Origin: Candidatus Thorarchaeota archaeon | GTDB taxonomy: Archaea; Asgardarchaeota; Thorarchaeia; Thorarchaeales; Thorarchaeaceae | Length of the DNA: 58,599 nt | Reading direction: 5' to 3' | NCBI GenBank assembly: GCA_048882485.1 | Contig: JBHLRP010000009.1 | Location: forward strand, 16,118 to 74,716 | Shown here: positions 1-58,599 of the stretch, in pieces | Layout of the letters: each line of letters begins with the position of its first letter | How positions within the stretch are numbered: position 1 is the first letter of the stretch | The notes under the pieces: model-generated | What the model saw: the letters and a program-made list of their open reading frames with translations, nothing else | The model's database searches: none | What the model was told of the DNA's origin: nothing | Made by a program: the position numbers and the translations under genes

Positions 1-80
1 CTCTCAGGAGTAGTAATTCCTACATCTGCAAATCCACTACCAAGCGCAAGTTCTTTCAGACTCTCTGTAAGAGTAGACAT
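1..80 (-). CDS. N-terminal fragment (runs off window) of an epoxyqueuosine reductase (QueG)-like / reductive dehalogenase-like Fe-S protein
   Basis: Manual translation from ATG at 80: MSTLTESLKELALGSGFADVGITTPE, matching the usual QueG-family N-terminus; co-oriented downstream of larE. Confidence 0.55.
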   Translation of the reverse strand, partial: MSTLTESLKELALGSGFADVGITTPE

Positions 81-177
81 CTGACGATACCTCGAGTGTC
101 ATTCACATCTAATTGCTATTTGATTCTTCAACCGTCATATGACGGCCGTCAAAAATCTGTGTGAAATGCCAAAAGTG

Positions 178-1011
178 TCATGAATCAATCTTTGCAGATG
201 CGTGAGATTCAAGAACCTCGTTCATTGCCCCTGTACGGTATCCTGCGACATCGAATGTGACGTACTTGAACCCCGCTTGCTTAGCTAGATCATAAATCCT
301 GTCCAGCTTGACAACATCGAACAATTTCTCCCGCTCTTCTCGACCGACTTCTATGCGGACTACATCGCCATGGAACCGTGCACGTACGCACTCGATTTCA
401 AAAATCTCCCTCACGTACCGCTCTACTTTGTCTACACGCCTCACACGCGCCTCTGTTATTTCAGTGCCGTAGGGAAACCTACTTGAGAGACAGGCCATTG
501 AAGGTCTTTCTGCAACCGACAAGCCTGCCTTCCTGGCATAATTGCGAATTTCCTCCTTTGTAATGCCATATTCTCTAAAAGGGGAGATGATTCCTGCTTC
601 CTCAAGAGCTAATGCACCTGGACGATGGTCTTTCATGTCACTAGCATTAGTTCCATCGACGACAATATCCATTCCCAACTGTTCTGCAGTATTCAGCCAA
701 ACGGAAGCAAGCTCCCTCTTGCAGTGATAACATCTGTCAACTGGGTTCTTCACCAAATCTTGATTAGCAAGTTCGTCCACTTCGATGACCTCGACCCTGA
801 TGCCTAGCTCCTCAGCGACGTCCAATGCCGCTTGCAGTTCAGTTCGGGGAAATGTAATGCTGTCCACAGTCAGAAGAACAGTTTCTAAGGCACTCTCATG
901 TGAGATGTGAGCAAGAACTGAGCTGTCTACACCCCCGCTGAAGGCGACCAGTACCCTCTTTCCTTCAAAGAGCCTTCTGACCTTCTCAAATCTCTGGTTG
1001 ATACCCGTCAT
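178..1011 (-). CDS. larE: ATP-dependent sacrificial sulfur transferase LarE
   Basis: PP-loop AFSGGVDS, RCYHCK, DGTNASD..DHRPG, CLSSRFPYG, GYRTGAMN. Confidence 0.93.
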   Translation of the reverse strand: MTGINQRFEKVRRLFEGKRVLVAFSGGVDSSVLAHISHESALETVLLTVDSITFPRTELQAALDVAEELGIRVEVIEVDELANQDLVKNPVDRCYHCKRELASVWLNTAEQLGMDIVVDGTNASDMKDHRPGALALEEAGIISPFREYGITKEEIRNYARKAGLSVAERPSMACLSSRFPYGTEITEARVRRVDKVERYVREIFEIECVRARFHGDVVRIEVGREEREKLFDVVKLDRIYDLAKQAGFKYVTFDVAGYRTGAMNEVLESHASAKIDS

Positions 1012-1180
1012 CTTTGTGACCCAACGTAAAACATACCTGACCAGTCAAAAGATTTGGGAATGAGGCGATGGAGCTGCCAAACAGTCATGTCATTATGCTT
1101 ATCAAAGTCAGCTGAAGTTCTTGGAACCTAAGTCCTGTAGTTTGATGAATAATGAGAGAACCGAGAGAGGAGAATAGTCC

Positions 1181-2203
1181 GTGAAATATGATGGAGTCTT
1201 GGTCAGGTGTGAAGAGCTACAATATCATTCTGAGCAGAGCAAAGATCAGATGATTACTCTCCTGATTAGCAATCTGAAAGCCGCATTAAAGGAACACAAT
1301 TGCTCGGTAGGCGAGATATTATCCAAGTGCCAGTTTCTTTACATCGAAACGAGTGCAATCAATGATGTGGTTGGAATCGCTGCAAGCGTCTTTGGTATTA
1401 CTTCGATATCTCCGGTTATGATGACCACAGCGAATGCCGCAGATTCCATATCACAGAATCCAGCAGTGGAAGTCGAATGGTGTGATGAGAATGCATATGT
1501 TTCAACGGAAACGATAGATGGATTAGGTGGCCTACCCACAGGATCACAAGGGCGTGTGGTCTGCACAATATCAGGGGGCTTAGACTCTCCTGTGGCATCA
1601 TATAAAATGATGAAGAGAGGTTGTGTGCCAATCTTTCTCCACTTCGATAATGTGCCCTACGGAGATGATTCAACCCGAGATTTAGCAATCAGGCAGGCAA
1701 AGAGGCTAACCGAATATGTATACGGCCATGAAGTCATGATGTATGTTGTGCCACATGGTGAGGACCTAACTGAAGTGCTACGACATGCTCCAAGGAAAAT
1801 GACCTGTATCTTTTGTAGGAGGAATATGTACAGACTAGCTCAAGAAGTAGCGCTCAAAGAAGATGCAGACGCCATCGTAACAGGCGAGATAATTGGAGAA
1901 CAAGCTTCTCAGACAACACGAAACCTTCATGCAGAGGAAAGCGCAATCTGCGAGATTCCGATTATCAGGCCCTGCATTGGTGATGACAAAGTAGACATAG
2001 AACGATTGGCGATGAAGATTCGGACATACGAATTCGCTCATGAAGCCGTTTCTTGCTGCTCACTGCCTCCAGAATATCCAACAATCCATGCTAACCTAGA
2101 TCAGATTGTTCCTGCAGAGAAGGATATGGACATGGAGCGGTTAGCGAAAGAGATTGCCGAAGCAGAAGTCATAATCCTCAAGGAGGGAAGTAGAAGTGAC
2201 TGA
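1181..2203 (+). CDS. thiI: ThiI-like PP-loop sulfurtransferase with most of the THUMP domain missing
   Basis: GLGGLPTG, ISGGLDSPVA, CIFCRR, TGEIIGEQASQT, RPCIG.DK, SCC; only about 20 aa lie between the NFLD end (GITSISP) and the AYV..GLGGLP linker. Confidence 0.8.
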   Translation: MKYDGVLVRCEELQYHSEQSKDQMITLLISNLKAALKEHNCSVGEILSKCQFLYIETSAINDVVGIAASVFGITSISPVMMTTANAADSISQNPAVEVEWCDENAYVSTETIDGLGGLPTGSQGRVVCTISGGLDSPVASYKMMKRGCVPIFLHFDNVPYGDDSTRDLAIRQAKRLTEYVYGHEVMMYVVPHGEDLTEVLRHAPRKMTCIFCRRNMYRLAQEVALKEDADAIVTGEIIGEQASQTTRNLHAEESAICEIPIIRPCIGDDKVDIERLAMKIRTYEFAHEAVSCCSLPPEYPTIHANLDQIVPAEKDMDMERLAKEIAEAEVIILKEGSRSD

Positions 2204-2483
2204 TTTGTTTCTCCTCAAGCTCTGTACTGATGGAGCCGCATATGAGGTGCGGCCCACGAAGCAAATCAAACTAGACCTACCCGCATTCAGCAAAGAGCTA
2301 GCAGCAATGACAAAGATGCGAATCCGAGTCAGCCTTCCAGCCATACTTGTCCTCGAAGATGATGATCGGTCGGTCACCATTTATCCATCAGGCAAACTAC
2401 TACTTCGCAAGTTTCAGTCAGAGGAGAGCGCGAAGCAAATTGCATTGCTGCTCTCTCCCAAGCTCTATTCCTCTGACACATAG
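2196..2483 (+). CDS. Small protein resembling the C-terminal domain of the MoeB/ThiF protein at 17239-18276
   Basis: LCTDGAAYEVRPTKQIKLDL...VTIYPSGKLLLRKFQSEESA aligns by eye with LCSGTFNLTPGSPIELDL...VTLMPQANAIIKGVKSEQEA; overlaps thiI by 8 bp. Confidence 0.7.
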   Translation: MTDLFLLKLCTDGAAYEVRPTKQIKLDLPAFSKELAAMTKMRIRVSLPAILVLEDDDRSVTIYPSGKLLLRKFQSEESAKQIALLLSPKLYSSDT

Positions 2484-2527
2484 AATTCTCAATTTCCACT
2501 GCTTCTGTTTCTAAAACGTTATCGATA

Positions 2528-2553
2528 TGCATGGCCAAACATAACCCTTATTA
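2528..2553 (+). promoter_or_regulatory. tupA promoter: 18-bp shared motif followed by TATA-like TTATTA
   Basis: TGCATGGCCAAACATAAC (2528-2545) is 17/18 identical to 5466-5483; TTATTA at 2548-2553. Confidence 0.65.
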
Positions 2554-2641
2554 CCAGCTCCATTTCCACGCGTTGAATCGAGTTCGGCTCAGGGGCTACT
2601 TCCCTATGCAGGATTCAAGCAATGGCTACTAGGTGTAAACG

Positions 2642-3688
2642 TTGAAGCGAGAGCAACAAATCGGTCTGATTGTCTTAGCTGTAATCCTTACTGGAGCTGT
2701 AGCAGGTTCCTTGTTGTATTTCTCGCAGATTCAGGACAAAGAAACACTAGTAATCTCTACTACAACAAGCCTCTTTGATACTGGCCTTCTCGATGAGGTG
2801 AAGACTGTATATGAGGAATCACACACTCAAGTGATACTGGCCTTCATATCAGCTGGCACAGGTATTGCTATCACGCATGCGATGAATGGAGATGCCGATG
2901 CAATACTGGTGCATTCACCATCGCAAGAATTTGACTTCATGAATCAGAGCTATGGCGTCAATCGAAAGATCATCGCATACAACTTCTTTGTGGTAGTCGG
3001 GCCTAGTGATGATCCCGCTGGAATAAGCGGAATGAACACAACCACTGCTCTTCAGCAAATCTATGACTACGGCCAGAGCCACGGCACACGTCTATGGATA
3101 TCACGTGATGACAGCTCTGGTACAAACTCCAAAGAAATCTCGCTGTGGACCCAGACTGGTCTGGATTATGAAACAATAAAGGAGGAGTCTTGGTTCTTAT
3201 CATCGGGGAGTGGCATGGGCACCACATTGCAGACTGCTGATGAATTGGGACTATATACATTGGCAGACATTGGGACATATCTGAAATACTTCTCAGATGG
3301 GCTTATTACTCTGGCAAAGCATGTTGAGTCAGATCAGACTCTCATCAACGTGTATAGTGCTATTGCAGTAAATGCAACTAAGGTAGAGGGTGTCAAGTTC
3401 GACTTAGCCATGGAGTTCATTGAGTGGCTGGTGGGAGCAGGGGCTCAAGATTTGATTGGAGCATACGGCCAAGAAGACTACGGTCAAGCCCTCTTCAATC
3501 CAGCCGCAAGCATTGTTCAATCTCAGACTCCGGCCGATGTCTATGATTGGATCGAAACTACTGCATACTTTGACTTTGGAGGAACACTATACGAATGTCC
3601 CCCATCTTGGAGAACAGGAGATTACGGGCTATATCATCCTCTCATTGAGATGTTCTACATCTCATCGAGGACTGAATGGATTCAATGA
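2642..3688 (+). CDS. tupA: Tungstate ABC transporter substrate-binding protein TupA
   Basis: N-terminal TM anchor, STTTSLFDTGLL, GTGIA...GDADAILVHSP, SRDDSSGT, GMGTTL. Confidence 0.92.
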   Translation: MKREQQIGLIVLAVILTGAVAGSLLYFSQIQDKETLVISTTTSLFDTGLLDEVKTVYEESHTQVILAFISAGTGIAITHAMNGDADAILVHSPSQEFDFMNQSYGVNRKIIAYNFFVVVGPSDDPAGISGMNTTTALQQIYDYGQSHGTRLWISRDDSSGTNSKEISLWTQTGLDYETIKEESWFLSSGSGMGTTLQTADELGLYTLADIGTYLKYFSDGLITLAKHVESDQTLINVYSAIAVNATKVEGVKFDLAMEFIEWLVGAGAQDLIGAYGQEDYGQALFNPAASIVQSQTPADVYDWIETTAYFDFGGTLYECPPSWRTGDYGLYHPLIEMFYISSRTEWIQ

Positions 3689-3708
3689 GAGAAGAAAGAG
3701 GGAGATAG

Positions 3709-4371
3709 ATGACGTTAGAAACCGAGATTATAGAAATCACCCTTCGGAGTCTGTTTGTATCAAGTCTTGCGGCACTTCTTGCCGCAGGTATTGGGATTCC
3801 CGTGGGTGTTACTATTGGTCTGAAGAAGTTTAGAGGTAGGTCACACCTCAAAGGTGTAGTCAACGGTCTGATGGCACTGCCTACAGTCGCCCTTGGACTG
3901 CTGCTATATCTCGTGTTCTCAAATGCAGGACCTCTTGGCTTTCTCAATGTACTCTATTCTCCCTTTGCCATGATCATCGGGCAGACAATCCTGATTCTTC
4001 CAATAATAATCAGCATCTCCACTGAAACCGTCGAGAGTGTTGACCCAAGTATTCGTGAATTGGCTATGACACTTGGAGCCGATGAAAGAGGTGCCTTTGC
4101 ATCTGTACTCAGAGAGTCTGTAGGAGGGATTCTTCTGGCAGTGTCAGCTGCGTTCAGTAGAGCAATCTCGGAACTTGGTGTCGCATTGATGCTGGGAGGA
4201 AACATTCAGGGTCTCACAAGAGTCCTAACCACATCCATTGCACTTGAAACAACAAGAGGTGAGATCGCTCTTGGCCTCGGTCTCACTGCCGTTCTGCTCT
4301 CTCTCATGCTGGCATTCAATATCCTTCTAAGAATTGCTGAGAAACGGGTGAGGTGGTGGCTTTGGGAGTAA
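3709..4371 (+). CDS. tupB: Tungstate ABC transporter permease TupB
   Basis: Hydrophobic; LPTVALGL, FSRAISELG...GGNI.G.TRVLTTSIALE. Confidence 0.92.
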   Translation: MTLETEIIEITLRSLFVSSLAALLAAGIGIPVGVTIGLKKFRGRSHLKGVVNGLMALPTVALGLLLYLVFSNAGPLGFLNVLYSPFAMIIGQTILILPIIISISTETVESVDPSIRELAMTLGADERGAFASVLRESVGGILLAVSAAFSRAISELGVALMLGGNIQGLTRVLTTSIALETTRGEIALGLGLTAVLLSLMLAFNILLRIAEKRVRWWLWE

Positions 4372-5435
4372 TTGCTGCAAGGGACCTAGATGTCTATCTT
4401 GATGACACTCATGCCCTCAAAGGAATCAACCTTGAAGTTCAAAAGGGCGAGATTCTGTCTATTGTTGGACCAAATGGTGCTGGTAAGACAACTCTTCTTC
4501 GAGCTCTTGGCGGATTGATAACGCCCTCATCAGGCGAGGTCACATTCCACGATGACATTGTGACTGATGAAAACAGGGAGTCACTTCGACAGAACGCAAC
4601 AGTTGTGTTCCAAAAGCCTGTGCATTTTGGAACATCAGTTTCAAAGAACATTGCATATGGTCTTCGAATCAGAGGAATGGATGAAACCATCATAGCAAAA
4701 CGTGTTCAGGAGACTCTGGAGTTTGTGGGCCTAGAGGGGTTCGGAACAAGAATGGCCCGCAGTCTATCTGGAGGGGAGCAAAGACGAGTGGCTCTAGCTC
4801 GAGCTCTTGTGCTCAATCCTGAGATACTTCTTCTGGATGAACCAACAGCTGATCTAGACATTGATAGTGCCAGAGCTGTTGAGGATGTTCTGAGGAAAGC
4901 CAATGCAGAGCGTGGAACCACTATCATAATCTCAACCCATAACATGTTTCAAGCCGAAACGCTGGCCCACAGAACAGCTATCATTCAGGATGGAACGATA
5001 GGACGAATTGGCAAGCCAAATGTCATGCTGGGGGCTGAACTCGAGAAGCTACAGGATGAAGGACGAGCCCTCAACACATTCAAAGGAAAAGCCACATGGC
5101 TCTCTGAAGAGCGAGCTTGGAGGGGTCTACTACGAATCCAGGTGACAGACAGTGTGTCTGTTCAAGCAGTTGGAACACATGATGGAGAAGTAACGATATG
5201 GATTTCCCCACAAGATGTTATCGTTTCAAAGGAAAGCATACTCTCAAGTGCCAGGAACACTCTCACAGGGACTGTTGTGGGAATCGATGACTCCGACTCC
5301 ACGATTTTGCTTACTGTTGACGTTGGAGTTGAGATTGCGGTACAGATTACGCAGAGGTCTCTGAAGGATCTGGAGCTTGGAATAGGTGACATGGTTCATG
5401 TCACATTCAAAGCATCATCAGTCGTTGTCTTCTAG
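4353..5435 (+). CDS. tupC: Tungstate ABC transporter ATPase with C-terminal TOBE domains
   Basis: GPNGAGKTT, LSGGEQRR, LLLDEP; SSARNTLTG...FKASSV TOBE tail. Confidence 0.9.
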   Translation: MVALGVIAARDLDVYLDDTHALKGINLEVQKGEILSIVGPNGAGKTTLLRALGGLITPSSGEVTFHDDIVTDENRESLRQNATVVFQKPVHFGTSVSKNIAYGLRIRGMDETIIAKRVQETLEFVGLEGFGTRMARSLSGGEQRRVALARALVLNPEILLLDEPTADLDIDSARAVEDVLRKANAERGTTIIISTHNMFQAETLAHRTAIIQDGTIGRIGKPNVMLGAELEKLQDEGRALNTFKGKATWLSEERAWRGLLRIQVTDSVSVQAVGTHDGEVTIWISPQDVIVSKESILSSARNTLTGTVVGIDDSDSTILLTVDVGVEIAVQITQRSLKDLELGIGDMVHVTFKASSVVVF

Positions 5436-5465
5436 GATGGTATCTACATGTTTATTCGACCGAGC

Positions 5466-5492
5466 TGCATGACCAAACATAACAATTATCAA
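5466..5492 (+). promoter_or_regulatory. moaA promoter: 18-bp shared motif followed by TATA-like TTATCAA
   Basis: TGCATGACCAAACATAAC (5466-5483), TTATCAA at 5486-5492; same 2-nt spacing as at tupA. Confidence 0.65.
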
Positions 5493-5508
5493 TCTACAAG
5501 TAGGGGAC

Positions 5509-6510
5509 GTGCTGAAATCCATGTTAGAATCTGACAAGGACTCCCTGCGGAAGAGGGAGCCAACCTGTGCGCATGAGCCACTTGTTGATGCCTACGGTCG
5601 ACACATCAACTATCTGAGGATATCCCTTACACAGAAGTGCAATCATGCTTGTTTCTTCTGTCATACGGAGGGTCAATCCCTGGATGGACCTGAGATGAGC
5701 CCTGAGGAAATTGAGCGCCTTGTGCAGGTTGGTGTGACACATGGTGTCACAAGAGTGAAGCTGACTGGGGGAGAGCCTCTGCTACGTTCAGATATACTCG
5801 AAATAATCAGGAGGATATCTCCACTTGTTGAGGATCTTTCACTCACAACCAATGGCACATTTCTCGAGGAAATGGCTTTTGATTTGAAGGATGCTGGGCT
5901 AGATCGAGTGAATGTGAGCCTTCACACCCTTCGCGCGCCAACCTATCAAAGAATGACAGGGGTCAACGATCTATCAAAGGTCAAACGAGGCATAAAGAGT
6001 GCGATAGATGCAGGTCTCTCACCAGTGAAAATCAACATGACACTCATCAAGTCGATCAACGATGACGAAATATACTCCATGATGCGTTTTGCAGCCGCAT
6101 CAGGAGCAATCCTCCAGTTGATTGAGCTTCAAGACATTCCATCGCAACCCAATATGAAACTCGATGATCAAAGAACTAGGATCGATGGAATTGAAGAGCA
6201 GTTTCAGAAAGTCGCCACGAAGATTGAACAAAGAGCCCTTCAAGGTAGAAGACGATACACCATTCCAGTCGAGAATGGATCAGTCGAGGTGGAAGTTGTC
6301 AGACCCATGGGCAATTCGAGTTTCTGCAAGAGCTGCACTCGTCTTAGAGTCACATCTGACGGAAAGCTCAAACCCTGTCTGTATCGAGAAGACAATCTAG
6401 TTCATGTCCGACACTTTCTGTCTGATTGTAAATATGATAATGAGTTGCTTGATGCATATGTCAAAGCAGCCTCTCTACGGCAGCCATTTTGGCAGGAGGA
6501 ATCGAAATGA
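5509..6510 (+). CDS. moaA: GTP 3',8-cyclase MoaA (radical SAM)
   Basis: YLRISLTQKCNHACFFC, LTGGEPLLR, FCKSCTRLRVTSDGKLKPCL. Confidence 0.96.
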   Translation: MLKSMLESDKDSLRKREPTCAHEPLVDAYGRHINYLRISLTQKCNHACFFCHTEGQSLDGPEMSPEEIERLVQVGVTHGVTRVKLTGGEPLLRSDILEIIRRISPLVEDLSLTTNGTFLEEMAFDLKDAGLDRVNVSLHTLRAPTYQRMTGVNDLSKVKRGIKSAIDAGLSPVKINMTLIKSINDDEIYSMMRFAAASGAILQLIELQDIPSQPNMKLDDQRTRIDGIEEQFQKVATKIEQRALQGRRRYTIPVENGSVEVEVVRPMGNSSFCKSCTRLRVTSDGKLKPCLYREDNLVHVRHFLSDCKYDNELLDAYVKAASLRQPFWQEESK

Positions 6511-7373
6511 TAGAGGTTACGGATCAAGACTTCTCTATTGAGCAGGTCATATCGCAGACTAGACGACCTGAGATGGGTGCCATTGTCATCTTCCTAGGCA
6601 GTGTCAGAGATACAAGCCGAGGGAAGGTCGTTGAGAAACTGGAATTTGAGGCTGACGATGAACAAGCTGTGAAAGAACTTGAGAAGATTCGTGATGAGGC
6701 AATCTCCAAATTCGGAGTTTCTGATGTGTCGGTTGTTCATAGAAAAGGCAAGATTGAGGTTGGACAGAACATCGTCATTATAGTTGTAGGCGCCGCTCAT
6801 AGAGCTGACGCATTTCAGGGATGCAGGCATGTCATTGAGCGATTGAAGGAAATTGTACCAATGTGGAAGCACGAGTTCTACGACGGCGGCGACCATTGGG
6901 TTGGAGAAACCGACGCAAAGGAGCGATCGGAAACCAGAATGGTGGATATTTCTGAGAAGCCTCAGGTTTTCAGAAGAGCTGTTGCGGTTGGTGAATTAAT
7001 TCTCAATCCCAATACAATAGAGGCAGTACGCCTGGGAACAACAAAGAAAGGGAATGTGCTTTCTGTGTCTGAGATAGCTGGCATTATGGCTGCCAAGAAG
7101 ACTTCTGATATCATACCGCTATGCCATCAAATACCCCTGTCTTCGGTGGATGTATCGTTCAAGTTTCATGATGACCGTATATCAGGTACGTGTGAAGTCG
7201 TTGCCACATATTCCACAGGAGTCGAGATGGAGGCCCTAGTTGGCGTCACAATAGCACTTCTCTCAATCTGGGACATGACAAAGTATCTGGAGAAGGACTC
7301 AGATGGACAATATCCAACCGCTCGTCTGGATGGAGTACGAGTAATCAAGAAAGAGAAGGTCGATCTGAAGTGA
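6507..7373 (+). CDS. moaE-moaC: Fusion of molybdopterin synthase catalytic subunit MoaE (N-terminal) and cPMP synthase MoaC (C-terminal)
   Basis: GAIVIFLGSVR...HRKG...LKEIVPMWKHE, then MVDISEK...KKTSDIIPLCH...TGVEMEAL...IWDMTK; ATG at 6507 follows GGAGG and overlaps the moaA stop. Confidence 0.92.
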   Translation: MIEVTDQDFSIEQVISQTRRPEMGAIVIFLGSVRDTSRGKVVEKLEFEADDEQAVKELEKIRDEAISKFGVSDVSVVHRKGKIEVGQNIVIIVVGAAHRADAFQGCRHVIERLKEIVPMWKHEFYDGGDHWVGETDAKERSETRMVDISEKPQVFRRAVAVGELILNPNTIEAVRLGTTKKGNVLSVSEIAGIMAAKKTSDIIPLCHQIPLSSVDVSFKFHDDRISGTCEVVATYSTGVEMEALVGVTIALLSIWDMTKYLEKDSDGQYPTARLDGVRVIKKEKVDLK

Positions 7374-7870
7374 GTGATGAACACAGAAAGGACCAGAAGA
7401 TCGAAACAACATTCGCAGTTCTTGTTGTTAGTGACACACGCACAGAGGCAACCGACAAGTCAGGCAAGATTGCACAGGAATTGGCTATTGCTGAAGGGCA
7501 TAAAATCGGCGCCTACGATATTGTACCAAATGAATCTAATGCGATCAGAGAGATGATACTAAGATACATTGATGATTCTGAGATTAGAGTCATTCTCACC
7601 AGTGGGGGCACGGGAGTTGGCAGGAAGGACATTACTGCAGATGTGCTAGGGCAGCTCTTTGAAAAGACATTAGATGGGTTTGGAGAGCACTTCAGACGCT
7701 TGAGTCATACCGAGATTGGCTTGCCAGGAATTTACAGCCGAGCAACAGCAGGACTGATTGGGAAGACGGTCGTATTCTGTCTTCCTGGCTCAAAGAATGC
7801 AATGGCCACCGCATTGAGAGAGATTATTCTTCCAAGCATTGGTCATTTATTGTGGGAGGTTGATCGATGA
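7370..7870 (+). CDS. moaB: Molybdopterin adenylyltransferase MoaB/MogA
   Basis: VSDTR...DKSG, TSGGTG...DIT, GFGEHFR, SRATAG, CLPGS. Confidence 0.92.
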   Translation: MSDEHRKDQKIETTFAVLVVSDTRTEATDKSGKIAQELAIAEGHKIGAYDIVPNESNAIREMILRYIDDSEIRVILTSGGTGVGRKDITADVLGQLFEKTLDGFGEHFRRLSHTEIGLPGIYSRATAGLIGKTVVFCLPGSKNAMATALREIILPSIGHLLWEVDR

Positions 7871-9078
7871 AAGAGATGGAGCCATTCAAACTGCTCGTTT
7901 CGCAACAGGAAGCAGAGAAACTAGTCTTGAGGAACTGTAGACCTCTTGATGCCACAGAAACTGTTACAATATCAGCTGCATCCGGTAGAGTGCTTGCCAC
8001 AGGCATCATGGCCGATCGTTCTGTGCCTCCTTTCAATAGGTCCGCGATGGATGGCTATGCGGTCATCGCAGAGGACACCTTTGGAGCGGATGAGGGCGGA
8101 ATTAAATTAGAGCTCAAAGGTGTCATCCACGCGGGTGACGTTTCTGAAAATGACGTCACACCGGGTTATTGTATCCAAATTGCCACAGGATCACCGTTGC
8201 CACAGGGTGCAGATGCTGTGGTCATGGTGGAGTACACTGAGAAACACGAGAACAAAATTCTGGTGACACGGCCGGTCTATCCCGGTGCCAATGTTTCAAA
8301 GAAAGGGGAGGATATCGTAGAGGGCAATATTGTTCTGACTGCTGGAAGCTGGTTATCACCGGCCAAGATTGGTACTCTAGCAGCGCTGGGAAGAACTGAT
8401 GTTGAGGTCTATGCCAAGCCAAGTGTTGCTGTCATCCCAACAGGGGAGGAGATAGTAGCCCCTGGAAACTCACTCTCTTCTGGGCAAATCTACGATGTCA
8501 ATTCATTCACGCTTGAAGCAGTCCTTCGAGAGAATGGCGCTGAAGTCGAACGGTATGACATTGTAGGAGACGAATACCCCTTGCTCAAGAAGGCGATAAA
8601 TGAAGCCTGTAAACATGACATGGTTGTACTTTCTGGGGGAAGCTCTGTTGGCGAGAAGGATCTACTAGCAGGGATTCTCTCCGAGATCGGTGAAGTCTTT
8701 TTCCATGGAGTTCAGATTAAACCTGGCAAACCCACGTTGTTTGGATTAGCTAATGACACTCCTGTGTTTGGGATGCCCGGGTACCCTACATCATGCCTCA
8801 GCAATGCCTACGTGTTTCTTATTCCAGCCATTAGACAAATGGCAAGGCTGCCGCCAGTGCCGCCTAAGACTGTGGCAGCAAAGATTGGCAAACGTATCGT
8901 TTCATCATCCGGCCGTCAGCAATTTCTGACAGTAAGAATTGAAGATGGTGTGGCTCATCCAGTGTACAAGCATTCTGGTGCCATCACAAGCATGGCAAAT
9001 GCCGATGGCTACATCATATTGCCAGTTAATCTTGATGTCATTGAAGAAGGCGAAATGGTAGAAGTCACATTATTCTAG
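7867..9078 (+). CDS. moeA: Molybdopterin molybdenum/tungsten transferase MoeA
   Basis: PPFNRSAMDGYAV, IATGSPLPQGADAVV, SGGSSVGEKD, IKPGKP, GMPGYPTS. Confidence 0.96.
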   Translation: MKEMEPFKLLVSQQEAEKLVLRNCRPLDATETVTISAASGRVLATGIMADRSVPPFNRSAMDGYAVIAEDTFGADEGGIKLELKGVIHAGDVSENDVTPGYCIQIATGSPLPQGADAVVMVEYTEKHENKILVTRPVYPGANVSKKGEDIVEGNIVLTAGSWLSPAKIGTLAALGRTDVEVYAKPSVAVIPTGEEIVAPGNSLSSGQIYDVNSFTLEAVLRENGAEVERYDIVGDEYPLLKKAINEACKHDMVVLSGGSSVGEKDLLAGILSEIGEVFFHGVQIKPGKPTLFGLANDTPVFGMPGYPTSCLSNAYVFLIPAIRQMARLPPVPPKTVAAKIGKRIVSSSGRQQFLTVRIEDGVAHPVYKHSGAITSMANADGYIILPVNLDVIEEGEMVEVTLF

Positions 9079-9081
9079 GCT

Positions 9082-9906
9082 TCAGAAGAACACATCGAGA
9101 TCTTTGCCGGATACTATCTTCCCACCGTATCTGCTCTTGATTTCTTGGAGTAGTTCGGTCTCAGAACGTGACCAGAAAAGCTGGTGATATAAAACAAGGA
9201 GTTTCGGTTTTGACTGGGATGCAATCTCGGCAAGCTCATGGGTTGAGGTATGAACAGATGTATGATATCTTATCCAATCCGCCGTTCTGTCCTTCAAGGC
9301 GATTGCAGAATAGACCTCGTGTATCAGAACATCACAATCCCTGGCTCTCTCAACTAACACAGGAGTTGGAGCTGTGTCTCCGGAGATCACAATAGTGCGG
9401 TCGGCCGAAGTGAACTTGTACCCGTACGCAGGCCAAGAGCCGTGGACAACCGGGAATGCTTCAACTGAAACTCTCTCATCTTGATACACAATCCCAGGCG
9501 TATCATTATCGATCTCATGACATTCCACAACATAACTCTCAGGATTAGCTGGTTCTAGACCGTCTACCCGCTCTCGAATGTCTTCCTCATATGCCGCCAA
9601 GATATGATTAGTCATTGATTGAAGTCCTTTCGGTCCGTACACTACTAGTCTGGAAGTCCGACCATCCACAGCAGGAGTTAGAATTAGGTCAGGATATCCA
9701 GCGGTATGGTCCGAATGAAGGTGAGTCAGAAATCCGCGTGTCAGTTGAGATGGCTTCAATCCAGCCTCAATGGCTCTTCTAACTACCCCAGGACCAAAAT
9801 CGACGAGATATGGAGTATTGTCTACTATGACTGCGACTGACGGTCCAGAACGTGATGGATCGATACTGGGTGTGCCAGTGCCTAGCAGAATCACACTTGC
9901 GCCCAC
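9082..9906 (-). CDS. Metallo-beta-lactamase fold hydrolase (RNase Z/AtsA-like)
   Basis: LLGTG, THLHSDH, SGDT, LIHE, HTS. Confidence 0.88.
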   Translation of the reverse strand: MGASVILLGTGTPSIDPSRSGPSVAVIVDNTPYLVDFGPGVVRRAIEAGLKPSQLTRGFLTHLHSDHTAGYPDLILTPAVDGRTSRLVVYGPKGLQSMTNHILAAYEEDIRERVDGLEPANPESYVVECHEIDNDTPGIVYQDERVSVEAFPVVHGSWPAYGYKFTSADRTIVISGDTAPTPVLVERARDCDVLIHEVYSAIALKDRTADWIRYHTSVHTSTHELAEIASQSKPKLLVLYHQLFWSRSETELLQEIKSRYGGKIVSGKDLDVFF

Positions 9907-9908
9907 GT

Positions 9909-10559
9909 CTAAGCACTCAACTCATAGCCGCTATCTATCCATGCTTTCATCATCACCGGATTTCGCTTGAGGAATGCATTCATCGTTTTCTTTGGCACGC
10001 TGTTCAATGGACATGAGAAGTTAACACATCTTGGACAGATATTGAATTTCAACACACTCAGCCATATTCCAATCCCGGCAATTGTCAACCCAAGAAAGAG
10101 CAGCTGGTTGCTCAAGATAAGGAATGGAATTGGATAGCCGCCAAAGATGGTGAGAGCTACTAGGAATTGAATCTGATGAGATCGGCTCATTGGGCTCGGG
10201 TTATACGGCCAGGTCTTATACAGCCCATAGTTTGCATAGCAATGTAGAGTGTGGCCTTGCCCACCATCTTCAGCATAGAATGGACAATGACTACAAAGAA
10301 CCCTGTTTTCCCAGAGTTCGAAGAAGATTAGCCAATAGATGAAATATCCAATGACCAAAGGCCACATGCCACCAAGAAGCATTCCCCCAATGGAAGGAAT
10401 GAAGAACAGCATTGCACTGCCTCCAAACATCAACGTGTCGCTTCGATGCATCTCGCAGTGTATCTCATTGTGAAGCGAACAGTCGTCACACTCTTCCTTT
10501 GCTTTCCAGATGCATATATTGAAGGGATTCTTCTCAAGTTGGTCCGTTTCACTACTCAT
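9909..10559 (-). CDS. Cys-rich membrane protein of unknown function
   Basis: Four hydrophobic segments; CxxC motifs CDDC, CSHC, CPRC..FSC; start moved to MSSETD. Confidence 0.75.
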   Translation of the reverse strand: MSSETDQLEKNPFNICIWKAKEECDDCSLHNEIHCEMHRSDTLMFGGSAMLFFIPSIGGMLLGGMWPLVIGYFIYWLIFFELWENRVLCSHCPFYAEDGGQGHTLHCYANYGLYKTWPYNPSPMSRSHQIQFLVALTIFGGYPIPFLILSNQLLFLGLTIAGIGIWLSVLKFNICPRCVNFSCPLNSVPKKTMNAFLKRNPVMMKAWIDSGYELSA

Positions 10560-10692
10560 ATCCTCACACCAGCATACATCAATCCCTTTGCCACAACGAC
10601 CATTTAACATCTCTTGATGCATTTATCTGCTGATTCCCTTCAATCAGACAGACTAATAGGATGCCGAACTGCGATGAATTTGGGTGTGAAGA

Positions 10693-11121
10693 TTGAAGAT
10701 TGAGCCACTCCTAAATTCCCTGAAAGGAATGTCAATAGGCTTTTTATCAACTGTGCTAGACACACTCCCTGTGGAGTTCACCATAATCGACGCGGATGAC
10801 AACGTTCTGTTTTGGAACAGACATGGCATCCGGGTCTTCAAGAGAGGGCCCGCAGTGATCAGCAGAAATGTCAGGATGTGTCATCCAGCTGTGAGTATCG
10901 ACAAGGTTGAGCTGGTCATTGAACGCTTAAAGAGCGGAGAGGAAGACTACATTGATTTCTGGATTGACTTTCCAGATGGAGATACTCCGCGCAAGCTTCT
11001 GATTAGATACTATGCCCTCCGAGACGATGATGGCAATCATTTGGGGATATTAGAAACAACAATCAACTTGACACCTCTCCAGGCTTATACCGGTGAGTTC
11101 CGTCTTGGAGATCTCAAGTAG
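10693..11121 (+). CDS. PAS domain protein (DUF438-associated PAS type)
   Basis: LDTLPVEFTIIDADD, RNVRMCHP, IRYYALRD..G..LG.LE. Confidence 0.85.
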   Translation: MKIEPLLNSLKGMSIGFLSTVLDTLPVEFTIIDADDNVLFWNRHGIRVFKRGPAVISRNVRMCHPAVSIDKVELVIERLKSGEEDYIDFWIDFPDGDTPRKLLIRYYALRDDDGNHLGILETTINLTPLQAYTGEFRLGDLK

Positions 11122-11142
11122 CCAGAAAGAGCGAGGAGGTAC

Positions 11143-11892
11143 ATGATGAGACTGGAAGGGAAGACAGCTATTGTGACGGGGATGGGCGCAGGGATAGGAG
11201 AGTCTACCGCCAGACTATTCGCCAAGGAAGGGGGAGATGTAGTAGGGAATGACATCCTGGAGGAAGCCAGACATGTTGTTGATGCTATCCGTTCAGATGG
11301 CGGATCTGCAGTCTTTGTTAGAGGTGATGTTTCACTCACTGATATTGCAAAGGAGATAGTTGAAACAGCAATTGATACCTATGGCAGGCTGGACATTTTG
11401 GTAAATAATGCTGGAATCGTCTTGCCCGGACGTGTCGATAACACAAGTCCCGAGGACTGGGATCGAACAATGGCAGTCAATGTTCGTGGTCCATATCTTC
11501 TTTCCAAATTCGCCTATCCGCATCTGAAGGAGAGCAAAGGAACAATAATTCATGTTGCATCGGTTGCAGCTCTGATGGGACTCGGTAATCGTGCTGTCTA
11601 TACTGCATCTAAGGGGGCGCTTACTTCATTGACTCGTGCAATGGCCATGGACTACAAAGATGACAGGATTCGTGTGAACTGCATTTGTCCAGGAACCACA
11701 GACACTCCTTCTCTTGCTGACCGTCTATCTCAACTGCCTGATCCTGAAATTGCTCGAAAGGAGTTCATCGAAAGACAGCCTATGGGTCGACTGGGAACTC
11801 CAGAAGAGATTGCTGAGGGCATCATGTATCTTGCGCTAGCAGATTTTTGCACAGGGACGATTCTCTCAGTTGATGGAGGAATGTCTCTCTGA
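11143..11892 (+). CDS. Short-chain dehydrogenase/reductase
   Basis: TGMGAGIG, NNAG, YTASK, PG. Confidence 0.95.
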   Translation: MMRLEGKTAIVTGMGAGIGESTARLFAKEGGDVVGNDILEEARHVVDAIRSDGGSAVFVRGDVSLTDIAKEIVETAIDTYGRLDILVNNAGIVLPGRVDNTSPEDWDRTMAVNVRGPYLLSKFAYPHLKESKGTIIHVASVAALMGLGNRAVYTASKGALTSLTRAMAMDYKDDRIRVNCICPGTTDTPSLADRLSQLPDPEIARKEFIERQPMGRLGTPEEIAEGIMYLALADFCTGTILSVDGGMSL

Positions 11893-11971
11893 CTTTCAAT
11901 GGATGTCATCTCTAGAATCGAATGGTATTTACTCCATGAAGAGCTTGTGATTCTGTTAGTCTTTCAAGCAG

Positions 11972-12463
11972 GTGCATCTAGTGGAACTCGGTATGCGTAC
12001 GATTGGCATAATTAGGACCTCTTTTGAATCAGGATCATCGGTTCCCATACAATCTAGCAAATCCGACATCATTGGAGAGGCTCTAATTGATAATGAGTTC
12101 GTAGATGGATTGGAATCACTGGACCTGTTTTCCCATGCGATTCTTCTTTATTGGTTTCATAGAGCAAGCCCGCCAAAACTCAAGGTCGTGCCATATCTTG
12201 ACAAGCGTGAACGAGGGCTCTTCTCGACACGATCACCTTCACGACCAAACCCAGTTGGCATCTCAATAGTCAAGCTACTGAGAATCGAGGACAACCGTAT
12301 AGTCTTCAAAGGTGCTGACATGCTTGATGGTTCTCCCCTTATCGACATCAAGCCGTTCATTCCCGAATTTGACTGTAGACCCGATGCCAATTCAGGATGG
12401 CTAAGAGAGTTTCTGGACAAAGAAGGGCAGAGCTTTCTCGGTGATTCTCGTTTTGAGGATTAG
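11972..12463 (+). CDS. tsaA: tRNA (t6A37)-N6-methyltransferase TrmO/TsaA
   Basis: GLFSTRSPSRPNPVGIS, DMLDGSPLIDIKP. Confidence 0.92.
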   Translation: MHLVELGMRTIGIIRTSFESGSSVPIQSSKSDIIGEALIDNEFVDGLESLDLFSHAILLYWFHRASPPKLKVVPYLDKRERGLFSTRSPSRPNPVGISIVKLLRIEDNRIVFKGADMLDGSPLIDIKPFIPEFDCRPDANSGWLREFLDKEGQSFLGDSRFED

Positions 12464-12579
12464 AGTTGCCTACACTGATAGGTCACACATCATGAAACTC
12501 ACGAACTCATTGATGCAAACTCACTTATACTCCGACCAAATTAACTATAATGAATACAATAGAATGAGGAGGCTTTAGT

Positions 12580-13281
12580 ATGGAAGATATTCAAGCGTTC
12601 ACAGGCTTTCCAAAAGAGGGTCTGGGATTCCTTGCGGAACTGAAGGAGAACAACTACCGTGACTGGTTCAATGAACGAAAGAACGACTACCAAGAGCTTC
12701 TGGTGAAACCTGCACAGAGCTTCGTAGTTGCTCTTGGAGAACGACTCACCAGCCTCTCTGAAGATATGGTCTATGATACTCGCACCAATGGTAGCGGATC
12801 GATATTGCGCATCTATCGTGATGTTCGTTTCAGCAAGGACAAATCGCCCTACAACACAAGACTAAGAATTCGATTCTGGGAGGGACCTGGAAAGAAGAAG
12901 GAGCGACCTGGCTTCCTTATTGGGATGGATGAAACTGGTGGAGGAATCCATGGAGGATTGTGGATGTTTCCGAAACCGCTCCTAGAGAAATATCGAAAAT
13001 CCATTCTGAACAATAAGTCCGGAGCAAAGCTAGCTAAAGCAGTTGACAAGGTTAGGTCCCTTAAGGGATACAATCTTGGAGGTGAGCGCTACAAGAAAGT
13101 CCCTAGAGGCTATGATGCAAACCATCCTCGAGCTGAATTGCTCCGCTTCAATGGCCTTTATGCTAGTTCGCCAAAGATACCCGTAAGCATCTTGAAGAAA
13201 CCAGAACTAGTCGATGTCTGTTTCGAACACATATTGAAAATGACACCAATCCATGAATGGTTGGTTCAGCTAATGGGCTAA
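12580..13281 (+). CDS. DUF2461 (TIGR02453-like) protein
   Basis: NNYRDWF, RIYRDVRFSKDKSPY, KKVPRGY...HP. Confidence 0.88.
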   Translation: MEDIQAFTGFPKEGLGFLAELKENNYRDWFNERKNDYQELLVKPAQSFVVALGERLTSLSEDMVYDTRTNGSGSILRIYRDVRFSKDKSPYNTRLRIRFWEGPGKKKERPGFLIGMDETGGGIHGGLWMFPKPLLEKYRKSILNNKSGAKLAKAVDKVRSLKGYNLGGERYKKVPRGYDANHPRAELLRFNGLYASSPKIPVSILKKPELVDVCFEHILKMTPIHEWLVQLMG

Positions 13282-13364
13282 TTCATTTAGAGAAGTCTTG
13301 ATATCCACATGCTTTAACAAGCCCTGTTTATATCACAAGACCGGCAAGAATATGTTCTAGAGCG

Positions 13365-14861
13365 GTGGTGCTTTTCCTGTCTGGGTTGGAGGACCGAGTA
13401 GTCGAAACTGTGAGGAATTCTTCTACGATAGGTGTCACAATCAAACAGATTGCACTAGCGATAAATGAGGACCTCGAATCAGTGGACGGATGTGTTCAGG
13501 GTCTTCGGGATCGCGGTGCAGTTGTCCGGATGGGACGAGGCCTCTGGGTTCTAAAGGAGTTTGAACAGATAGAAAATGATCCCGAGTTCATTAGTCCTGC
13601 AGAGTATGAGGAAAGATTCGTTGACCAATATGGCATTCAATTATCGAAGTATGATGGTGCTACCATAACATTCTCTTCAAACCACTTCATGGAGAGGAAG
13701 ATTCAGAGGTGGGCTCCTTATGTGCAGGGATTCTCAGCTGACTTTGTAGACCATATGTTACATCGCTATGATGTGAAACCTGGTCAGAAAGTACTCGATC
13801 CATTCGTAGGCAGTGGAACAGTACTCGTGAGCGCTAAAATGAAAGGGATAGACGCGATTGGTGTCGACCTCGCGCCATTAATGTCCTTCATGACCCGAGT
13901 AAAGACAGACTGGGATTTGGACGTGAATATGGTGCGAAGCGAACTCGAAGGGCTTGACTGGACTCAGGAGCCAAGATTGAGTTCACCAACCTTTCTCAAG
14001 AGGTGGAAGGCACACTTCAATGAGGGAGCTCTGAGGAACCTACTCATTCTCAAGCAGTCTATATCGGATGTCATGCAGCCAAAGGTTCGCGATCTGTTCA
14101 GATTGGCTTTTTCCAGCATAATGGTTGACTGCAGCAACCTGAAACGTTCACCATGTTTGGGATATGATAAGACCAAGACCGTCATTGATGATGCACCTTT
14201 CAACTTCTTCAGAGAGAAGGTGCACGACATGATAGATGACCTTACACATGTTCAGAATCAGCCTCAAGGTCAAGTCGAAGTAATAACAGGTGATTCAAGA
14301 CTAATCCAATATGAGCCCAGTTCCATAGACATCGCCATCACAAGCCCTCCATATGTCAATGGATTGGATTACATCATTAACTACAAAATAGAGATGGCAT
14401 GGCTTGACATGGTGGGTAGCTATGAGGATCTCAGTCGATTGAAGGACGAAATGGTGGCATGTGACAATGTTTCGCGATCGGTCATCAGAGGGTTTTCTGA
14501 GAGGTCTGATACCTATGAAGATGCCTGGATTGAGGAGATTGCTGAGAGAGTTGCCTATAGAATCAATTCAAAGGAGGGCTATAGACGAAAAGACATGCAC
14601 AATGTTGTGCGGAAGTATTTTGATGATGTGTATCATGTCTTGAGGAATGTATTCCGGGGTCTCAGGAAGGGAGCACCGCTCATCATAGTCATCGGTGATT
14701 CACTCATTGCAGGTGTGTATATTCCTGCGGATCTCATCTTGGCAAGGATGGGAGCTGATATTGGCTTCACGATTGAATCTGTGGAGGTGGCGAGGTCCCG
14801 GCGTTCTGGGCAGAGAAGGTCTTTCAAACTGAGAGAGAGCATTGTGGTTCTGAAGAAGTAA
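13365..14861 (+). CDS. Amino-DNA methyltransferase (SPPY type, probably N4C; motif I before motif IV) with N-terminal wHTH
   Basis: RWAPYVQGFS, VLDPFVGSGT, ITSPPY; first ~65 aa HTH-like (VTIKQIALAI...GRGLW). Confidence 0.88.
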   Translation: MVLFLSGLEDRVVETVRNSSTIGVTIKQIALAINEDLESVDGCVQGLRDRGAVVRMGRGLWVLKEFEQIENDPEFISPAEYEERFVDQYGIQLSKYDGATITFSSNHFMERKIQRWAPYVQGFSADFVDHMLHRYDVKPGQKVLDPFVGSGTVLVSAKMKGIDAIGVDLAPLMSFMTRVKTDWDLDVNMVRSELEGLDWTQEPRLSSPTFLKRWKAHFNEGALRNLLILKQSISDVMQPKVRDLFRLAFSSIMVDCSNLKRSPCLGYDKTKTVIDDAPFNFFREKVHDMIDDLTHVQNQPQGQVEVITGDSRLIQYEPSSIDIAITSPPYVNGLDYIINYKIEMAWLDMVGSYEDLSRLKDEMVACDNVSRSVIRGFSERSDTYEDAWIEEIAERVAYRINSKEGYRRKDMHNVVRKYFDDVYHVLRNVFRGLRKGAPLIIVIGDSLIAGVYIPADLILARMGADIGFTIESVEVARSRRSGQRRSFKLRESIVVLKK

Positions 14862-15013
14862 GATCTGAGTGAAGACACCGTGATCAAATGGGAGGCAGTG
14901 GACTACATCACGACTGAGTTCACGGTGGACGAGCCGCATAGAATCAAGCGAACCGGAACTCTCACTCCTAAGATGGGACTAGCAAGCTATCTTCTTGGTA
15001 ATTTGGGTTGATT

Positions 15014-15505
15014 CTATGCAATTGCACGTCTGTATGGAACGTAGTCGGTCATCTGCACTTCTCTGCCAAGAAGTCGAAGCGCCATGACGATTTGACCCCG
15101 ATGATAGGCTGCATGATTGACGAGATGGAATAGAATCTCATCAAATCTGATCGTGATGTCCCTTCCCCCACTCTCAAATGTGATCTTGTCCACAACAGTG
15201 TTATCAATCATCCTGAGGAATTTATCGACGTAGTCCCTTAGGAACTTGAACAAAGCCTCTCTACTCATCCCATCAAAGTCCGGCTCATGATCTGGGTCCT
15301 TGTCAATCCAATCGTGATACCATTCCCATGTGTCTTGTGCAAGATGAACGTATCGCTTCCTGATGCTGCCCCCGCCCTCTCCAATAGATCCATCGAATTC
15401 CTCATCGCTCAGTCCCTGCACGATATCCCATATTGTCTTGTCAGCCCAGATGAGATATTGTCCCATTTTCTCAAGAAGGTTCATACTGCCTTTGCTGTGA
15501 ATCAC
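15014..15505 (-). CDS. DinB family protein
   Basis: YLIWAD, SIR...HL, HLVNHAAYHRGQI. Confidence 0.9.
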   Translation of the reverse strand: MIHSKGSMNLLEKMGQYLIWADKTIWDIVQGLSDEEFDGSIGEGGGSIRKRYVHLAQDTWEWYHDWIDKDPDHEPDFDGMSREALFKFLRDYVDKFLRMIDNTVVDKITFESGGRDITIRFDEILFHLVNHAAYHRGQIVMALRLLGREVQMTDYVPYRRAIA

Positions 15506-15525
15506 CTACATAAACATCTGGATAT

Positions 15526-16890
15526 TCATGCTAGATTGTAGCACCGACTCAGAGTGGCCATGTTCCCAGAGGAGTCGATTGCAGTGACTGTGAAATCATA
15601 ATATCCGGGCTCTAGCTCAAAGATAACACGGCCGAAGGTGCTATTCGCCCAGAAAATGGGATTGAGAACACGGTTGAATTGCCACACTTCACCGTTTCCA
15701 TGTATAGTCATATTTACATCCTGAATGAAACTCTCCCTGTCAACGACATCAGCGATGAAAGCAACACCGTTCTCAGTGACTAAAGCCCGAAGGTTCTCTA
15801 TCACTGGTTTTGATGAATCTTCTGAAATAGCTGGGATGATCTTTATCCTCTGGCCATGTGGAGCAGAGTCTAACAGGAGGTATTTCTTGGAATCGTCTTC
15901 TATCACTAAGAACCTATCAGAAATCTTGCCTCCATCAGTCACACAAATATCATTCCATGATGCAGGTATCTCAATTCGATAGGTGATTGGAATGCCATAG
16001 TCGAAATCACTTCCAATTGCAGTCACAAATGAAACCATAGAGTCAGCACTAGCATGTCTCTCTATACGGACATTTTCTCTGGTGATCTGATAAGCGACGG
16101 CTTCTCCCCAACTTGTATACCATGTGTCATTCCTGAAGGCGATTCTTTGAAGCGCCTCGAAGAATTCATCCCGCTCCTCGTCGCTGAACCATCTTGAGTG
16201 TCCATAGCATTTGTATGCTCGATGAACACCATCATTATGGGAAACCATCCGATTGAACGAGCTGATGAGTCTACTTATTGTCGAACCCCGAACTCCATCA
16301 ACGCTGGGAAATGAATGCAGGGCATTGCCCTCTCTTTGTATAGGCCATGACCCAATTTGATTTCCAGTTTCATACATGATACCTCTGCCTATCTTGAAGT
16401 ATTTCCTCACAAGCTGCTGGACTACATCATTTTGGGATCCGTAAGGATATGCGAATAAGATGGGTGCATAACCATAGATTTCCTCAATATCCACAACGCT
16501 CTGCTGGAGGAGTTCCTCACAATATGATACATTGATTGTAGCGTGATGCACGTGCAGTCTAGAGTGGGACTGGATGTCATGGCCACGGAAAAGCATATCC
16601 AGTCCCCAGAGTCTTTTGTACTGGATCTGGCTGGTAACCGCGAAGGTGGTATGTTGAAATCCAAGCTGATCTTCAAGGAATGAAAACTGTAGATCATCTC
16701 CTCCATCATCCCATGAGAACATGAATGCATACTGTTTTCCCCCCCTGAATACCTCCACTGTTGGCTCCTTCAAGAACATCAGCTTTCCTCCGGATCCCAC
16801 AATCTGAATCACTTCCATAGAGAGCACTAGGAGGATTATGGCTGTAAGTGTGCATCTTTTGATTCTCATTCTGCCTGACCTTCTATCCAC
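15526..16890 (-). CDS. Secreted or membrane-anchored polysaccharide deacetylase (NodB-like) with C-terminal Ig-like domain
   Basis: Hydrophobic N-terminus, FSWDDG, HDIQSHSRLH, FAYPYG, VTAIDSSGN. Confidence 0.8.
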   Translation of the reverse strand: MDRRSGRMRIKRCTLTAIILLVLSMEVIQIVGSGGKLMFLKEPTVEVFRGGKQYAFMFSWDDGGDDLQFSFLEDQLGFQHTTFAVTSQIQYKRLWGLDMLFRGHDIQSHSRLHVHHATINVSYCEELLQQSVVDIEEIYGYAPILFAYPYGSQNDVVQQLVRKYFKIGRGIMYETGNQIGSWPIQREGNALHSFPSVDGVRGSTISRLISSFNRMVSHNDGVHRAYKCYGHSRWFSDEERDEFFEALQRIAFRNDTWYTSWGEAVAYQITRENVRIERHASADSMVSFVTAIGSDFDYGIPITYRIEIPASWNDICVTDGGKISDRFLVIEDDSKKYLLLDSAPHGQRIKIIPAISEDSSKPVIENLRALVTENGVAFIADVVDRESFIQDVNMTIHGNGEVWQFNRVLNPIFWANSTFGRVIFELEPGYYDFTVTAIDSSGNMATLSRCYNLA

Positions 16891-17238
16891 TAGTTGCTTG
16901 ATCCATCGATTCTGCCATCGCGTGCCGGGCTATTCACCCGCTATGCGTGCCTTGTTTCACCAAAAGGAAAGCGTCACTTCCGAAGCGACTTCCCCACACC
17001 GAGTCGCAATGGAAATCCAGAACTTCTGCACTGATGCAGAGAGTGTCAAGTCGTATTCCGACGTGATTCTCATTGCTGGTATTCTGAGTTATACTCCTCC
17101 CGAATTGATAATATGCTACGCATTGAACACATTTGTTCAACACATTGTACACAAGACACATTTTCTGTACATGATTTCGAACACGTCCATTCTCCTATCG
17201 ATAGATTAAGTTGGGCTTGCACCACTCTATTGAAGGCC

Positions 17239-18276
17239 ATGAAACTCACTCCAAAACAAAAAGAACGGTATTCACGGATGCTTGCCCTCCAAGATTTCTC
17301 AGAGAGTGATATGGAGTCAATAGCTGCATCGACCGTTTCTGTGGTAGGTGCAGGTGGCTTGGGAAGCCCGGCTCTCCGTCTATTGACAGCCATTGGATTT
17401 GGTAAGATACGAATTATCGATCGAGATATCGTTGAGTTATCTAACATTCAACGGCAGACAGTATACAACACAGTGGACATTGGCATGCCTAAGGCTGAAG
17501 CTGCTGCTGCAAATCTTGCGTTACTTAACCCAAATGTCGAGTTCGACCCCATAAGCGCCTCTCTGGACGAGGACAATGCAAGAACTCTCCTCAAGCAGTC
17601 TGACATCATAGTTGATGGCCTTGACTCCTTCAAAACCAGATTTGCTGTCAATCGAGTCAGTGTGGCCCTAAAGATTCCCTATGTGTTCGCCGGAGCAATC
17701 GAGTTTCATAGTAATTTGAGCACCTTCATTCCTGACAAGACCGGTTGTCTCCACTGCCTTTCAGGGGATGCACAAGACAATCCTGACTATACCTGCGCAA
17801 ATGTAGGAGTGACACCAGAGATTCTATCCATTGTATCATCCATACAGGTAAGAGAAGCAGTCCTTCTTGCTACAGGACGAGAGCCTCGTCTTGCGAATCG
17901 ACTCATGTTCATCGACATTGCCTCATTGAGCTTTGACTTCTTTGATATCGGTAGAGATGAAGACTGTCCAGTCTGTTCATTGGGGTCGACCCAGCAATCG
18001 TTCGCCCAATCTGAATTGCCAAGAGTGACCACCTTATGTTCAGGCACTTTCAATTTGACTCCTGGATCGCCCATCGAGTTGGATTTGGACTCAATGGCAG
18101 AACGACTGGGAGGTTCATATGAAATCAAGCAGGCAAAAAGATGGCTCAAGATTCGGACAGAATCTGATGCAGAGGTGACTCTCATGCCACAGGCAAACGC
18201 AATCATCAAGGGAGTCAAATCAGAGCAAGAGGCTCTCGAGATCTATCAGGCCATTCTGGGATACCTTGTGAGATAG
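17239..18276 (+). CDS. moeB: MoeB/ThiF family adenylyltransferase (E1-like) with C-terminal extension
   Basis: RYSR, VVGAGGLG, DRDIVELSNIQRQ, CLHC, TC...GV, CPVC; start moved to MKLTPK. Confidence 0.9.
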   Translation: MKLTPKQKERYSRMLALQDFSESDMESIAASTVSVVGAGGLGSPALRLLTAIGFGKIRIIDRDIVELSNIQRQTVYNTVDIGMPKAEAAAANLALLNPNVEFDPISASLDEDNARTLLKQSDIIVDGLDSFKTRFAVNRVSVALKIPYVFAGAIEFHSNLSTFIPDKTGCLHCLSGDAQDNPDYTCANVGVTPEILSIVSSIQVREAVLLATGREPRLANRLMFIDIASLSFDFFDIGRDEDCPVCSLGSTQQSFAQSELPRVTTLCSGTFNLTPGSPIELDLDSMAERLGGSYEIKQAKRWLKIRTESDAEVTLMPQANAIIKGVKSEQEALEIYQAILGYLVR

Positions 18277-18358
18277 CTAACATGGATATGCAAAGGCATC
18301 CTACTGTATATTAGGCGGATGCACATCATTAGATTTCTTCGGAGGATGTTGAGTACCT

Positions 18359-20314
18359 ATGGACAAGACCTTTGAGTTCGGCGGCGAGATTGTCTGGCGC
18401 CCCACACGTGAATATTTAGAAAAGGCACGATTGACTGAGTTCATGCAGCTCCATGGGATTTCCAGTTTTGATCTATTAATGAGCCGCTCAACAGAGGATG
18501 TCCCATGGTTTACAGATGCCGTCTTGAAGTACCTTGATATTGAGTTTGACAAGCAATATGACAATGTTGTAGACCTTTCCAGAGGGATTGCGTGGCCAAA
18601 GTGGTGCATTGGTGGCAAGATGAACATAGTTTACAACTGTCTTGACAAGTACATTGGAACGCCTACTGAATCCCAAGATGCATTGATGTGGGAGGGTGAA
18701 GATGGCGTAACACGCTCGATGAGTTATGGAGATCTTCATCTTGAGGTCAATAAGGCAGCAAACGCATTGAGGTCTCTTGGGCTAGGAAAGGGTGATGCAA
18801 TTGGTATATTCATGCCAATGGTTCCTGAGATTGCAGTCGCACTGCTAGCGATTGTTAAGATTGGTGGAATAATCCTTCCTTTGTTCTCTGGGTTTGGCGA
18901 GAGTGCAATCGTAGACAGATTGGCAGATGCTGATGCAAAAGCGCTGTTCACAGTCGATGGTGCGTTTCGAAGAGGTAGAATCATCCCCATGAAACCAGTC
19001 GCGGACAAGGCCGCAGAACGAATTCCTACTCTGGAGCACATGATTGTACTAAATAGGACAAACCATCCCATTAGCATGGAAAATGGACGTGACCACTGGT
19101 GGGCTGACATAATATCAATACAGTCGGAATCCTGCCCAACCGAAATCACAAACGCCGAAGATCCTTTGATGATTATCTACACGTCAGGGACAACCGGTCT
19201 GGCAAAAGGAGCAGTGCACACTCACTGCGGATTTCCAGTGAAGGCTGCTCAAGACATGGCATTCGGTACTGACCTTCACCCTGGCGAAACTATCTATTGG
19301 ATGACAGATATGGGCTGGATGATGGGACCTTGGCTTGTCTTCGGGTCGTTGATTCTTGGAGCGACATTCTTCCTATTTGATGGGGCACCTGACTACCCAG
19401 GTCCGAGTCGTCTTTGGGAAATGGTCGCACGGCACAAAATCTCTGTGCTTGGTGTTTCGCCTACACTCATCAGACTTCTCATGACCTATGGAGAGGGCCC
19501 TATTGAGAATCACGATCTATCGTCACTTCGGATATTTGGTTCTACTGGAGAACCTTGGAACCCTGATCCTTGGATGTGGCTATTCGAAAAGGTCGGGGGA
19601 GCGCGTGTGCCAATCATAAACTATTCCGGAGGAACAGAAGTATCAGGAGGAATTGTCATGGGAAATCCGTTGCTTCCCCTTAAGGCATGTGCGTTCTCAG
19701 GGCCCTGTCCAGGGATTGCTGCTGATGTATTTGATGAGAACGGTCAGCCGGTCAGGAATCAAGTAGGAGAGCTTGTCATAAAGACGCCTTGGATTGGCAT
19801 GACACGTGGTTTCTGGAAGGACCCACAGCGGTATGAAGACACATATTGGTCACGCTGGCCTGATGTATGGGTGCATGGTGACTTTGCAGCCATTGATGCA
19901 GATGGCTTATGGTATATTCTGGGTAGGTCGGACGACATAATCAAGATAGCAGGAAAGCGCTTCGGACCAGCCGAGGCTGAATCAATTATTGTAAGTCACC
20001 CTGCAGTTACAGAGGCTGCAGCAATTGGAGTTCCTCACAAAATCAAATTGAACGAGCTTGTTGTCTTCTGCGTTTTGATGCCAGGTAAAGATCCTTCAGA
20101 TGCGTTACGCAAGGAGTTGAAACAGATGGTTGCTGAAGCTATGGGCAAGCCACTTACTCCTAAGGCCGTCTTATTTGTCAGTGACCTGCCAAAGACTCGA
20201 AATGCAAAGGTGATGCGCCGCATGATACGCGCTGCATACTTGGGAGAGGACCCGGGTGATACTGCCTCATTGGTCAATCCTGAAGCAGTCGAAGAGATCC
20301 GTCGAGCCAAGTGA
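18359..20314 (+). CDS. AMP-forming acyl-CoA (acetate-CoA-like) synthetase
   Basis: YTSGTTGLAKG, STGEPW, HGD...GRSDD.IK.AGKR, LPKTRNAKVMRR. Confidence 0.93.
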   Translation: MDKTFEFGGEIVWRPTREYLEKARLTEFMQLHGISSFDLLMSRSTEDVPWFTDAVLKYLDIEFDKQYDNVVDLSRGIAWPKWCIGGKMNIVYNCLDKYIGTPTESQDALMWEGEDGVTRSMSYGDLHLEVNKAANALRSLGLGKGDAIGIFMPMVPEIAVALLAIVKIGGIILPLFSGFGESAIVDRLADADAKALFTVDGAFRRGRIIPMKPVADKAAERIPTLEHMIVLNRTNHPISMENGRDHWWADIISIQSESCPTEITNAEDPLMIIYTSGTTGLAKGAVHTHCGFPVKAAQDMAFGTDLHPGETIYWMTDMGWMMGPWLVFGSLILGATFFLFDGAPDYPGPSRLWEMVARHKISVLGVSPTLIRLLMTYGEGPIENHDLSSLRIFGSTGEPWNPDPWMWLFEKVGGARVPIINYSGGTEVSGGIVMGNPLLPLKACAFSGPCPGIAADVFDENGQPVRNQVGELVIKTPWIGMTRGFWKDPQRYEDTYWSRWPDVWVHGDFAAIDADGLWYILGRSDDIIKIAGKRFGPAEAESIIVSHPAVTEAAAIGVPHKIKLNELVVFCVLMPGKDPSDALRKELKQMVAEAMGKPLTPKAVLFVSDLPKTRNAKVMRRMIRAAYLGEDPGDTASLVNPEAVEEIRRAK

Positions 20315-20376
20315 TAGGCCTATGGCGAGGATTTACTAGTGTCTTTGTGCAATACGAAACACGCTGAGGGAGATAC

Positions 20377-21339
20377 TTGGCCATAGATCAAGAAGCAGTA
20401 AGAAAAGGTACAACAATCAAAGAAATTCCCTCCAAAGCAGCTACATCATCAAGGGTGCTGCACCTTGATAGTGAATACCTTCTTCCTTCTACCTACATAA
20501 TCGAGTCTCCCAGTGCACTACAGATTCTGCTTGAACCATGGATGGTGGGTGCCAGGCTAGCCAACTTCGCAAGGGACAGTAGTGTAGATTTCATCCGCGC
20601 TGCGTTTGACCTGGTTCCAGAGTTTCAAGAAGCATCGTTGAGTTCAGTCACAGAGGTTGTGCCTCTTGCTGGCGCCCTCTACTATAGCTTGGCTGAAGCC
20701 TTTGCTTGCGTGTTTGGAGAAACCATTAGTCGTTGTTTCATAGGTGCAAAACGTCATCTCACTCCAACTGGGTGGAAGACTGACCTGTCATACGAGAACT
20801 TCGAGGCACTCTCACCCAGTCCTATGATTCTTATTGGTGATACAATCGCAACAGGCGGAACTATTGAGAGCATAATCGAAACTACGCTGAGCCAGGCGTC
20901 AGATGTACGTGCAATTCTGGTCTACTCCATTGCTGGTGGACTCCAGGGTGCAATACGCCTGAAAGAGATCTCAGACAGGATTGATCCTCCCATATACACG
21001 TTCTATTCCAATGCAATCTTTGGTGTGGAGGCAAATGGGACAGATATGCCCTGGTTCCATCCCGGGACTATAGCCACTCCTGAGATGAAAGACAAAGTCA
21101 TGGAGGCATATGGGCCAGAATTGGCACGTCGTTGGTGTTGCATCTGGGACTGGGGGGACCGAGCAAAGCATCCTTTGAAGCACCTAGAAGAGTTGTTAGA
21201 GCGAACTGAGTCCGAACTGATTTCCATTGAAAACGGGAAGACTGCTGAGGTGCTCAATAGAATACGAGCTGAAACCACTTTGGCGCTCGAGAGATGGGGT
21301 TCGCGTCTAGTCATTTCAGAACATGAGCCTGAGCAATAG
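20377..21339 (+). CDS. Type I phosphoribosyltransferase-fold protein (uracil PRT-like)
   Basis: PRPP-loop-like ILIGDTIATGGT; C-terminal WDWGDR resembles the UPRT GDAGDR motif. Confidence 0.65.
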   Translation: MAIDQEAVRKGTTIKEIPSKAATSSRVLHLDSEYLLPSTYIIESPSALQILLEPWMVGARLANFARDSSVDFIRAAFDLVPEFQEASLSSVTEVVPLAGALYYSLAEAFACVFGETISRCFIGAKRHLTPTGWKTDLSYENFEALSPSPMILIGDTIATGGTIESIIETTLSQASDVRAILVYSIAGGLQGAIRLKEISDRIDPPIYTFYSNAIFGVEANGTDMPWFHPGTIATPEMKDKVMEAYGPELARRWCCIWDWGDRAKHPLKHLEELLERTESELISIENGKTAEVLNRIRAETTLALERWGSRLVISEHEPEQ

Positions 21340-21409
21340 GACTATTCCTTGCTAAATAGACATTGAGAAAGGCACAAAACGATATACACCGAGCAACAGG
21401 AGGAATACG

Positions 21410-22192
21410 ATGACGAGCACACGAGATATTCTTGAGGCACTCTCTTCAGGAAAAATCAGTATAGATGATGCAGAGAAGGAACTTCGTGCTCTGGCTCTTA
21501 CTCAAGTTGGCAACATTGGAATGATTGATGTCAGCAGGCAGGAGAGATGTGGCGTCCCAGAGGTTATCTTCGCAGAAGCAAAGCCCATAGAGAATCTCAT
21601 CAGTATTGTCGAGGTTGTGATTGATAAGATTGGGGCGGTACTTCTCACCAGAGCCAACCGAACCAAACTTGATGGACTCAAGAAGGCTCATGAGAATCTT
21701 GTCTTCGATGTGTCTGGACATGAAGATCATCTAACTGTTCTAATACACAACAATGACTGGTCGGATCCACCGAAGAGTGGCAAGATTGCTATCATTACTG
21801 CGGGGACCTCAGACATTGCGTACTCACGTGAAGCCGAGGCCTTAGCCCGGATAATGGGAGTAGAGGTCTTGACTTTCCATGATATCGGCGTGGCTGGAAT
21901 TCATCGCCTTATAGAACCAATAGGGACAATAATCGAGGAGGGAGTCGATGCACTCATCGTCTTTGCGGGTATGGAGGGTGCGCTGCCAACTGTCATTGCA
22001 TCCCTAGTTGACATCCCAGTCATTGGCGTGCCTGTTCCAACAGGCTATGGTCATGGCGGTAAGGGAGAAACCGCGTTGGCATCGATGCTTCAGTCCTGTG
22101 CCCCTGGACTGGCTGTTGTCAATATAGGAAATGGACTTGGTGCAGGTGCAGTGGCCTGTTTAATTGCTAAAAGATGTGTGAATAGGTCCTGA
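21410..22192 (+). CDS. larB: Nickel pincer cofactor biosynthesis protein LarB
   Basis: GVPEVIF, AGTSD, DIGVAGIHRL, AGMEGALP, PVPTGYG, MLQSCAPG..VVNIGNG. Confidence 0.95.
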   Translation: MTSTRDILEALSSGKISIDDAEKELRALALTQVGNIGMIDVSRQERCGVPEVIFAEAKPIENLISIVEVVIDKIGAVLLTRANRTKLDGLKKAHENLVFDVSGHEDHLTVLIHNNDWSDPPKSGKIAIITAGTSDIAYSREAEALARIMGVEVLTFHDIGVAGIHRLIEPIGTIIEEGVDALIVFAGMEGALPTVIASLVDIPVIGVPVPTGYGHGGKGETALASMLQSCAPGLAVVNIGNGLGAGAVACLIAKRCVNRS

Positions 22193-22266
22193 GAATACTA
22201 ATTGTCATTATGCTTGAAATGCAAGGCTTATCTCTGATTCGTATTCGCTAGCACTTGGTGTTCTAA

Positions 22267-22632
22267 TTGACAAGTGTATGTGTGATAGGAGTCTATGTTG
22301 ATGACATGGAGAAAGCCCTGGACTTCTACTGCGACAAGCTTGGTTTCAAAGTGAGGCATAAGTATGATGATTGTCTAATCCATCTGGAAAATGAAGGACC
22401 ATCGCTTATTCTTGAAACGACAGAAAATCCTGCTAACGCGCAATATCCTGGTACCTCTCAAGTGGCACTTGGCATCGAAGTGAAAGATGTGGAAGCGGCC
22501 GCAAAGAGGCTTAGAGGACTTGGCGCTGACGTCATTCACGACTCACCTCAGAAGTTCCCAGTAGGAATCTTCATGGCCGTTCGAGATCCTGCTGGAAACC
22601 TGATTGAGCTATTGCAGTTTGATGAGAACTGA
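22267..22632 (+). CDS. VOC (glyoxalase/bleomycin resistance) family protein
   Basis: VDDMEKALDFYCDKLGF, RDPAGNLIEL. Confidence 0.9.
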   Translation: MTSVCVIGVYVDDMEKALDFYCDKLGFKVRHKYDDCLIHLENEGPSLILETTENPANAQYPGTSQVALGIEVKDVEAAAKRLRGLGADVIHDSPQKFPVGIFMAVRDPAGNLIELLQFDEN

Positions 22633-22649
22633 CTAGACACAATGGTTCA

Positions 22650-23096
22650 TCATCTCATCTCCTGAAACTCTACCAAGTTGTCGAGCAGTCTACGAAGATA
22701 TTCCTCGAATTCTTCTATTTCATCCCTAGAGAATCCACGATAGAACAAATCCGTCATTTCCCTTGAAACTGCTAGATATTTCTGGTGAAGTTTCTTAGTC
22801 TTCTCGGTCAGAGAAACCAAGGTCCTGCGCTTGTCGACTTCAGAATCCTTTCTCTCAACAAGTCCTTCCGCGTCCATTCGTTCAAGCATATCTGTCAGAG
22901 TCGACTTGCCAAGCCGAGTTCTTTTTTTCAACTCAGTAATGGAGATGCAATCGTCTTGCCAAAGCGCAAATAGAATTCTACCTTGGCCTGGACTCACCTC
23001 AATGCCATAGTCATTGAGCTTCTTGGAAAAGATTCTCCCTGAGAGGTGATGTACCTTAGTGATTAGGAATCCTCCCTCGCTGACACTCAAGATCAA
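22650..23096 (-). CDS. MarR family transcriptional regulator
   Basis: QGRILFALW, KSTLT.ML.RM...GLVER....DKRR..V.LT. Confidence 0.92.
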   Translation of the reverse strand: MILSVSEGGFLITKVHHLSGRIFSKKLNDYGIEVSPGQGRILFALWQDDCISITELKKRTRLGKSTLTDMLERMDAEGLVERKDSEVDKRRTLVSLTEKTKKLHQKYLAVSREMTDLFYRGFSRDEIEEFEEYLRRLLDNLVEFQEMR

Positions 23097-23569
23097 TCAC
23101 CAATCTCAATCTGGAAAGTCTTGCTCTGGTTCCACCCTTTTGCCACCCTCCCATGAAAACGCAGGACCGTATGATCCGGGTCGTCGTATCCAGCTGGATA
23201 GTATCTCTCCCAGCCGGCATGCCATATTGCCTGTTTCGTGTTCAGGTTCTCGACTATCTCAAGTGTTCCGCCCATCATGGCACCGCGCGACTCGTCAGGA
23301 AGGCAGTAGTAAGCTGCTGCGTTTGGATTGGCTTTGATATCTTCTATCTTCGTCGAAGACGTGTTTGTCGAAAAAATCACATAGAATTCGTCTTCATGAT
23401 TCGAGAATAGTGATTCCAGTTTGGGGAACTTCTCCCTATTTCTAAGATTAAACATGGCTCTTGTCTGCGGAAAGCCATTTCTGTCAATGGTTGTCAAATA
23501 TGCTGGCCATGCCTCATTTAACAGCCTTTTGCATAACTGTCTTAGTTCATCTTCACTCATTTCATTCAC
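23093..23569 (-). CDS. Pyridoxamine 5'-phosphate oxidase-like (general stress protein 26 type) flavoprotein
   Basis: YLTTID.NGFP.TRAM, STNTSS.K...I..NP, YYPAG.DDPD. Confidence 0.88.
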   Translation of the reverse strand: MNEMSEDELRQLCKRLLNEAWPAYLTTIDRNGFPQTRAMFNLRNREKFPKLESLFSNHEDEFYVIFSTNTSSTKIEDIKANPNAAAYYCLPDESRGAMMGGTLEIVENLNTKQAIWHAGWERYYPAGYDDPDHTVLRFHGRVAKGWNQSKTFQIEIGD

Positions 23570-23578
23570 CTCGATTAT

Positions 23579-23623
23579 TAGTTCGGTACCGAATCAAATA
23601 GTACGGTTTCGTACTATTTAAGG
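23579..23623 (-). promoter_or_regulatory. Tandem palindromic operators and TATA box of the PNPOx-marR operon
   Basis: AAATAGTACG-GTTT-CGTACTATTT (23596-23619, perfect 10-bp inverted repeat); related TAGTTCGGTACCGAATCA (23579-23596); minus-strand CTTAAATA overlaps the upstream edge of the perfect repeat. Confidence 0.8.
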
Positions 23624-23645
23624 ATTAGTGGTTGCGTAAGATTGC

Positions 23646-24497
23646 TTACGTCTTCACCGCCCAGAAAATCACAAGTCCTGGAAATGTTTCATAAGCTCCA
23701 CATTCAGTGAAGTTGGCTTCTATCACGGCACCAACATCATCACCTTCAACCACTCCCAGCTCGGGATAAAGATGCGTTGATGTCACACGGATGAACTCTC
23801 CCAGTCCTGGTTTGGTAGGCTCATCAAAGAATACGAACGGAGCCATAATTCTGAGCGCGCCTCCAGCCCTCAGGACGCGTTTGCACTCAGCGATAGCCTG
23901 AGGGAAGGATTTCCTCTCAGGCACACCAATCAGCCAGACCTCTGCAAACCGCTCATTTGGAGATGCTATATCACAGATGTCGCCTTTCATTTCTCGATAA
24001 TTGATTCCAGTCCGCTTTATCATTGATGCATCTCCAAGGATGTCCAGGGGTGACCCTTCGTGTCTGGTCGCTAGATATTCAACGGTCTTCATGTCCCTCT
24101 CTTTGAGAAGAGGAAATGATGCCAGTAGAACTCTGCCTTCAATCCTCTCTATTTCCACCACATCTAGTACGTCATGAAGGTAAGTTGCTGCCGTATGTCG
24201 ATAGGCATCATAGAAATGAAGGACAATCTCAATTGCGTCTTTTAGAATCTCTCGTAGCCTTGTTTCTCCTCGAGGGCCCAGCCTATAGACACGCCTATCT
24301 GGTCCATGAGGGCCTGATTCCTTTCTACTCTCCACAAGCCCCTCTGTTTCCATGGCTTGTAGCCAGCGGTAGAGTGTGGTCAGTTGGAGTTCCCTAGCCT
24401 CTCCGGGGAGAGCATAAAGCAAGTCATACCCATGATGCGGTGCATGATCCAAAGCGAGGAGAATTCTGTCCCTAATCCAATCCTTTGAAACCTTCAA
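23646..24497 (-). CDS. PadR-type wHTH fused to a degenerate SAM-methyltransferase-like domain
   Basis: HGYDL...TLYRWL..ME.EGLV...GP.RRVY.L; C-half GDICDI....F.EV...ECKRVLRAGG. Confidence 0.8.
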   Translation of the reverse strand: MKVSKDWIRDRILLALDHAPHHGYDLLYALPGEARELQLTTLYRWLQAMETEGLVESRKESGPHGPDRRVYRLGPRGETRLREILKDAIEIVLHFYDAYRHTAATYLHDVLDVVEIERIEGRVLLASFPLLKERDMKTVEYLATRHEGSPLDILGDASMIKRTGINYREMKGDICDIASPNERFAEVWLIGVPERKSFPQAIAECKRVLRAGGALRIMAPFVFFDEPTKPGLGEFIRVTSTHLYPELGVVEGDDVGAVIEANFTECGAYETFPGLVIFWAVKT

Positions 24498-24579
24498 GCT
24501 ATATGCAACTCCACGTATAGCTATGTGTGCATTGGTACTTATCTTCTCCTCCTCATAGAATCAATATGGTGAATGACCA

Positions 24580-24813
24580 ATGAAATGTGAATCGTGTGGA
24601 ATGACGATGACTAAAGCCGAGGATTTCGGCGGCGGGAAGATGAACAACAAGACTTGTGTTTATTGCAGTGATAGTGAAGGAAATCTCAAGCCTAGGAATG
24701 AGATCCGTGAAGGGATGATCCACTTCTGGATGCAGCGTGAGAACATAGACCGTCCGACAGCCGAGAAGAAAACTGATGAGTACATGAGTATTCAACCTGC
24801 TTGGAAGACCTAG
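24580..24813 (+). CDS. Small zinc-ribbon protein
   Basis: CESCGM, CVYC...G, C-terminal P.WK. Confidence 0.8.
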   Translation: MKCESCGMTMTKAEDFGGGKMNNKTCVYCSDSEGNLKPRNEIREGMIHFWMQRENIDRPTAEKKTDEYMSIQPAWKT

Positions 24814-24996
24814 TCAGAAATGTAGAATGAATTCATCAAACTTTTGCGAAATATGGACCGGAGAATGGAGGGCTATTTCTCCTTTTCCTGCCACTTGGTC
24901 TGCTGGAAGTTGTCTAATCTTCGGGATAAAAAGATAATCTAATAGTATTCCCGATTTTTCAGTCATCTTATATTCAATCTTAGCGAGGAAATCGAC

Positions 24997-25305
24997 ATGA
25001 ACGAATACACTGACGAATTCGATATTGAGTCCTTTATCCATAGATGTCTGAAGGAACTGGAGCTAGCTGCTGTTGTTGGAAGAAAGGCAAAAGAGATACT
25101 GAAGCGTGCTGCGGAGGCAGGTATTCCCCCAGGACAAAACCCAGTAGGACAGGCGTCCGCAGCAGTCTACGTAGCTGCAATTCTAACAAAGAATCGTGTG
25201 ACGCAGCGCGCTCTAGCCGAGTTCGCTGGAGTTTCGGAGGCGACCATCCGGAAGCGATATGTGGAACTAGCGAGGGGCTTGGGATATTACGGCAGCAAAA
25301 GCTAG
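24997..25305 (+). CDS. Stand-alone TFIIB/TFB C-terminal cyclin-repeat (HTH) protein
   Basis: GQNPVGQASAAVYVAA...VTQRALAEFAGVSEATIRKRYVEL. Confidence 0.85.
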   Translation: MNEYTDEFDIESFIHRCLKELELAAVVGRKAKEILKRAAEAGIPPGQNPVGQASAAVYVAAILTKNRVTQRALAEFAGVSEATIRKRYVELARGLGYYGSKS

Positions 25306-25312
25306 CTCCATG

Positions 25313-26266
25313 CTAGCTGTTGTTCGCTATGCGTCTTGCTTGAAGTACTTGTATCAGAGCCACACAGAGAGCCATTAGGATTAAGCCAAACCAATCAAGA
25401 AGATCAGGCATCTCTCCTAGGAAGACTATGGACAGGACAACGATCTGTGGTAGCATCGTGCTATTAATCACGGTGATATCCACAGCTCGAAGAGTTTCCA
25501 TCGCTCTGTTCCAGATGGTGAACGCAAGGGCTGTATTGACAACACTCAACCATAGAATGTACAGGAATGCCATGGGAGTTATTATTGTCATCCCCTCTAG
25601 AATCAGACCAGTAACAACCATCAGACACGCCCCTATTGTCATGCTAGTCCCAGTTATCACTAGAGGTGGCGCTGACTGCTCTTTGTTGATGGATCTCCCC
25701 AGAATCGATGAGAGTGCGTTGGCCAATACGCCGATTAAGACCACAATGAGGCCAATGGTCTGTGAGAAATCTAGGTCTACTGGATAGAAGTATATCATTG
25801 CTCCTGCAACAACCAAAAACACGAGAACTGCCTGAGTTCTAGTTGGTATCTCTTTTAACAGCACAACGCCCAGCCCAAGCACAACAATTGGGGTCAGGTT
25901 TAGTAGCATCGATACTGGTATTGCATCCAGTAGGTCAAGACCAATGAACTGAGCCGCTTGGGTGATTGCGACAAAGACGATGCCATAGAGACATATCCTC
26001 CACCACCATCGTCTGTTCTGTTGCTTTAGTGACAAGCGGTATGCGGAGTTTGACAGTATTAGAACAAGAAGGATTATGGCTGCAATAGCATATCGGAGAC
26101 CTGCAAATGTGATGGGGGGGATTCCCTCCTGCTCGAGACCGAATTTTATAATGACCCAAGAAGATGCCCAAAGTACTGTGACAAAGAAAGCCTCTACCAC
26201 AGCCCTATAGTGCCTCTTGGTGGTCATGACTTCGCTAGAAACATCAATGTCAGTAGCTGGCTCCAT
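25313..26266 (-). CDS. DMT/EamA family transporter
   Basis: LWASSWV..K, PP..FAGLRY, about ten hydrophobic segments. Confidence 0.9.
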   Translation of the reverse strand: MEPATDIDVSSEVMTTKRHYRAVVEAFFVTVLWASSWVIIKFGLEQEGIPPITFAGLRYAIAAIILLVLILSNSAYRLSLKQQNRRWWWRICLYGIVFVAITQAAQFIGLDLLDAIPVSMLLNLTPIVVLGLGVVLLKEIPTRTQAVLVFLVVAGAMIYFYPVDLDFSQTIGLIVVLIGVLANALSSILGRSINKEQSAPPLVITGTSMTIGACLMVVTGLILEGMTIITPMAFLYILWLSVVNTALAFTIWNRAMETLRAVDITVINSTMLPQIVVLSIVFLGEMPDLLDWFGLILMALCVALIQVLQARRIANNS

Positions 26267-26333
26267 TTCTGCGGATACACCCGTGTCAGTAGATTGATTA
26301 GAAACGAATTAGTATGATGCCGTCATAAGACGG

Positions 26334-26987
26334 GTGCATATAATGGTCCTTCAGTGTACTATTGAGGTTGGTGCAGAGGATTACTACTCCTGTGATCTAA
26401 CTCGCAAAATCCCAGTTCGTGTCACACTTGTCACCATAAATGGGGATACTGGCTTTGGGATTACCGAATCTTCAATCGGTGATGAGGAAGCAATCAAGAA
26501 CTACATCAAGAGCCTTGAGTCTTCACCAAGCATCAAGGAAGTGAATATTCTTCATAGGTCCCAGTACGCATATTGGACTAGAGTAGTCCATAGGCTGAGT
26601 AGGGCGTCTATACATGAAACTATCCTTGACAGTGGGTGCATGACTCGTCTTCCAATAATTGTGGAAAATGGACTCCAGTATCATACTATATTGGCACCAT
26701 CTCAAAATACCCTGAGAGAGTTGATTCGATTACTTCGAAAACGGTTCCCTCACGTGCGTATTAAACGACTGAGGTCTCAACCAACCTCTTCGTTTAGAGT
26801 CCCTTTGACGGAGAAACAGCAAGAAGCATTTCTTCTTGCATTTCAGTCAGGTTACTATGAGATGCCTCGTAAATCACGCATTGACCAGTTGTGCAAGAAA
26901 CTTGGTATCAAGCGTGTGGCAATGCAAGAACGACTAAGACGAGCCGAGAAGAGAATCATCTCCGAATTTGCAGAGACACTGTCATAA
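26334..26987 (+). CDS. Bacterio-opsin-activator-type (HTH_10) transcriptional regulator
   Basis: LTEKQQEAF..AF.SGYYEMPRK....L...LGI.....ERLRRAE. Confidence 0.9.
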   Translation: MHIMVLQCTIEVGAEDYYSCDLTRKIPVRVTLVTINGDTGFGITESSIGDEEAIKNYIKSLESSPSIKEVNILHRSQYAYWTRVVHRLSRASIHETILDSGCMTRLPIIVENGLQYHTILAPSQNTLRELIRLLRKRFPHVRIKRLRSQPTSSFRVPLTEKQQEAFLLAFQSGYYEMPRKSRIDQLCKKLGIKRVAMQERLRRAEKRIISEFAETLS

Positions 26988-26997
26988 TAGAGTTTCA

Positions 26998-29004
26998 TCA
27001 CTCTTGACCCACTAATTCCCTGACATGCTTGATGACATTCTCAACGGTGAAACCATACTTCTCGAATACAATCTCATTCGGAGCGGAAGCACCGAAGGTC
27101 TCAACTGCCATTACTGCTCCTTTGTCGCCGACCCAACGGGCCCATCCCTGAGATCTACCGGCTTCAACAGCCAGACGCGCTTTCACCTCAGGAGGAAGAA
27201 TCGAGTTGCGATAGGCTTCACTCTGTTCTTCAAACAATTCCCAGCTCGGGAATGAAACCAACCGGACATTGACACCCTCTTCGGATAGCTTCTCCCCTGC
27301 ATCGGTTATTAGACCGACCTCTGAACCTGTGGCCATTAGTATAGCATCTGGGGGGGCTTCTCCAAGGTCTGCAAGCACATATGCTCCTCTGGCAAGTCCA
27401 CTTGCAGGACTGTAGGTGTTGCGGTCTAGAATCGGAATCTTTTGCCGAGTCAGTGCCATAAGCGTAGGTCCACCTGATCGGTTTATCGCAATCTTCCACG
27501 CTTCAACTACCTCATTAGCATCGCAAGGACGAAGAACAATGATGCCTGGTATGGCACGTAACGCAGCCAATTGCTCTACCGGCTGGTGGGTTGGGCCGTC
27601 CTCACCCACACCTATGCTATCATGAGTAAATACCCAGATGCTTCTGTGCTTCGAGAGAGCAGAAATTCGAATCGCAGGTCGCATGTAATCTGAGAATATC
27701 AAGAATGTGGCACCGTAAGGTATGAATCCACCATGGGCTGCCATCCCATTGACAATTGCACCCATTGCGTGTTCACGTACCCCGAAGAAGAAATTCCGTC
27801 CCTCTGGGGTTTCCCTCTGAAATGCTGGATGACCCTTTATCCATGTCTTGTTTGAGCCAGTGAGGTCCGCAGAACCACCAAAAAGCTCTGGAAGATGAGG
27901 AGCAAGTGCATTAATCACATCACCAGATGGATTTCTTGTTGCGACGCCAGTTTCATCAGCGTCGTAGCTTGGAAGGTCCTTGTCCCAGCCCTTGGGAAGT
28001 CTGCCTGACATTCGACGTTCAAACTCCTTGGCCAGATTCGGATATTCCTGCCTGTATTCCTCCATATTGGCATCCCATGCCCTTTCCATTTCCGCTCCCC
28101 GTGTGATGGCATCTCGGAAGTGCTGCAACACATCATCCGGAATCAGGAAACGCGGCTCTAAGGGCCATCCAAGGTTCTTCTTTGCTGCCTCTAGCTCCTC
28201 CTCGCCCGGAGGCTCCCCATGTGCCTTCGCCGTGTCTTGCTTATTTGGCATCCCAAAACCAATGTGAGTGCGGACCATGATTATTGAAGGCCGTTGATCT
28301 TTCTTTGCATTTGCAATTGCCTGGTCAATTGCAGCAACATCATTGCCGTTTCCGACTGATTGAACGTGCCATCCAAGCGCCTCAAATCTGGCGCCTCGAT
28401 GCTCAGTGAATGTCACTTCAGTGCTACCATCGATTGAGATGAGATTATCATCATAAAGCAGAATCAGCTTGCCAAGCTGATGGTGTCCAGCCAATGACGC
28501 AGCTTCATATGAGATTCCTTCCATCAAATCTCCATCGGTGACAATCGCGTAAGTATAGTGGTCGACGATTTCATGCCCGGGTCTGTTGAACACTGTTGCT
28601 AGATGCTTCTCTGCAATAGCCATACCAAGTGCATTGCTCATACCCTGACCCAAAGGCCCAGTTGTGACTTCCACTCCAGGCGTGCAGAAGTTTTCAGGAT
28701 GGCCGGGAGTTCGACAACCCCACTGTCGGAAGTTCTTGATGTCATCGAGTGATACGTCATATCCTGTGAGATGAAGGAGTGCATATAGCAGCATGGAGCC
28801 ATGTCCACCGGATAGTACGAATCGGTCGCGGTCCAGCCAATCTGGATTCTGCGGATTGAAGCGCAGGTGTTTGGTCCATAGTGTATATGCCATGGTTGCT
28901 GCGCCCATTGGCATGCCTGGATGGCCCGAGTTGGCCTTCTGCACAGCATCGGCAGCTAAGAAGCGAATAGTATTGATTGCTCGGTTTTGAAGATTATCCG
29001 ACAT
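26998..29004 (-). CDS. tkt: Transketolase, single-chain bacterial type
   Basis: [49 protein letters not shown]; start MSDNL after GGAGG. Confidence 0.97.
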
Positions 29005-29198
29005 CACATAGCCTCCTTCCTGAAATGAAAGGTGTATATCTTGCTGACGGTCCGCAAACCCTCTTGCTTCTGGGTTTGAGTCATAACCGCGTAGAGGACA
29101 ACCCCTATACAACTGTTACCCTAAGGTGGGTGTCAATTCAATACTGATATTACTCGGAGTCGATTGACCGTGGATACTGAACTAAGGTCTGATGAGGA

Positions 29199-29570
29199 AT
29201 GTCAACCTCCAAACTACTCAAACAGCTCAAGTCAATTGTAGGTCCAAAATATGTGACCGAAGAAATCTGTGATTGGCTTGTGTATTCAAAGGACTATTCT
29301 ATAGAGGGCATAGCTGACGACTATACTCCTGATCTCGTAGTAAGACCGGGATCTGTTGAAGAGATAGAGAAGATAGTTGGCGTGGCAAATGAATTCGAGG
29401 TACCTCTCAACACTTGGGGAGCGGGAACAAGTATGTCAGGAAATCCCCTTGCAGTTCACCACGGTATTGTTCTCGACACTAAACGCATGAACCAAGTTCT
29501 TGAAGTTGATTCAGAGAATCTCACAATCACAGTACAGGCCGGAGTCACTCGAGCAGGAACAAGTCTCTGA
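29199..29570 (+). pseudogene. Truncated FAD-binding oxidoreductase (GlcD-like), N-terminus only
   Basis: PDLVVRP...EI..IV..AN, GAGTSMSG, MNQVLEVD..NL.ITVQAGV, then stop within a few codons; full proteins are much longer. Confidence 0.75.
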
Positions 29571-30219
29571 TATGTTGCGTCTTCTAAGAGCGGCTGAGGT
29601 TTCGTTCAGAGTGACCTCTGAGAATGTCTGCTGTGGGTCCCCGGTCTATCGAGTCGGAGACCAGAAACAGGCTCGTGAACAAGCTCTGCAAGTCACTCGA
29701 ATGCTGAAGGAGGACGGACGAAAGGTCCTGGCCTCCTGTGCCGGATGCTATAGGATGTTCTCGCATTACTATCCCTTACTCTTAGATGAAGAGGACACCT
29801 TCTCAGTCATCCACAGTGTTCAGCTTCTAGACCAGCTTATTTCAGATAGAAAATTCACTCCTCGGCCATTGAATGCAAAGATAACATATCATGATCCTTG
29901 CCGTTTGGGAAGACACGCTGGGATCTATGATGAGCCCCGTAGAATTCTGAGAGCCATCCTAGGCGCAGAGCTGGTTGAGATGGAGTGGAACCGAAAATTC
30001 AGCAAGTGCTGCGGAACAGGTGGGGGCTTCAGAGGCGGCCGACCAGCAGATGCGATAGCAGTGGCAGCTCTTAGGGTCGAAGAGGCCGAGTCCGCAGGAG
30101 CAGACATATTTGTCACTATATGTCCATTCTGCTTGCGAAATCTATCAGATGGTGCCAAGTCAATTGGCTCTAGCATTGAGGTTAGAACCATAGAGTCACT
30201 GCTAGCACAACAATTGTAG
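29500..30219 (+). pseudogene. CCG-domain Fe-S protein (GlcF/HdrD-like) lacking its N-terminal part
   Basis: CCGSP, SCAGC, TYHDPCRLGR, CCGTGGG, CPFC; no ferredoxin motifs, and the first GC motif is missing. Confidence 0.7.
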
Positions 30220-30221
30220 TC

Positions 30222-30791
30222 CTACGCCTCTCCCACGACTTTGCCTGGAGGATACATCTCAAGGAACTCGTCCTTGAGAATGTCCATAGCTACGAGATTA
30301 TGAAACCGCCCTTCCATGAAGTCAGCTTGTCTAAAGGTGCCAATTTTCTTGAATCCTGCCTTCTCGTAGGCTTTCTGACCTCGTTCATTGAATGAGGCCG
30401 TGTAAAGGTAGATGCTGTTGAGTCCTAGGACGTGGAAACCAATCCAGAGCATAACCTTGGTGGCATCTGTTCCATAGCCCTTTCCCCAATTTTCAGGACC
30501 ATGAATCGCAATTCCAAATTCGGCCCTTTGCGTCTGCTTGCTAATATCAAATATGCCCGTCGTTCCCAGAAACTCGCCGGTCTTCTTGTCTTCGATGACA
30601 AGATTGAGGGCTCCGTCCTGCCAGGGCTTTGCTTTCGATGCTTTCTCCAACCACTCTCTCTCTGCATCTCGAGACATGGGAATTGCACCAGCTAGGAACC
30701 GTCGCATCTCAAAGTTGTTCCAGCCCTTCATGATATTGTCCAGATCTGACATCTCCAAGGCACGGAGTTTGACCTTCTCACCGTAGTACAT
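30222..30791 (-). CDS. GNAT (RimJ/RimL-like) acetyltransferase
   Basis: LRALE..D, AEFGI, WGKGYGTDA, N....KAYEKAGF. Confidence 0.92.
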   Translation of the reverse strand: MYYGEKVKLRALEMSDLDNIMKGWNNFEMRRFLAGAIPMSRDAEREWLEKASKAKPWQDGALNLVIEDKKTGEFLGTTGIFDISKQTQRAEFGIAIHGPENWGKGYGTDATKVMLWIGFHVLGLNSIYLYTASFNERGQKAYEKAGFKKIGTFRQADFMEGRFHNLVAMDILKDEFLEMYPPGKVVGEA

Positions 30792-30888
30792 GAGTTCGAT
30801 GAGATTGCATTTCTGTTATGAATCCTGCCCTAACCCATGAGTCAGTACGCTTTTATCTTGGTAGTTCACGAATCTCTTCATCTCGATA

Positions 30889-31290
30889 GTGGAGATTGTA
30901 CAAATGCAGTTCGAAGGTTTTATCTATGCCCTCTTGGGCGTTATCTATACCCTCTTATTCTATATGATCATCTTTGCCATCATCTTCATTATAATCAGCG
31001 TGTTGTCACTTGGATGGGCATTAGACCGAGTCGGAGGTCAAGATACAGGATTCGGCTCCGTCTTCATCACGTCCCTTGTCATGGGATTGGTGATGATAAT
31101 TCCCTGTCTTGGATGTGTGCTGGCGCTCTGGGTGATAAAAACCAGGCATTCGGTCGGATGGATGGATAGTCTGATTGCTTGGATTGTGGCTGTAATAGTA
31201 TCATTGGTGATATTCATTGCAATTGCGTTCATGTTCCTCGGAGGATTAGCTGGATTATTCGCACTATTCCCACCGCTCCCCTTCCCATAG
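30889..31290 (+). CDS. Small multi-pass membrane protein
   Basis: Highly hydrophobic, co-oriented with neighbours. Confidence 0.7.
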   Translation: MEIVQMQFEGFIYALLGVIYTLLFYMIIFAIIFIIISVLSLGWALDRVGGQDTGFGSVFITSLVMGLVMIIPCLGCVLALWVIKTRHSVGWMDSLIAWIVAVIVSLVIFIAIAFMFLGGLAGLFALFPPLPFP

Positions 31291-31320
31291 ACAAGACTGA
31301 TTGAGTCTGGAAGTAGAATA

Positions 31321-32004
31321 GTGATGGAAAAGGAAGACGGAGAAACAGAGAAGACGCCCTGTGAGAAAGTCCTTCTTGACGATCATAGAGGACGCCTTCG
31401 AATAAACAGTGGTCTCATTCTCCGTCAACCTTTGAAATTCCTAAGAGCTGTTGGACCGCTTCTGACTTCACACCATCCCTTCTGCGATGTGTACGCCGGA
31501 CATCTATTCACACTGAGAGGAAGGAAGTGGTGCATCGGCTGCTTTTTCAATTCACTCTCATTCTTTATGGCCTTGGGTCTGCTCATCGTATCCACCATTA
31601 TAGTGCCCTTCATGATTGATAGATCCTATCTCTTCTGGGGAGGAGCTGCCCTCGTACTGGTTTCATTTGCGATGAGTGCGCTTCATCTCACGGATAATAA
31701 GAGGCTCAAAGTACTCTCAAAGCTGATTCTCGGCTCATCCTTTGCATGTATCAGTTGGGCGATTCTTCTTGCAGATGGTCTAACAACCAATCTGGAGCTC
31801 AAATTCGCTCTTATTGTCACACTCTATCTCATTGTTGTCACTGTCTTGGGATACCGAAGGGTTATCGAGGTTGAGAAGGAATGCATGGCATGTGAGTTTA
31901 AGATGAGGTGGAGCAAGTGTCCCGGCTTCAAGGATATCCTATGCCCCCTTGTTGACTCTAACTTTCTTTATCCAGAGTTGCCTTCTCATTCAATCTCAGA
32001 TTGA
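31321..32004 (+). CDS. Membrane protein with His/Cys metal-binding motifs
   Basis: SHHPFC...H...WCIGC, four TM segments, CMAC...CPGF. Confidence 0.75.
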   Translation: MMEKEDGETEKTPCEKVLLDDHRGRLRINSGLILRQPLKFLRAVGPLLTSHHPFCDVYAGHLFTLRGRKWCIGCFFNSLSFFMALGLLIVSTIIVPFMIDRSYLFWGGAALVLVSFAMSALHLTDNKRLKVLSKLILGSSFACISWAILLADGLTTNLELKFALIVTLYLIVVTVLGYRRVIEVEKECMACEFKMRWSKCPGFKDILCPLVDSNFLYPELPSHSISD

Positions 32005-32075
32005 TTCTGATTACTCCATTCGACAGACTCTTAGAGAAAAGAGCTGGTTTTCGAATTGAAGGGTGACCCGGCAGA

Positions 32076-32672
32076 ATGAGTCCTGAGAGAGTTGTCTTCG
32101 AGGAGCCAATTGTTAGAGCTGAGACTCAAAGGATGAGGTTTCCGGATATCTGCCCTGTATGCGGTGAAGCTGCCGCGGACTTAATGCCAATCGCAATCAT
32201 TCCGAACCAATACAAATCCCTGAGGCCTTCCCTGGAATATGTGCCTCCATACTATGGTCGGAAACCAAATAGCTCGCCAACACCTGTCAAGAAGATATTC
32301 CAAATTCCAGTCTGCGAGAATCATCATTACACTGACGAAGGTGCAGCACAGTATAAATCGTACTGCATTGTTTTTGATGGACTGGCTATGGTTTATTTGA
32401 TTCTATCATTACTAACATTTGGCAACCAGTTCTGGAGTGGAGGCAGTCCAAGTCCGTGGGTGGTCTTTGCAGCTGCCATCTTCGCGACGTTCCTAATTAT
32501 CACTTATGCGCTCTTTCGTCCTGGGCCTATCGAGGATGCTGTTAAGATAATAGGTTTTGACGGTGGCCTTCGTCATGTCTGGATTCAGTTCAAGCGGACT
32601 CAATATCGGGATGAGTTCATGAAAGAGAATGCTATGACAGCTGAACTTGTCAGTTGGATTCAGAGAACGTAG
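32076..32672 (+). CDS. Zn-finger membrane protein
   Basis: FPDICPVCG...IPVCENH, two TM segments. Confidence 0.78.
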   Translation: MSPERVVFEEPIVRAETQRMRFPDICPVCGEAAADLMPIAIIPNQYKSLRPSLEYVPPYYGRKPNSSPTPVKKIFQIPVCENHHYTDEGAAQYKSYCIVFDGLAMVYLILSLLTFGNQFWSGGSPSPWVVFAAAIFATFLIITYALFRPGPIEDAVKIIGFDGGLRHVWIQFKRTQYRDEFMKENAMTAELVSWIQRT

Positions 32673-32703
32673 CTGCACATGCAAAAGCATCAGTAGAAGT
32701 AGT

Positions 32704-32745
32704 TGAGGAAGTGCTCACGTGGATTCCAGCATGAGGACTTCCTCA
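32704..32745. terminator. Long hairpin at the 3' end of the micropeptide operon
   Basis: TGAGGAAGTGCTCA (32704-32717) and TGAGGACTTCCTCA (32732-32745) form a 13/14 inverted repeat between convergent units. Confidence 0.5.
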
Positions 32746-32831
32746 CGAGTAAGACAACGGCCTTCTGCTATTTCGTTGTGAAGGCATGAGTCTTTGAAGT
32801 TAGACTGGATGCAATTGTCATCGTAAATCAT
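32715..32831 (-). CDS. 38-aa acidic, three-Cys micropeptide MIYDDNCIQSNFKDSCLHNEIAEGRCLTREEVLMLEST
   Basis: Manual translation; AGGAG SD supplied by the last codons of the upstream peptide. Confidence 0.6.
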   Translation of the reverse strand: MIYDDNCIQSNFKDSCLHNEIAEGRCLTREEVLMLEST

Positions 32832-32837
32832 TGCAAT

Positions 32838-32927
32838 CTATCTCCTGAAGTATGAGTATGCTATTGCGCGAGTAGAGATTTTCCTTCTAATCTGCTTCTT
32901 CTGAATTGCTTTCTTTGCTATTGCCGT
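32838..32927 (-). CDS. 29-aa cationic micropeptide (T/M)AIAKKAIQKKQIRRKISTRAIAYSYFRR
   Basis: ACG 4 nt after GGAGGTGA (alternative in-frame ATG at 32966); paralogous to 32932-33039. Confidence 0.6.
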   Translation of the reverse strand, partial: TAIAKKAIQKKQIRRKISTRAIAYSYFRR

Positions 32928-32931
32928 ATTA

Positions 32932-33039
32932 TCACCTCCGAAAGGCGTACGCGAATCCGATGGCATAGGTGGAGATTGTCCTCCTCACCTTCGCGTTCTT
33001 TTTCACAGATGACTTCCGAGTATTCTTAGTCAGAACCAT
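32932..33039 (-). CDS. 35-aa cationic micropeptide MVLTKNTRKSSVKKNAKVRRTISTYAIGFAYAFRR
   Basis: ATG 33 nt from TTATATA (33072-33078); paralogous to 32838-32927. Confidence 0.65.
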   Translation of the reverse strand: MVLTKNTRKSSVKKNAKVRRTISTYAIGFAYAFRR

Positions 33040-33071
33040 GATGCTTCACAAGAATTAACACACAAAATGAG

Positions 33072-33078
33072 TATATAA
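33072..33078. promoter_or_regulatory. TATA box, possibly bidirectional
   Basis: TATATAA (+) / TTATATA (-) between the divergent micropeptide operon and 33121-33396. Confidence 0.55.
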
Positions 33079-33120
33079 CACGGAGCCACAACTAAGGGTC
33101 ACAAAACAGAGTCACATAAT

Positions 33121-33396
33121 GTGACTGCTAAGTTAGGAGTGAAGAGCATGAGCGACTCTCTAAAGGAGATAACTGTTACAGGTTTGATGTCAAAGATATT
33201 CGACTCCTACACTGTCACGACGGACGATGGCACTGAGTACAAGCTGTCAGCAATAATGCCGTGGGAAGCTGTTTCTCCTGACTTTGATAGTGAGAAGTTT
33301 GCACTTGTGTTGGGGAAGCGTGTTAGCGTGAGCGGAATGACTGATGGCGACACCGTATGGGGCGCGGAGATAGTCAAGGAATCCAAATCGGAATGA
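33121..33396 (+). CDS. Small hypothetical protein (beta-rich, OB-fold-like); likely start MSDSL at 33148
   Basis: Protein-like composition, AGGAG upstream of 33148. Confidence 0.7.
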   Translation: MTAKLGVKSMSDSLKEITVTGLMSKIFDSYTVTTDDGTEYKLSAIMPWEAVSPDFDSEKFALVLGKRVSVSGMTDGDTVWGAEIVKESKSE

Positions 33397-33583
33397 TAGT
33401 TGATGTTGATGTGATGTTCATTCACGCTGGTGACCCAGAAAAGATGAGCCAATGATGTCGTCAGGTTGAGGGAAACCTGATTCAACTCTCTCAGCGGATA
33501 GAGAATTGGGGTGTATGAAAAGAATGGAGTTTGGCCCACGGATATAGTAGGCCAAATCCTGCATTATAACAATGGTCAATCCT

Positions 33584-33964
33584 TCAGAGTTTCAGCTCAG
33601 CTTCGCTCTTCCAGAGACCATGAATGTTGCAATACGCAGTAGCCATCAACGTGCCTGGTTTGTCGGTCTTGAAGACGAACTTGGCAACTGGCTCGCTGTA
33701 AATGCCACTACTATCAGGGCCCTCAGCAGATTCACCGTGGTGATCGAATGTACAGTATCCAATCTCTACGGGAAACTTAGCTCCTTCTGGCCAGAAGAAG
33801 AGGTCACACCATTTGATATGATGTGCAGTCGTGTTTGGATGTGGAATTTCCTTGCCAACTTTAACTTTGACGTAGGCCTTCCCATCTTCCACCTTCTTTA
33901 TATCGATAGACGGCACGTGTTTCTCGTTCTTCCAATCATCGGTCTGTATCCATTTCTTTGACAT
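33584..33964 (-). CDS. sor: Superoxide reductase (neelaredoxin, class II SORL)
   Basis: EKHVP, HPNTTAHHIKW, YCNIHGLW; start MSKK after GGAGG. Confidence 0.95.
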   Translation of the reverse strand: MSKKWIQTDDWKNEKHVPSIDIKKVEDGKAYVKVKVGKEIPHPNTTAHHIKWCDLFFWPEGAKFPVEIGYCTFDHHGESAEGPDSSGIYSEPVAKFVFKTDKPGTLMATAYCNIHGLWKSEAELKL

Positions 33965-34048
33965 TGGCTTTCCTCCCTCAAAGCAGTAGGATAGTGGGCT
34001 CATCGAGGTTATACCATAAAACAGTTCTCCTACGTACGCTACCTGTAC

Positions 34049-35542
34049 CTACCTGTCCAATTTTCTAACTTGATTTAGAGTCCACTTTCCCTTTTCAGTC
34101 AATGCATAGTAGCTTCTTTGGCGATTTTCATACGTCTTCTCGACTCGTGTATTAATAATCAGTCCGCTACTAGTCAGCTCAGTAAGGTGCTGGTATATAC
34201 TCGGGATTTTAAGGTTCATTCCATACTCATCCAACAGAGCCTTCCATATTCCATATCCGTAAGACTCACTCCCGGAGAGTATCTGTAGAATGCGGATTTT
34301 GGTCTGCCCTAGCTTCGTTGTGACTTTACGTCCCTCTATCCTACTGAGAAGATGTTCAAGAGGGCCCTTCCCCTTAACAAAAGTCCTTGCTATTTCAGGG
34401 TACTTGAGCCCCATTCCAGTAATGACACATACAATAGACTCCCCTTGTTCTATCTTTCCTTGGTGAATGAGTTTCTGTAAAGCCGCTATAGTAGTGGCTG
34501 AAGATGGTTCTGCGAAAACGCCTTCTCGTCTTGCGAGCTGTCTCACAGCTTCCAGTATTTCCCTATCGGAGGCAGAAATGGCTATTCCGCCTGACTCCTC
34601 GATTGCCATCAATGCTGTGTGTCCACAAACTGGATTCCTTACGCATATGTCAAAAGCTACCGTAGATGCAGAAGACAGCGGAGTGATGGTTTTCATCCCG
34701 CTCTTAAATGCCTCAACAATTGGTGCGCAACCGCTAGCCTGAGCCCCGACTATCTTGGTGTGCGAAGCATCAATCAGTCCAATCTGCTCCAGCTCCCTTA
34801 GGCCCTTCCATATCATTGACACATGACCGCCATTTCCCATTGGGGCAATAATCCAATCCGGTGCAGTCCACTCGAGCTGTTCACATGTTTCATAGACAGT
34901 TGTCTTCTCTCCTTCCATGAAGTGTGGGTTGGACGATGCTATGAGGTGGCTTCTTCTACCCTCTTGGCGTGCCATTGACACTGCTTCCTCATGATCTCTG
35001 ACTATCTCTACATCTGCTGCATAGGCTAGGATCTGGTAGAACTTGCCAATATCCACATTTCCTCTCTGACCGATGAACACCTTGCTCTCAAGGCCAGCCC
35101 GAGCAGCATAGGCAACAAGTGACGCAGCAAGATTTCCAGTAGAGCCACAACAAACAGATTTGAACCCATGCTCCTTCGCTGCAGACACTTCGACTGCGGT
35201 CCCACGATCAATAAACGCTCCCGTCGGATTTGTTGTTTCGTCTTTCAGGTAAAGACACTCAATTCCGAAGTCCTTTGCAAGCCCATCGCACAGGTGTAAG
35301 TAGGTTCCTCCCTCTCCAAGTGAAACCATATTCGCTTCACTTCGAATTGGAAGTAGTTCAAGGTACTTCCAAATTGCCGGCCCTCTCTTTCTGAGCTTCC
35401 TAGGAGTGAATTGGCTTCTTGCCTTGTCGAGGTCATAGGTCACTTCTAGAATCTGTCCGCACATAGGACAAGAATTGATGTATTTCTCCGGAATAAACTC
35501 CTTTCCACACCCAGTGCACCTAAAACCTGACTGAAGTGACAT
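34049..35542 (-). CDS. Threonine synthase-fold protein lacking the PLP Schiff-base lysine, fused to a C-terminal PadR-like wHTH
   Basis: N-terminal CxxC..CxxC, SLGEGGT, NPTGAFIDRG (canonical NPTGSFKDRG), STGN, PMGNGG, EPSSA, TGMGLK; tail YGYGIWK...SIYQHL.EL...GLI...RSYYALTEKG. Confidence 0.88.
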   Translation of the reverse strand: MSLQSGFRCTGCGKEFIPEKYINSCPMCGQILEVTYDLDKARSQFTPRKLRKRGPAIWKYLELLPIRSEANMVSLGEGGTYLHLCDGLAKDFGIECLYLKDETTNPTGAFIDRGTAVEVSAAKEHGFKSVCCGSTGNLAASLVAYAARAGLESKVFIGQRGNVDIGKFYQILAYAADVEIVRDHEEAVSMARQEGRRSHLIASSNPHFMEGEKTTVYETCEQLEWTAPDWIIAPMGNGGHVSMIWKGLRELEQIGLIDASHTKIVGAQASGCAPIVEAFKSGMKTITPLSSASTVAFDICVRNPVCGHTALMAIEESGGIAISASDREILEAVRQLARREGVFAEPSSATTIAALQKLIHQGKIEQGESIVCVITGMGLKYPEIARTFVKGKGPLEHLLSRIEGRKVTTKLGQTKIRILQILSGSESYGYGIWKALLDEYGMNLKIPSIYQHLTELTSSGLIINTRVEKTYENRQRSYYALTEKGKWTLNQVRKLDR

Positions 35543-35552
35543 TGTTTCTCAT

Positions 35553-35580
35553 GCCTATATATAGGCTCAAAATTATATAT
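35553..35580. promoter_or_regulatory. Perfect 14-bp palindrome and TATA box in the divergent promoter
   Basis: GCCTATATATAGGC (35553-35566); TTATATAT (35573-35580). Confidence 0.7.
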
Positions 35581-35623
35581 CCTTCTTTCAGAGAAGAATA
35601 TGATGAATAGAGGATGATACACA

Positions 35624-36217
35624 ATGGAGTTCTTCAAACCCAAAATACGAAGTAGCACTATATTTGTGGCATTATTGGCTGTACTAACTGCACTGACCAC
35701 AATTGCCACAATAGTGATTGCCATTCCACTCCCTGCAAGTTCAGGGTTTCTGAATTTCGGAGATGCACTAGTGATGCTAAGCGGCCTCTTGCTTGGCCCT
35801 CTTGGCGGCTTCATCGCTGGGGGAGTGGGTTCAGCAATGGGTGATGTCATCTTGGGCTATGTCCATTTCGCTCCAATCACTTTAGTTGTAAAGGGCTGCG
35901 AAGGGTTGGTGATGGGACTGTTTAGTAGTCGAGCCAGAAGTGCTAGTCTATTGACAAGGTGGGATGTGGTTGGACTTATCGTATCCTCACTTGTCATGAT
36001 GACCGGATATTTCCTCGCAGAGATTCCGTTGTACGGATATGGAGCTGCACTCGCAGAGTTGCTTACAGCAAACTGGCTTCAAGTGGCAGTTGGTTCAATC
36101 GTCACCGCAATCGTAGGGCCTATTGCAAGGAGCTTTCTCCAAGACACTCTGTATATGTTTGAAGAAGAGGACCTAACTGTAGCTCAGAATGAGCAGCTTG
36201 AAACACCTCTTGAATGA
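35624..36217 (+). CDS. ECF transporter S component (HmpT/PdxU-like)
   Basis: IPLP..SGFLNFGDA, LLGP..G..AGGVGSAMGDV..GY..FAP.TL.VKG.EG. Confidence 0.88.
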   Translation: MEFFKPKIRSSTIFVALLAVLTALTTIATIVIAIPLPASSGFLNFGDALVMLSGLLLGPLGGFIAGGVGSAMGDVILGYVHFAPITLVVKGCEGLVMGLFSSRARSASLLTRWDVVGLIVSSLVMMTGYFLAEIPLYGYGAALAELLTANWLQVAVGSIVTAIVGPIARSFLQDTLYMFEEEDLTVAQNEQLETPLE

Positions 36218-36364
36218 ACAGCATAAGGAATCTGAAATTTATGGAAGAACTCCTCAGCAAACGCCATTTTTGATTCAATTTGCCATTTCAAATCAGTGCT
36301 CTTTTTAAAGAGGAATTTCATCGTTGTAATGACACCCATTGGCTATACCTAGTCCGACTTACGA

Positions 36365-37660
36365 TTGGGAGTTTTCGGTATGACGGATAGAAAGAAGCTT
36401 GAGATAGATGTGCAGCGCCTGCACGAGATTAACGAGTTTCTTCTCAAGGAAGACAACCCTCTGATTAATGGTATCATAGATGTCATTGAGAAGCATGGCG
36501 GAGTTGACGAAATCAACAAGAAGGCGAATGAGGCTCGCAGGCTTGAGAACCTAATGGCCAAATTGGAGAAGAAAGACTCTCCCTATGTGAAAGACCTTCA
36601 GTGGCTTCAAGAAAAACGCGATAGCGACTCATTCATCACAATCCCTGATTATCGGAGGAAGATTCTGGGGGGCAAAGCCGACTCCATGGATTTTGATGAG
36701 AGTTTTGCAGTCACACTTGAGATTAGTGCGTGCCAATACTTCCCATGGGTCATAGAGGAGGCGAAGCAATCCATTGAGAAGCAGGAGCTTATGCCTGGCC
36801 GTTTCATCCGAGTAAGAAACATGCATGAACAGAGTGATGACAACGATGTGATTGCTTTTGCCGCAGCGATGCAGATTGTAGACTCCTCTTACGTGGAAAC
36901 TTTAGATACAAAAGGCACGTTTCCAGGACCTGATGGCGCACCTGCCAATATCCACCTAGGAGGTCCAGACACAATCACTGGCTATTTCGGTGGAGTTGGA
37001 ATGCCCAATGATTTTCCTATCAAGTGGGCTGATGAGTACCTTCACTATTATACGGAGTATGGGGTTAAACAAGTACTCAATATCAATCCAGGAAGCGTGC
37101 TCGTGGGGTACATGATGCATAAGCTGGGCATTGATATGGAGTTCAAGATCAGTGTTTTCATGGGAAATGACAATCCATATGCAAGTCTGTGGACATTGAT
37201 GACAGCCAAACTCTTCAGCAGAGATGACGGCACTTCGCCACTGATTGGGTACAATCTATCTAACAGCGTGAACAATGAAACAATAGAGCTATCGGCTTAT
37301 GCTAGGAAAGACTTCGGATTTGAGGATGTGGTCAGAATTGAGCATCACATCACTGAAACATACAAGAGTATTGTACGACAGCCATATGACCGACTTGATG
37401 AGCTTGTAGAATTGGCAGACCATGTCAGGAATATCAGTGCCAAACATGAAGGCGGGACTCCTGAAATTGAATGTTCCTGTGAACATCCGAGTGACATTCT
37501 TGACTACTTTAGAGCAAAGGCTGAAATCATTGATTCTGGTGATATGCCAGCTTTGCTTCACAACTATATGTGTAAACATGATGCTGTGAATCGAACAGCT
37601 CGGGTTTTGACGGAAAACGGTCTGACATTCATAGCTGCACAAAAACTACACAAGAAGTAA
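36365..37660 (+). CDS. Hypothetical soluble protein (431 aa), no family assigned
   Basis: Long ORF with enzyme-like blocks (TLEISACQYFPW, HLGGPDTITGYFGG, SAKHEGG). Confidence 0.8.
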   Translation: MGVFGMTDRKKLEIDVQRLHEINEFLLKEDNPLINGIIDVIEKHGGVDEINKKANEARRLENLMAKLEKKDSPYVKDLQWLQEKRDSDSFITIPDYRRKILGGKADSMDFDESFAVTLEISACQYFPWVIEEAKQSIEKQELMPGRFIRVRNMHEQSDDNDVIAFAAAMQIVDSSYVETLDTKGTFPGPDGAPANIHLGGPDTITGYFGGVGMPNDFPIKWADEYLHYYTEYGVKQVLNINPGSVLVGYMMHKLGIDMEFKISVFMGNDNPYASLWTLMTAKLFSRDDGTSPLIGYNLSNSVNNETIELSAYARKDFGFEDVVRIEHHITETYKSIVRQPYDRLDELVELADHVRNISAKHEGGTPEIECSCEHPSDILDYFRAKAEIIDSGDMPALLHNYMCKHDAVNRTARVLTENGLTFIAAQKLHKK

Positions 37661-37702
37661 AGAGATGCGACACGGAATGAGGGCTGACCTGCAGCCCTCT
37701 AT

Positions 37703-38173
37703 TTACATCCATGGTTGAATCTGTTCGTCGTAGATACTCTCTAGACGATCCTTATGGTCCTGCTCTTCCTTTGCGAGGCTTTCAAAGACTGTTCTATGAG
37801 ATGTACTTGTGGTCAATTCTGAGAGGCTCTTGTAAAAGTCACGCGCGCTTTCCTCCCGCTTTATAGCTACTATGAGAATATCTTGAGAGGTCGAACCAGA
37901 CTCCAGAGGAATTTCTATGAGATATTTAGAGAGGTCGTGTCCCTCGAATTCCTCAATGGTTGAGCAGGTGAACGTTTCGCAGACTCCTTCACCGAGGGCG
38001 TTCATGAGCTTCTTTTTGTGGCCTTCTTCCTGTTTTGCCAACTCCAATAACAACTGCTTCGATGAAGGCAATTCGACGTTCTCAGAAGCTTTCGTATAGA
38101 AGTCGTATGCTTCTTCCTCCCTCTGAATCGCGAGGGAAATCAATTGATCAAATGAATCTTGGACATCGGACAC
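37703..38173 (-). CDS. Ferritin-like (rubrerythrin-type) diiron protein
   Basis: Duplicated AI.REE.A..FY...LAK.E..H. Confidence 0.88.
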   Translation of the reverse strand: MSDVQDSFDQLISLAIQREEEAYDFYTKASENVELPSSKQLLLELAKQEEGHKKKLMNALGEGVCETFTCSTIEEFEGHDLSKYLIEIPLESGSTSQDILIVAIKREESARDFYKSLSELTTSTSHRTVFESLAKEEQDHKDRLESIYDEQIQPWM

Positions 38174-38227
38174 TGGTATCCCCAAGCTGGGTGGTACAAA
38201 TGCTCGTTTTAAGGATGATGCTCTCAT

Positions 38228-39529
38228 TTACTCCCGTGGAAGTATCTCCTTCACCCCTGAGTGCAGATATTTGTGGAGCGCTTTGGGTATCTTTATGCTT
38301 CCATCCTCACGCTGGAAGTTCTCCATGATTGCCACAAAGGTGCGCGGATTTGCCATCATTGTACTGTTGAGAGTATGTACATAGTCTTTCTCCGTTCCAC
38401 CCTTTTTGAGGCGATACTTGATATTCAACCGAGTAGCTTGGTATGCCGTGCAATTGCTGTTGGAGCCTCCTTCCCGGTATCTGTCCTGTCCTGGCATCCA
38501 AAACTCGAGATCTAACTTCTTTGCTGCCACTATTCCTATGTCACCAGTGCATGAATTCACAATCCTGTAGGGTAGGCCTAGGGCTTGTACATAGTCTTCT
38601 TCGTTCTTCATGAGTTCTTCGTGAATCTTCCATGATTCATCAGGATGGCTGAATACAAACTGTTCGACCTTGTTGAACTGATGGACCCTGAAGATGCCTT
38701 TGGTGTCTTTGCCATGAGAGCCTGCCTCTTTTCTGAAGCAAGCACTCACTCCAGCCAGCTTTATGGGGAGGTCTCCAGGCTCGAATATCTCCCCCATATA
38801 CATCGCAGCCATAGCATGTTCTGATGTTGCTATGAGGTAGAGGTCCTCCTCCTCTATCTTATACATCACATCTTCGAAGTCCGCAAGGTCTGTGACGCCC
38901 TCATACGGTTCTCTTCTCAACATGAAGGGTGGATAGATTGGCGTATAGCCTCTCTTGATTAGCATGTCAAGAGCCATCTGTTGCATCGCCAAATCCAGTT
39001 CTACAAGCTCGTTCATGAGATAATAGAACCTTGAGCCAGCAACCTTTGCAGCTCTAGGAATGTCCGCGACCCTAAGAGTATCTAAAAGATCAACATGACT
39101 CTGAATCTTAAAGTCAAACTTCGGCTTGCCGCCCCATTCTTTCACAACTTCATTGTCCTCGTCACTTTCCCCGAATGGGACGCTCTCGTGCAGGATATTG
39201 GGAATGCGCATCTGGATATTCTTCAGCTCAATCTCTAAGGCGCTAGTCTTCTCCTCTGTTTCCTTTATCGCCTTGTTGACTCGATTGGCTTCCTTGGTAA
39301 GCTTGGCTGTATCTTCCCCTGCTTTCTTCAGCTTGCCAATCTCTCTCGAAACCCGATTCCTCTGAGTTCTCAGATCTTGGATTTCGCGTTTGAGTTCTCT
39401 AATCTCAGAATCCAGTGACAAGAGCCTGTTGAAAGAATTTAGCTTCTCCTCATCTCTCCGCTTTCGCAGATTCTCTCGTATCAGCTCCACATTCTCACGA
39501 ATGAACTTGATGTGCAACACTGGACTCAC
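38228..39529 (-). CDS. serS: Serine--tRNA ligase
   Basis: N-terminal coiled coil, YLIATSE, FRKEAGSHGKDTKGIFRVHQFNKVEQ, HTLNST. Confidence 0.97.
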   Translation of the reverse strand: MSPVLHIKFIRENVELIRENLRKRRDEEKLNSFNRLLSLDSEIRELKREIQDLRTQRNRVSREIGKLKKAGEDTAKLTKEANRVNKAIKETEEKTSALEIELKNIQMRIPNILHESVPFGESDEDNEVVKEWGGKPKFDFKIQSHVDLLDTLRVADIPRAAKVAGSRFYYLMNELVELDLAMQQMALDMLIKRGYTPIYPPFMLRREPYEGVTDLADFEDVMYKIEEEDLYLIATSEHAMAAMYMGEIFEPGDLPIKLAGVSACFRKEAGSHGKDTKGIFRVHQFNKVEQFVFSHPDESWKIHEELMKNEEDYVQALGLPYRIVNSCTGDIGIVAAKKLDLEFWMPGQDRYREGGSNSNCTAYQATRLNIKYRLKKGGTEKDYVHTLNSTMMANPRTFVAIMENFQREDGSIKIPKALHKYLHSGVKEILPRE

Positions 39530-39589
39530 CTATTGTGATATCGCTACAAAAACCACTGCTGCTGCTTTTTAGACTCTTCGCTAGTCCTT

Positions 39590-40240
39590 CTATCCCCATT
39601 GTCCAGCTGTGGGACAGAGCGCGTTGATGGAGCACCCCTCACATCTCGGCTTTCGCGAACTGCAAGTACGCCGTCCGTGAGCACCGATGAGTCGCGCATA
39701 CTCATACCATTGGTTTCTCGGAAGAGTCTCCATAAGATCCTTCTCGGCTCTAGTTCTGTTCTTCTTCTCCTTTGTAAGTTCAAGTCTCTGAGAAACCCTC
39801 ATGACATGTGTGTCAACAACCACTCCTTCATTGATTCCAAAGACAACTGCCAGCACTACATTTGCGGTCTTCCTGCTTACTCCTGGGAACTCGATTAGCT
39901 CATCCATGGTTTTTGGCACTTCCCCTGAGTGACGTTCGGCAATGATCCTCGCAGAATCCCGTATGAATTCAGACTTCTTGTTGTAGGTGCCGCATTGACG
40001 AATCAATTCTATGAGATCCTCAATCTCTGCATTAGCCATAGTCTTGGCGTCAGGATATTTGGAAAAAAGCGCCGGTGTGATTTGATTGATGCAAGCGTCA
40101 GCAGTGTTTGCTGAGAGAATAGTAGCAATTAGCATCTCGAATGCATTTCTGTGATTCAGGTAAGTAGCCGGTGCGTCAGGGTATGACTTGTCAAGAATCC
40201 TGATTATCTTCCTAGCTCTCTTCTTGCTATCATCCATCAT
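39590..40240 (-). CDS. nth: Endonuclease III
   Basis: LIATILSA, PGVSRKTANVV, VVDTHV, C-x6-C-x2-C-x5-C. Confidence 0.94.
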   Translation of the reverse strand: MMDDSKKRARKIIRILDKSYPDAPATYLNHRNAFEMLIATILSANTADACINQITPALFSKYPDAKTMANAEIEDLIELIRQCGTYNKKSEFIRDSARIIAERHSGEVPKTMDELIEFPGVSRKTANVVLAVVFGINEGVVVDTHVMRVSQRLELTKEKKNRTRAEKDLMETLPRNQWYEYARLIGAHGRRTCSSRKPRCEGCSINALCPTAGQWG

Positions 40241-40256
40241 TCATGCCCTCCTGGTA

Positions 40257-41771
40257 TTATCCCGATAAGCCTCTCCGCGACCGGAACTCGGCAATCTCGT
40301 CCTTTAGTTTTCGGATCTCTAATTCCATTGATTGCATCTTCTCAGAGAGGTCTTCTGGCTCTCTCCCCTCTACTCCGTAACGTGCTACCCCTCCGAGAAT
40401 CACTATGTTTGCGACAATGACTAGTGCGAACAATAGGGGGGCGTCCAGAAACTCGAAGATTGCTCCTCCAATGAGAGGTCCTATTGAGGCTATGATGTTG
40501 ACAATTGACCAAAACACTGCCAGGACCTTGGCTGTATCGATTCTTGGCATGCTCTTCTGAATCATCGTGAGTAGCACAAGTCCCCAGAGGATATCATTGG
40601 TGTACTTTAGCATTAGAGCTAGAAATGGCGTAGTTAATACAATATTCAATCCAGGTAGTAGGGAATCTGCAATGTCCACTATTGTCTGAGGCACCCAATA
40701 TTTGAAGGTAGGTGCAACCATCAGGAGCGCAGCACATACAGGCATTAATGAGTATACAAGGATTGTAGTCCTCTTCATGCCCATTATATCAGACATCCGT
40801 CCAACTCTGAAGAGAAGAGGGAGAGAGATTACTAAGGGCGCCAGCAGCATGATGTTGATTTCAGGTATTCCGAACTCGAGGGTTGTACCAGTATATAGTA
40901 CTGCGCCAAATTGGAAAATTGAATCGCTGAGTCCGTCCAAGACGACAATAGCTAACACCGCAGGCATTGCATTCTTTATCAGCCTTACAGCATTCCTGTT
41001 CTCAGAAAGAAAATCTCGCCAGATTGACTTCTCTCGAATCCGATTATTCTGCGAGCCCCCCTCAAGATAGACTGCCCTTCCTATTGCACAGATGAGTAGA
41101 ATAACCCCTGAAAATAGATAGATTGCTCGAAATCCAGGAGCAAACAACTCTGGTGCGGTGACTAAAGCACCAAACATCAGGAGGGTCAGGATTCCAAATG
41201 AGCTTCCCATCCGAAAGAGCGATAGAGCTAGACCACTATGCTCCCTCGGAATATTGTCCATTATGAACGCTGATGATCCCCCTTGTGCAATCCCAGTAAA
41301 GGCATAGAGAGCAAACGCACCTAAGATGAATATCGTGTCAGTATACAATCCAATAATCAAGTGATATGTGGCCATCATCAGCATCGCTATGACAGCCAAG
41401 TTTTTCCTGTTTGAAACATCTCCCACATATCCCCCCAGAAACCTAGAGAGTGCCATCAACCCCGCAACTGCGGTCATTACCCCTCCAATGACTATGAAAT
41501 CCCAATCGATTTCCAAAAGATAAAGTGTGAGAAAGCCGTAGATTACAGCAAACCCGCTATATGTCCATGAAGTGATAAGATAAACAGAATAATTCCGCCA
41601 AGAGAAAATTGCTCTCAGCGATTCTCTGAGATTTCCATCTTTCCCAGATTTTGTCGGCTCCGGAACCCTTTCATCCATTTCCACTCTCTTTCCGGGATCC
41701 GGTCTTTCGGAGCTGTCTTCCAAGATATTGTCGCTCCCATTCTCTCTCTCCGCCGTAACAAGTTCTTTCAT
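40257..41771 (-). CDS. MFS transporter
   Basis: About 12 TM segments, GGYVGDVSNRK and GRMSDIMGMK motif-A-like loops. Confidence 0.85.
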   Translation of the reverse strand: MKELVTAERENGSDNILEDSSERPDPGKRVEMDERVPEPTKSGKDGNLRESLRAIFSWRNYSVYLITSWTYSGFAVIYGFLTLYLLEIDWDFIVIGGVMTAVAGLMALSRFLGGYVGDVSNRKNLAVIAMLMMATYHLIIGLYTDTIFILGAFALYAFTGIAQGGSSAFIMDNIPREHSGLALSLFRMGSSFGILTLLMFGALVTAPELFAPGFRAIYLFSGVILLICAIGRAVYLEGGSQNNRIREKSIWRDFLSENRNAVRLIKNAMPAVLAIVVLDGLSDSIFQFGAVLYTGTTLEFGIPEINIMLLAPLVISLPLLFRVGRMSDIMGMKRTTILVYSLMPVCAALLMVAPTFKYWVPQTIVDIADSLLPGLNIVLTTPFLALMLKYTNDILWGLVLLTMIQKSMPRIDTAKVLAVFWSIVNIIASIGPLIGGAIFEFLDAPLLFALVIVANIVILGGVARYGVEGREPEDLSEKMQSMELEIRKLKDEIAEFRSRRGLSG

Positions 41772-42041
41772 TTAAATGGCCCCGATTTCTCAACTCTAGC
41801 CCTCCTTCTGCTTCGGGCCCTCAATCCAGCTATGCCACCGAATTGTGGGGTACATGTAGCTCCTTTTGGAGCCCCGATGGGGGTCAAACACCATGAAGGC
41901 ATTCCTCCTTTTCTTGGGCTTTAGAGTGAGCTTATGTTCGGCCTCTTCCTATTTTTACTCCTCATACTCGCTGACCGTCCTATCACGGAAGGCGCAAGCC
42001 TTCCTGAGATGGGCCAGTCTAACCAAACATCCTTTTCTCTC

Positions 42042-42371
42042 TCACTCGAAGACTCGCACTTCAATCTCGCCGCTTGGAGTAGGCTTTGCAACGAGTCTGT
42101 GAGTGCAGAGTTCTGCAGTGATTACGATGCACTCTGGCGGAGTGCTGGATGCGATGAGGTTCTTGACTGCCAGCTCTAGGTTGATTGCAGTGAGTCTGAT
42201 GAGTTCTGAGTCAGTGAACGGATTTACCGCTCTGCCTTCTTCAGTTACCACTACTTCTGCTAGCGTTGTCGCCATCTTCTCGCTAATCATTCTTTTGTTT
42301 TCCTCCAATGCATTTCGTATGTTTTTCATCTTACCATGGTTCTGGTACAGGGCTGTATGGTCGTGCGTCAT
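42042..42371 (-). CDS. Hypothetical protein (109 aa)
   Basis: GGAGGAG upstream, protein-like composition. Confidence 0.7.
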   Translation of the reverse strand: MTHDHTALYQNHGKMKNIRNALEENKRMISEKMATTLAEVVVTEEGRAVNPFTDSELIRLTAINLELAVKNLIASSTPPECIVITAELCTHRLVAKPTPSGEIEVRVFE

Positions 42372-42469
42372 TCATGTTCGTTCTCTCCTCCGCGTGTTTT
42401 CTCTCTCTCATTTTCCGGGAATCCATACATCATCGCTCGGTAGCGAAGTGGACCAACCTTTGATACCAT
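42368..42469 (-). CDS. Candidate 33-aa peptide MVSKVGPLRYRAMMYGFPENEREKTRGGENEHE
   Basis: ATGA overlap with the 109-aa ORF; GGAGAGAACG upstream. Confidence 0.35.
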   Translation of the reverse strand: MVSKVGPLRYRAMMYGFPENEREKTRGGENEHE

Positions 42470-42509
42470 GTCACTATCTGTCCGTTCTCTCCGTCTTCTC
42501 TCTAAACGG

Positions 42510-42632
42510 CTAGAACGGTACTGGATCGTCACACGGCGGCTGTACCACGGTGGATATACCGTGAACTATTCCAATTGACAACAGCTCTAATGCAACACGA
42601 CTCTCTGTCATGCTCTCGTAGAGTGTTCTCAT
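42510..42632 (-). CDS. Candidate 40-aa peptide MRTLYESMTESRVALELLSIGIVHGISTVVQPPCDDPVPF
   Basis: Perfect GGAGGTGA at 42653-42660 in front of this frame. Confidence 0.45.
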   Translation of the reverse strand: MRTLYESMTESRVALELLSIGIVHGISTVVQPPCDDPVPF

Positions 42633-42761
42633 TTGTTCCGAGCTGATCGTTTTCACCTCCGGTTGATGGTGCATGGTATGGACGTAGAGACTATGCTCTA
42701 GGCGAAGAAATTTACTAGGTACCATAAAGGCCTGTCGGTCTTCATCTTACCCTAGTATTAC

Positions 42762-42779
42762 GTGGATATACATATCCAC
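42762..42779. promoter_or_regulatory. Palindromic operator candidate
   Basis: GTGGATAT-AC-ATATCCAC perfect 8-bp inverted repeat; GTGGATATAC recurs at 42550-42559. Confidence 0.55.
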
Positions 42780-42908
42780 TCAGAATCTCTTCGTCCATAG
42801 CATTGTCCCGAGTGTACACCAAGAATAACAGCGGTCAATCCGCATAATAAGGAGTGGAGTTTGCATTATTCGTTAGATTCTGAAGGCTAGAAGCGTGATT
42901 GCAGAGCT

Positions 42909-44084
42909 TTGCAGAACGCCTCTATTATCGCTCCAAATGGCCACCCGGAAAGGAACCATAAGATACATATTTTACTTAACAAATGGCCATCGGAAAGATG
43001 CATAGGAGTTGAGACTCTGAGACCTCTCGGGACTGGCGAGCTCACGCTTCTTAGACGACTTGTAATAGAACCCTCAATGCGGCAAGTGGATTTAGCTGAA
43101 ACACTTGACGTTACACGTTCAGCAATCAACCAGATTTGGAGGAAGCTAGAAAAGGACTACAATCTCCGCATTCGTAGCACTTTTGACTATGGTAGGCTTG
43201 GAGTTAGAGTCACCTTCGGCTGGGCTAATGATACTGAAGGATCAAGAAATCTACCCAAGTTGAAGCGTTGGCTGGTTTCAAACCCTCTCACCAGCTTTGT
43301 TGCAGAGTCTGAGTTATCCTCAATGATGGATAAGAGAATCTATTTCGAGGCTCTCTTGCCAATTGACCAGAGAGGTATGAACTACCTCAACCAGTTGTCT
43401 CGCTTTCAAAAGAGGCCATACGAACTCTCGTTAGTCTTTGGCTCAGCTGAGAATATGTCGAACCTCATGAACCTTGGTCTTTTTGATGGCAGGGATTGGG
43501 AGGTTATCGATGGATTCAGGTTTGGTATTATTATTGACTCGGCAAAAGGATATGCGGATATTCTGCCAGACATTCAGCTTTCTACTCAGACCGATCCCGT
43601 GGCAGCCACTGACGAAGATCTGTTAGTGGCGAGTTCAATAGAGGACGACTATCATGTCACATCAATGGGTCTAGCATCTCGATACAAGGAGCTGGGTCTA
43701 TCGCCACCATCAGAACGAACACTCAGACGCCGACTATCATCGATGAGGAGAAACAATGCTATTCCCTATGTGAGTATTCATAACATCGGTCTGACTCAGA
43801 GACTTGTTATAACTCTGGATAACCGAGGAGCTGTATCAAACCTCTCTCGTATACTCCAAGCTCAAGCAACGACTCTTCCAAAGGCAAAAGTCATGAGTTG
43901 TGAAGCTCTGACAGCATTGATTCTTGATTTCCCGGAATCTGCAGGCTTGCTGGCAATTTCAAAGGTGCTCTCGGAATTAGCTGGTGATACCACAGAGATG
44001 TGCACATTTATAGCAGAACAAACTTCATTGTGGGGAGGACTTGATAGTCTGATACCACCCTCACATAGACAAAGTTCACAATGA
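42909..44084 (+). CDS. wHTH regulator with duplicated Lrp/AsnC-like architecture (true start probably near 43017)
   Basis: QVDLAETLDVTRSAINQIWRKL...FDYGRLG; second HTH SERTLRRRL...IGL. Confidence 0.8.
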   Translation: MQNASIIAPNGHPERNHKIHILLNKWPSERCIGVETLRPLGTGELTLLRRLVIEPSMRQVDLAETLDVTRSAINQIWRKLEKDYNLRIRSTFDYGRLGVRVTFGWANDTEGSRNLPKLKRWLVSNPLTSFVAESELSSMMDKRIYFEALLPIDQRGMNYLNQLSRFQKRPYELSLVFGSAENMSNLMNLGLFDGRDWEVIDGFRFGIIIDSAKGYADILPDIQLSTQTDPVAATDEDLLVASSIEDDYHVTSMGLASRYKELGLSPPSERTLRRRLSSMRRNNAIPYVSIHNIGLTQRLVITLDNRGAVSNLSRILQAQATTLPKAKVMSCEALTALILDFPESAGLLAISKVLSELAGDTTEMCTFIAEQTSLWGGLDSLIPPSHRQSSQ

Positions 44085-44095
44085 AGCAATAGATA

Positions 44096-45574
44096 TTGGC
44101 GTTGGGAAGTTTGAAGAAGACTCATCAAGAAACTGGAGGCCCATCCAGAGAAATAGCATCATCACAAAGTAGTCGAATCGATATTCACACTCCATATGAC
44201 GATTTGATTCCAAAAACTGATGAGTCGTCTATCCAGTTCTATATTGATGTCATGCGGATTTACCTGGGCCTGTATGAAGGCACACTCACAATGGAGGATG
44301 CAGTCCATGCATCTGAGGCGTTGAAGGCCCATCCTGAATTTGCGAAATTTCCCACGAATCCCACTTTGGTTCCCCTCACCAAGACTTTCAAAGATAATAT
44401 TCTGTCGAACCTCGGAACACTGAAGAAGTTCAATCTGGTGACAAAGGACTCCGTCAAATCAGCTATCAGTTTTGCATTTGTTTCTCCGCCTACAGCTATC
44501 AGTCCCAGCGATTTTCAGGTCCTATTGCTTCTTGAAAAGGACCCAATGTGCACCCTTGTCGATGCGGCGGCAGAGGTAGGAGTTACTCCTCGGACAATCG
44601 CTCGATCGATAGAACGCCTTCAGAAGAACCTTGTCTTTAGAGTAAGCGCTCTGATGGATATGACCGCGTTTGGCGCACAGCCCTTCATCTTGTTCTTCAA
44701 GTTGGCAGAGGGCATTGAATGGGACATGGTTGAGGAAGGATTCGCTCTTTATCCATTCACCAAGAACATTCTGAAGACGACAATGACAGACTTGGGTTAC
44801 ATATCCTTCCTTATACCCGGGCCTGAGAACATAGCTCCCTTTACTGAGCATGTTAGCGATATCAGTGCAATACTCTTTGATTATTCTAATCTTCATCTTC
44901 AGGAGGTCTCTGGATCCGACACAAATCTCGGCCTCATGAAAGATAATGAGTGGTCATTCTCTGAAGCCTTTAAGCAAGTTGGCAAAGATGACATTCCTCC
45001 TCAAGAAGAAAAAATGGTTCGTGTTCTCAAGTGTCAGGGTTGGCAAGGAGGACTCACTGTAGACGACTTCAATGTGATATCCTTTTACAGAAATGCACTT
45101 CGTGACCCACCTAGGGTGCTTGTAGACCGGATTAGGATGCAGGGTATGGATTACGATTCAAAACAGGTGGCACAATCAGTCCGAAAGGGGTATGACAGAA
45201 AAATAATCAAACCGTTCACGAGCTTTAGAGGTGTAGGTCTAACAACAAACTTCTGCTTTGAGATAATATGCGATAAGACTTGGAAGGATAGAATCCAAAG
45301 TGCTATAGTACATCTGCCAGCAGTCATCTACTTTGTATCTCCCTTGGGGATAATTGTATGGGCTCAGGTTCCAAGTGAACATCAAGTTGAATATTACCAA
45401 TTGTTTCGTTCCCTTGAATCGCATAAAGGAGTGAAGTCTGTGAATCCAATCATGACGATAGACCTTAAGGGCTCAAGGTCTGAGCTCGATCTCACCAAGT
45501 TCTGGAGATTCGGGTCCAAGGGTTGGACAACTGAGCGGGAACGCCTGAATCTCTCGGACTATTTCGATGTGTAA
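44096..45574 (+). CDS. wHTH regulator with N-terminal unknown domain and duplicated Lrp/AsnC-like architecture
   Basis: DFQVLLLLEKDP..TLVDAAAEVGVTPRTIARSIERL...DMTAFG; second degenerate HTH near residue 320-370. Confidence 0.8.
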   Translation: MALGSLKKTHQETGGPSREIASSQSSRIDIHTPYDDLIPKTDESSIQFYIDVMRIYLGLYEGTLTMEDAVHASEALKAHPEFAKFPTNPTLVPLTKTFKDNILSNLGTLKKFNLVTKDSVKSAISFAFVSPPTAISPSDFQVLLLLEKDPMCTLVDAAAEVGVTPRTIARSIERLQKNLVFRVSALMDMTAFGAQPFILFFKLAEGIEWDMVEEGFALYPFTKNILKTTMTDLGYISFLIPGPENIAPFTEHVSDISAILFDYSNLHLQEVSGSDTNLGLMKDNEWSFSEAFKQVGKDDIPPQEEKMVRVLKCQGWQGGLTVDDFNVISFYRNALRDPPRVLVDRIRMQGMDYDSKQVAQSVRKGYDRKIIKPFTSFRGVGLTTNFCFEIICDKTWKDRIQSAIVHLPAVIYFVSPLGIIVWAQVPSEHQVEYYQLFRSLESHKGVKSVNPIMTIDLKGSRSELDLTKFWRFGSKGWTTERERLNLSDYFDV

Positions 45575-45605
45575 ATGAACTCCATACAGTACTGCGGGGC
45601 TATTT

Positions 45606-46601
45606 TCAGGTTTCTTTTCGGTTTCTTATCTCTTCGAAAATCTCAGTCATGGCACCTCTCCAATCTCCTGAAAATGGAGGTCCAAGAACAACTTCAGTGA
45701 GGCCAATATCGGCGAGTAATTCGAACCTATCTACCATATGCTCTCTGCTTCCACTAATAGCAAACATGTCGATTAATTCTTGATTGACGTACGGAATCCC
45801 TGCATCAGGGCCGGACTTCGAAACTGCGATTCTTAATCTTTCAACCCTCTCCTGGTCTACATCAAGAAGATCCAGGACTGGTTGAGGTATATCAGCTATC
45901 ACTAATGCTACAACTCGTTTTGCGAGAGCTTCCTTCCCGCCTTTGAAGGTAGGAATTGTCGGGAGCCATGCGACCTTCTCTATATCCGTGTCCTCTCTTC
46001 CTGAATTCTTGGCAGATGAATTAATCCTCTTCACTGCATCTTTGAGATAATCGATTGGACCGGAGAGCACTGCACCATCCGCAATTTCTCCCACAAGCTT
46101 GAGCATCTTCGGCCCACGCACACCCAGGAAGACTGGAATTTCAACAGCTTTCTTCAGCCCCAGACTGTAGTTGTCCAGTTTCATCAGTTCACTTTCTATC
46201 GTCACAGACTCTCCAGCCCACAGCTTCCTTAGGATCATTACGGATTTCCTAAGCTCAGTAACAGGCTTCTTCACAATGATGCCTAAATTGTTGAGGTCTT
46301 GAATGCCGCCAATCCCCGTGCCAAAGACAAATCTTCCATTTCCTGTATTCTGCATTGTAACTGCTGCGCGGGCAATAGTTGAAATCCTGTGAACAGTGAT
46401 AGGAATTATTCCAGTCCCTACGCGTGTCTTTGAAGCATTGAGAAGTGCTGCAGTTGTAAGAACATAGACATCTTGTCCCAAATCGATGTCTTCTCCCACC
46501 CATATGCCATCGATTCCAAGGTATTCTGCATTCTTGGCAATCCAATCTGTTGCAGTGACTCTCATATTGGTTGTTATGCCCACACTGGTCCTGTACATCA
46601 T
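45606..46601 (-). CDS. LLM-class (Mer-like, probably F420-dependent) oxidoreductase
   Basis: AE.LG.DGIWVGED, VGTGI, GRFVFG.G.G, LGVRGPKML.L.GEIADG. Confidence 0.88.
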   Translation of the reverse strand: MMYRTSVGITTNMRVTATDWIAKNAEYLGIDGIWVGEDIDLGQDVYVLTTAALLNASKTRVGTGIIPITVHRISTIARAAVTMQNTGNGRFVFGTGIGGIQDLNNLGIIVKKPVTELRKSVMILRKLWAGESVTIESELMKLDNYSLGLKKAVEIPVFLGVRGPKMLKLVGEIADGAVLSGPIDYLKDAVKRINSSAKNSGREDTDIEKVAWLPTIPTFKGGKEALAKRVVALVIADIPQPVLDLLDVDQERVERLRIAVSKSGPDAGIPYVNQELIDMFAISGSREHMVDRFELLADIGLTEVVLGPPFSGDWRGAMTEIFEEIRNRKET

Positions 46602-46643
46602 CTCTCACCGTGACAAATCGACTATCCACTACATATTTCTGTA

Positions 46644-47207
46644 TTGAATACCACAAACGAACGAACTGAAATGCGAATCGCTTGGGGAATTACTGGGAGT
46701 GGCGATCTCATCCAAGAGTCAGTTGACCTGATGATTGATCTTCAGAAAGAACATGATGTGAAGATTGACATTTTTGTTTCCAAGGCCGGACGTCAGGTTT
46801 TAAACTGGTACAGATTATGGCAACCACTTAATGAGCAATTCAAGGTCAAGGTAGAAGTGGATGCGAATGTTCCATTCATTGCGGGTCCTTTGCAGATGGG
46901 CAAATGGGACATTCTTATCGTAGCTCCTCTTACAGCCAACTCTGCTGCAAAGATTGCTCACGGCATTGAGGACACACTTCTTACTAATGCAGTGGCACAA
47001 TGTGCAAAAGGGAAGACTCCCATCGTTCTTCTACCCGTTGACCAAACTCCGGGTGAGATTGAAACCGTTGCACCTAATGGAATGAAGTTCAAGATTCGTG
47101 CTCGAAAGGTTGACCTTGAAAACGTAGCCAGAATGAGGGAGATGGAGGGCATAACTGTGGTGGCGACACTTGACGAGATTGTTGAGAGAATCAAGTCAAT
47201 GCTTTGA
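46644..47207 (+). CDS. afpA: Archaeoflavoprotein AfpA-like flavoprotein
   Basis: IAWGITGSGD, ANVPFIAGPLQMG, PLTANSAAKIAHGI.DTL.TNAV, R.VD.EN. Confidence 0.85.
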   Translation: MNTTNERTEMRIAWGITGSGDLIQESVDLMIDLQKEHDVKIDIFVSKAGRQVLNWYRLWQPLNEQFKVKVEVDANVPFIAGPLQMGKWDILIVAPLTANSAAKIAHGIEDTLLTNAVAQCAKGKTPIVLLPVDQTPGEIETVAPNGMKFKIRARKVDLENVARMREMEGITVVATLDEIVERIKSML

Positions 47208-47887
47208 TCGAGGCGAGAAAATTGGGAGAAGCACCGCTTCTCAATGGTGAAAGAGCTAAACTTGTCAGGACCGCTATCATTGACTGGTACAAGAGAGAAG
47301 GTCGTGACTTTCCATGGCGGCATACTAGAGACCCGTTTGAGATATTGATTGCTGAGATGCTTTTAAGGCGGACCACCGCAACAGCTGTTGCTCGAATATA
47401 TTCTGATTTCATTCAACGGTTTGATAGCTTGGAAAGACTCGCAAAAGCTCGAAAGTCAACGATTGAACGAGCTCTTAGCACAATTGGACTTCAATCAGTC
47501 AGAGCTTCACAGATGCAACAGATGGCAAAGACAGTGCACAAAGAGTTTCATGGGATGGTCCCGAGGGACTTGGAATCTCTTGAAAACCTTCCAGGTGTCG
47601 GTCGCTATGGTGCTGCGGCAATCATGAACTTCGCGTTCGGTGCATCTGAGGCAATGGTAGACGGAAACGTAGTTCATCTCATGAGCCGCTTGTTTTCACT
47701 TGACATTTCAGATCCAACAGAGGAACCAATCTGGGAGTTTATGAGAGAATTTGGTGGTAGACAGGACAAACGACTATATTGGGGAATCATCGATCTGGTA
47801 GCCACAGTCTGTTTGAGAGGAGTTCCACGATGTCCAGTCTGTCCACTTTCCGCATATTGCAACTTCTATGCCGTCTACCCCAAATGA
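47204..47887 (+). CDS. HhH-GPD DNA glycosylase, MIG (T:G mismatch)/MutY-like
   Basis: RDFPWR, EMLLRRT, LPGVGRY, VDGNV, C-x6-C-x2-C-x5-C. Confidence 0.88.
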   Translation: MIEARKLGEAPLLNGERAKLVRTAIIDWYKREGRDFPWRHTRDPFEILIAEMLLRRTTATAVARIYSDFIQRFDSLERLAKARKSTIERALSTIGLQSVRASQMQQMAKTVHKEFHGMVPRDLESLENLPGVGRYGAAAIMNFAFGASEAMVDGNVVHLMSRLFSLDISDPTEEPIWEFMREFGGRQDKRLYWGIIDLVATVCLRGVPRCPVCPLSAYCNFYAVYPK

Positions 47888-47950
47888 TATTGGAGGGTAC
47901 ATTCTTCACGCAACCGCCAGTGACGGCATTAATTGTGAAGTGAGCATGAA

Positions 47951-49252
47951 ATGACCTATGATGCGTCCAATCCGCTGCCAGATGGCCTCGAGTTCGGCAT
48001 TGTGAAAACAGATGAAGAATTGGAGGAACTGATCAAGTTCAATTCAACTATCCATGAGCCACAAGACGGCGAGGAACTGAAACGAATAATTGACCTACTT
48101 CCGCACTTTGGAAGGGAAATGAACTACTTTATTCGTGACACTGACAAGGGAATCTTTGTTTCCTCACTCAATGCGATACCTAGTGTCTGGGGCTATGCTG
48201 GGCTTCCTTTGCGGAATCTGGAGCTTGGTTTTGTTGGTACAGTGCCTGAGTATCGCAAGAGGGGGCTTGTAAGAGCTCTGTATAGAGAATTCTTTGAGAA
48301 GGAACTTCATCGGGGCAAGTATGACATCTCCACAATTCAGGGGATTCCCTATTACTATCGTCAGTTTGGATATGATTTTCTAATCCCTGCATGGCGATCT
48401 GTGTTCCTACGGACAAATCAGGTTCCAGATGTGCCCCCAGAGGAAAAGCCTGCCTGGATGCGTCTCTCCATTCGACCTGCTACGAAATCGAATCTTGACT
48501 CAGTCATTTCACTCTATGATGAGATGATAAGTCGAACACTCATTTCAACAGTCAGGGACAAGACACTGTGGGAGATCCAAGAACAACAACGTCGAGAGTA
48601 CGAGAATGAGTTCACGACTCACGTTATTAAACGAGGGAAGGAGGTTGAAGGATACTTCCGATTGATTACGAGGGTGAATGAGAAGGACCCAGTGAATGGA
48701 TTCCTTGATGTGATTGAGAGCAGCATCCAGACATACGACGGTGTAAGACGTACCCTACAGTTTCTGAAAGATCAGTGCAAAGATAAGAACCTGAATCGGA
48801 TTGCACTCTCAGGTGCAATCAACTCCAACCTCTCCCAGATTGGTCTTGACCTTGGCGGTAACATGAGTCGAGGATGGAAGCATCAGCTTCGAATTCCAGA
48901 CATGATTCGATTTCTGAAGCGAATCCGTCCAGTGCTTCAGAAGCGTCTTCGAGGCACAATGTTTGATGGGCTAACACAGGAGGTCACAATCAATACATAC
49001 AGACACTGTTACGTGCTAGATTTTCAGGGAGGCAAGATTCAGGAAATAAAGGACTTGGGAATCCATGAGGATGGCAAGAACCTCAGCTTCAGAGCACCTC
49101 CCCATGACTTTGTGCGACTGTTGCTAGGTCAGTACTCTATTGAAGAGCTGAACCAACAGAATATCGATTTTCTTGTTGCCGGGACTGTCAAATCCCTCAT
49201 TACGACCTTATTTCCAAAACAGGAGAGCTTCATAGGATACTATTCCTGTTAG
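47951..49252 (+). CDS. GNAT acetyltransferase (Eis-like, multi-domain)
   Basis: VGTVPEYRKRGL, GIPYYYRQFGY, C-terminal SCP2-like region. Confidence 0.85.
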   Translation: MTYDASNPLPDGLEFGIVKTDEELEELIKFNSTIHEPQDGEELKRIIDLLPHFGREMNYFIRDTDKGIFVSSLNAIPSVWGYAGLPLRNLELGFVGTVPEYRKRGLVRALYREFFEKELHRGKYDISTIQGIPYYYRQFGYDFLIPAWRSVFLRTNQVPDVPPEEKPAWMRLSIRPATKSNLDSVISLYDEMISRTLISTVRDKTLWEIQEQQRREYENEFTTHVIKRGKEVEGYFRLITRVNEKDPVNGFLDVIESSIQTYDGVRRTLQFLKDQCKDKNLNRIALSGAINSNLSQIGLDLGGNMSRGWKHQLRIPDMIRFLKRIRPVLQKRLRGTMFDGLTQEVTINTYRHCYVLDFQGGKIQEIKDLGIHEDGKNLSFRAPPHDFVRLLLGQYSIEELNQQNIDFLVAGTVKSLITTLFPKQESFIGYYSC

Positions 49253-49262
49253 CAAGAATCTC

Positions 49263-49646
49263 CTAATCCAGATCGGGAATATCAATCTCGACATTAAACT
49301 GAGTGCCGCAGGGACAGGCAGCTGGAATTTGGAACTTATCGGGAGTATCAATACTCAATCGTGCACCTTGGATTGCAGCTTTGTCAATCAGGGCCTGCAT
49401 GTTGGTTGTCATATACTTTGCAAAGCTCTTCACCAAATCAGGAATGGATATGTCATTGATCCAATAGACGAAATGTGTACAGTCAGGATTTGGGCAACTG
49501 CTCACCATTACCCTTGTTCCATCTCCACACGACTTGCACTTGAGGTCAGTATGATGATAATCGGGTGCTTTAGGACTAGGAAGGTCTAAAGAATTGATAT
49601 CACCGCATCGGTAGCAATAGTACTCGAATTTGACGCTCTCAGTCAT
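49263..49646 (-). CDS. Multi-Zn-ribbon protein of unknown function
   Basis: CYRC, CKSC, CPNPDC, CPCG. Confidence 0.75.
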   Translation of the reverse strand: MTESVKFEYYCYRCGDINSLDLPSPKAPDYHHTDLKCKSCGDGTRVMVSSCPNPDCTHFVYWINDISIPDLVKSFAKYMTTNMQALIDKAAIQGARLSIDTPDKFQIPAACPCGTQFNVEIDIPDLD

Positions 49647-49735
49647 GTCAGTTCACTTTACGCCTGACCCTCCGATAAGAAAAGCGTATCTATGGTTAAC
49701 GGGTGTCTGTCCTGATTTCTATAGGGCCTAATAAG

Positions 49736-49961
49736 GTGGAATCTTGCGATATGTCTGAGGACGAGAAGATAATTGCAGGTCACAAGACCAAGAATGAATA
49801 TGCTATCTCTACTGATTGTGTTTCTCACAGAAAACTTCGAATCCAAAGATTCCCGCTGCCCCGTCTGCGGCACCATATTGCCACGATTTGGTCGAGTATT
49901 CAATGTAGGAAGAAAATGGATTTGTGCTGACTGTATAATTGGCAGAATCCATGGTGTCTAG
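49736..49961 (+). pseudogene. Probably frameshifted tandem C4 Zn-finger gene
   Basis: One frame gives SCDMS...AISTDCV, another continues RCPVCG...WICADCI. Confidence 0.45.
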
Positions 49962-50030
49962 TATATCCGTAAATTCTCTTCTGACATATACTGAGCCCAA
50001 CAGTGAAAAGCAGGTTATACACCAGATAAC

Positions 50031-50810
50031 TTGTGTCAGGTGAGTTCTTTGAAGCGTAGAATACAACCACATCTGAGAGTAGGCGAAGGCGATGTCGAAA
50101 AGGTAGTCTTGATCGCTGGGAATCCAGACAGAATCCCCGTGATGGCATCCAAGATGAAGGATCCTGAAGAAGTAGCACGGTATCGTGGGTTCGTCACATA
50201 TCGTGCATATACTCCAAAGGGAGTTGCAGTAACAATGGCTGGCACTGGAATAGGCACCCCCTCGACCCACATCTGTGTAGAAGAACTGTCGAGGCTTGGT
50301 CCCGAAGTTATCATAAGAATTGGTTCTTGTGGCGGAATTGAACCTTCTGTAACAGTTGGCGATGTGGTCGTGCCGACGGGTGCGATTCGTGATGAGCGAA
50401 CTGGTCTCAACTACGCACCAATGGAATATCCTGCAGTGGCATCTCCGAAATGGGCAATCGCATTGCATGAAGAGATATCCAAGCTGCTGCCTCCAGATAG
50501 AGTCCATCAGGGCATCTGTTGGACAAGTGATGTGTACTATGTGAGTCCAGAAAAGAACCCACTAGACATGTGGACTCGAGCTAAGGTGAAGTGTGTTGAG
50601 ATGGAGAGTTCATTCCTCTTCGTATTCGCCACCACTCGGGGGCTAGAAGCCGCCTCTATATTGGCCTGCGATGGCAACCTGCATGGAGCACAGAAGGTCG
50701 AGCAGACTGATGAGTCTGAAGAATCAGGGGAACAAGATCCCTTGTTGGTAGAGGCAGTAGAGAAAGAGATAGAGGCAACAATTAAGGCAATAGATCGATT
50801 CTATGGCTGA
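50031..50810 (+). CDS. Nucleoside phosphorylase (uridine phosphorylase/PNP family)
   Basis: GNPDR, TGIGTPS..I..EEL, IRIGSCG, VEMES. Confidence 0.93.
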   Translation: MCQVSSLKRRIQPHLRVGEGDVEKVVLIAGNPDRIPVMASKMKDPEEVARYRGFVTYRAYTPKGVAVTMAGTGIGTPSTHICVEELSRLGPEVIIRIGSCGGIEPSVTVGDVVVPTGAIRDERTGLNYAPMEYPAVASPKWAIALHEEISKLLPPDRVHQGICWTSDVYYVSPEKNPLDMWTRAKVKCVEMESSFLFVFATTRGLEAASILACDGNLHGAQKVEQTDESEESGEQDPLLVEAVEKEIEATIKAIDRFYG

Positions 50811-51976
50811 TGTGGCAATCTGTGTCATCGAATCATGCTATTGCACACCTTTTTAGAGTATCAAATGGTACCTCTCTCACCATGCAGGAAGCTGAGGCAA
50901 CAGATTGCAGACTTACTGACATCAATCAGACCATCACTCTAAGGAGCTTTGAGAAGGTCAGCAACCCGAAATCAATCCATGGTATATACCCCTATCGTGG
51001 AAAGATGTCTGCCATTGATGCAAGTCATGTCATAGGTCAGCTCAGCTCCACTGACACCCTTCTAGACCCGTTCTGTGGAACTGGAACGATTGTCTATGAA
51101 GCGCAGGCAAGAGGGATGAACGCTATTGGTGTGGACAACAACCCAGTTGCGTGTGAAATAGCTCGTGGCAAGACCCAGCCTCTCGATATCGATGCTACTA
51201 TCTATAATCTTGAATCAGCTCTAGAAGAAGCAAAGCGATCCAAGTCGTATCTTTCAATGCCTTCTGAGCCATCCCGCTATTTTCATCCAGAAACTGCAGA
51301 TCAGATAATGCGGACGCTATCAGTTTCCAGAGGTTTTTCTGCATACGAGAAGTCCATCCTATACGGCTCTATCTGTGTCGCCGCACGTGCGTGCAATGGC
51401 TGGATCTGGACATCAACATCAATCGGGAAACTCAATCTTCCGCTTCGTGAAGTAGACTTCTACAAGATTGTGATGCGCAAAGCGCGTAAACACATCATCT
51501 ACGTCAGAGGCCAGCCACATGTGAGAATCCATCAGTATGATACACGGCGAATCTATGACATTATACCTGAGAACTCTATTGATGTTGTCTATAGCAGTCC
51601 CCCATATTTTGATGCGCTTGACTACACTGGATACTACACGAAGATAGTCATGGAGGTCCTTGGAATTGACCGCGGAGCCGTTCGTGATGGACTCATTCAA
51701 AGATACTCGACCTACAGAGATGACATGAAACTGGCTCTGAAGGCGATCGACAGAGTCGTCAGGGAGGACGCCACTATCATATTTGTTGTTGGTGACAGAA
51801 TGGTTCATAGAGAACTGATTCGTGGGTCCGAATTCTTTACCGAGATTGCACCCTGGAACGAACCATATATCGTTGAAAGATCGTATACTAGCACCCCGAG
51901 CAAGATGTGGGACAAGATCAACAAGACGCATCGAAAGGAACAGGTCATTGTTTGGGACCTAGGTCGGAGCAGATGA
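50810..51976 (+). CDS. Amino-DNA methyltransferase (SPPY type; motif I before motif IV)
   Basis: IHGIYPYRGK, LLDPFCGTGT, YSSPPY. Confidence 0.88.
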   Translation: MWQSVSSNHAIAHLFRVSNGTSLTMQEAEATDCRLTDINQTITLRSFEKVSNPKSIHGIYPYRGKMSAIDASHVIGQLSSTDTLLDPFCGTGTIVYEAQARGMNAIGVDNNPVACEIARGKTQPLDIDATIYNLESALEEAKRSKSYLSMPSEPSRYFHPETADQIMRTLSVSRGFSAYEKSILYGSICVAARACNGWIWTSTSIGKLNLPLREVDFYKIVMRKARKHIIYVRGQPHVRIHQYDTRRIYDIIPENSIDVVYSSPPYFDALDYTGYYTKIVMEVLGIDRGAVRDGLIQRYSTYRDDMKLALKAIDRVVREDATIIFVVGDRMVHRELIRGSEFFTEIAPWNEPYIVERSYTSTPSKMWDKINKTHRKEQVIVWDLGRSR

Positions 51977-51980
51977 CACT

Positions 51981-52823
51981 ATGACCGAACACCTAGTTGT
52001 CATTGGGGACAGTCGAGCAATGGACCATGTGAAGGATTCATCTGTTCATCTCGTTGTGACATCTCCGCCGTATTGGCGTCTAAAGGACTATGGCAATGGA
52101 GTGGAGATAGGTCAAGGTTCCACATCCTATGAGGAATACCTGTCAGACATCTGTCTGGTGTTTAAGGAGTGCGTGAAGAAATTAGTACCTGATGGCAAGC
52201 TAATCATAAACATCATGCCATTATTCCTGACTGGGAAGAACTCCAAGTTCAAACGACGCGTCACAAAGATGGTCATTACGGACTTGGAAACCTTCATGGA
52301 CTCACTGCGTAACATGTATTTTCACTCTCTTTTTGTATGGGACAAGCGCAAGGCAGCACGATTCAGTTCATGGGGATCCTATCCCTATCCCCCAAACATT
52401 CTGGCATCATATCCCTATGAGTGGATTGTAGTTTTTTCAAAGGAAGGTAAACGACCTTCAGTGAGTAGTGAGGTCAAGGAATCATCAGTAATCAGTCATG
52501 AGGAGTTTACGAATTGGGCTCAAAACTCAATCTGGGAATTTCAGCCTGCATCTGCAAAACAAGAGGGACATCCAGCTCCATTTCCAGAAGAACTACCTCG
52601 TAGGTGCATTCGTCTATACTCTTTTGTTGGAGACACAGTTCTTGATCCTTTTGCAGGTACGGGGACTACTATGGCTGCGGCAAGGAAACTGGGGCGAAAT
52701 TCCATTGGTTACGAAATCAACCCCGTTTATGAGCCCCTTATACGTAGAAAACTGGGAATCGGGGCTGATTGGAGCGATAATGCGGTCTTCGAAGTCGTTT
52801 GGCAGAACAGTAAGTCTAAATGA
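51981..52823 (+). CDS. Beta-class amino-DNA methyltransferase (SPPY type)
   Basis: VTSPPYW, HPAPFPEELPRRCI, VLDPFAGTGTT, GYEIN. Confidence 0.93.
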   Translation: MTEHLVVIGDSRAMDHVKDSSVHLVVTSPPYWRLKDYGNGVEIGQGSTSYEEYLSDICLVFKECVKKLVPDGKLIINIMPLFLTGKNSKFKRRVTKMVITDLETFMDSLRNMYFHSLFVWDKRKAARFSSWGSYPYPPNILASYPYEWIVVFSKEGKRPSVSSEVKESSVISHEEFTNWAQNSIWEFQPASAKQEGHPAPFPEELPRRCIRLYSFVGDTVLDPFAGTGTTMAAARKLGRNSIGYEINPVYEPLIRRKLGIGADWSDNAVFEVVWQNSKSK

Positions 52824-52877
52824 GAACACTAATCAAAGGTCACTAGCGAAATCCTGAGTGGGAGGATTCTAGGAAAG

Positions 52878-54098
52878 TTGACCTATGACGTAATAGTTGT
52901 GGGTGCTGGTCCGGCTGGCTCTATTACTGCCCATGATTGTGCTAAAGCTGGACTCAAGACGCTTCTATTAGAGAAGTCAAAGCATCCTAGAGAGAAGCCT
53001 TGCGGTGGGGCTGTTATGTACAGAGGGCTTCATATTTTGCGAGGTAAGTTGCCTGTTGGTCTTGTCGAACGACGTATTACTGGTCTTAGGTTCATTCTTC
53101 CAAGTGGCGATGCAGCTGAATTTTCCTCTGAGAAGTTGATTGGAATAACGGTGTTCAGAGAGCGTTTCGATGAGTTCCTTGCAAAGAGGGCTGTGGAAGC
53201 AGGTGCAGAGATAAAGGAGTTGACAAAGGTCAAACACGCATCCACTGGGCCAAAGAATGCGGTAGTTCAGACAGCAGATGGTCAGGAAATCAGGGGTCGC
53301 TATCTTGTCGGCGCAGATGGAGTAAATTCTGTAGTGGCCAAATCCTTAGGTCTCAGGCCAGCAAGGAAAAACCTCAATCGCGTTGGTCTTGGAATGGAGA
53401 GCGACTTCCATGCGGGCGAAGAAGGAGTTCTGACTGCTACGAACGGCAAACCATCCATTCTTGAGATTGTACCAGTGGAAGGCCGAGTGGCTTATGGATG
53501 GATGTTTCCGAAAAGGGAACACCTCTGTATCGGAATCGCTGGGGCTGCAGTGCACATGTATCCGCTTCGACCAGCATTTGACGCCTTTTGGAAGAAAATA
53601 GAGCAAAGAATCGGAATCCCACTCAAACTAGAGAAACGTCGAGTGCATTTCCTTGGTGCTGATGGTGTGTCAAGCAGAAATGTCACGGATCGAGCTCTCC
53701 TTGTTGGAGATGCAGCTGGTTTTGTTGACCCAATGATGGGTGAAGGCATTGCTTATGCTATGAAATCGGGCATCCATGCAGCAGATGTTATTGCTAGAGC
53801 TGCAGAGTTTGGTCGTTACGATAGCCACTATCTTGAGCAATACCATCGCCTCTGCAAGAGAGAGTTCGAAGCAAACTTTGCAATGGCCGAGTGGGCTGGA
53901 CTAAGGGGGACCACTTTTGCTGAAACCGTCCTTAAGACAGCGGCATCGTATCATCTCGCTTCAGATATTCTGGCGAAGCTTGCTAGAGGCGAAATTGGCT
54001 ACTCGGCAATTCCATATACTATACTCAAAGATCTCCCACGAGAGCTGCCAAGATTTCTTAAACAACAGGTGCGGTCAAGGCTGAATCATTCCTCCTGA
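52878..54098 (+). CDS. Geranylgeranyl reductase family FAD oxidoreductase
   Basis: VVGAGPAG, KPCGG, GADG, YGWMFPK, GDAAGFVDP..GEGI. Confidence 0.93.
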   Translation: MTYDVIVVGAGPAGSITAHDCAKAGLKTLLLEKSKHPREKPCGGAVMYRGLHILRGKLPVGLVERRITGLRFILPSGDAAEFSSEKLIGITVFRERFDEFLAKRAVEAGAEIKELTKVKHASTGPKNAVVQTADGQEIRGRYLVGADGVNSVVAKSLGLRPARKNLNRVGLGMESDFHAGEEGVLTATNGKPSILEIVPVEGRVAYGWMFPKREHLCIGIAGAAVHMYPLRPAFDAFWKKIEQRIGIPLKLEKRRVHFLGADGVSSRNVTDRALLVGDAAGFVDPMMGEGIAYAMKSGIHAADVIARAAEFGRYDSHYLEQYHRLCKREFEANFAMAEWAGLRGTTFAETVLKTAASYHLASDILAKLARGEIGYSAIPYTILKDLPRELPRFLKQQVRSRLNHSS

Positions 54099-54128
54099 AA
54101 AGGTTCATAGGGCCGGAAGGAAGGCTGG

Positions 54129-55148
54129 GTGTCGGACTGTGGAAGAATGAGAGTCACGTGGGCCATTCTGATGCTTCTAATAATTCCCCTCTCAAGTAGA
54201 AGCGCGCAGCAGGTCAGTTACGTTCCAGAATTCGATGGAACGAACGCTATGTTTCATCTATTAGCACAATGTGATTTTGGGTCTAGACCGCCCGGTTCTG
54301 ACAATCTATCCCGGTGTAGAGGGTACATTGTTGATACTCTGGAGAGTTATGGATGGAATACAACTCTCCAGAACTTCACATACCGGGATGTTTCGTGCGC
54401 CAATATTATTGCATGGTACGGTCCAATACGGAATGGCACAGTGATTTTGGGTGCACATTACGATACACGCCCTTTTGCAGATAATGACCCAGACCCTGCG
54501 AATCGAAGCAGACCTGTCTTGGGAGCTAATGATGGAGCCAGTGGAACCGCAGTGCTTCTTGAGATGGCGCGTGTATTGCCTATCGAGGTCAGAGATGAAG
54601 TAGAACTGGTCTTCCTTGACGCTGAGGATTCAGGTTACATAGATGGCTGGGATTGGATTGTTGGTTCAACCTACTACGTTGATCAGCTAACTCCCAGTCG
54701 AATATCCACAATTAGGTCCATGATTCTCCTCGATATGATTGGGGACAGTGAACTCCGCCTCCAACGTGAACTAGGCTCCACAAGATCTCTTCAAGACGTG
54801 ATTTGGTCTGGGGCAGCAGACATGGGTCATCAGGACACGTTTCTAGATTCGCTTGGAGCAACTATTCTTGATGATCATCGTCCGTTCCTGGATGTTGGGA
54901 TTCCTGCTGTGGACATAATTCATCATAATCCATTCCCCTCGACTTGGCATACGGTTGATGATATTCCTGAGAGATGCAGTGCTGAGAGTCTGCAGGTAGT
55001 AGGAGAAGTTGTGGAAACCCATTTAGTGACTCAATCTGGAATGACAACCTCCTTCCTTCCTGACTTTCCAGTCAGCTACTACATAGCAATCTTGAGCGTT
55101 GTTGGAGTTGCAGCTCTATTCGTGTATAGTCGCTTGAAGAAAGGATGA
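54129..55148 (+). CDS. M28 peptidase / glutaminyl cyclase-like, signal peptide and C-terminal TM anchor
   Basis: GAHYDTR, GANDGASG, DAED, DMIGD, DDHRPF, WHT. Confidence 0.9.
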   Translation: MSDCGRMRVTWAILMLLIIPLSSRSAQQVSYVPEFDGTNAMFHLLAQCDFGSRPPGSDNLSRCRGYIVDTLESYGWNTTLQNFTYRDVSCANIIAWYGPIRNGTVILGAHYDTRPFADNDPDPANRSRPVLGANDGASGTAVLLEMARVLPIEVRDEVELVFLDAEDSGYIDGWDWIVGSTYYVDQLTPSRISTIRSMILLDMIGDSELRLQRELGSTRSLQDVIWSGAADMGHQDTFLDSLGATILDDHRPFLDVGIPAVDIIHHNPFPSTWHTVDDIPERCSAESLQVVGEVVETHLVTQSGMTTSFLPDFPVSYYIAILSVVGVAALFVYSRLKKG

Positions 55149-55214
55149 TGTTACACACATTTTAGAGGAAGTGATAGAATAACCCTCTGAAAGTCCTCCT
55201 CAGGGTGAATAAGG

Positions 55215-56105
55215 TTGAAGAAAACCCTCCTTTTCAGGCCTACTGAAACTCAAATTCCACCACTAACATGCATGGCAGTGGACCCTCGAGGAAAGCGCAT
55301 TGCTTGTGGCACAATGGACTCACAAATCTTCCTTCTTGATTCAATATCTGGAAATCAAAAACGGATACTGAAGGGACATGAAGCTGCTGTATCTGCTGTG
55401 TCTTTCATTGATGGGGGAAAAGGACTGGTATCAACAAGCTGGGACTGCACAACACGTAGATGGACCTCGACTGGACCTGCCAAAGACATACCCGTACTTC
55501 GGCACAATTCCGAGGTCAAGGCACTAACTGTTGGAACTGAAAAGGCCAGGGGTGCTGCTGGCACGCGAGATGGAGAAGTCAAGGTGTTTTATACTAACAG
55601 CATGAGGAACTACAGAAACATACAGGCCCACAGAACCGATGTATCAGGTCTTGTATTCGCACGTGAAGAGTCTGTGCTTGTGACATCTTCTTGGGACGGA
55701 GAATGTAAGCTCTTTGACCTCAGTAGTTTTGAATTTCTAGTCGCGATCGCAAAACAGAAAGAAAGAATCAGGTCAATAGCAGTGACACACGACAGTTCGA
55801 AAGTCTTTCTCGGATTGCACAATGGCGTCATTCTTTCAATCGACCCTGAGAACCCAAAGGAAGTCATCGAAATGACAAGTCATTCAGATATAGTGACTTC
55901 TCTCGCAATTGACCCATCCAACACGTATCTTGCATCTGGAAGTTGGGACAGGTCTGTCAAGGTTTGGTCAATCAAAAAGCGAAAAGTGAAGAATCAGGAT
56001 CGCTTGCTGACGGGAATTTCATCCATAGGATGGAATCCCAAAGGCTCAGGGTTTTATACAACTGATTATTCAGGCGCATTGACATTTTGGGATTATGAAA
56101 CGTAG
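55215..56105 (+). CDS. WD40 repeat beta-propeller protein
   Basis: GH...STSWD, AH...TSSWDG, SH...ASGSWDRSVKVW, terminal FWD. Confidence 0.92.
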   Translation: MKKTLLFRPTETQIPPLTCMAVDPRGKRIACGTMDSQIFLLDSISGNQKRILKGHEAAVSAVSFIDGGKGLVSTSWDCTTRRWTSTGPAKDIPVLRHNSEVKALTVGTEKARGAAGTRDGEVKVFYTNSMRNYRNIQAHRTDVSGLVFAREESVLVTSSWDGECKLFDLSSFEFLVAIAKQKERIRSIAVTHDSSKVFLGLHNGVILSIDPENPKEVIEMTSHSDIVTSLAIDPSNTYLASGSWDRSVKVWSIKKRKVKNQDRLLTGISSIGWNPKGSGFYTTDYSGALTFWDYET

Positions 56106-56121
56106 CCAGAAAGCTAGGGTC

Positions 56122-56664
56122 TCAGTTCTCAATGCGAATGTCAATGTCCATGTATCCTTCCTTGTTCCAAGTAAGTCTGACTCTTCCATATGTTATTTTT
56201 CCACGAACAATTGACTCGAGACTCTCTATCACCCGATTCCGACTTCTTTTGTCGAATGGTATTGGCACTTTTTCCCTATCTACCGTCTGCAGATGCACTC
56301 CCTTCTCGTTGACTGACACAATTGGTTGAGAGAAAATCATCCTTCCTCCTCTGAAGACAGGGGCCTTGTCACGCATACTCCTTACAGTCTGGGCCAATCT
56401 CCGGTGCTCTCTGACTTCTCCCCATGCAGTCTTGACAACATCCCTCATATACTGATGTCTTTGGTCAAATTGGCTAGAGATTTCTTCCTCGAGAACTTCG
56501 AAAGCCTTCCTACCTGATGAGATGTGATTCTTTAAGATGGCTCTAATGACGTAGTTGACTGCCTTCGAATATCTGTCAAATTCCAAGTCAATCTTGTCTT
56601 GCTTCTCTCTACTCAAAGTGACACTAGTGAGCTTCAGAATCTCGGATTTCGAGTCAGATGTCAT
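56122..56664 (-). CDS. TnpB/Cas12f-like N-terminal (WED-REC) module without RuvC
   Basis: Y.KAVNYVI, helical REC-like segment, K.P.F, final beta strands GRVRL...GYMDIDI; stops before the expected RuvC-I G.D.G. Confidence 0.62.
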   Translation of the reverse strand: MTSDSKSEILKLTSVTLSREKQDKIDLEFDRYSKAVNYVIRAILKNHISSGRKAFEVLEEEISSQFDQRHQYMRDVVKTAWGEVREHRRLAQTVRSMRDKAPVFRGGRMIFSQPIVSVNEKGVHLQTVDREKVPIPFDKRSRNRVIESLESIVRGKITYGRVRLTWNKEGYMDIDIRIEN

Positions 56665-56719
56665 TTTGACGCGAGTCGGGTGAATTGCTTCTCACTAATC
56701 AATCTAACCTGACAAGGTT

Positions 56720-57742
56720 TTAGAGTCGCTGGGCTATGAACTGTGCCTCTCCTATACTCCTCTGAACTCCCTTCATTGTGAACTCGAACGCGCCATAACG
56801 CACAAGAATGTTCTCATAGAAAACTGGCTCATTCTCCTTGAGTTCTTGAACGAAGCTTGTCTGGTCAACCTCAAACTTTCCTGCGAGTGCCATTAATGCT
56901 CTCCCGATGCTGTCCACGGCTCTTCGCATTTCGAGTACAGCGAGCTCATAGTCTCCGGAGAGTGTACAATTCATTGCACCATGATACTCCCGCTGAGCTC
57001 TTGTTAGTAGGTCTGTTGCATACTCGTCAACTGTTCCCTCACCAAAGCGTCCCTCTGCTATCCCAATCCATTCCTCAAGCTCTCCTAGGGTTTCCATGAG
57101 ATCTTCTTCTTCCATACCTTTTAGCTTGAAGGTTCGGAGAAAGAGGGGATATGCCAATGGATCCAAGAGTCGTATCTCTGTGAGAACCTCTGACGGCTTC
57201 ATTATTGAAAAGTAGTTATTCTTCATCACAATGACCCTTCCAAGATCGAAGAGGGCACTGCGTAGTTCATGGATTGCACTGATTGTGTCTTCCGCCTCAG
57301 CTGCTTTTGTAGCATTGTTCAGTGCCAGCATGGCCCGCTGCTTCATATTGTCGATTGCATCTTCAGACCATACAAAGTTCGCTGCTGTCTTCTGCCACTT
57401 TTTCAGCATTCCTTTCTTATCATGGACTACCTTGGCATTCCTCAACATGGCAACAATCTGTGCAACGCGCAATGCATCACTTGTTTTCCCTTCAAGCACC
57501 TCTTCAATCCCTAATGGAGTGATGAAGGTCATATCGACACGTATGCCCTTATGCTCAGCCAGGAGCGGAGCTGGAGACTCCACGTCATCCCAGATTACTC
57601 CGATATTCAGATCCGAGTTGGCAGTTATTGTGCCGCGCGCAAATGAACCATAGACAAAGATTCCTTTCACACTGTCGTGTTTCTTCCACTCATTCACTGT
57701 ATCATCCAGTGCTGTATTGAACTTCTTCTGTAGGTCGAACAC
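56720..57742 (-). CDS. Minimal nucleotidyltransferase fused to two HEPN/substrate-binding-like helical repeats
   Basis: VYGSFARG....SDLN; repeats RA...L..A......D...A..ELR.A and RA..EY..A.....GDYELA..EMRRA. Confidence 0.78.
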   Translation of the reverse strand: MFDLQKKFNTALDDTVNEWKKHDSVKGIFVYGSFARGTITANSDLNIGVIWDDVESPAPLLAEHKGIRVDMTFITPLGIEEVLEGKTSDALRVAQIVAMLRNAKVVHDKKGMLKKWQKTAANFVWSEDAIDNMKQRAMLALNNATKAAEAEDTISAIHELRSALFDLGRVIVMKNNYFSIMKPSEVLTEIRLLDPLAYPLFLRTFKLKGMEEEDLMETLGELEEWIGIAEGRFGEGTVDEYATDLLTRAQREYHGAMNCTLSGDYELAVLEMRRAVDSIGRALMALAGKFEVDQTSFVQELKENEPVFYENILVRYGAFEFTMKGVQRSIGEAQFIAQRL

Positions 57743-57883
57743 GACTTCTCCTCCTCATCTTGTATACTATTTCGACTTGAGTCAGTATTTGCAGGGGCTT
57801 GTCAATAAAGCTATCTAGTGGAAGTATTCGCCCGTGGGAAATAATAGGAAGGAATGCGACCAGTGAAATCGGAGTTGTAGTCA

Positions 57884-58588
57884 GTGACCCGACTAGATGG
57901 ACGTGCAAATGACGCTCTCAGACCCGTTGAGATTGTACGTGACTTTCTCAAGTATCCCGAGGGTTCAGTACTGATAAGCACTGGAGAAACCAAAGTGATA
58001 TGTACAGCCACCCTGGAAGAGGGCGTTCCAGGTTGGCTCAATAATCAAGGGCAGGGGTGGGTCACGGCTGAATATGCGATGCTCCCCAGAGCCACAGAAG
58101 ACCGTACTAATAGAAACAGAATGAGCGGTCGGGGTGCTGAGATTCAGAGGCTCATTGGTCGGTCTCTGCGTAGTGCTGTCGACATGAAAAGACTAGGTGA
58201 GAACACCATCAGGATAGACTGTGACGTGATTCAAGCAGATGGAGGCACAAGAACCTGTTCGATAACCGGAGCATATGTAGCTCTCTGCGATGCTCTTCAA
58301 TATATGATTGACATGGACATGATCCAAGAAGCCCCAATCCTTGGTCATGTTGCTGCTGTGAGTGTGGGCGTTATGAAGGGTGATCTGCTTCTCGACCTCT
58401 GCTATAAGGAGGATGCCCATGCAGATGTTGACATGAACGTAGTCATGCGCGACGACGAATTCGTTGAGGTGCAGGGCACAGGTGAGGGCGCAACTTTCGC
58501 GAGAGTTGACCTCGACAAACTGCTTGACCTTGCGTCCAAAGGCATTCGAGAACTGATGGAAATTCAGAAGAAAGCACTTTCTGGATAG
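57884..58588 (+). CDS. rph: Ribonuclease PH, bacterial type
   Basis: R.DGR, EGSVL, GWVTAEYAMLPRAT, EIQRLIGRSLR, DCDVIQADGGTRT, DLCY.ED..A.VDMNVV. Confidence 0.95.
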   Translation: MTRLDGRANDALRPVEIVRDFLKYPEGSVLISTGETKVICTATLEEGVPGWLNNQGQGWVTAEYAMLPRATEDRTNRNRMSGRGAEIQRLIGRSLRSAVDMKRLGENTIRIDCDVIQADGGTRTCSITGAYVALCDALQYMIDMDMIQEAPILGHVAAVSVGVMKGDLLLDLCYKEDAHADVDMNVVMRDDEFVEVQGTGEGATFARVDLDKLLDLASKGIRELMEIQKKALSG

Positions 58589-58599
58589 ATAGAATCTAT

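Follow-up and report, generated by a model that had tools for sequence, protein, structure and literature searches.

Does an apparently "empty" gap of ~450 bp in a Thorarchaeota genome hold genes, and what might their products do? Among prokaryotes, Asgard archaea are the closest relatives of eukaryotes and are studied for that reason, yet their small proteins are barely charted, since ORFs of such length are passed over by gene callers. Within the window (the whole stretch of 58,599 nucleotides that was analyzed), the gap carries on its minus strand three small ORFs, P1, P2 and P3, with an upstream TATA box and a terminal stem-loop, all as the original prediction had read them. Together these elements form a true operon that encodes three microproteins of 35, 29 and 38 residues. 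The whole cassette measures ~420 bp and comprises an operator-controlled promoter, P1, P2, P3 and the stem-loop (Table 1). The predicted three-ORF pattern far exceeds chance: the same frames, ORF lengths and motifs are seen again in five orthologs, in paralogs of the same genome and in 80 of 86 family genomes. That this is a real, regulated microprotein operon is, in our judgment, highly probable.

Table 1. Features of the cassette and its flanks, in window coordinates
Feature	Position	Strand	Basis or remark
Divergent 82-aa gene, ATG 22 nt beyond the palindrome	33148..33396	+	Syntenic with the cassette
Operator palindrome GTCACATTATGTGAC (GTCACA-N3-TGTGAC)	33111..33125	-	First base 86 nt before the P1 ATG
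Third half-site TGTGACC	33097..33103	-	Conserved in most operator-type promoters of the family
GTGGCTCCG (BRE-like), then TATA box TTATATA (33078-33072)	33072..33089	-	Conserved
Fourth half-site TGTGAA, between TATA box and ATG	33045..33050	-	TTGTGAA in most copies
P1, basic microprotein, 35 aa + TGA stop	32932..33039	-	ORF, dN/dS, 24-sequence alignment
Shine-Dalgarno GGAGGTGA for P2, the last Arg codons and stop of P1	32932..32939	-	
P2, basic microprotein, 29 aa + TAG stop	32838..32927	-	ORF, dN/dS, alignment
Shine-Dalgarno AGGAGA for P3, the last two Arg codons of P2	32841..32846	-	Conserved in orthologs
P3, microprotein, 38 aa + TGA stop	32715..32831	-	dN/dS, alignment of 16 homologs
3' stem-loop	32704..32745	-	Conserved; z = -4.3; all 16 P3 homologs
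Short T-run CTTTTG, ~17 nt past the stem-loop	32682..32687	-	Putative termination

Coding is supported at the codon level. All three frames are kept in five same-genus orthologs, with no indel and no stop. The dN/dS ratio was 0.54 for P1, 0.19 for P2 and 0.33 for P3 in the proposed frames, compared with 1.02 and 1.05, 2.30 and 1.07, and 0.86 and 1.16, respectively, in the two other same-strand frames. For the C-terminal halves, values of 0.27 (P1, residues 20–35) and 0.06 (P2, residues 15–29) were obtained. Across the family, pairwise differences at the first, second and third codon positions were 0.30, 0.31 and 0.52 for P1, 0.34, 0.28 and 0.58 for P2, and 0.49, 0.40 and 0.59 for P3. The codon-level conservation check proposed with the original prediction thus came out in its favor: only the proposed frames have a dN/dS well below 1, and third positions are 1.5 to 2 times more variable than first or second ones. 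These comparisons establish, for the sequences aligned, that the three frames are under purifying selection. The N-terminal half of P1 has a dN/dS near 1 among close orthologs and may be constrained as DNA or RNA instead of protein.

P1 and P2 share the motif ISTxAI..(A/S)Y.(F)RR. It is written in differing codons in the two ORFs (TCC ACC and TCT ACT, GCC ATC and GCA ATA, CGG AGG and AGG AGA), and the two peptides are paralogs, as had been proposed. Basic peptides of this kind are 27–36 aa long and are most conserved in the last 13 residues before the stop, with a C-terminal helix pattern of ST-x-A-[IL]-x-x-A-Y-x-Y-R-R; an N-terminal MALxxN is also kept. The reading of Thr or Met as the first residue of P2 holds as well, the first codon being ACG here and ATG in four orthologs; two other genomes have CTG. 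Translation from an upstream in-frame ATG (32966) would lengthen P2 to 42 aa; only genomes G000 and G005 have this ATG. P3 has a variable N-terminal half and a conserved C-terminal helix, LTREEVLMLEST. Family-wide, only the C-terminal [LI][TS]xxEVLx[LW]EAT is conserved among 16 homologs. Its description as an acidic Cys peptide is correct for the close orthologs but does not extend to the family, where P3 has no conserved Cys and a net charge ranging from -6 to +5.

The coupling geometry that had been noticed, in which each FRR-stop doubles as the next Shine-Dalgarno sequence, is kept in paralogs and across genera. The end of P1, CGG AGG TGA, lies 4 nt before the P2 start, and the AGGAGA within the end of P2, AGG AGA TAG, lies 9 nt before the P3 ATG.

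The predicted hairpin is present, but it is more than an appendage to the operon, since its 5' arm lies inside the E-V-L codons of P3. This arm is formed by the P3 codons E-E-V-L-M, the loop by L-E-S, and the 3' arm by the Thr codon, the stop codon and the bases that follow it. The conservation of the P3 motif is therefore partly at the RNA level. A 91-nt piece folded at -30.7 kcal/mol (z = -4.3), and 0 of 200 shuffles folded as well. A stem-loop overlapping the last P3 codons and the stop is found in 16 of 16 homologs, with pairing in 88% of alignment cells versus 26–52% with slid partners. Two stem pairs change on both sides. In the loop codons L-E-A-T, third positions vary while the residues remain constant. 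The same bases are selected as peptide motif and as RNA stem, providing a clean example of dual coding. Most homologs have longer T-runs after the stem, and the CTTTTG run here is a possible archaeal termination signal. Rfam gave no matches in the whole window, and a tRNA scan likewise found nothing.

Almost every copy that has the operator carries the palindrome upstream of P1 at a distance of exactly 86 nt from the ATG, and this distance is kept across genera. A search of five other genomes returned 21 operator sites, versus 0 for a reversed-pattern control; 17 of the 21 are followed by a basic sORF, whose ATG is at +86 in 16 cases and at +85 in the remaining one. Four half-sites of TGTGA type surround the TATA box of the promoter, and their spacing is fixed. 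Judged by archaeal promoter architecture, GTGGCTCCG and the TATA box would constitute the promoter, and transcription probably starts near the fourth half-site. Most paralogous promoters read GTGGCTyCGCTATATATAC, with TTATATA as the TATA box here. Mean identity is 90.5% in the promoter region versus 77–90% in the ORFs, and the promoter together with the first 25–50 nt of P1 is more conserved than the coding parts. The cassette promoter is among the most strictly conserved in these genomes.

The TrmBL1 or TGM motif of Thermococcales is TATCAC-N5-GTGATA (PMC4706686). The operator core here, TCAC-N5-GTGA, equals the core of that TrmBL1 site and adjoins the TATA box, as in the TrmB regulons of Thermococcales (PMC4706686). 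The regulator may be of the TrmB family because of this shared core. The cassette operator differs from TrmB regulons in its flanks, which are G..C and not the TA..TA of TrmBL1, in its extra direct half-sites, and in targets unrelated to sugar metabolism. Two of the eight TrmB-family genes in the genome lie 1.5–3 kb from sORF loci. A conserved TrmB neighborhood was considered at the C45-type locus and rejected, as it is not kept beyond a close relative. Resting on motif likeness and two neighborhoods, one of them poorly kept, the TrmB link is a candidate assignment that may be correct.

How widespread is the cassette? A profile of the basic-peptide motif, the check suggested for Asgard genomes, matched 80 of 86 family genomes, with open frames at the hits mostly of 34–38 aa. 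In a second comparison, matches occurred in 63 of 76 family genomes; the 225 genomes representing 29 other families of the phylum had none. Genus g29, which has no profile match, carries a cassette preceded by the same operator. A set of 1.84 billion representative proteins gave 33 matches, 28 of them stand-alone ORFs of 32–38 aa. The cassette family is nearly universal in one Asgard family (Thorarchaeota) and, among the genomes searched, restricted to it. Copies are often several per genome, with up to ten profile hits in one genome and five loci in the genome studied here. The commonest layout is basic, basic, acidic-tail. P3 is always last and was never found without a basic peptide upstream, and ~17 of ~50 sampled cassettes are basic-only and lack P3 (an approximate count by regular expression).

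At this locus and at a second, paralogous one, the neighboring genes have stayed the same since before the genera diverged. The synteny of the C9 type covers 11 loci in genera g1, g5 and g7, and that of the C56 type covers 5 loci in genera g1, g7 and g25. The genes around the locus encode an 82-aa DUF5666-like protein, a desulfoferrodoxin, a 198-aa membrane protein and a GNAT protein. The 82-aa gene, whose DUF5666 and DUF5818 matches are weak and below threshold, is syntenic with the cassette at 10 loci in genera g1, g5 and g7 and probably shares its control region. Past the cassette come the stem-loop, the T-run and then a convergent gene, with no structural gene downstream at the locus. Co-regulated or neighboring genes encode a bactofilin-domain protein, a membrane protein and an MFS transporter, and the bactofilin-domain gene is preceded by the same palindrome. 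At the C45-type locus only, a single-peptide cassette stands directly upstream of the MFS transporter in five genera, split from the MFS gene by its own hairpin and a second promoter. A second operator type occurs in the genome studied here only before the MFS transporter and before the C56 cassette.

The basic peptides carry net charges of +6.2 (P1) and +7.1 (P2). Both are hydrophilic (mean Eisenberg hydrophobicity, -0.21 and -0.26), with hydrophobic moments of 0.27 and 0.20 over the last 14 residues at 100 degrees. They have no Cys, almost no Trp and no long hydrophobic face, and their tails are opposite in charge to that of P3. AlphaFold2 predicted a single helix for P1 (residues 7–33, pLDDT 72) and a C-terminal helix for P3 (pLDDT 83); the conserved C-termini are predicted helices with pLDDT 72–92. 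A complex of P1, P2 and P3, predicted with alignments, scored 0.04, a value that carries no weight for or against binding. The three peptides gave no Pfam or NCBIfam match, including to known toxin and antitoxin families. A PDB profile search gave no convincing match, the sole hit being the basic uS11 tail at E = 0.046, and an ESM Atlas search by features yielded no usable match. No description of the family was found in the literature on small proteins in Asgard archaea. The C-terminal motifs were also considered as docking tails of larger proteins. This was rejected, as in the genome studied here they end only these small ORFs.

Taken as a whole, these features are best explained by inducible polycationic helical peptides with an acidic-tailed partner, a model we hold tentatively. 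A dimeric regulator would occupy the palindrome and the half-sites flanking the TATA box and transcription start, silencing the cassettes until a signal arrives. The signal would then give rise to a single mRNA with a short leader, from which P2 and P3 would be translated by coupling via the Shine-Dalgarno sequences inside the preceding Arg codons. With net charges of +6 and +7, P1 and P2 would most likely bind an intracellular polyanion: RNA, the ribosome or DNA. P3 would be made in fixed proportion, and its acidic C-terminal helix would most likely pair with or buffer the basic peptides. This polyanion-binding and buffering mechanism is itself somewhat doubtful. Peptides of the eL41 type are small, highly positive, single-helix binders of nucleic acid or the ribosome, and the basic peptides resemble them in being as small, very strongly positive and predicted to form one helix. 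Unlike eL41-type peptides and core ribosomal proteins, to which they have no sequence similarity, they belong to a one-family, multicopy and quickly diverging cassette. Diverging multicopy genes with within-genome homogenization would be more expected of conflict or dosage systems than of a housekeeping protein that binds nucleic acid, and the bactofilin, membrane protein and MFS neighbors suggest the envelope no less than RNA or DNA. The non-ATG starts of P2 and the dN/dS near 1 in the N-terminal half of P1 also count against the model. Because the peptides are short enough to synthesize, binding, toxicity and translation tests can be made without a cultured Thorarchaeon.

In one alternative, P1 and P2 would be made without a leader and, in the manner of leaderless bacteriocins or phenol-soluble modulins, would leave the cell, with the MFS protein perhaps as exporter, and target membranes or nearby cells, while P3 would be an immunity or helper peptide. 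Leaderless multi-peptide bacteriocins are an established class, and the aureocin A70 and enterocin L50 operons of Firmicutes likewise encode tandem paralogous cationic peptides of ~30–45 aa that are leaderless and predicted helical (PMC6131525). The cassette matches them in its tandem paralogous cationic peptides of ~30–35 aa, predicted helical and without signal sequence. It is also multicopy, fast-diverging and homogenized within genomes, and the cassette before the MFS gene in five genera and the second operator type point the same way. However, leaderless bacteriocins are hydrophobic or amphipathic, Trp-rich, encoded beside ABC exporters and immunity genes, and often plasmid-borne (PMC6131525). 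The cassette peptides are hydrophilic, with moments of 0.2–0.3 and almost no Trp, they are chromosomal and syntenic, they come with an acidic-tailed third peptide, and they have no sequence likeness to bacteriocins. There is no ABC exporter or immunity gene in the locus, and the MFS gene has its own promoter and adjoins one locus type only. We consider export unlikely. Homogenized copies of variable number, a tight operator, oppositely charged tails and the invariably last position of P3, never without an upstream basic peptide, would also suit a toxin-antidote module, in which the basic peptides would arrest growth unless restrained both by repression and by an acidic-tailed P3 encoded on the same mRNA. 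The basic-only cassettes, about a third of those sampled, speak against such a module, as do the long synteny of the loci, their absence from viral contigs and the lack of likeness to toxin or antitoxin families in Pfam and NCBIfam, making it distinctly unlikely.

The concentration of conservation in the last 13 residues of peptides of 27–36 aa raises the idea of cis-acting arrest or leader peptides, whose C-terminal residues would halt the ribosome, perhaps in response to a ligand, and thereby govern how the next ORF is translated. Since the stop lies inside the next Shine-Dalgarno sequence, re-initiation would then depend on the paused ribosome. Stalling that depends on a small-molecule ligand is also known from the arrest peptide TnaC. 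For SpeFL, stalling depends on ornithine capture, and its short ORF likewise has conserved basic and aromatic residues before the stop and tight stop-to-start geometry, a likeness of description only (10.1101/604074). SpeFL-type peptides are single-copy leaders of structural operons, whereas these cassettes are multicopy, with more profile hits per genome than a cis-regulator would have. The arrest option of the original prediction finds no support here because no regulated gene follows: the cassette ends in a stem-loop and a convergent gene, and the one before the MFS gene is cut off by its own hairpin and second promoter. We give this reading little credence. Nor does the option of RiPP precursors in the original prediction gain support, because no modifying enzyme lies near the five loci of this genome or after any of 34 operator sites examined; on that reading an enzyme from another locus might, for instance, cross-link the Tyr/Phe/Arg-rich tail. 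None of the four functional options in the original prediction found confirmation. Near the five loci, radical-SAM, cyclodehydratase, lanthionine and protease genes were sought within ~4 kb using ORF lists, with Pfam on selected neighbors. Short multicopy peptides with a conserved N-terminal MALxxN and an aromatic, Arg-rich C-terminus would suit RiPPs, but the basic peptides have no Cys and are conserved at both ends instead of having a leader and a variable core, so that RiPPs are very improbable. Finally, what is conserved might be chiefly the nucleic acid itself, either as a regulatory RNA or as a mobile element bounded by palindromes, with the ORFs incidental. Consistent with this, the promoter and the first 25–50 nt of P1 are better conserved than the coding parts, the N-terminal half of P1 has a dN/dS near 1, and the stem-loop shows compensatory changes. 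Furthermore, genome G024 has five copies of 88–97.5% identity that share the exact palindrome-to-hairpin block amid unrelated flanks; the sharp block edges are the ends of promoter and terminator. Frame-specific dN/dS values of 0.06–0.33 in the C-terminal halves, third-position variation in the loop codons with unchanged residues, ORF lengths and starts kept in the family genomes searched, the absence of an Rfam match, and stably syntenic loci with no transposase nearby all argue against it and leave it with only the slightest probability. An IS200/IS605-type palindrome-bounded miniature element is likewise not indicated, as there is no transposase nearby and two locus types are syntenic across genera. 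A viral or mobile origin was rejected after viral contigs gave no matches.

Extending the preferred model of polycationic peptides with an acidic-tailed partner, it is possible, if speculative, that the cassettes belong to a family-wide inducible Thorarchaeota regulon of undescribed kind. Such a regulon would join the microproteins to a bactofilin-domain scaffold, a membrane protein and, through the second operator, the MFS transporter. Its copies would be kept alike by gene conversion, and its effectors would act on ribosomes, nucleic acids or the envelope under stress, or against competitors. The cassette is an entry point to a regulator, to its regulon of microproteins, bactofilin-like protein and transporter, and to a new microprotein family.

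Two possible fusions of the peptides were considered. A frameshift fusion of P1 and P2 was rejected, as selection in the overlap region acts on the P1 frame. P2 and P3 are in frame across a single stop at 9 of 9 loci in three genera. Modeled by AlphaFold2 as one chain with the TAG read as Gln, they showed secondary structure and no packing (pTM 0.31). Stop-codon read-through was rejected, as P3 is out of frame in G024 and no PylD was found in the genome studied here. Because of these two observations, the shared frame is most simply a by-product of fixed spacing.

Every element that the original prediction listed for a hidden three-micropeptide operon is present on the minus strand of 33130-32680. 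The operon is real and its anatomy is well defined: an operator-controlled promoter precedes the basic paralogs P1 and P2, the acidic-tailed P3 and a terminal stem-loop, together called the cassette. P1 ends in CGG AGG TGA, which forms GGAGGTGA 4 nt upstream of the P2 start, and the terminal P2 codons AGG AGA supply an AGGAGA with the P3 ATG 9 nt downstream. Rfam and tRNA scans of the whole window returned no matches. Comparative analysis of the sequences shows P1-P2-P3 to be a regulated, coupled and conserved microprotein operon, of which the literature and family databases hold no description.

Features of the microprotein cassette
Feature	Position	Strand	Basis
Operator, perfect palindrome GTCACATTATGTGAC	33125-33111	-	sequence
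TGTGACC site	33103-33097	-	sequence
GTGGCTCCG, then TTATATA	33089-33072	-	sequence
TGTGAA site	33050-33045	-	sequence
P1, 35 aa	ATG 33039, stop 32932	-	ORF
P2, 29 aa	first codon ACG 32927, stop 32838	-	ORF
P3, 38 aa	ATG 32831, stop 32715	-	ORF
Stem-loop	32745-32704	-	folding

Orthologs of the cassette region (491 bp) occur in five same-genus genomes at 78-94% identity, and across them all three frames are free of indels and stops. In the proposed frame dN/dS is 0.54 for P1, versus 1.02 and 1.05 in the other two frames of that strand; the corresponding values are 0.19 versus 2.30 and 1.07 for P2 and 0.33 versus 0.86 and 1.16 for P3. Constraint is strongest in the C-terminal halves (0.06 for P2 residues 15-29, 0.27 for P1 residues 20-35). 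In protein-guided alignments across the taxonomic family, differences at codon position 3 exceed those at positions 1 or 2 by 1.2 to 2 times. With low dN/dS confined to the proposed frames and this excess of third-position change, the ORFs behave as coding, and the prediction holds at the codon level.

The start of P2 is ATG in four orthologs, ACG in the source genome (32925-32927) and CTG in two further genomes of the genus (orthologs in G015 and G016; loci L006 and L022). Behind the ACG or CTG the remainder of the frame is intact, with a strong Shine-Dalgarno upstream. Such starts may reflect near-cognate initiation or re-initiation; the ACG would be either a near-cognate start used behind the Shine-Dalgarno or the mark of a P2 very recently silenced in the source genome. 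An in-frame ATG upstream of P2, at 32966, is not conserved among the orthologs. P2 and P3 share a reading frame, separated by one stop and 0-2 codons, in 9/9 loci of three genera (window 32838-32846, loci L017-L037), and this stop is TAG in eight of the nine. The two are not in a shared frame in genome G024. The source genome yielded no PylD gene.

Folded within a 91-nt piece, the stem-loop reaches -30.7 kcal/mol (z = -4.3). Every one of the 16 P3 homologs has its E-V-L-x codons paired to the Thr codon, stop and next 6-7 bases; in the stem alignment 88% of cells are paired, and sliding the partners lowers this to 26-52%. Two stem pairs change on both sides, one from GC to AU four times and the other from CG to UA twice. 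The 5' arm shows almost no third-position change, indicating RNA constraint, and in the loop codons L-E-A-T third positions vary freely with the residues retained, indicating protein constraint; by this comparison the P3 end is doubly coded. T-runs lie downstream of the stem in most P3 homologs, and the structure is probably a terminator or protects the 3' end.

A profile of nine basic peptides matched 80/86 family genomes, with 1-10 matches per genome and open frames mostly of 34-38 aa, so the homologues anticipated in Asgard genomes do exist. In a sample of the phylum, the same profile matched 63/76 family genomes versus 0/225 genomes from 29 other families. The profile missed genus g29, where the cassette is diverged but preceded by the same operator. 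Among 1.84 billion representative proteins, a P1 profile matched 33; 28 of these are free-standing ORFs of 32-38 aa, and in no case is the match a domain within a longer protein; a few carry the pipeline annotation 'hypothetical protein'. Records of the relatives are labelled Candidatus Thorarchaeota. At one locus of a close relative (L081, JBHLLF010000018.1) the label is Candidatus Hermodarchaeota, which probably reflects inconsistent naming in public records; the neighbouring 198-aa protein there is 92% identical. Pfam and NCBIfam gave no family match for the peptides, the ESM Atlas no usable one, and the PDB a single marginal match to the basic tail of uS11 (E = 0.046). The consensus is MAL[AT][TK]NxRNxSV.KNK...ST.A[IL]..A[YF].[YF]RR for P1 and MA[LI]AKK...IST.A[IL]..[AS]Y.YR(R) for P2; P3 has a variable N-terminal half followed by [LI][TS]..EVL.[LW]EAT. 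The description of P3 as an acidic Cys peptide is correct locally, but homolog alignment and charges show its cysteines and overall acidity to be local features, not family-wide ones.

Further copies in the source genome comprise a complete triplet (contig C56), basic-plus-P3 pairs (one each on C131 and C157) and lone basic ORFs (C45 and C8). The C131 (3.9 kb) and C157 (2.5 kb) copies are nearly identical, flanks included, and are probably an assembly duplicate or strain variant, not two loci. By approximate regex counts in about 50 sampled cassettes, basic-basic-P3 is the commonest layout (28), with a single basic ORF in 17; a diverged P2 was recognised in several loci first taken as basic-plus-P3 pairs. 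Eleven loci in three genera retain the order GNAT, 198-aa membrane protein, cassette, divergent 82-aa gene, desulfoferrodoxin and ThrC-like gene. Three genera likewise preserve the set of neighbours particular to the C56-type locus, and an MFS transporter downstream of a single basic ORF is conserved across five. No family members were found in viral contigs. The cassette loci are old and resident.

The 91 nt upstream are 90.5% conserved among orthologs, above every ORF, and the part from the palindrome through the first P1 codons is what DNA searches detect as a multicopy element across the genus. Aligned promoters from many genera have in common the palindrome, two more TGTGAC-like sites, a BRE/TATA block and a TTGTGAA just upstream of the ATG. 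The composite operator pattern occurs 21 times in five well-assembled genomes, versus 0 for the reversed control. Seventeen sites precede a basic (P1/P2-type) ORF, with the ATG at +86 in 16 and +85 in one; the others precede another 33-aa ORF (one), a bactofilin-domain protein (one) and a 365-aa membrane protein without family (two). In the source genome, a 435-aa bactofilin-domain protein (C17:40036; L014:2710-4014, minus strand) has the cassette-type palindromic operator and TATA arrangement, as do bactofilin-domain homologs in genera g5 and g29. At its core the palindrome reads TCAC-N5-GTGA, as does the TrmBL1 site (TATCAC-N5-GTGATA; PMC4706686). The source genome has eight TrmB-family genes, two of which lie 1.5-3 kb from cassette-type loci; of these two, one (C56:5085-5924) is syntenic across genera, and the neighbourhood of the other (C45:902-1687) is common only to the source genome and a close relative. 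Because the latter is not conserved, a TrmB-family regulator is only a lead.

The source genome has just two sites of a second operator type, GGTTTGG-N4-CCAAAC(C), immediately upstream of a TATA box (TTTATAT): one before an MFS transporter gene (C45:4893, plus strand), the other some 155 nt ahead of the C56 cassette (C56:7363, minus strand). This motif also lies upstream of basic ORFs in loci L026, L030 and L043. A common motif, CATGAGTCG...CGACTACT, which can fold as a small AGTCG/CGACT hairpin, occurs in the long 5' leaders of basic ORFs of the C56 type (C56:~7230-7260) and on C8 (upstream of 65124; L015:~4060-4100). Within 33072-33148 of the window, the TATA box is symmetric, and the divergent 82-aa gene (33148-33396), with a weak DUF5666 likeness, begins 22 nt beyond the palindrome. 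The pairing is syntenic in three genera, and a single bidirectional promoter may co-regulate both transcription units.

P1 and P2 carry a net charge of ~+6 and ~+7, respectively, and their mean hydrophobicity is negative; the hydrophobic moment of the conserved tail is low, and Cys is absent and Trp almost absent. AlphaFold2 predicted one helix in P1 (residues 7-33, pLDDT 72) and helical conserved ends in P2 (pLDDT about 92) and P3 (pLDDT 83), with no confident packing of P2 and P3. Our preferred mechanism, put forward tentatively, is that the cassettes would be repressed through the palindrome and half-sites, and that induction would yield two hydrophilic polycationic helices binding a polyanionic target, with the acidic-tailed partner co-produced in fixed proportion.

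Among the rivals, most weight goes to peptides exported or active at the envelope, as the MFS and bactofilin links would suggest, although the peptide chemistry is unfavourable. A toxin and antidote pair comes next, ahead of cis-acting arrest peptides, for which the cassette locus offers no regulated gene, and of RiPP precursors, for which no enzyme was seen near the source-genome loci. Least probable is that the ORFs are incidental to an RNA or DNA element, a reading that the codon evidence contradicts.

In genome G024, five dispersed cassette copies (L053, L058, L062, L066, L067) are 88-97.5% identical within a block running from ~2 nt before the palindrome to just past the stem-loop, and their flanks are unrelated. 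This near-identity over so exact a block points to homogenisation of copies within the genome. All 15 ORFs are intact, and one copy occupies the ancestral GNAT-linked position.

Follow-up and report, generated by a model that had tools for sequence, protein, structure and literature searches.

In the 58,599-nucleotide stretch of DNA analysed here (the window), from a Candidatus Thorarchaeota archaeon, two genes diverge from a spacer of 81 bp. The minus-strand gene encodes a protein of 497 amino acids consisting of a Zn ribbon, a threonine-synthase (ThrC) fold, a linker and a PadR winged helix, and the plus-strand gene encodes an S-component of an ECF transporter. The features of the locus are listed with the evidence for each.

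34049-35542, minus strand: ThrC-PadR gene (open reading frame, Pfam and NCBIfam matches, AF2 model)
35459-35518, minus strand: N-terminal four-Cys Zn ribbon, C9, C12, C25 and C28 (Cys columns kept in fused forms and in plain ThrC enzymes of the same type)
34415-35326, minus strand: fold-type II PLP-enzyme (PALP) domain, residues 73-376, taken as the sensor (PF00291, 3e-63)
34073-34291, minus strand: PadR-type winged helix-turn-helix, residues 418-490 (PF03551)
35210-35212, minus strand: Ile111 codon ATT, at the position of the Schiff-base Lys (HMMER alignment and strain-variant contig)
34919-34921, minus strand: Phe208 codon, at the Arg position of the ThrC motif NPxR.EG (column comparison)
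35543-35623, no strand: divergent control region between regulator and S-component, 81 bp (spacer between the open reading frames)
35553-35566, no strand: perfect palindrome GCCTATATATAGGC, candidate operator without binding data (conserved in at least 12 loci)
35573-35580, no strand: TATA-like element (TTATATAT on plus, ATATATAA on minus), 6 bp from the palindrome (position and spacing conserved with the palindrome across phyla)
35624-36217, plus strand: ECF transporter S-component, 197 amino acids, PdxU2/HmpT-like, candidate B6 vitamer carrier (PF07155, 8e-33)

By profile, the 497-amino-acid protein scores as a threonine synthase, passing the NCBIfam models NF006050 ('threonine synthase', 322 bits, cut-off 303) and TIGR00260 (203 bits, cut-off 167). 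Its match to Aquifex ThrC (2zsj) has an E-value of 2e-63, and its AF2 model (pLDDT 92.8) superimposes on that structure with a TM score of 0.88 and an rmsd of 2.0 Å. The motifs STGN, PMGNGG, EPSSA and TGMGLK are all retained, as first read from the DNA. Database entries for such proteins are also named threonine synthase. The C-terminal fusion to a winged helix, likewise proposed in the initial annotation, was recovered in a Pfam profile search, in which residues 418-490 match PadR (PF03551) at 4e-12 and 46.4 bits against a cut-off of 27. The modelled topology of this part comprises helices at 413-424, 429-440 and 446-458, two strands, and a further helix at 483-496. The recognition helix follows the pattern P-x-[VI]-Y-Q-H-L-x-E-L, and among 67 fused representatives H452 is invariant and Y450 and Q451 are nearly so. 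Despite the label 'threonine synthase', the gene most likely encodes a transcription factor, a candidate for an undescribed archaeal B6 regulator.

In fold-type II enzymes, the Schiff-base Lys doubles as the catalytic base. The minus strand over 35230-35198 reads AAT CCG ACG GGA GCG TTT ATT GAT CGT GGG, translated as NPTGAFIDRG, and in HMMER alignments with three threonine synthases of solved structure (2zsj, 2d1f and 6cgq), Ile111 falls opposite the Lys of NPTGSFKDRG. The ATT codon is two changes away from AAA or AAG. A strain-variant contig (runs X6/X7) has ten differences over 35120-35461, none of them in this codon; these runs did not cover 35496-35579.

The loss extends well beyond this genome. 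In a PALP-core tree built with the Lys column masked, most PadR-fused forms fall in a single Lys-less clade apart from the ThrC enzymes (clade A, which includes the window's protein; SH-aLRT 98), made up of 56 Lys-less PadR-fused rows and two rows for which no PadR part was found. The column of the Schiff-base residue holds Lys in 79 of 79 enzyme representatives, and Ile, Leu, Val, Met and other residues in clade A. Lys is absent from every one of the 56 PadR-fused members of this clade (50%-identity representatives), and 116 out of 116 close homologues have the motif without it, in keeping with the consistent loss that had been anticipated. A smaller fused clade (clade B) has Lys or Arg at this position. 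The initial annotation had held that homologues which keep the Lys and are active would refute its proposal; the Lys is indeed kept in some of the clade B fused forms, but not in the window's clade, and clade B too has lost the Arg of NPxR.EG. That Arg, which presumably binds the phosphate of the substrate O-phosphohomoserine in ThrC, is found in 43 of the 79 enzymes and in none of the fused proteins examined, with Phe, Leu, Tyr or Ile in its place in clade A and Thr, Ser, Ala or Ile in clade B. A ThrC with both the Lys and this Arg is encoded elsewhere in the genome (C2:52235-53200), as had been suggested as a check.

Nearly every conserved ThrC-core column is otherwise kept in the fused family. 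Invariant residues are E77, T80, K100, E102, P106, D112, R113, S141, Y145, Q170, T214, E218 and G238, and N105, F110, G136, G236, T375, G376, G378 and K380 are conserved in at least 90% of members. The altered positions are Lys111, Arg208 and Asn240, which became hydrophobic (His or Leu at 240), and Ala169, which became Tyr. A family-wide search for loci by full-length alignment, with the Lys position left free, yielded ordinary ThrC genes for the most part, with only four fused loci from outside the Asgard archaea.

The S-component has the only strong PF07155 match in the genome (114 bits, cut-off 26.7), and PdxU and PdxU2 belong to this family (PMC9997740). The 'HmpT/PdxU-like' label given to it earlier is well supported: by membership in PF07155 (COG4720) and by its best solved relative, L. 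brevis HmpT/PdxU2 (4HZU chain S, E 4e-17, versus 4e-3 for RibU), it resembles the S-components PdxU and PdxU2/HmpT. HmpT was originally thought to carry HMP; pyridoxamine was then identified as the substrate of HmpT/PdxU2, and the pocket residues were described (PMC4860826). When these six residues (E41, H84, Q87, Y120, N140 and Q143) are read off the alignment, Y129, N150 and Q153 of the archaeal protein are identical to the last three and D47 replaces Glu conservatively, but H84 has become Lys (K90) and Q87 has become Glu (E93). The substrate is not certain because two of the six residues differ.

The partnership between the two genes is conserved. Across 16 distinct clade A loci, from Asgard archaea, Bathyarchaeia and Nitrososphaerota, the S-component is divergent in 12, pdxS-pdxT is adjacent in two (tandem in G007, divergent in G041), and neither is present in two (Odin L033 and Nitrososphaerales L080, with no B6 gene nearby); the remaining flanking genes vary. 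In clade B, 16 of 25 loci have the S-component linked to the regulator, either convergently or in tandem, and one Arg-type regulator lies 1.2 kb from pdxST. The ECF neighbor, whose conservation had been put forward as a test, is present across phyla in several arrangements, and pdxS-pdxT lie beside the regulator in three genomes, each from a different GTDB family, providing the synteny that had also been sought. For the neighboring 426-amino-acid protein, an Atlas feature search returned only unnamed or unrelated clusters.

A perfect palindrome beside a TATA box had been noted in the 81-bp spacer, and we find both elements there. The palindrome is centered upstream of both start codons, 17 bp from the ATG of the regulator and 64 bp from that of the S-component. 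The TATA-like element is possibly a shared bidirectional TATA box, a role inferred from geometry. The arrangement ATATATAA-N6-CCTATATATAGG recurs in Asgard archaea, Bathyarchaeia and Nitrososphaerota, and because the palindrome core is conserved upstream of orthologues in these other phyla, a check that had been proposed, it is not a chance match. In G041, the same TATA-plus-palindrome layout precedes pdxS-pdxT in place of the S-component. We rejected the idea that the palindrome is itself the TATA box of the regulator: in most loci only 14-24 bp separate its center from the ATG, too short a distance for a TATA box, and ATATATAA lies upstream at about -34.

The 12-mer core of the palindrome occurs once in the 3.96-Mb genome of the window (G000) and is also unique in a Bathyarchaeia genome (G151). 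The sole site with one mismatch in the former (C20:41444) falls within an ORF and was dismissed as a chance match. In another genome (G154), the variant CYTATATGTCS is found at three sites genome-wide, two of which fall in promoters, that of the regulator itself and that of pdxS; the third, again inside an ORF, was likewise discounted. This rarity is only supportive, because the pattern was derived from two promoters that it then matched, and a rough estimate for the pdxS-promoter match is p 0.02-0.1. Loose matches in G152 carry no weight because the pattern with up to two mismatches is common (113 matches versus 40 in the control).

Given these observations, we think it likely that the 497-amino-acid protein is a one-component regulator of B6 supply, in which a dead ThrC domain senses a phosphorylated vitamer, most likely PLP, and which represses both genes; the ligand, the DNA binding, the sign of regulation and the substrate of the transporter are all inferred. 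In this model, the sensor would be a threonine-synthase fold incapable of catalysis that has kept the motifs lining the ThrC cofactor site, and a phosphorylated B6 vitamer, most likely PLP, would bind in the old cofactor site reversibly and non-covalently. Once liganded, the dimer would use its C-terminal PadR winged helices to bind the palindrome CCTATATATAGG. This site is between the TATA-like element and the start of the regulator, on what would be the upstream side of the S-component promoter, and given its placement by a shared TATA-like element, occupancy would repress the regulator and the S-component alike. Under B6 shortage the protein would leave the DNA, allowing the PdxU2-like S-component to be produced. 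Archaea that synthesize PLP themselves have this regulator and operator ahead of pdxS-pdxT instead.

It is possible, though we consider it unlikely, that the regulator and the B6 regulon are as proposed and that the protein responds to a vitamer without an aldehyde group (PNP, PMP, pyridoxine or pyridoxamine) in place of PLP, the loss of the Lys having removed the preference for an aldehyde. The Schiff-base Lys is gone and its surroundings have become more hydrophobic (Lys to Ile, Arg to Phe, Asn to His or Leu, Ala to Tyr), the nearest characterized carrier prefers pyridoxamine (PMC4860826), and clade B, in which some lineages keep the Lys, could be the PLP-specific form. Weighing against this, the Gly-rich loop (P234, G236 and G238) and other ThrC-core columns stay conserved. 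We take these to contact the phosphate and ring of PLP in ThrC structures; their conservation therefore suggests a phosphorylated ligand, without separating PLP from PNP or PMP. PLP is also the end product that matters physiologically, and it serves as the effector of PdxR in bacteria (PMC5320631). A sensor of two ligands, with resident PLP and an amino acid or Thr-pathway metabolite (Thr, Ser, homoserine or O-phosphohomoserine) forming an external aldimine as the signal, would fit a domain that descends from ThrC and keeps most active-site residues, and MocR regulators such as GabR operate in this way (PMC5320631). We regard it as improbable here: without the Lys there is no transaldimination partner, the conserved partners are the B6-type S-component and pdxST with no Thr-pathway genes, and the Thr-pathway metabolite that the initial annotation had left as an alternative is made less plausible by the loss of the NPxR.EG Arg from every fused protein examined.

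The regulator might instead sense a non-B6 substrate of the S-component, such as HMP or another thiamine precursor, riboflavin or an unknown compound, in which case the adjacency of pdxST would be incidental. The Pfam family is named after riboflavin carriers, the NCBIfam matches of the S-component are all under their cut-offs, two pocket residues are unlike those of HmpT, and HmpT itself was first taken for an HMP carrier (PMC4860826). This reading nevertheless has only a slim chance in our judgment, given pdxS-pdxT behind the same TATA-plus-palindrome layout in G041 and after the regulator in G007, a match to RibU that falls short of the one to PdxU2 by 13 orders of magnitude, and a PLP-enzyme fold that would be an odd sensor for HMP or riboflavin. 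That the protein is still an enzyme, a threonine synthase or other PLP lyase with the PadR domain as a moonlighting or autoregulatory add-on, we find hardly credible. It does pass the NF006050 model, and is so named in databases, and bifunctional enzyme-regulators exist in archaea, RbkR being listed as one (PMC8305020). However, the Schiff-base Lys is missing in all 56 PadR-fused representatives of the window's clade, the Arg of NPxR.EG has gone with it, and the genome encodes a complete ThrC at another place, with the Lys and the Arg both present.

The B6-supply regulator that we favor combines traits of several known systems. Compared with Zn-ribbon ThrC (EC 4.2.3.1; NF006050/PRK08197; 2zsj, 2d1f, 6cgq and 1uin), it has 36-40% identity over the aligned core and the same N-terminal Zn ribbon, but lacks the Schiff-base Lys and the NPxR.EG Arg, has about 110 extra amino acids made up of linker and PadR domain, and falls in a separate clade. 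Judged by these residues, it is a ThrC homologue and not a functional member of the family. With the PadR family (PF03551; PadR and LmrR) it shares a winged helix-turn-helix above the Pfam cut-off, predicted to fold as three helices, then a wing of two strands and one more helix, as well as a palindromic candidate operator, still without binding data, in the region of its own promoter. The PadR proteins known so far are small, at ~110-180 amino acids, and bind ligands in or between the winged helix and the C-terminal helices, whereas here the winged helix is joined to a 400-amino-acid sensor derived from an enzyme.

MocR-type regulators (PdxR, GabR and TauR) also reuse a PLP-enzyme fold as a one-component sensor fused to a winged helix. 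In MocR proteins, an N-terminal GntR-type winged helix is attached to a fold-type I aminotransferase domain, in contrast to the C-terminal PadR and fold-type II sensor of the archaeal protein. MocR proteins keep the PLP Lys, unlike the window's clade. Both pdxST and the transporter pdxU belong to PdxR regulons, and Archaea are reported to lack the MocR family (PMC5320631). The same targets are implied for the archaeal regulator, by gene linkage only, and the likeness looks like convergent design rather than homology. Among archaeal regulators, ThiR is derived from an enzyme and acts on a vitamin pathway. ThiR and RbkR resemble the ThrC-PadR protein in that an HTH is fused to a domain from the metabolism of the vitamin concerned; RbkR is a bifunctional regulator and enzyme (PMC8305020). 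They differ in fold and vitamin, and the window's sensor comes from an enzyme that uses B6 rather than makes it and is catalytically dead.

The B6 regulators described for Bacteria are of the MocR/PdxR types (PMC5320631), and regulation of the PdxST pathway in Asgard archaea is still poorly characterized according to a 2025 preprint (10.1101/2025.11.07.685452). Our literature search found no description of a ThrC-PadR or ThrC-like regulator, and nothing relevant on the numbering of ThrC active-site residues. On balance, we favor the broader proposal that these proteins form the first family of transcription factors in Archaea to respond to B6 and, across all domains of life, are the first regulators with a fold-type II PLP-enzyme sensor, converted to a reversible B6 gauge by loss of the Lys, with the family and the operator ATATATAA-N6-CCTATATATAGG common to Asgard and TACK archaea and controlling ECF uptake or PdxST synthesis depending on the lineage. 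Such a family would fill a gap in archaeal B6 regulation with a protein, an operator and a set of ligands that can be tested directly. If true, it would also be a case of evolution from pseudoenzyme to sensor, and the convergent counterpart of MocR on a different PLP fold. These proteins pass the NCBIfam 'threonine synthase' models and are named accordingly, a systematic misannotation that can lead metabolic reconstructions to complete the Thr pathway in error.

The genome of the window (90.5% complete) gave no match for pdxS or pdxJ; incompleteness of metagenome-assembled genomes limits this and every other statement of absence. Its weak matches to the PdxT family proved to be something else, and of its two weak PF08543 matches, considered as PdxK, one was a YjeF-type NAD(P)HX repair protein and the other a ribokinase-like kinase, neither of them a clear PdxK. 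With no clear PdxK/PdxY-type pyridoxal kinase found in this genome, the steps of salvage that would follow uptake are not all accounted for. It does encode two EcfT (CbiQ) homologues. We detected pdxS in 24 of 151 Asgard genomes and in none of the 26 from the window's family, and we suggest that most Asgard lineages sampled are probably B6 auxotrophs, with the caveat that the DXP-dependent route was not checked across them. Among TACK genomes, pdxS was not found in three that have the regulator and S-component pair, and was found in one that lacks the pair. B6 auxotrophy with a dedicated, regulated uptake gene in Asgard archaea would bear on cultivation media and on models of syntrophy. Finally, GNAT genes flank several of the archaeal regulator loci, and RimI/RimL-type acetyltransferases recur in PdxR regulons.

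The putative regulator gene and the ECF S-component gene form a divergent pair separated by an 81-bp spacer, which holds a candidate operator. The features of the locus, in window positions, are as follows.

33584-34003, minus strand: desulfoferrodoxin-type superoxide reductase gene, on the regulator's strand and 45 bp beyond its 3´ end
34049-35542, minus strand: putative regulator ORF of 497 aa: Zn ribbon with four Cys, PALP domain, PadR winged helix
35553-35566: palindrome GCCTATATATAGGC, candidate operator
35573-35580: TATA-like element TTATATAT, 6 bp from the palindrome
35624-36217, plus strand: ECF S-component (PF07155, 8e-33)
36380-37657, plus strand: gene for a 426-aa protein, just downstream of the S-component
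37703-38227, minus strand: rubrerythrin gene, beyond the 426-aa gene

By profile score the regulator is a threonine synthase (ThrC): it reaches 322 bits with NCBIfam NF006050, whose cut-off is 303, and its relatives in public databases carry the same name. Thor- or Promethearchaeota labels on those relatives put the source among the Asgard archaea. Its PALP domain (PF00291, 3e-63) spans residues 73-376 and is followed by the PadR winged helix (PF03551, residues 418-490, 46 bits with a cut-off of 27). An AlphaFold2 model made from an alignment of 57 family members has a mean pLDDT of 92.8; its core superimposes on Aquifex threonine synthase 2zsj (TM 0.88, rmsd 2.0 A), and its tail is modelled as helix-helix-helix, a two-strand wing and a final helix, the layout of a wHTH. 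The regulator is a ThrC homologue and not a functional ThrC. Translation of the minus strand gives N-P-T-G-A-F-I-D-R-G at 35230-35198, and a HMMER alignment places Ile111 (codon ATT) where three solved threonine synthases have the Schiff-base Lys of NPTGSFKDRG. In a related-strain contig from other sequencing runs there are 10 differences over 35120-35461, and the Ile111 codon is unchanged.

Loss of the Lys is general among close relatives. All 120 nearest homologues (52-95% identity) have both PALP and PadR domains, and each of the 116 with a readable motif has Ile or Leu at this site. In a set of 150 cluster representatives (50% identity), about 67 have a PadR domain; the roughly 69 plain, unfused representatives all have Lys, as do 10 long homologues of 610-633 aa (P0172, P0188, P0201 and others). 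P0172, the one long homologue scanned, ends in a LeuA allosteric/dimerisation domain (PF08502), and these long proteins are presumably feedback-regulated enzymes. In a PALP-core tree, for which the Lys column was masked, one branch (SH-aLRT 98) separates 58 rows from the rest: 56 Lys-less PadR-fused proteins (clade A) and two in which no PadR part was found, P0155 (no PadR Pfam match) and the short P0169. At the Lys site, the nine proteins of a second fused group (clade B) have Arg in five cases, Lys in two and other residues in the remaining two. Since the plain enzymes all lie beyond a single branch (support 91), a single origin of the PadR fusion is not excluded by the tree.

Nearly all enzyme-conserved columns are also kept in the fused proteins, including N137 of STGN, P234, G236 and G238 of the Gly-rich loop, F110, D112, R113, E210, K213, T214, E345, P346 and T375-G-x-G-L-K. 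Clade A differs systematically at four positions: Lys111 is replaced by I/L/V/M, the NPxR.EG Arg (residue 208) by F/L/Y/I, Asn240 by His or Leu, and Ala169 by Tyr. The NPxR.EG Arg is absent from every fused protein examined, including the Lys-bearing clade-B forms; in the Thermus enzyme this Arg holds the phosphate of O-phosphohomoserine, a role for which the literature searched gave no confirmation. From these alignments we infer selection on the cofactor site and a dismantled substrate site.

A real ThrC is encoded elsewhere in the window's own genome, as an open frame of 413 aa that contains both NPTGSFKDR and EPYRVEG (contig C2, 52235-53200). A second ThrC-like paralogue (C23, 44056-45051) has a Zn ribbon and no HTH; its Lys-bearing motif reads CPSGSFKDR, and Gln replaces the NPxR.EG Arg. 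PadR-fused proteins also match, end to end, the 442 positions of the "threonine synthase" equivalog NF004170 (PRK05638); its cut-off is passed by six Asgard proteins, all with Arg instead of Lys. With these six above the NF004170 cut-off and the window's protein above that of NF006050, annotation pipelines name probable regulators threonine synthase.

Gene neighborhoods suggest a link to vitamin B6. The window's S-component is the sole strong PF07155 match in its 3.96-Mb genome, and an orthologous gene is divergent from the regulator in 12 of 16 distinct clade-A loci, in one case with a GNAT gene inserted between the two. These 12 derive from Thor-, Sif-, Loki- and Hod-labelled Asgard MAGs, other Asgard genomes, one Bathyarchaeia MAG and two Nitrososphaerota MAGs, and their remaining flanking genes vary. 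Two further loci have pdxS-pdxT in place of the S-component, with regulator, pdxS and pdxT in that order on one strand in genome G007, and pdxS-pdxT divergent from the regulator in G041. Neither the S-component nor pdxS-pdxT was found nearby in the last two, Odin-labelled L033 and Nitrososphaerales L080. With clade B included, the linkage persists in three arrangements and exchanges an uptake gene for synthesis genes; this speaks for a common function and against simple inheritance of gene order.

The regulator promoter is conserved as well. The palindrome lies between the TATA-like element and the regulator start, with its centre 17 bp, and the TATA-like element about 34 bp, from the ATG. The layout ATATATAA(G)-N6-CCTATATATAGG recurs upstream of the regulator with 0-1 mismatches in Thor, Sif, Loki-labelled, Hod, Bathyarchaeia and two Nitrososphaerota loci, and with 2-3 mismatches in a few more, despite unrelated or GC-rich flanking DNA. 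The exact 12-mer of the palindrome occurs once in the window's own genome and once, at the regulator locus, in a Bathyarchaeia genome. In the pdxS-regulator spacer of G041, two copies, CCTCTAAATATAGG and CCTATATATAGA, come after a TATA-like element. In another genome, G154, no B6 gene adjoins the regulator, whose promoter has the variant CCTATATGTCG; a near-copy, CTTATATGTCC, lies just upstream of pdxS, behind a TATA-like element. The pattern CYTATATGTCS has three sites in that genome, the third inside an ORF. Because the pattern was built from those same two promoters, it lends support but is not independent evidence.

By analogy with known archaeal repressors, a dimer bound at such a site would block assembly of the pre-initiation complex. 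If one TATA-like element also serves the S-component gene, the palindrome would be on its upstream (BRE) side, and we infer that a bound dimer could block assembly in both directions. Repression of uptake or synthesis by a B6-loaded regulator would be physiologically sensible logic. The regulator would then be functionally like bacterial PdxR, although it has neither the GntR domain nor the fold-type I sensor by which MocR regulators are defined. MocR regulators are reported to be absent from Archaea (PMC5320631), and our literature search found no paper on a ThrC-PadR regulator.

The closest solved relative of the S-component is 4HZU chain S (E 4e-17; RibU, 4e-3), the L. brevis HmpT/PdxU2, whose substrate was identified as pyridoxamine (PMC4860826); PF07155 includes both PdxU and PdxU2 (PMC9997740). 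In an alignment with six conserved HmpT pocket residues, Y, N and Q are the same and three differ (E to D, H to K, Q to E), which is compatible with, but does not prove, a related substrate. The window's own genome (90.5% complete) has no pdxS or pdxJ match and only a weak PdxT-family match. Among sampled genomes, pdxS was found in 24 of 151 from Asgard and in none of 26 from the window's family; clade A and pdxS co-occur in sampled Asgard genomes only in G007 and G041, adjacent in both. Of four TACK genomes, only the one that lacks the S-component pair has pdxS; the three with the pair gave no match. The window's own genome yielded no clear PdxK/PdxY-type pyridoxal kinase, which leaves a gap in the B6 salvage route, namely the kinase itself if B6 enters the cell unphosphorylated. 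The two weak PF08543 matches (C6, 55224-55619; C7, 49337-49669) are not clear PdxK proteins; one is a ribokinase-like kinase and the other a YjeF-type NAD(P)HX repair protein.

Clade B is common in Asgard genomes, with Lys retained in one GTDB family.

L035-L060, L063, L067-L072 (Asgard genomes): clade-B PadR-fused ThrC-like loci, NPTNSF[K/R]DR

Eight of the 25 such loci retrieved keep Lys at the site, and the other 17 have Arg. The S-component is convergent or in tandem with the regulator in 16 of the 25, and in G097 an Arg-type regulator lies 1.2 kb from pdxS-pdxT. The dyad upstream of the S-component gene is different here, a repeated AAGTT-N4-AACTT overlapping ACTTATATAAGT. Some single genomes, such as G134, have two fused paralogues.

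Other neighbors recur at some loci. GNAT acetyltransferase genes adjoin the regulator/S-component pair in L030, L032 and L034. RimI/RimL-type acetyltransferases recur in bacterial PdxR regulons (PMC5320631), a parallel for which we have no explanation. The superoxide reductase and rubrerythrin genes are also neighbors at L030 and L031, and absent from other clade-A loci; they may reflect a link between B6 and oxidative stress, or may be local synteny only. The 426-aa protein has no Pfam or NCBIfam match and is extremely conserved: its best 120 homologues are 78-100% identical, and at least 8000 candidates, all those scored, passed E 0.001, every one named "hypothetical". Its AlphaFold2 model (pLDDT 74.9) has an N-terminal helical bundle and a body of alternating strands and helices that, as modelled, looks like a TIM barrel. 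Foldseek gave weak matches at best (E 4e-4 to 1e-2, TM about 0.3), to DAHP synthase, lysine 5,6-aminomutase and enolase-type barrels. The gene also adjoins the S-component in L031, and is one gene off in L030.

What the first reader, a model, noticed from the sequence alone, without database searches (positions are those of the whole stretch)
56122..56664. TnpB/Cas12f-like protein cut cleanly before RuvC: candidate domesticated nuclease-free module
Seen: an intact 180-aa ORF that follows the archaeal IS200/IS605 TnpB N-terminal pattern and ends at the last WED-like strand; the convergent WD40 stop is 16 bp away; no RuvC remnant, tnpA, IS-end hairpin or array. Known: WED/REC recognise the TAM and guide duplex; described dead derivatives (TldR, dCas12f) keep an inactivated RuvC. 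Inference: a domesticated nucleic-acid-binding module, or simply a remnant. The family call is by eye.
Basis: partly seen in the sequence, partly recalled or inferred. Interest (0 to 1): 0.7.

Follow-up and report, generated by a model that had tools for sequence, protein, structure and literature searches.

The report
Nuclease-free TnpB recognition lobe, domesticated
A small basic protein of one family of Asgard archaea has the DNA/RNA-recognition half of the transposon nuclease TnpB/Cas12f with the cutting half wholly gone, and it has been kept as a single-copy, fixed-position gene, so it is a repurposed part rather than a wreck.

Summary
Window 56122-56664 (-) is an intact 180-aa ORF whose stop lies 16 bp from the convergent WD40 stop. 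A confident model (pLDDT 91) matches only the WED+REC lobe of Cas12f/TnpB. Z reaches 15.4, and in an unbiased search of 48,161 PDB chains the top 32 hits are all Cas12/TnpB/Fanzor. The model ends where ISDra2 TnpB's WED domain ends (residue ~175); RuvC starts at 185.

It is not a remnant:
- It occurs in 79 of 85 species genomes of its own GTDB family (all 16 genera) and in 0 of 315 other Asgard genomes.
- It is single-copy and sits in the same place in every locus checked (RNase PH | NTase -> this gene | <- WD40 <- M28 peptidase).
- Length is 178-240 aa.
- dN/dS is about 0.15.
- Mobile full-length TnpBs in the same genomes are patchy and multicopy (0-42). Fourteen genomes that carry this gene have none.

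No cis guide RNA, tnpA, IS ends or array was found.

Best reading: an exapted, guide-independent nucleic-acid-binding module. That function is inferred, not shown. It is a new variant of TnpB exaptation; TldR, dCas12f and Cas12k all keep a RuvC fold. First readers of this scan noted look-alikes in two other genomes.

The parts
56122..56664 (-). 180-aa WED-REC-only protein (CDS including stop), a TnpB/Cas12f recognition lobe without RuvC or TNB
   Evidence: ORF. Model pLDDT 91.4. Fold matches. Conservation and selection.
56623..56646 (-). Residues 7-14: first WED beta-strand, preceding the REC insertion
   Evidence: DSSP on the model. The topology matches the ISDra2 TnpB description, with REC inserted between WED beta1 and beta2.
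56371..56610 (-). Residues 19-98: REC helical bundle of four helices (19-45, 51-65, 70-93, 95-98). In some genera a ~50-aa insertion sits after about residue 65.
56128..56343 (-). Residues 108-179: the rest of the WED OB-like barrel (six strands plus flanking helices 139-153). It carries the invariant P136, D138, K139, S141, N143 and R161, R163 in the basic stretch PFDKRSRNR.
   Evidence: The model end aligns to ISDra2 TnpB residue 175, the end of WED.
56106..56121 (.). 16-bp gap between the convergent stops; no space for a RuvC remnant or a 3' guide RNA gene
   Evidence: In relatives the gap runs from -26 (overlap) to +61 bp in most loci.
56694..56707 (-). Conserved upstream element TTAGATTGATTAG(T/G) in the 55-bp NTase/WED-REC spacer, about 30-43 nt before the ATG. 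Candidate gene-specific promoter or operator.
   Evidence: The core ATTGATTA is exact in 40 of 47 loci, at -31 to -44 in 39 of them. It is not a general promoter word in this genome. About 25 of 33 exact 13-mer hits in 86 genomes lie in this spacer, by my comparison with the locus coordinates.
56720..57742 (-). 340-aa Pol-beta-type nucleotidyltransferase with a helical C-terminal half (KNTase/ANT(4')-like fold), always immediately upstream on the same strand
   Evidence: Pfam/NCBIfam. Model pLDDT 89.6 and Foldseek hits. Adjacency in all loci.
55215..56105 (+). 296-aa WD40 beta-propeller, the convergent downstream neighbour. It is absent in the deepest-branching relatives.
57884..58588 (+). RNase PH (TIGR01966, 347 bits), divergent from the NTase; part of the conserved block
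54129..55148 (+). M28 peptidase; part of the conserved block

Best explanation
SHOWN. The gene encodes a stand-alone recognition lobe (WED OB-barrel with the REC helical bundle inserted after its first strand) of the TnpB/Cas12 superfamily. The nuclease lobe (RuvC plus TNB zinc finger) is absent entirely, not merely inactivated. The gene is immobile, single-copy, vertically inherited and under purifying selection. It is present in essentially every genome of one GTDB family of Asgard archaea; source records label most members Thorarchaeota.

INFERRED. A TnpB-type gene that landed downstream of a KNTase-like nucleotidyltransferase gene at or before the base of this family lost its nuclease half, and the remaining lobe was kept for a host function.

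The most likely mechanism is that the basic protein (pI about 10) binds nucleic acid without cutting it and without a cis-encoded guide RNA. In ISDra2 TnpB the WED/REC cleft holds the TAM duplex on its own, and WED contributes part of the RNA-binding surface. By analogy this protein would read a short duplex motif or a structured nucleic acid, and act as a regulator or adaptor rather than as an RNA-guided enzyme. A candidate target is the locus-specific conserved element TTAGATTGATTAGG in front of its own gene, which contains TTGAT, the TAM of ISDra2 TnpB. That would mean autoregulation; it is speculative.
For: Fold:
- The model has pLDDT 91.4 and was built from orthologues only, without templates.
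- Foldseek's top 50 hits are all Cas12f, TnpB, Cas12k or other Cas12 types.
- VIA-align gives Z 15.4 (SpCas12f, 170 aligned residues), 14.7 (AsCas12f), 14.0 (natural dCas12f) and 11.9 (ISDra2 TnpB, model 5-180 to chain 2-175).
- In an unbiased scan of 48,161 chains, ranks 1-32 are all Cas12/TnpB/Fanzor, and the first other fold has Z 5.2.
- ESM-Atlas TM scores are 0.76-0.80 to archaeal TnpBs.
- Domain limits and roles in TnpB: WED 1-12 plus 117-176, REC 13-116, RuvC from 185. The TAM duplex is held by WED+REC alone, the omega-RNA scaffold by WED+RuvC, and the heteroduplex by REC+RuvC (PMC10097598).

Domestication:
- 79 of 85 family genomes carry it, across 16 of 16 genera; 0 of 315 other Asgard genomes do.
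- Five of the six 'missing' genomes also lack the adjacent NTase and are 65-88% complete.
- There is one copy per genome.
- Gene order is identical in all loci, down to relatives of 31% identity.
- Lengths are 178-240 aa, and none carries RuvC.
- dN/dS is 0.07-0.22, median 0.146.
- Pairwise identities track those of the flanking genes, r = 0.85 and 0.81.

Contrast with mobile TnpBs: the TNB domain is found 0-42 times per genome, in 47 of 61 genomes. Fourteen genomes have none, and 13 of those carry this gene at full length.

Other points:
- Basic charge: pI 9.7-10.4, 33-43 K+R.
- No cis guide: a 16-bp or overlapping 3' gap, flat synonymous-site conservation across both 3' ends, no Rfam hit.
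- The upstream element is locus-specific.
Against: - Nucleic-acid binding is inferred from fold and charge only. No expression, binding or structural data exist.
- Homology to TnpB rests on a predicted structure plus weak N-terminal HMM hits. Profile-profile comparison with the Asgard genomes' own TnpBs found nothing.
- In TnpB much of the RNA scaffold is held by RuvC, so loss of RuvC may have abolished RNA binding. The retained lobe could instead serve as a protein-binding scaffold.
- The upstream element may be only an unusual promoter. It is missing in the deepest-branching members.
- Conserved adjacency to the NTase may be inherited gene order, not function. The sister-family genome G311 has the NTase without this gene.
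Confidence: 0.6

Rival explanations
1. It is the RNA-binding partner of the adjacent nucleotidyltransferase, perhaps also of RNase PH. The WED-REC lobe would hold a structured RNA or an RNA 3' end so that the NTase can tail or repair it: an RNA 3'-end metabolism module.
For: - NTase -> WED-REC adjacency on one strand, with 36-73 bp spacers in most loci, is invariant in every locus examined down to 31% identity.
- RNase PH is divergent from the NTase throughout.
- WED binds omega-RNA stem 4 and the pseudoknot in TnpB.
- The protein is basic.
Against: - The whole five-gene block is syntenic, so adjacency may be mere inheritance.
- The NTase exists without this gene in the sister family (G311).
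- The NTase fold is closest to small-molecule ANT(4')/KNTase enzymes.
- Several lineages, this window included, have lost one catalytic Asp.
Confidence: 0.2
2. It is still RNA-guided. It would use a guide RNA encoded elsewhere in the genome, or act as the N-terminal half of a split TnpB completed in trans by a RuvC/TNB protein.
For: - All described exapted TnpB/Cas12 derivatives (TldR, dCas12f, Cas12k, Cas12m) remain RNA-guided.
- REC lines the heteroduplex channel in TnpB.
Against: - Fourteen of 61 family genomes have no TNB-domain match; some are 91-95% complete. Thirteen of them carry this gene at full length.
- There is no 3' UTR, no synonymous constraint at the 3' end and no Rfam hit.
- In TnpB the scaffold and heteroduplex surfaces each need RuvC.
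Confidence: 0.12
3. It is an inert remnant of a dead TnpB copy that happens to keep an open frame.
For: Short 'Transposase (Fragment)' clusters with the same fold (178-184 aa) exist in bacteria, so truncated TnpB N-termini are common debris.
Against: - dN/dS is about 0.15.
- The frame stays open and of conserved length across relatives down to about 29% pairwise identity.
- 25 columns are invariant.
- It is present in 79 of 85 genomes at one fixed locus.
Confidence: 0.02
4. It is not derived from TnpB. It would be either an ancestral free-standing WED-REC protein of the kind that fused to RuvC, or a convergent OB-barrel plus helical bundle.
For: - Sequence similarity to TnpB is barely detectable.
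- No RuvC-bearing sequence relative was found.
Against: - The specific topology (REC inserted after WED strand 1, seven-strand barrel with a flanking helix) and the exclusive top-32 ranking of Cas12/TnpB/Fanzor make convergence unlikely.
- Restriction to one family of one archaeal phylum, against the universal spread of TnpB, fits a late derivation.
Confidence: 0.05

Closest known systems
TnpB of IS200/IS605 elements (e.g. ISDra2 TnpB, PDB 8exa/8h1j)
   Same: Same WED+REC lobe with collinear topology and about the same size: model 5-180 aligns to chain 2-175, Z 11.2-11.9. No zinc finger in this lobe, as in TnpB.
   Different: - No RuvC, TNB or C-terminal domain.
- No omega-RNA region, IS ends or tnpA.
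- Single-copy, syntenic and vertically inherited, not mobile.
Cas12f (Un1, As, Sp, Os) recognition lobe
   Same: Best structural matches: Z 14-15.4, 165-170 residues aligned to chain residues about 1-212.
   Different: No CRISPR array, no tracrRNA and no RuvC. No cysteines, so none of the WED/REC zinc finger that Cas12f has according to PMC10097598.
TldR (TnpB-like nuclease-dead repressors) and the flagellin/DppD-associated inactivated TnpBs
   Same: Immobilised TnpB descendants kept by the host with the nuclease function gone; stable association with host genes.
   Different: TldRs keep the RuvC fold: catalytic residues are replaced, and at most RuvC-III is truncated. They also have a long 3' UTR that encodes a guide. 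Here the whole nuclease lobe and the 3' UTR are absent. TldRs are bacterial or phage-borne; this protein is archaeal.
Natural dCas12f that recruits sigma-E/RNAP (PDB 9n9c, 346 aa)
   Same: Top Foldseek hit (E 1.6e-7) and Z 14.0 over model 1-180 to chain 1-212. It is another exapted, non-cutting relative.
   Different: dCas12f keeps a dead RuvC domain and a guide RNA, and works with a sigma factor. None of these is seen here.
Short 'Transposase (Fragment)' and Pfam MJ0013-type (PF27234) N-terminal TnpB pieces in the ESM Atlas
   Same: Same fold; some have the same length, 178-184 aa, TM 0.76-0.79.
   Different: Those clusters were seen only by structure or language-model features. Whether they are pseudogene debris or conserved genes was not examined. 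The protein here is shown to be conserved, syntenic and under selection.

Membership tests
TnpB/Cas12 superfamily (as a fold relative) | WED OB-type beta-barrel with the REC helical bundle inserted between its first and second strands | tested here: met
   The model has beta7-14, four helices in 19-98, then six strands plus a flanking helix in 108-179. Z is 11-15 over 158-170 residues, and the top 32 of 48,161 chains are all from this superfamily. The topology is as described for ISDra2 TnpB.
TnpB/Cas12 superfamily (as an RNA-guided nuclease) | RuvC RNase-H-fold domain with a D-E-D catalytic triad | tested here: not met
   The protein ends at the position of ISDra2 residue ~175, and RuvC starts at 185. 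16 bp follow before the WD40 stop. No member of the family is longer than 240 aa except one with a helical-repeat tail.
TnpB/Cas12 superfamily (as an RNA-guided nuclease) | TNB/zinc-finger domain (PF07282) | tested here: not met
   No Pfam hit. The protein has no cysteine. PF07282 matches in the genome lie on other contigs.
TnpB/Cas12 superfamily (as an RNA-guided nuclease) | Cis-encoded guide (omega-RNA overlapping the 3' end, or a CRISPR array/tracrRNA) | tested here: inconclusive
   No 3' UTR, no array, no Rfam hit, and no excess synonymous conservation at the 3' ends. A trans-encoded RNA cannot be excluded.
IS200/IS605 mobile element | tnpA, LE/RE hairpins, multiple or patchy copies | tested here: not met
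   No Y1 transposase in the genome. No end-like hairpins. One copy, fixed locus, 79 of 85 genomes.
TldR / nuclease-dead TnpB repressors | Retained but inactivated RuvC fold plus a guide RNA from a long 3' UTR | tested here: not met
   RuvC and the 3' UTR are both absent. The TldR description is taken from PMC10691335.
TldR / nuclease-dead TnpB repressors | Sequence-specific DNA binding that represses transcription | not testable with these tools
   Needs EMSA, ChIP or reporter assays.
Sequence-level TnpB N-terminal domain (TIGR01765; NCBIfam Cas12f2 N-terminus) | Score above the curated cut-off | tested here: not met
   15.2 bits against a cut-off of 47.25. The hits are weak but recurrent, in 10 and 15 of 45 members, best E 7.6e-5.

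The most novel reading that the evidence does not exclude
The free WED-REC lobe is a targeting subunit. It would read a short DNA motif or a structured or guide RNA and deliver the co-transcribed KNTase-like nucleotidyltransferase, and perhaps RNase PH, to specific nucleic-acid 3' ends. That would make it a TnpB-derived targeting module coupled to a non-nuclease enzyme in Asgard archaea, and the smallest natural TnpB-lineage nucleic-acid reader.
Probability: 0.12. Interest if true: 0.9.

Novelty: new variant of a known kind. Interest (0 to 1): 0.66.

Why it matters
Exaptation of TnpB is known: Cas12 effectors, Cas12k, Cas12m, TldR and dCas12f. In every described case the RuvC fold is kept, and in the papers read here the protein stays RNA-guided. 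Surveys that start from RuvC/TNB-containing TnpB models would not pick up a derivative like this one.

This is a naturally selected minimal form, 180 aa of WED+REC only, fixed as a core gene of a whole family of Asgard archaea.

- If it binds DNA or RNA on its own, the recognition lobe is an autonomous functional unit. That bears on how TnpB/Cas12 assembled and decays. It would also give a very small natural scaffold for motif or RNA recognition.
- It opens a testable question about host functions of transposon-derived proteins in the archaeal lineage closest to eukaryotes.
- If it proves to be only a structural adaptor, it remains a clean example of partial-domain domestication.

Tried and rejected
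- **Pfam:** no family for the protein or for any of 45 members.
- **PDB by sequence profile:** nothing relevant.
- **PADLOC:** nothing for the protein. The NTase gave only generic NTase-motif hits.
- **Search for longer (fused) relatives** with the family alignment: none scored. This is weak evidence, as the tool itself says.
- **Profile comparison** of the family with three full-length TnpBs of the same genome, and with an alignment of TnpBs from related genomes: no similarity, probabilities below 2%. The mixed TnpB alignment was crude.
- **Complex prediction, NTase + this protein:** no support, score 0.00. This is no verdict either way.
- **RNA-seq:** no RNA holder was listed for the locus.
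- **Rfam** on 54000-58599: no match at E <= 1.
- **Hidden omega-RNA** tested by synonymous-site conservation: flat profiles.
- **Regulon idea for the upstream element:** the exact 13-mer occurs almost only at this locus. About 25 of 33 hits in 86 genomes lie there, the reversed control gives 4, and extra sites are at chance level. A second AGATTGATTAG site in the window, at 26291, was not pursued.
- **Reading the element as an ordinary TATA box:** its words are not enriched upstream of genes in this genome, whereas TTTAAG/TTAATA-type words are enriched 5-6x. A gene-specific promoter is still possible.
- **Pfam PF27234 (MJ0013)** is not in the local library.
- **Residue-level mapping** of TnpB's TAM-contact residues was not possible, because model coordinates cannot be read in the script box.

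Full report
**1. Observation**

Window 56122-56664 (-) holds an intact ATG-started ORF of 180 aa. The convergent WD40 ORF ends at 56105, so 16 bp separate the two stops. A 340-aa ORF ends 55 bp upstream on the same strand. The 4.6 kb around the gene contain no repeat array and no IS-end-like hairpin. The genome is 3.96 Mb in 157 contigs and 90.5% complete; it has no detectable Y1 transposase. The description is accurate.

**2. What the protein is**

Pfam gives nothing. NCBIfam gives weak hits of residues 16-55 to the N-terminus of the Cas12f2 model and to TIGR01765, the TnpB N-terminal domain. These hits recur in 15 and 10 of 45 family members, best E 7.6e-5.

An AlphaFold2 model was built from 45 orthologues only, without templates. 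It is confident, with pLDDT 91.4 and pTM 0.84. It has one strand (7-14), four helices (19-98), then six strands with a flanking helix (108-179). That is the published architecture of the TnpB recognition lobe: a seven-stranded OB-type WED barrel with the four-helix REC domain inserted between beta1 and beta2 (PMC10097598).

- Foldseek against the PDB returns only Cas12f, TnpB, Cas12k and other Cas12 types in its top 50.
- VIA-align gives Z 15.4 (SpCas12f, 170 residues), 14.7 (AsCas12f), 14.0 (natural dCas12f) and 11.9 (ISDra2 TnpB).
- A search that does not depend on Foldseek, over 48,161 representative chains, puts Cas12/TnpB/Fanzor proteins at ranks 1-32 (Z 14.1 to 5.4). The first unrelated fold has Z 5.2.
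- ESM-Atlas models of archaeal TnpBs match at TM 0.76-0.80.

Against ISDra2 TnpB the model's residues 5-180 align to chain residues 2-175. There WED ends at 176, RuvC begins at 185 and the first catalytic Asp is D191. The protein therefore stops at the WED/RuvC boundary and contains no RuvC strand. It has no cysteine, so it also has no zinc finger.

**3. Remnant or gene**

A word-indexed search found 162 relatives, all within the 99-315-aa range that search covers; the 120 listed are 110-203 aa. They are 93-47% identical, and those that carry a name are labelled Asgard, mostly Thorarchaeota. An exhaustive phmmer scan of 1.84 billion representatives found only 18 clusters. Apart from six short ORFs of 68-112 aa, they are 179-240 aa, plus one of 377 aa whose extra tail is helical repeats, not RuvC.

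A profile search of 400 Asgard species genomes found the gene in 79 of 85 genomes of the window's own GTDB family (16 of 16 genera) and in none of 315 others.

- Five of the six genomes without it also lack the adjacent NTase and are 65-88% complete, so the locus is probably unassembled there.
- It is single-copy. The double rows are one gene split by a ~50-aa REC insertion in five genera.
- The one genome with two full copies (G328) carries the whole syntenic block twice, which points to a mixed bin.

In all 29 + 18 species loci examined, and in the metagenomic contigs, the order is RNase PH <- | NTase -> WED-REC -> | <- WD40 <- M28 peptidase. The most divergent members (31-39% identity) keep RNase PH | NTase -> WED-REC | <- M28 and lack only the WD40 gene.

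Other measures:
- ORF lengths are 178-199 aa, or 230-240 aa with the insertion.
- Nei-Gojobori dN/dS over 17 pairs with dS 0.05-1.5 is 0.07-0.22, median 0.146. The WD40 neighbour gives 0.104 and the NTase 0.047.
- Pairwise identities correlate with those of both neighbours, r = 0.85 and 0.81, as expected for vertical co-inheritance.

The TNB domain of full-length TnpB behaves like a mobile element in the same family. It occurs 0-42 times per genome, in 47 of 61 genomes. Fourteen genomes have no copy, some of them 91-95% complete, and 13 of those still carry the WED-REC gene at full length. That argues against a split nuclease completed in trans.

The window's genome has three full-length TnpB-like genes on other contigs. 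None shows sequence similarity to this family, so this is not a recent truncation of a resident copy.

In the one genome of the sister family (G311) the NTase is present, at 31% identity, but is followed by a small membrane protein. This fits acquisition of the gene at the base of the family, but one outgroup genome is thin evidence.

**4. How it most likely works**

In TnpB the TAM duplex sits in a cleft made by WED and REC alone. The omega-RNA scaffold needs WED plus RuvC, and the heteroduplex channel needs REC plus RuvC. A free WED-REC lobe therefore keeps a complete duplex-motif-reading cleft but only half of each RNA surface.

- The protein is strongly basic, pI 9.7-10.4.
- Its invariant residues are mostly polar or charged: K21, Q22, Y32, N37, D67, R69, Y72, D75, R95, D138, K139, S141, N143, R161, R163.
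- There is no room for a 3' guide gene.
- Synonymous sites at the 3' ends of this gene and of the WD40 gene show no extra constraint.
- Rfam finds nothing.

I therefore favour a guide-independent, non-cutting nucleic-acid binder that acts as a regulator or adaptor. This step is inference, not shown.

One concrete lead is a conserved element in the NTase/WED-REC spacer, TTAGATTGATTAG(G).

- Its core ATTGATTA is exact in 40 of 47 loci, 31-44 nt before the start codon in 39 of them. Synonymous sites are saturated between most pairs of these loci (only 17 of 780 pairs have dS between 0.05 and 1.5).
- Its words are not enriched upstream of genes in this genome, unlike TTTAAG/TTAATA-type TATA words.
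- Across 86 genomes the exact 13-mer occurs almost only at this locus: about 25 of 33 hits by coordinate comparison, against 4 for the reversed control.
- It contains TTGAT, the TAM of ISDra2 TnpB.
- It could be a gene-specific promoter, an autoregulatory operator, or a relic of the insertion site kept for another reason. The deepest-branching members lack it.

**5. The neighbour**

The 340-aa upstream protein is a Pol-beta-type nucleotidyltransferase with a helical C-terminal half. Its model (pLDDT 89.6) is closest to kanamycin nucleotidyltransferase/ANT(4'); HalB and LinB also match. Most family members have GS...DLD plus a third Asp. The window's protein and its closest relatives have DLN, and two other lineages have lost the first Asp. 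Adjacency is invariant but may be inherited order, and a complex prediction gave no verdict. RNA 3'-end work together with the NTase and RNase PH is kept as the main rival.

**6. Comparison with what is known**

The census of TnpB/Cas12 exaptations (PMC10691335) describes inactivated and immobilised TnpBs. The most reduced of them lose only RuvC-III and have long 3' UTRs for guides. TldR and the sigma-E-linked dCas12f likewise keep a dead RuvC domain and a guide RNA (PDB 9n9c is 346 aa). A full-text search for RuvC-lacking derivatives found no such case.

By fold this protein belongs to the TnpB/Cas12 superfamily. It fails every feature that defines the RNA-guided nuclease, the mobile element or a TldR. 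I file it as a new variant of TnpB exaptation, not as a member of those families.

Short clusters with the same fold exist in bacteria. Their status was not examined, so RuvC-less lobes may be more widespread.

First-reader notes of this scan flag look-alike ORFs in two other genomes. They are unchecked, but they agree with the distribution measured here.

**7. Verdict**

The biochemical function is open. Confidence that it is a functional TnpB-derived WED-REC protein is about 0.9. Confidence in the proposed guide-independent binding mechanism is about 0.4-0.5.

Noticed in passing
window 56694-56707 (-): A conserved non-coding element TTAGATTGATTAG(G) lies in front of the WED-REC gene. The core 8-mer is exact in 40 of 47 loci across genera whose synonymous sites are saturated. 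It is not a general promoter word, it is almost unique to this locus in 86 genomes, and it contains TTGAT, the ISDra2 TnpB TAM.
   Followed up: partly
window 56720-57742 (-), residues 43-46: The NTase's metal-binding motif reads S-D-L-N here and in three close relatives. Most of the family has S-D-L-D, and two other lineages have lost the first Asp (STLD, SVLD). Catalysis may therefore be relaxed or lost in some lineages.
   Followed up: partly
L050-L054, L056, L058 (species genomes G329, G318, G323, G334, G332, G328, G325): In five genera the WED-REC protein is 230-240 aa because of a ~50-aa insertion between REC helices 2 and 3. REC expansion is the usual route of Cas12 growth.
   Followed up: no
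L094:5001-6134 (P0133, 377 aa): One deep-branching orthologue carries a ~190-aa C-terminal tail of helical repeats (recurring DRPWE/NPWR-type units) instead of ending at the WED domain. The synteny is the same.
   Followed up: no
L091, L092, L094, L095, L045: The deepest-branching orthologues (31-39% identity) lack the WD40 gene between the WED-REC gene and the M28 peptidase. The WD40 gene was therefore inserted later.
   Followed up: partly
G000 contigs C58, C99, C50 (L039, L041, L040): The same genome has three full-length TnpB-like genes (404, 471 and 553 aa) but no Y1 TnpA. Copy number in related genomes ranges from 0 to 42.
   Followed up: partly
G328 contigs C82 and C67 (L055, L056): This species genome carries the whole five-gene block twice, with different variants (199 aa and 234 aa). 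It is probably a bin that mixes two genera, not a duplication.
   Followed up: no
P0028, P0031, P0034, P0099: Some members are labelled Hermodarchaeota, Hodarchaeota or Sifarchaeia in NCBI. They are 50-61% identical to the query, and the GTDB-based search finds the gene only in one family. The submitter labels probably differ from the GTDB placement.
   Followed up: no
window 56068-56086 and 56137-56155: A 19-nt inverted repeat (79% complementary) spans the two convergent stop codons. It may be a shared terminator-like hairpin.
   Followed up: no
window 26291-26301 (+): A second exact AGATTGATTAG lies 43 nt upstream of a 217-aa ORF whose C-terminus looks to me like a helix-turn-helix regulator (no family search was run), in a divergent intergenic region next to a 317-aa transporter-like membrane protein. 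Genome-wide counts are near chance, so it may be coincidence.
   Followed up: no
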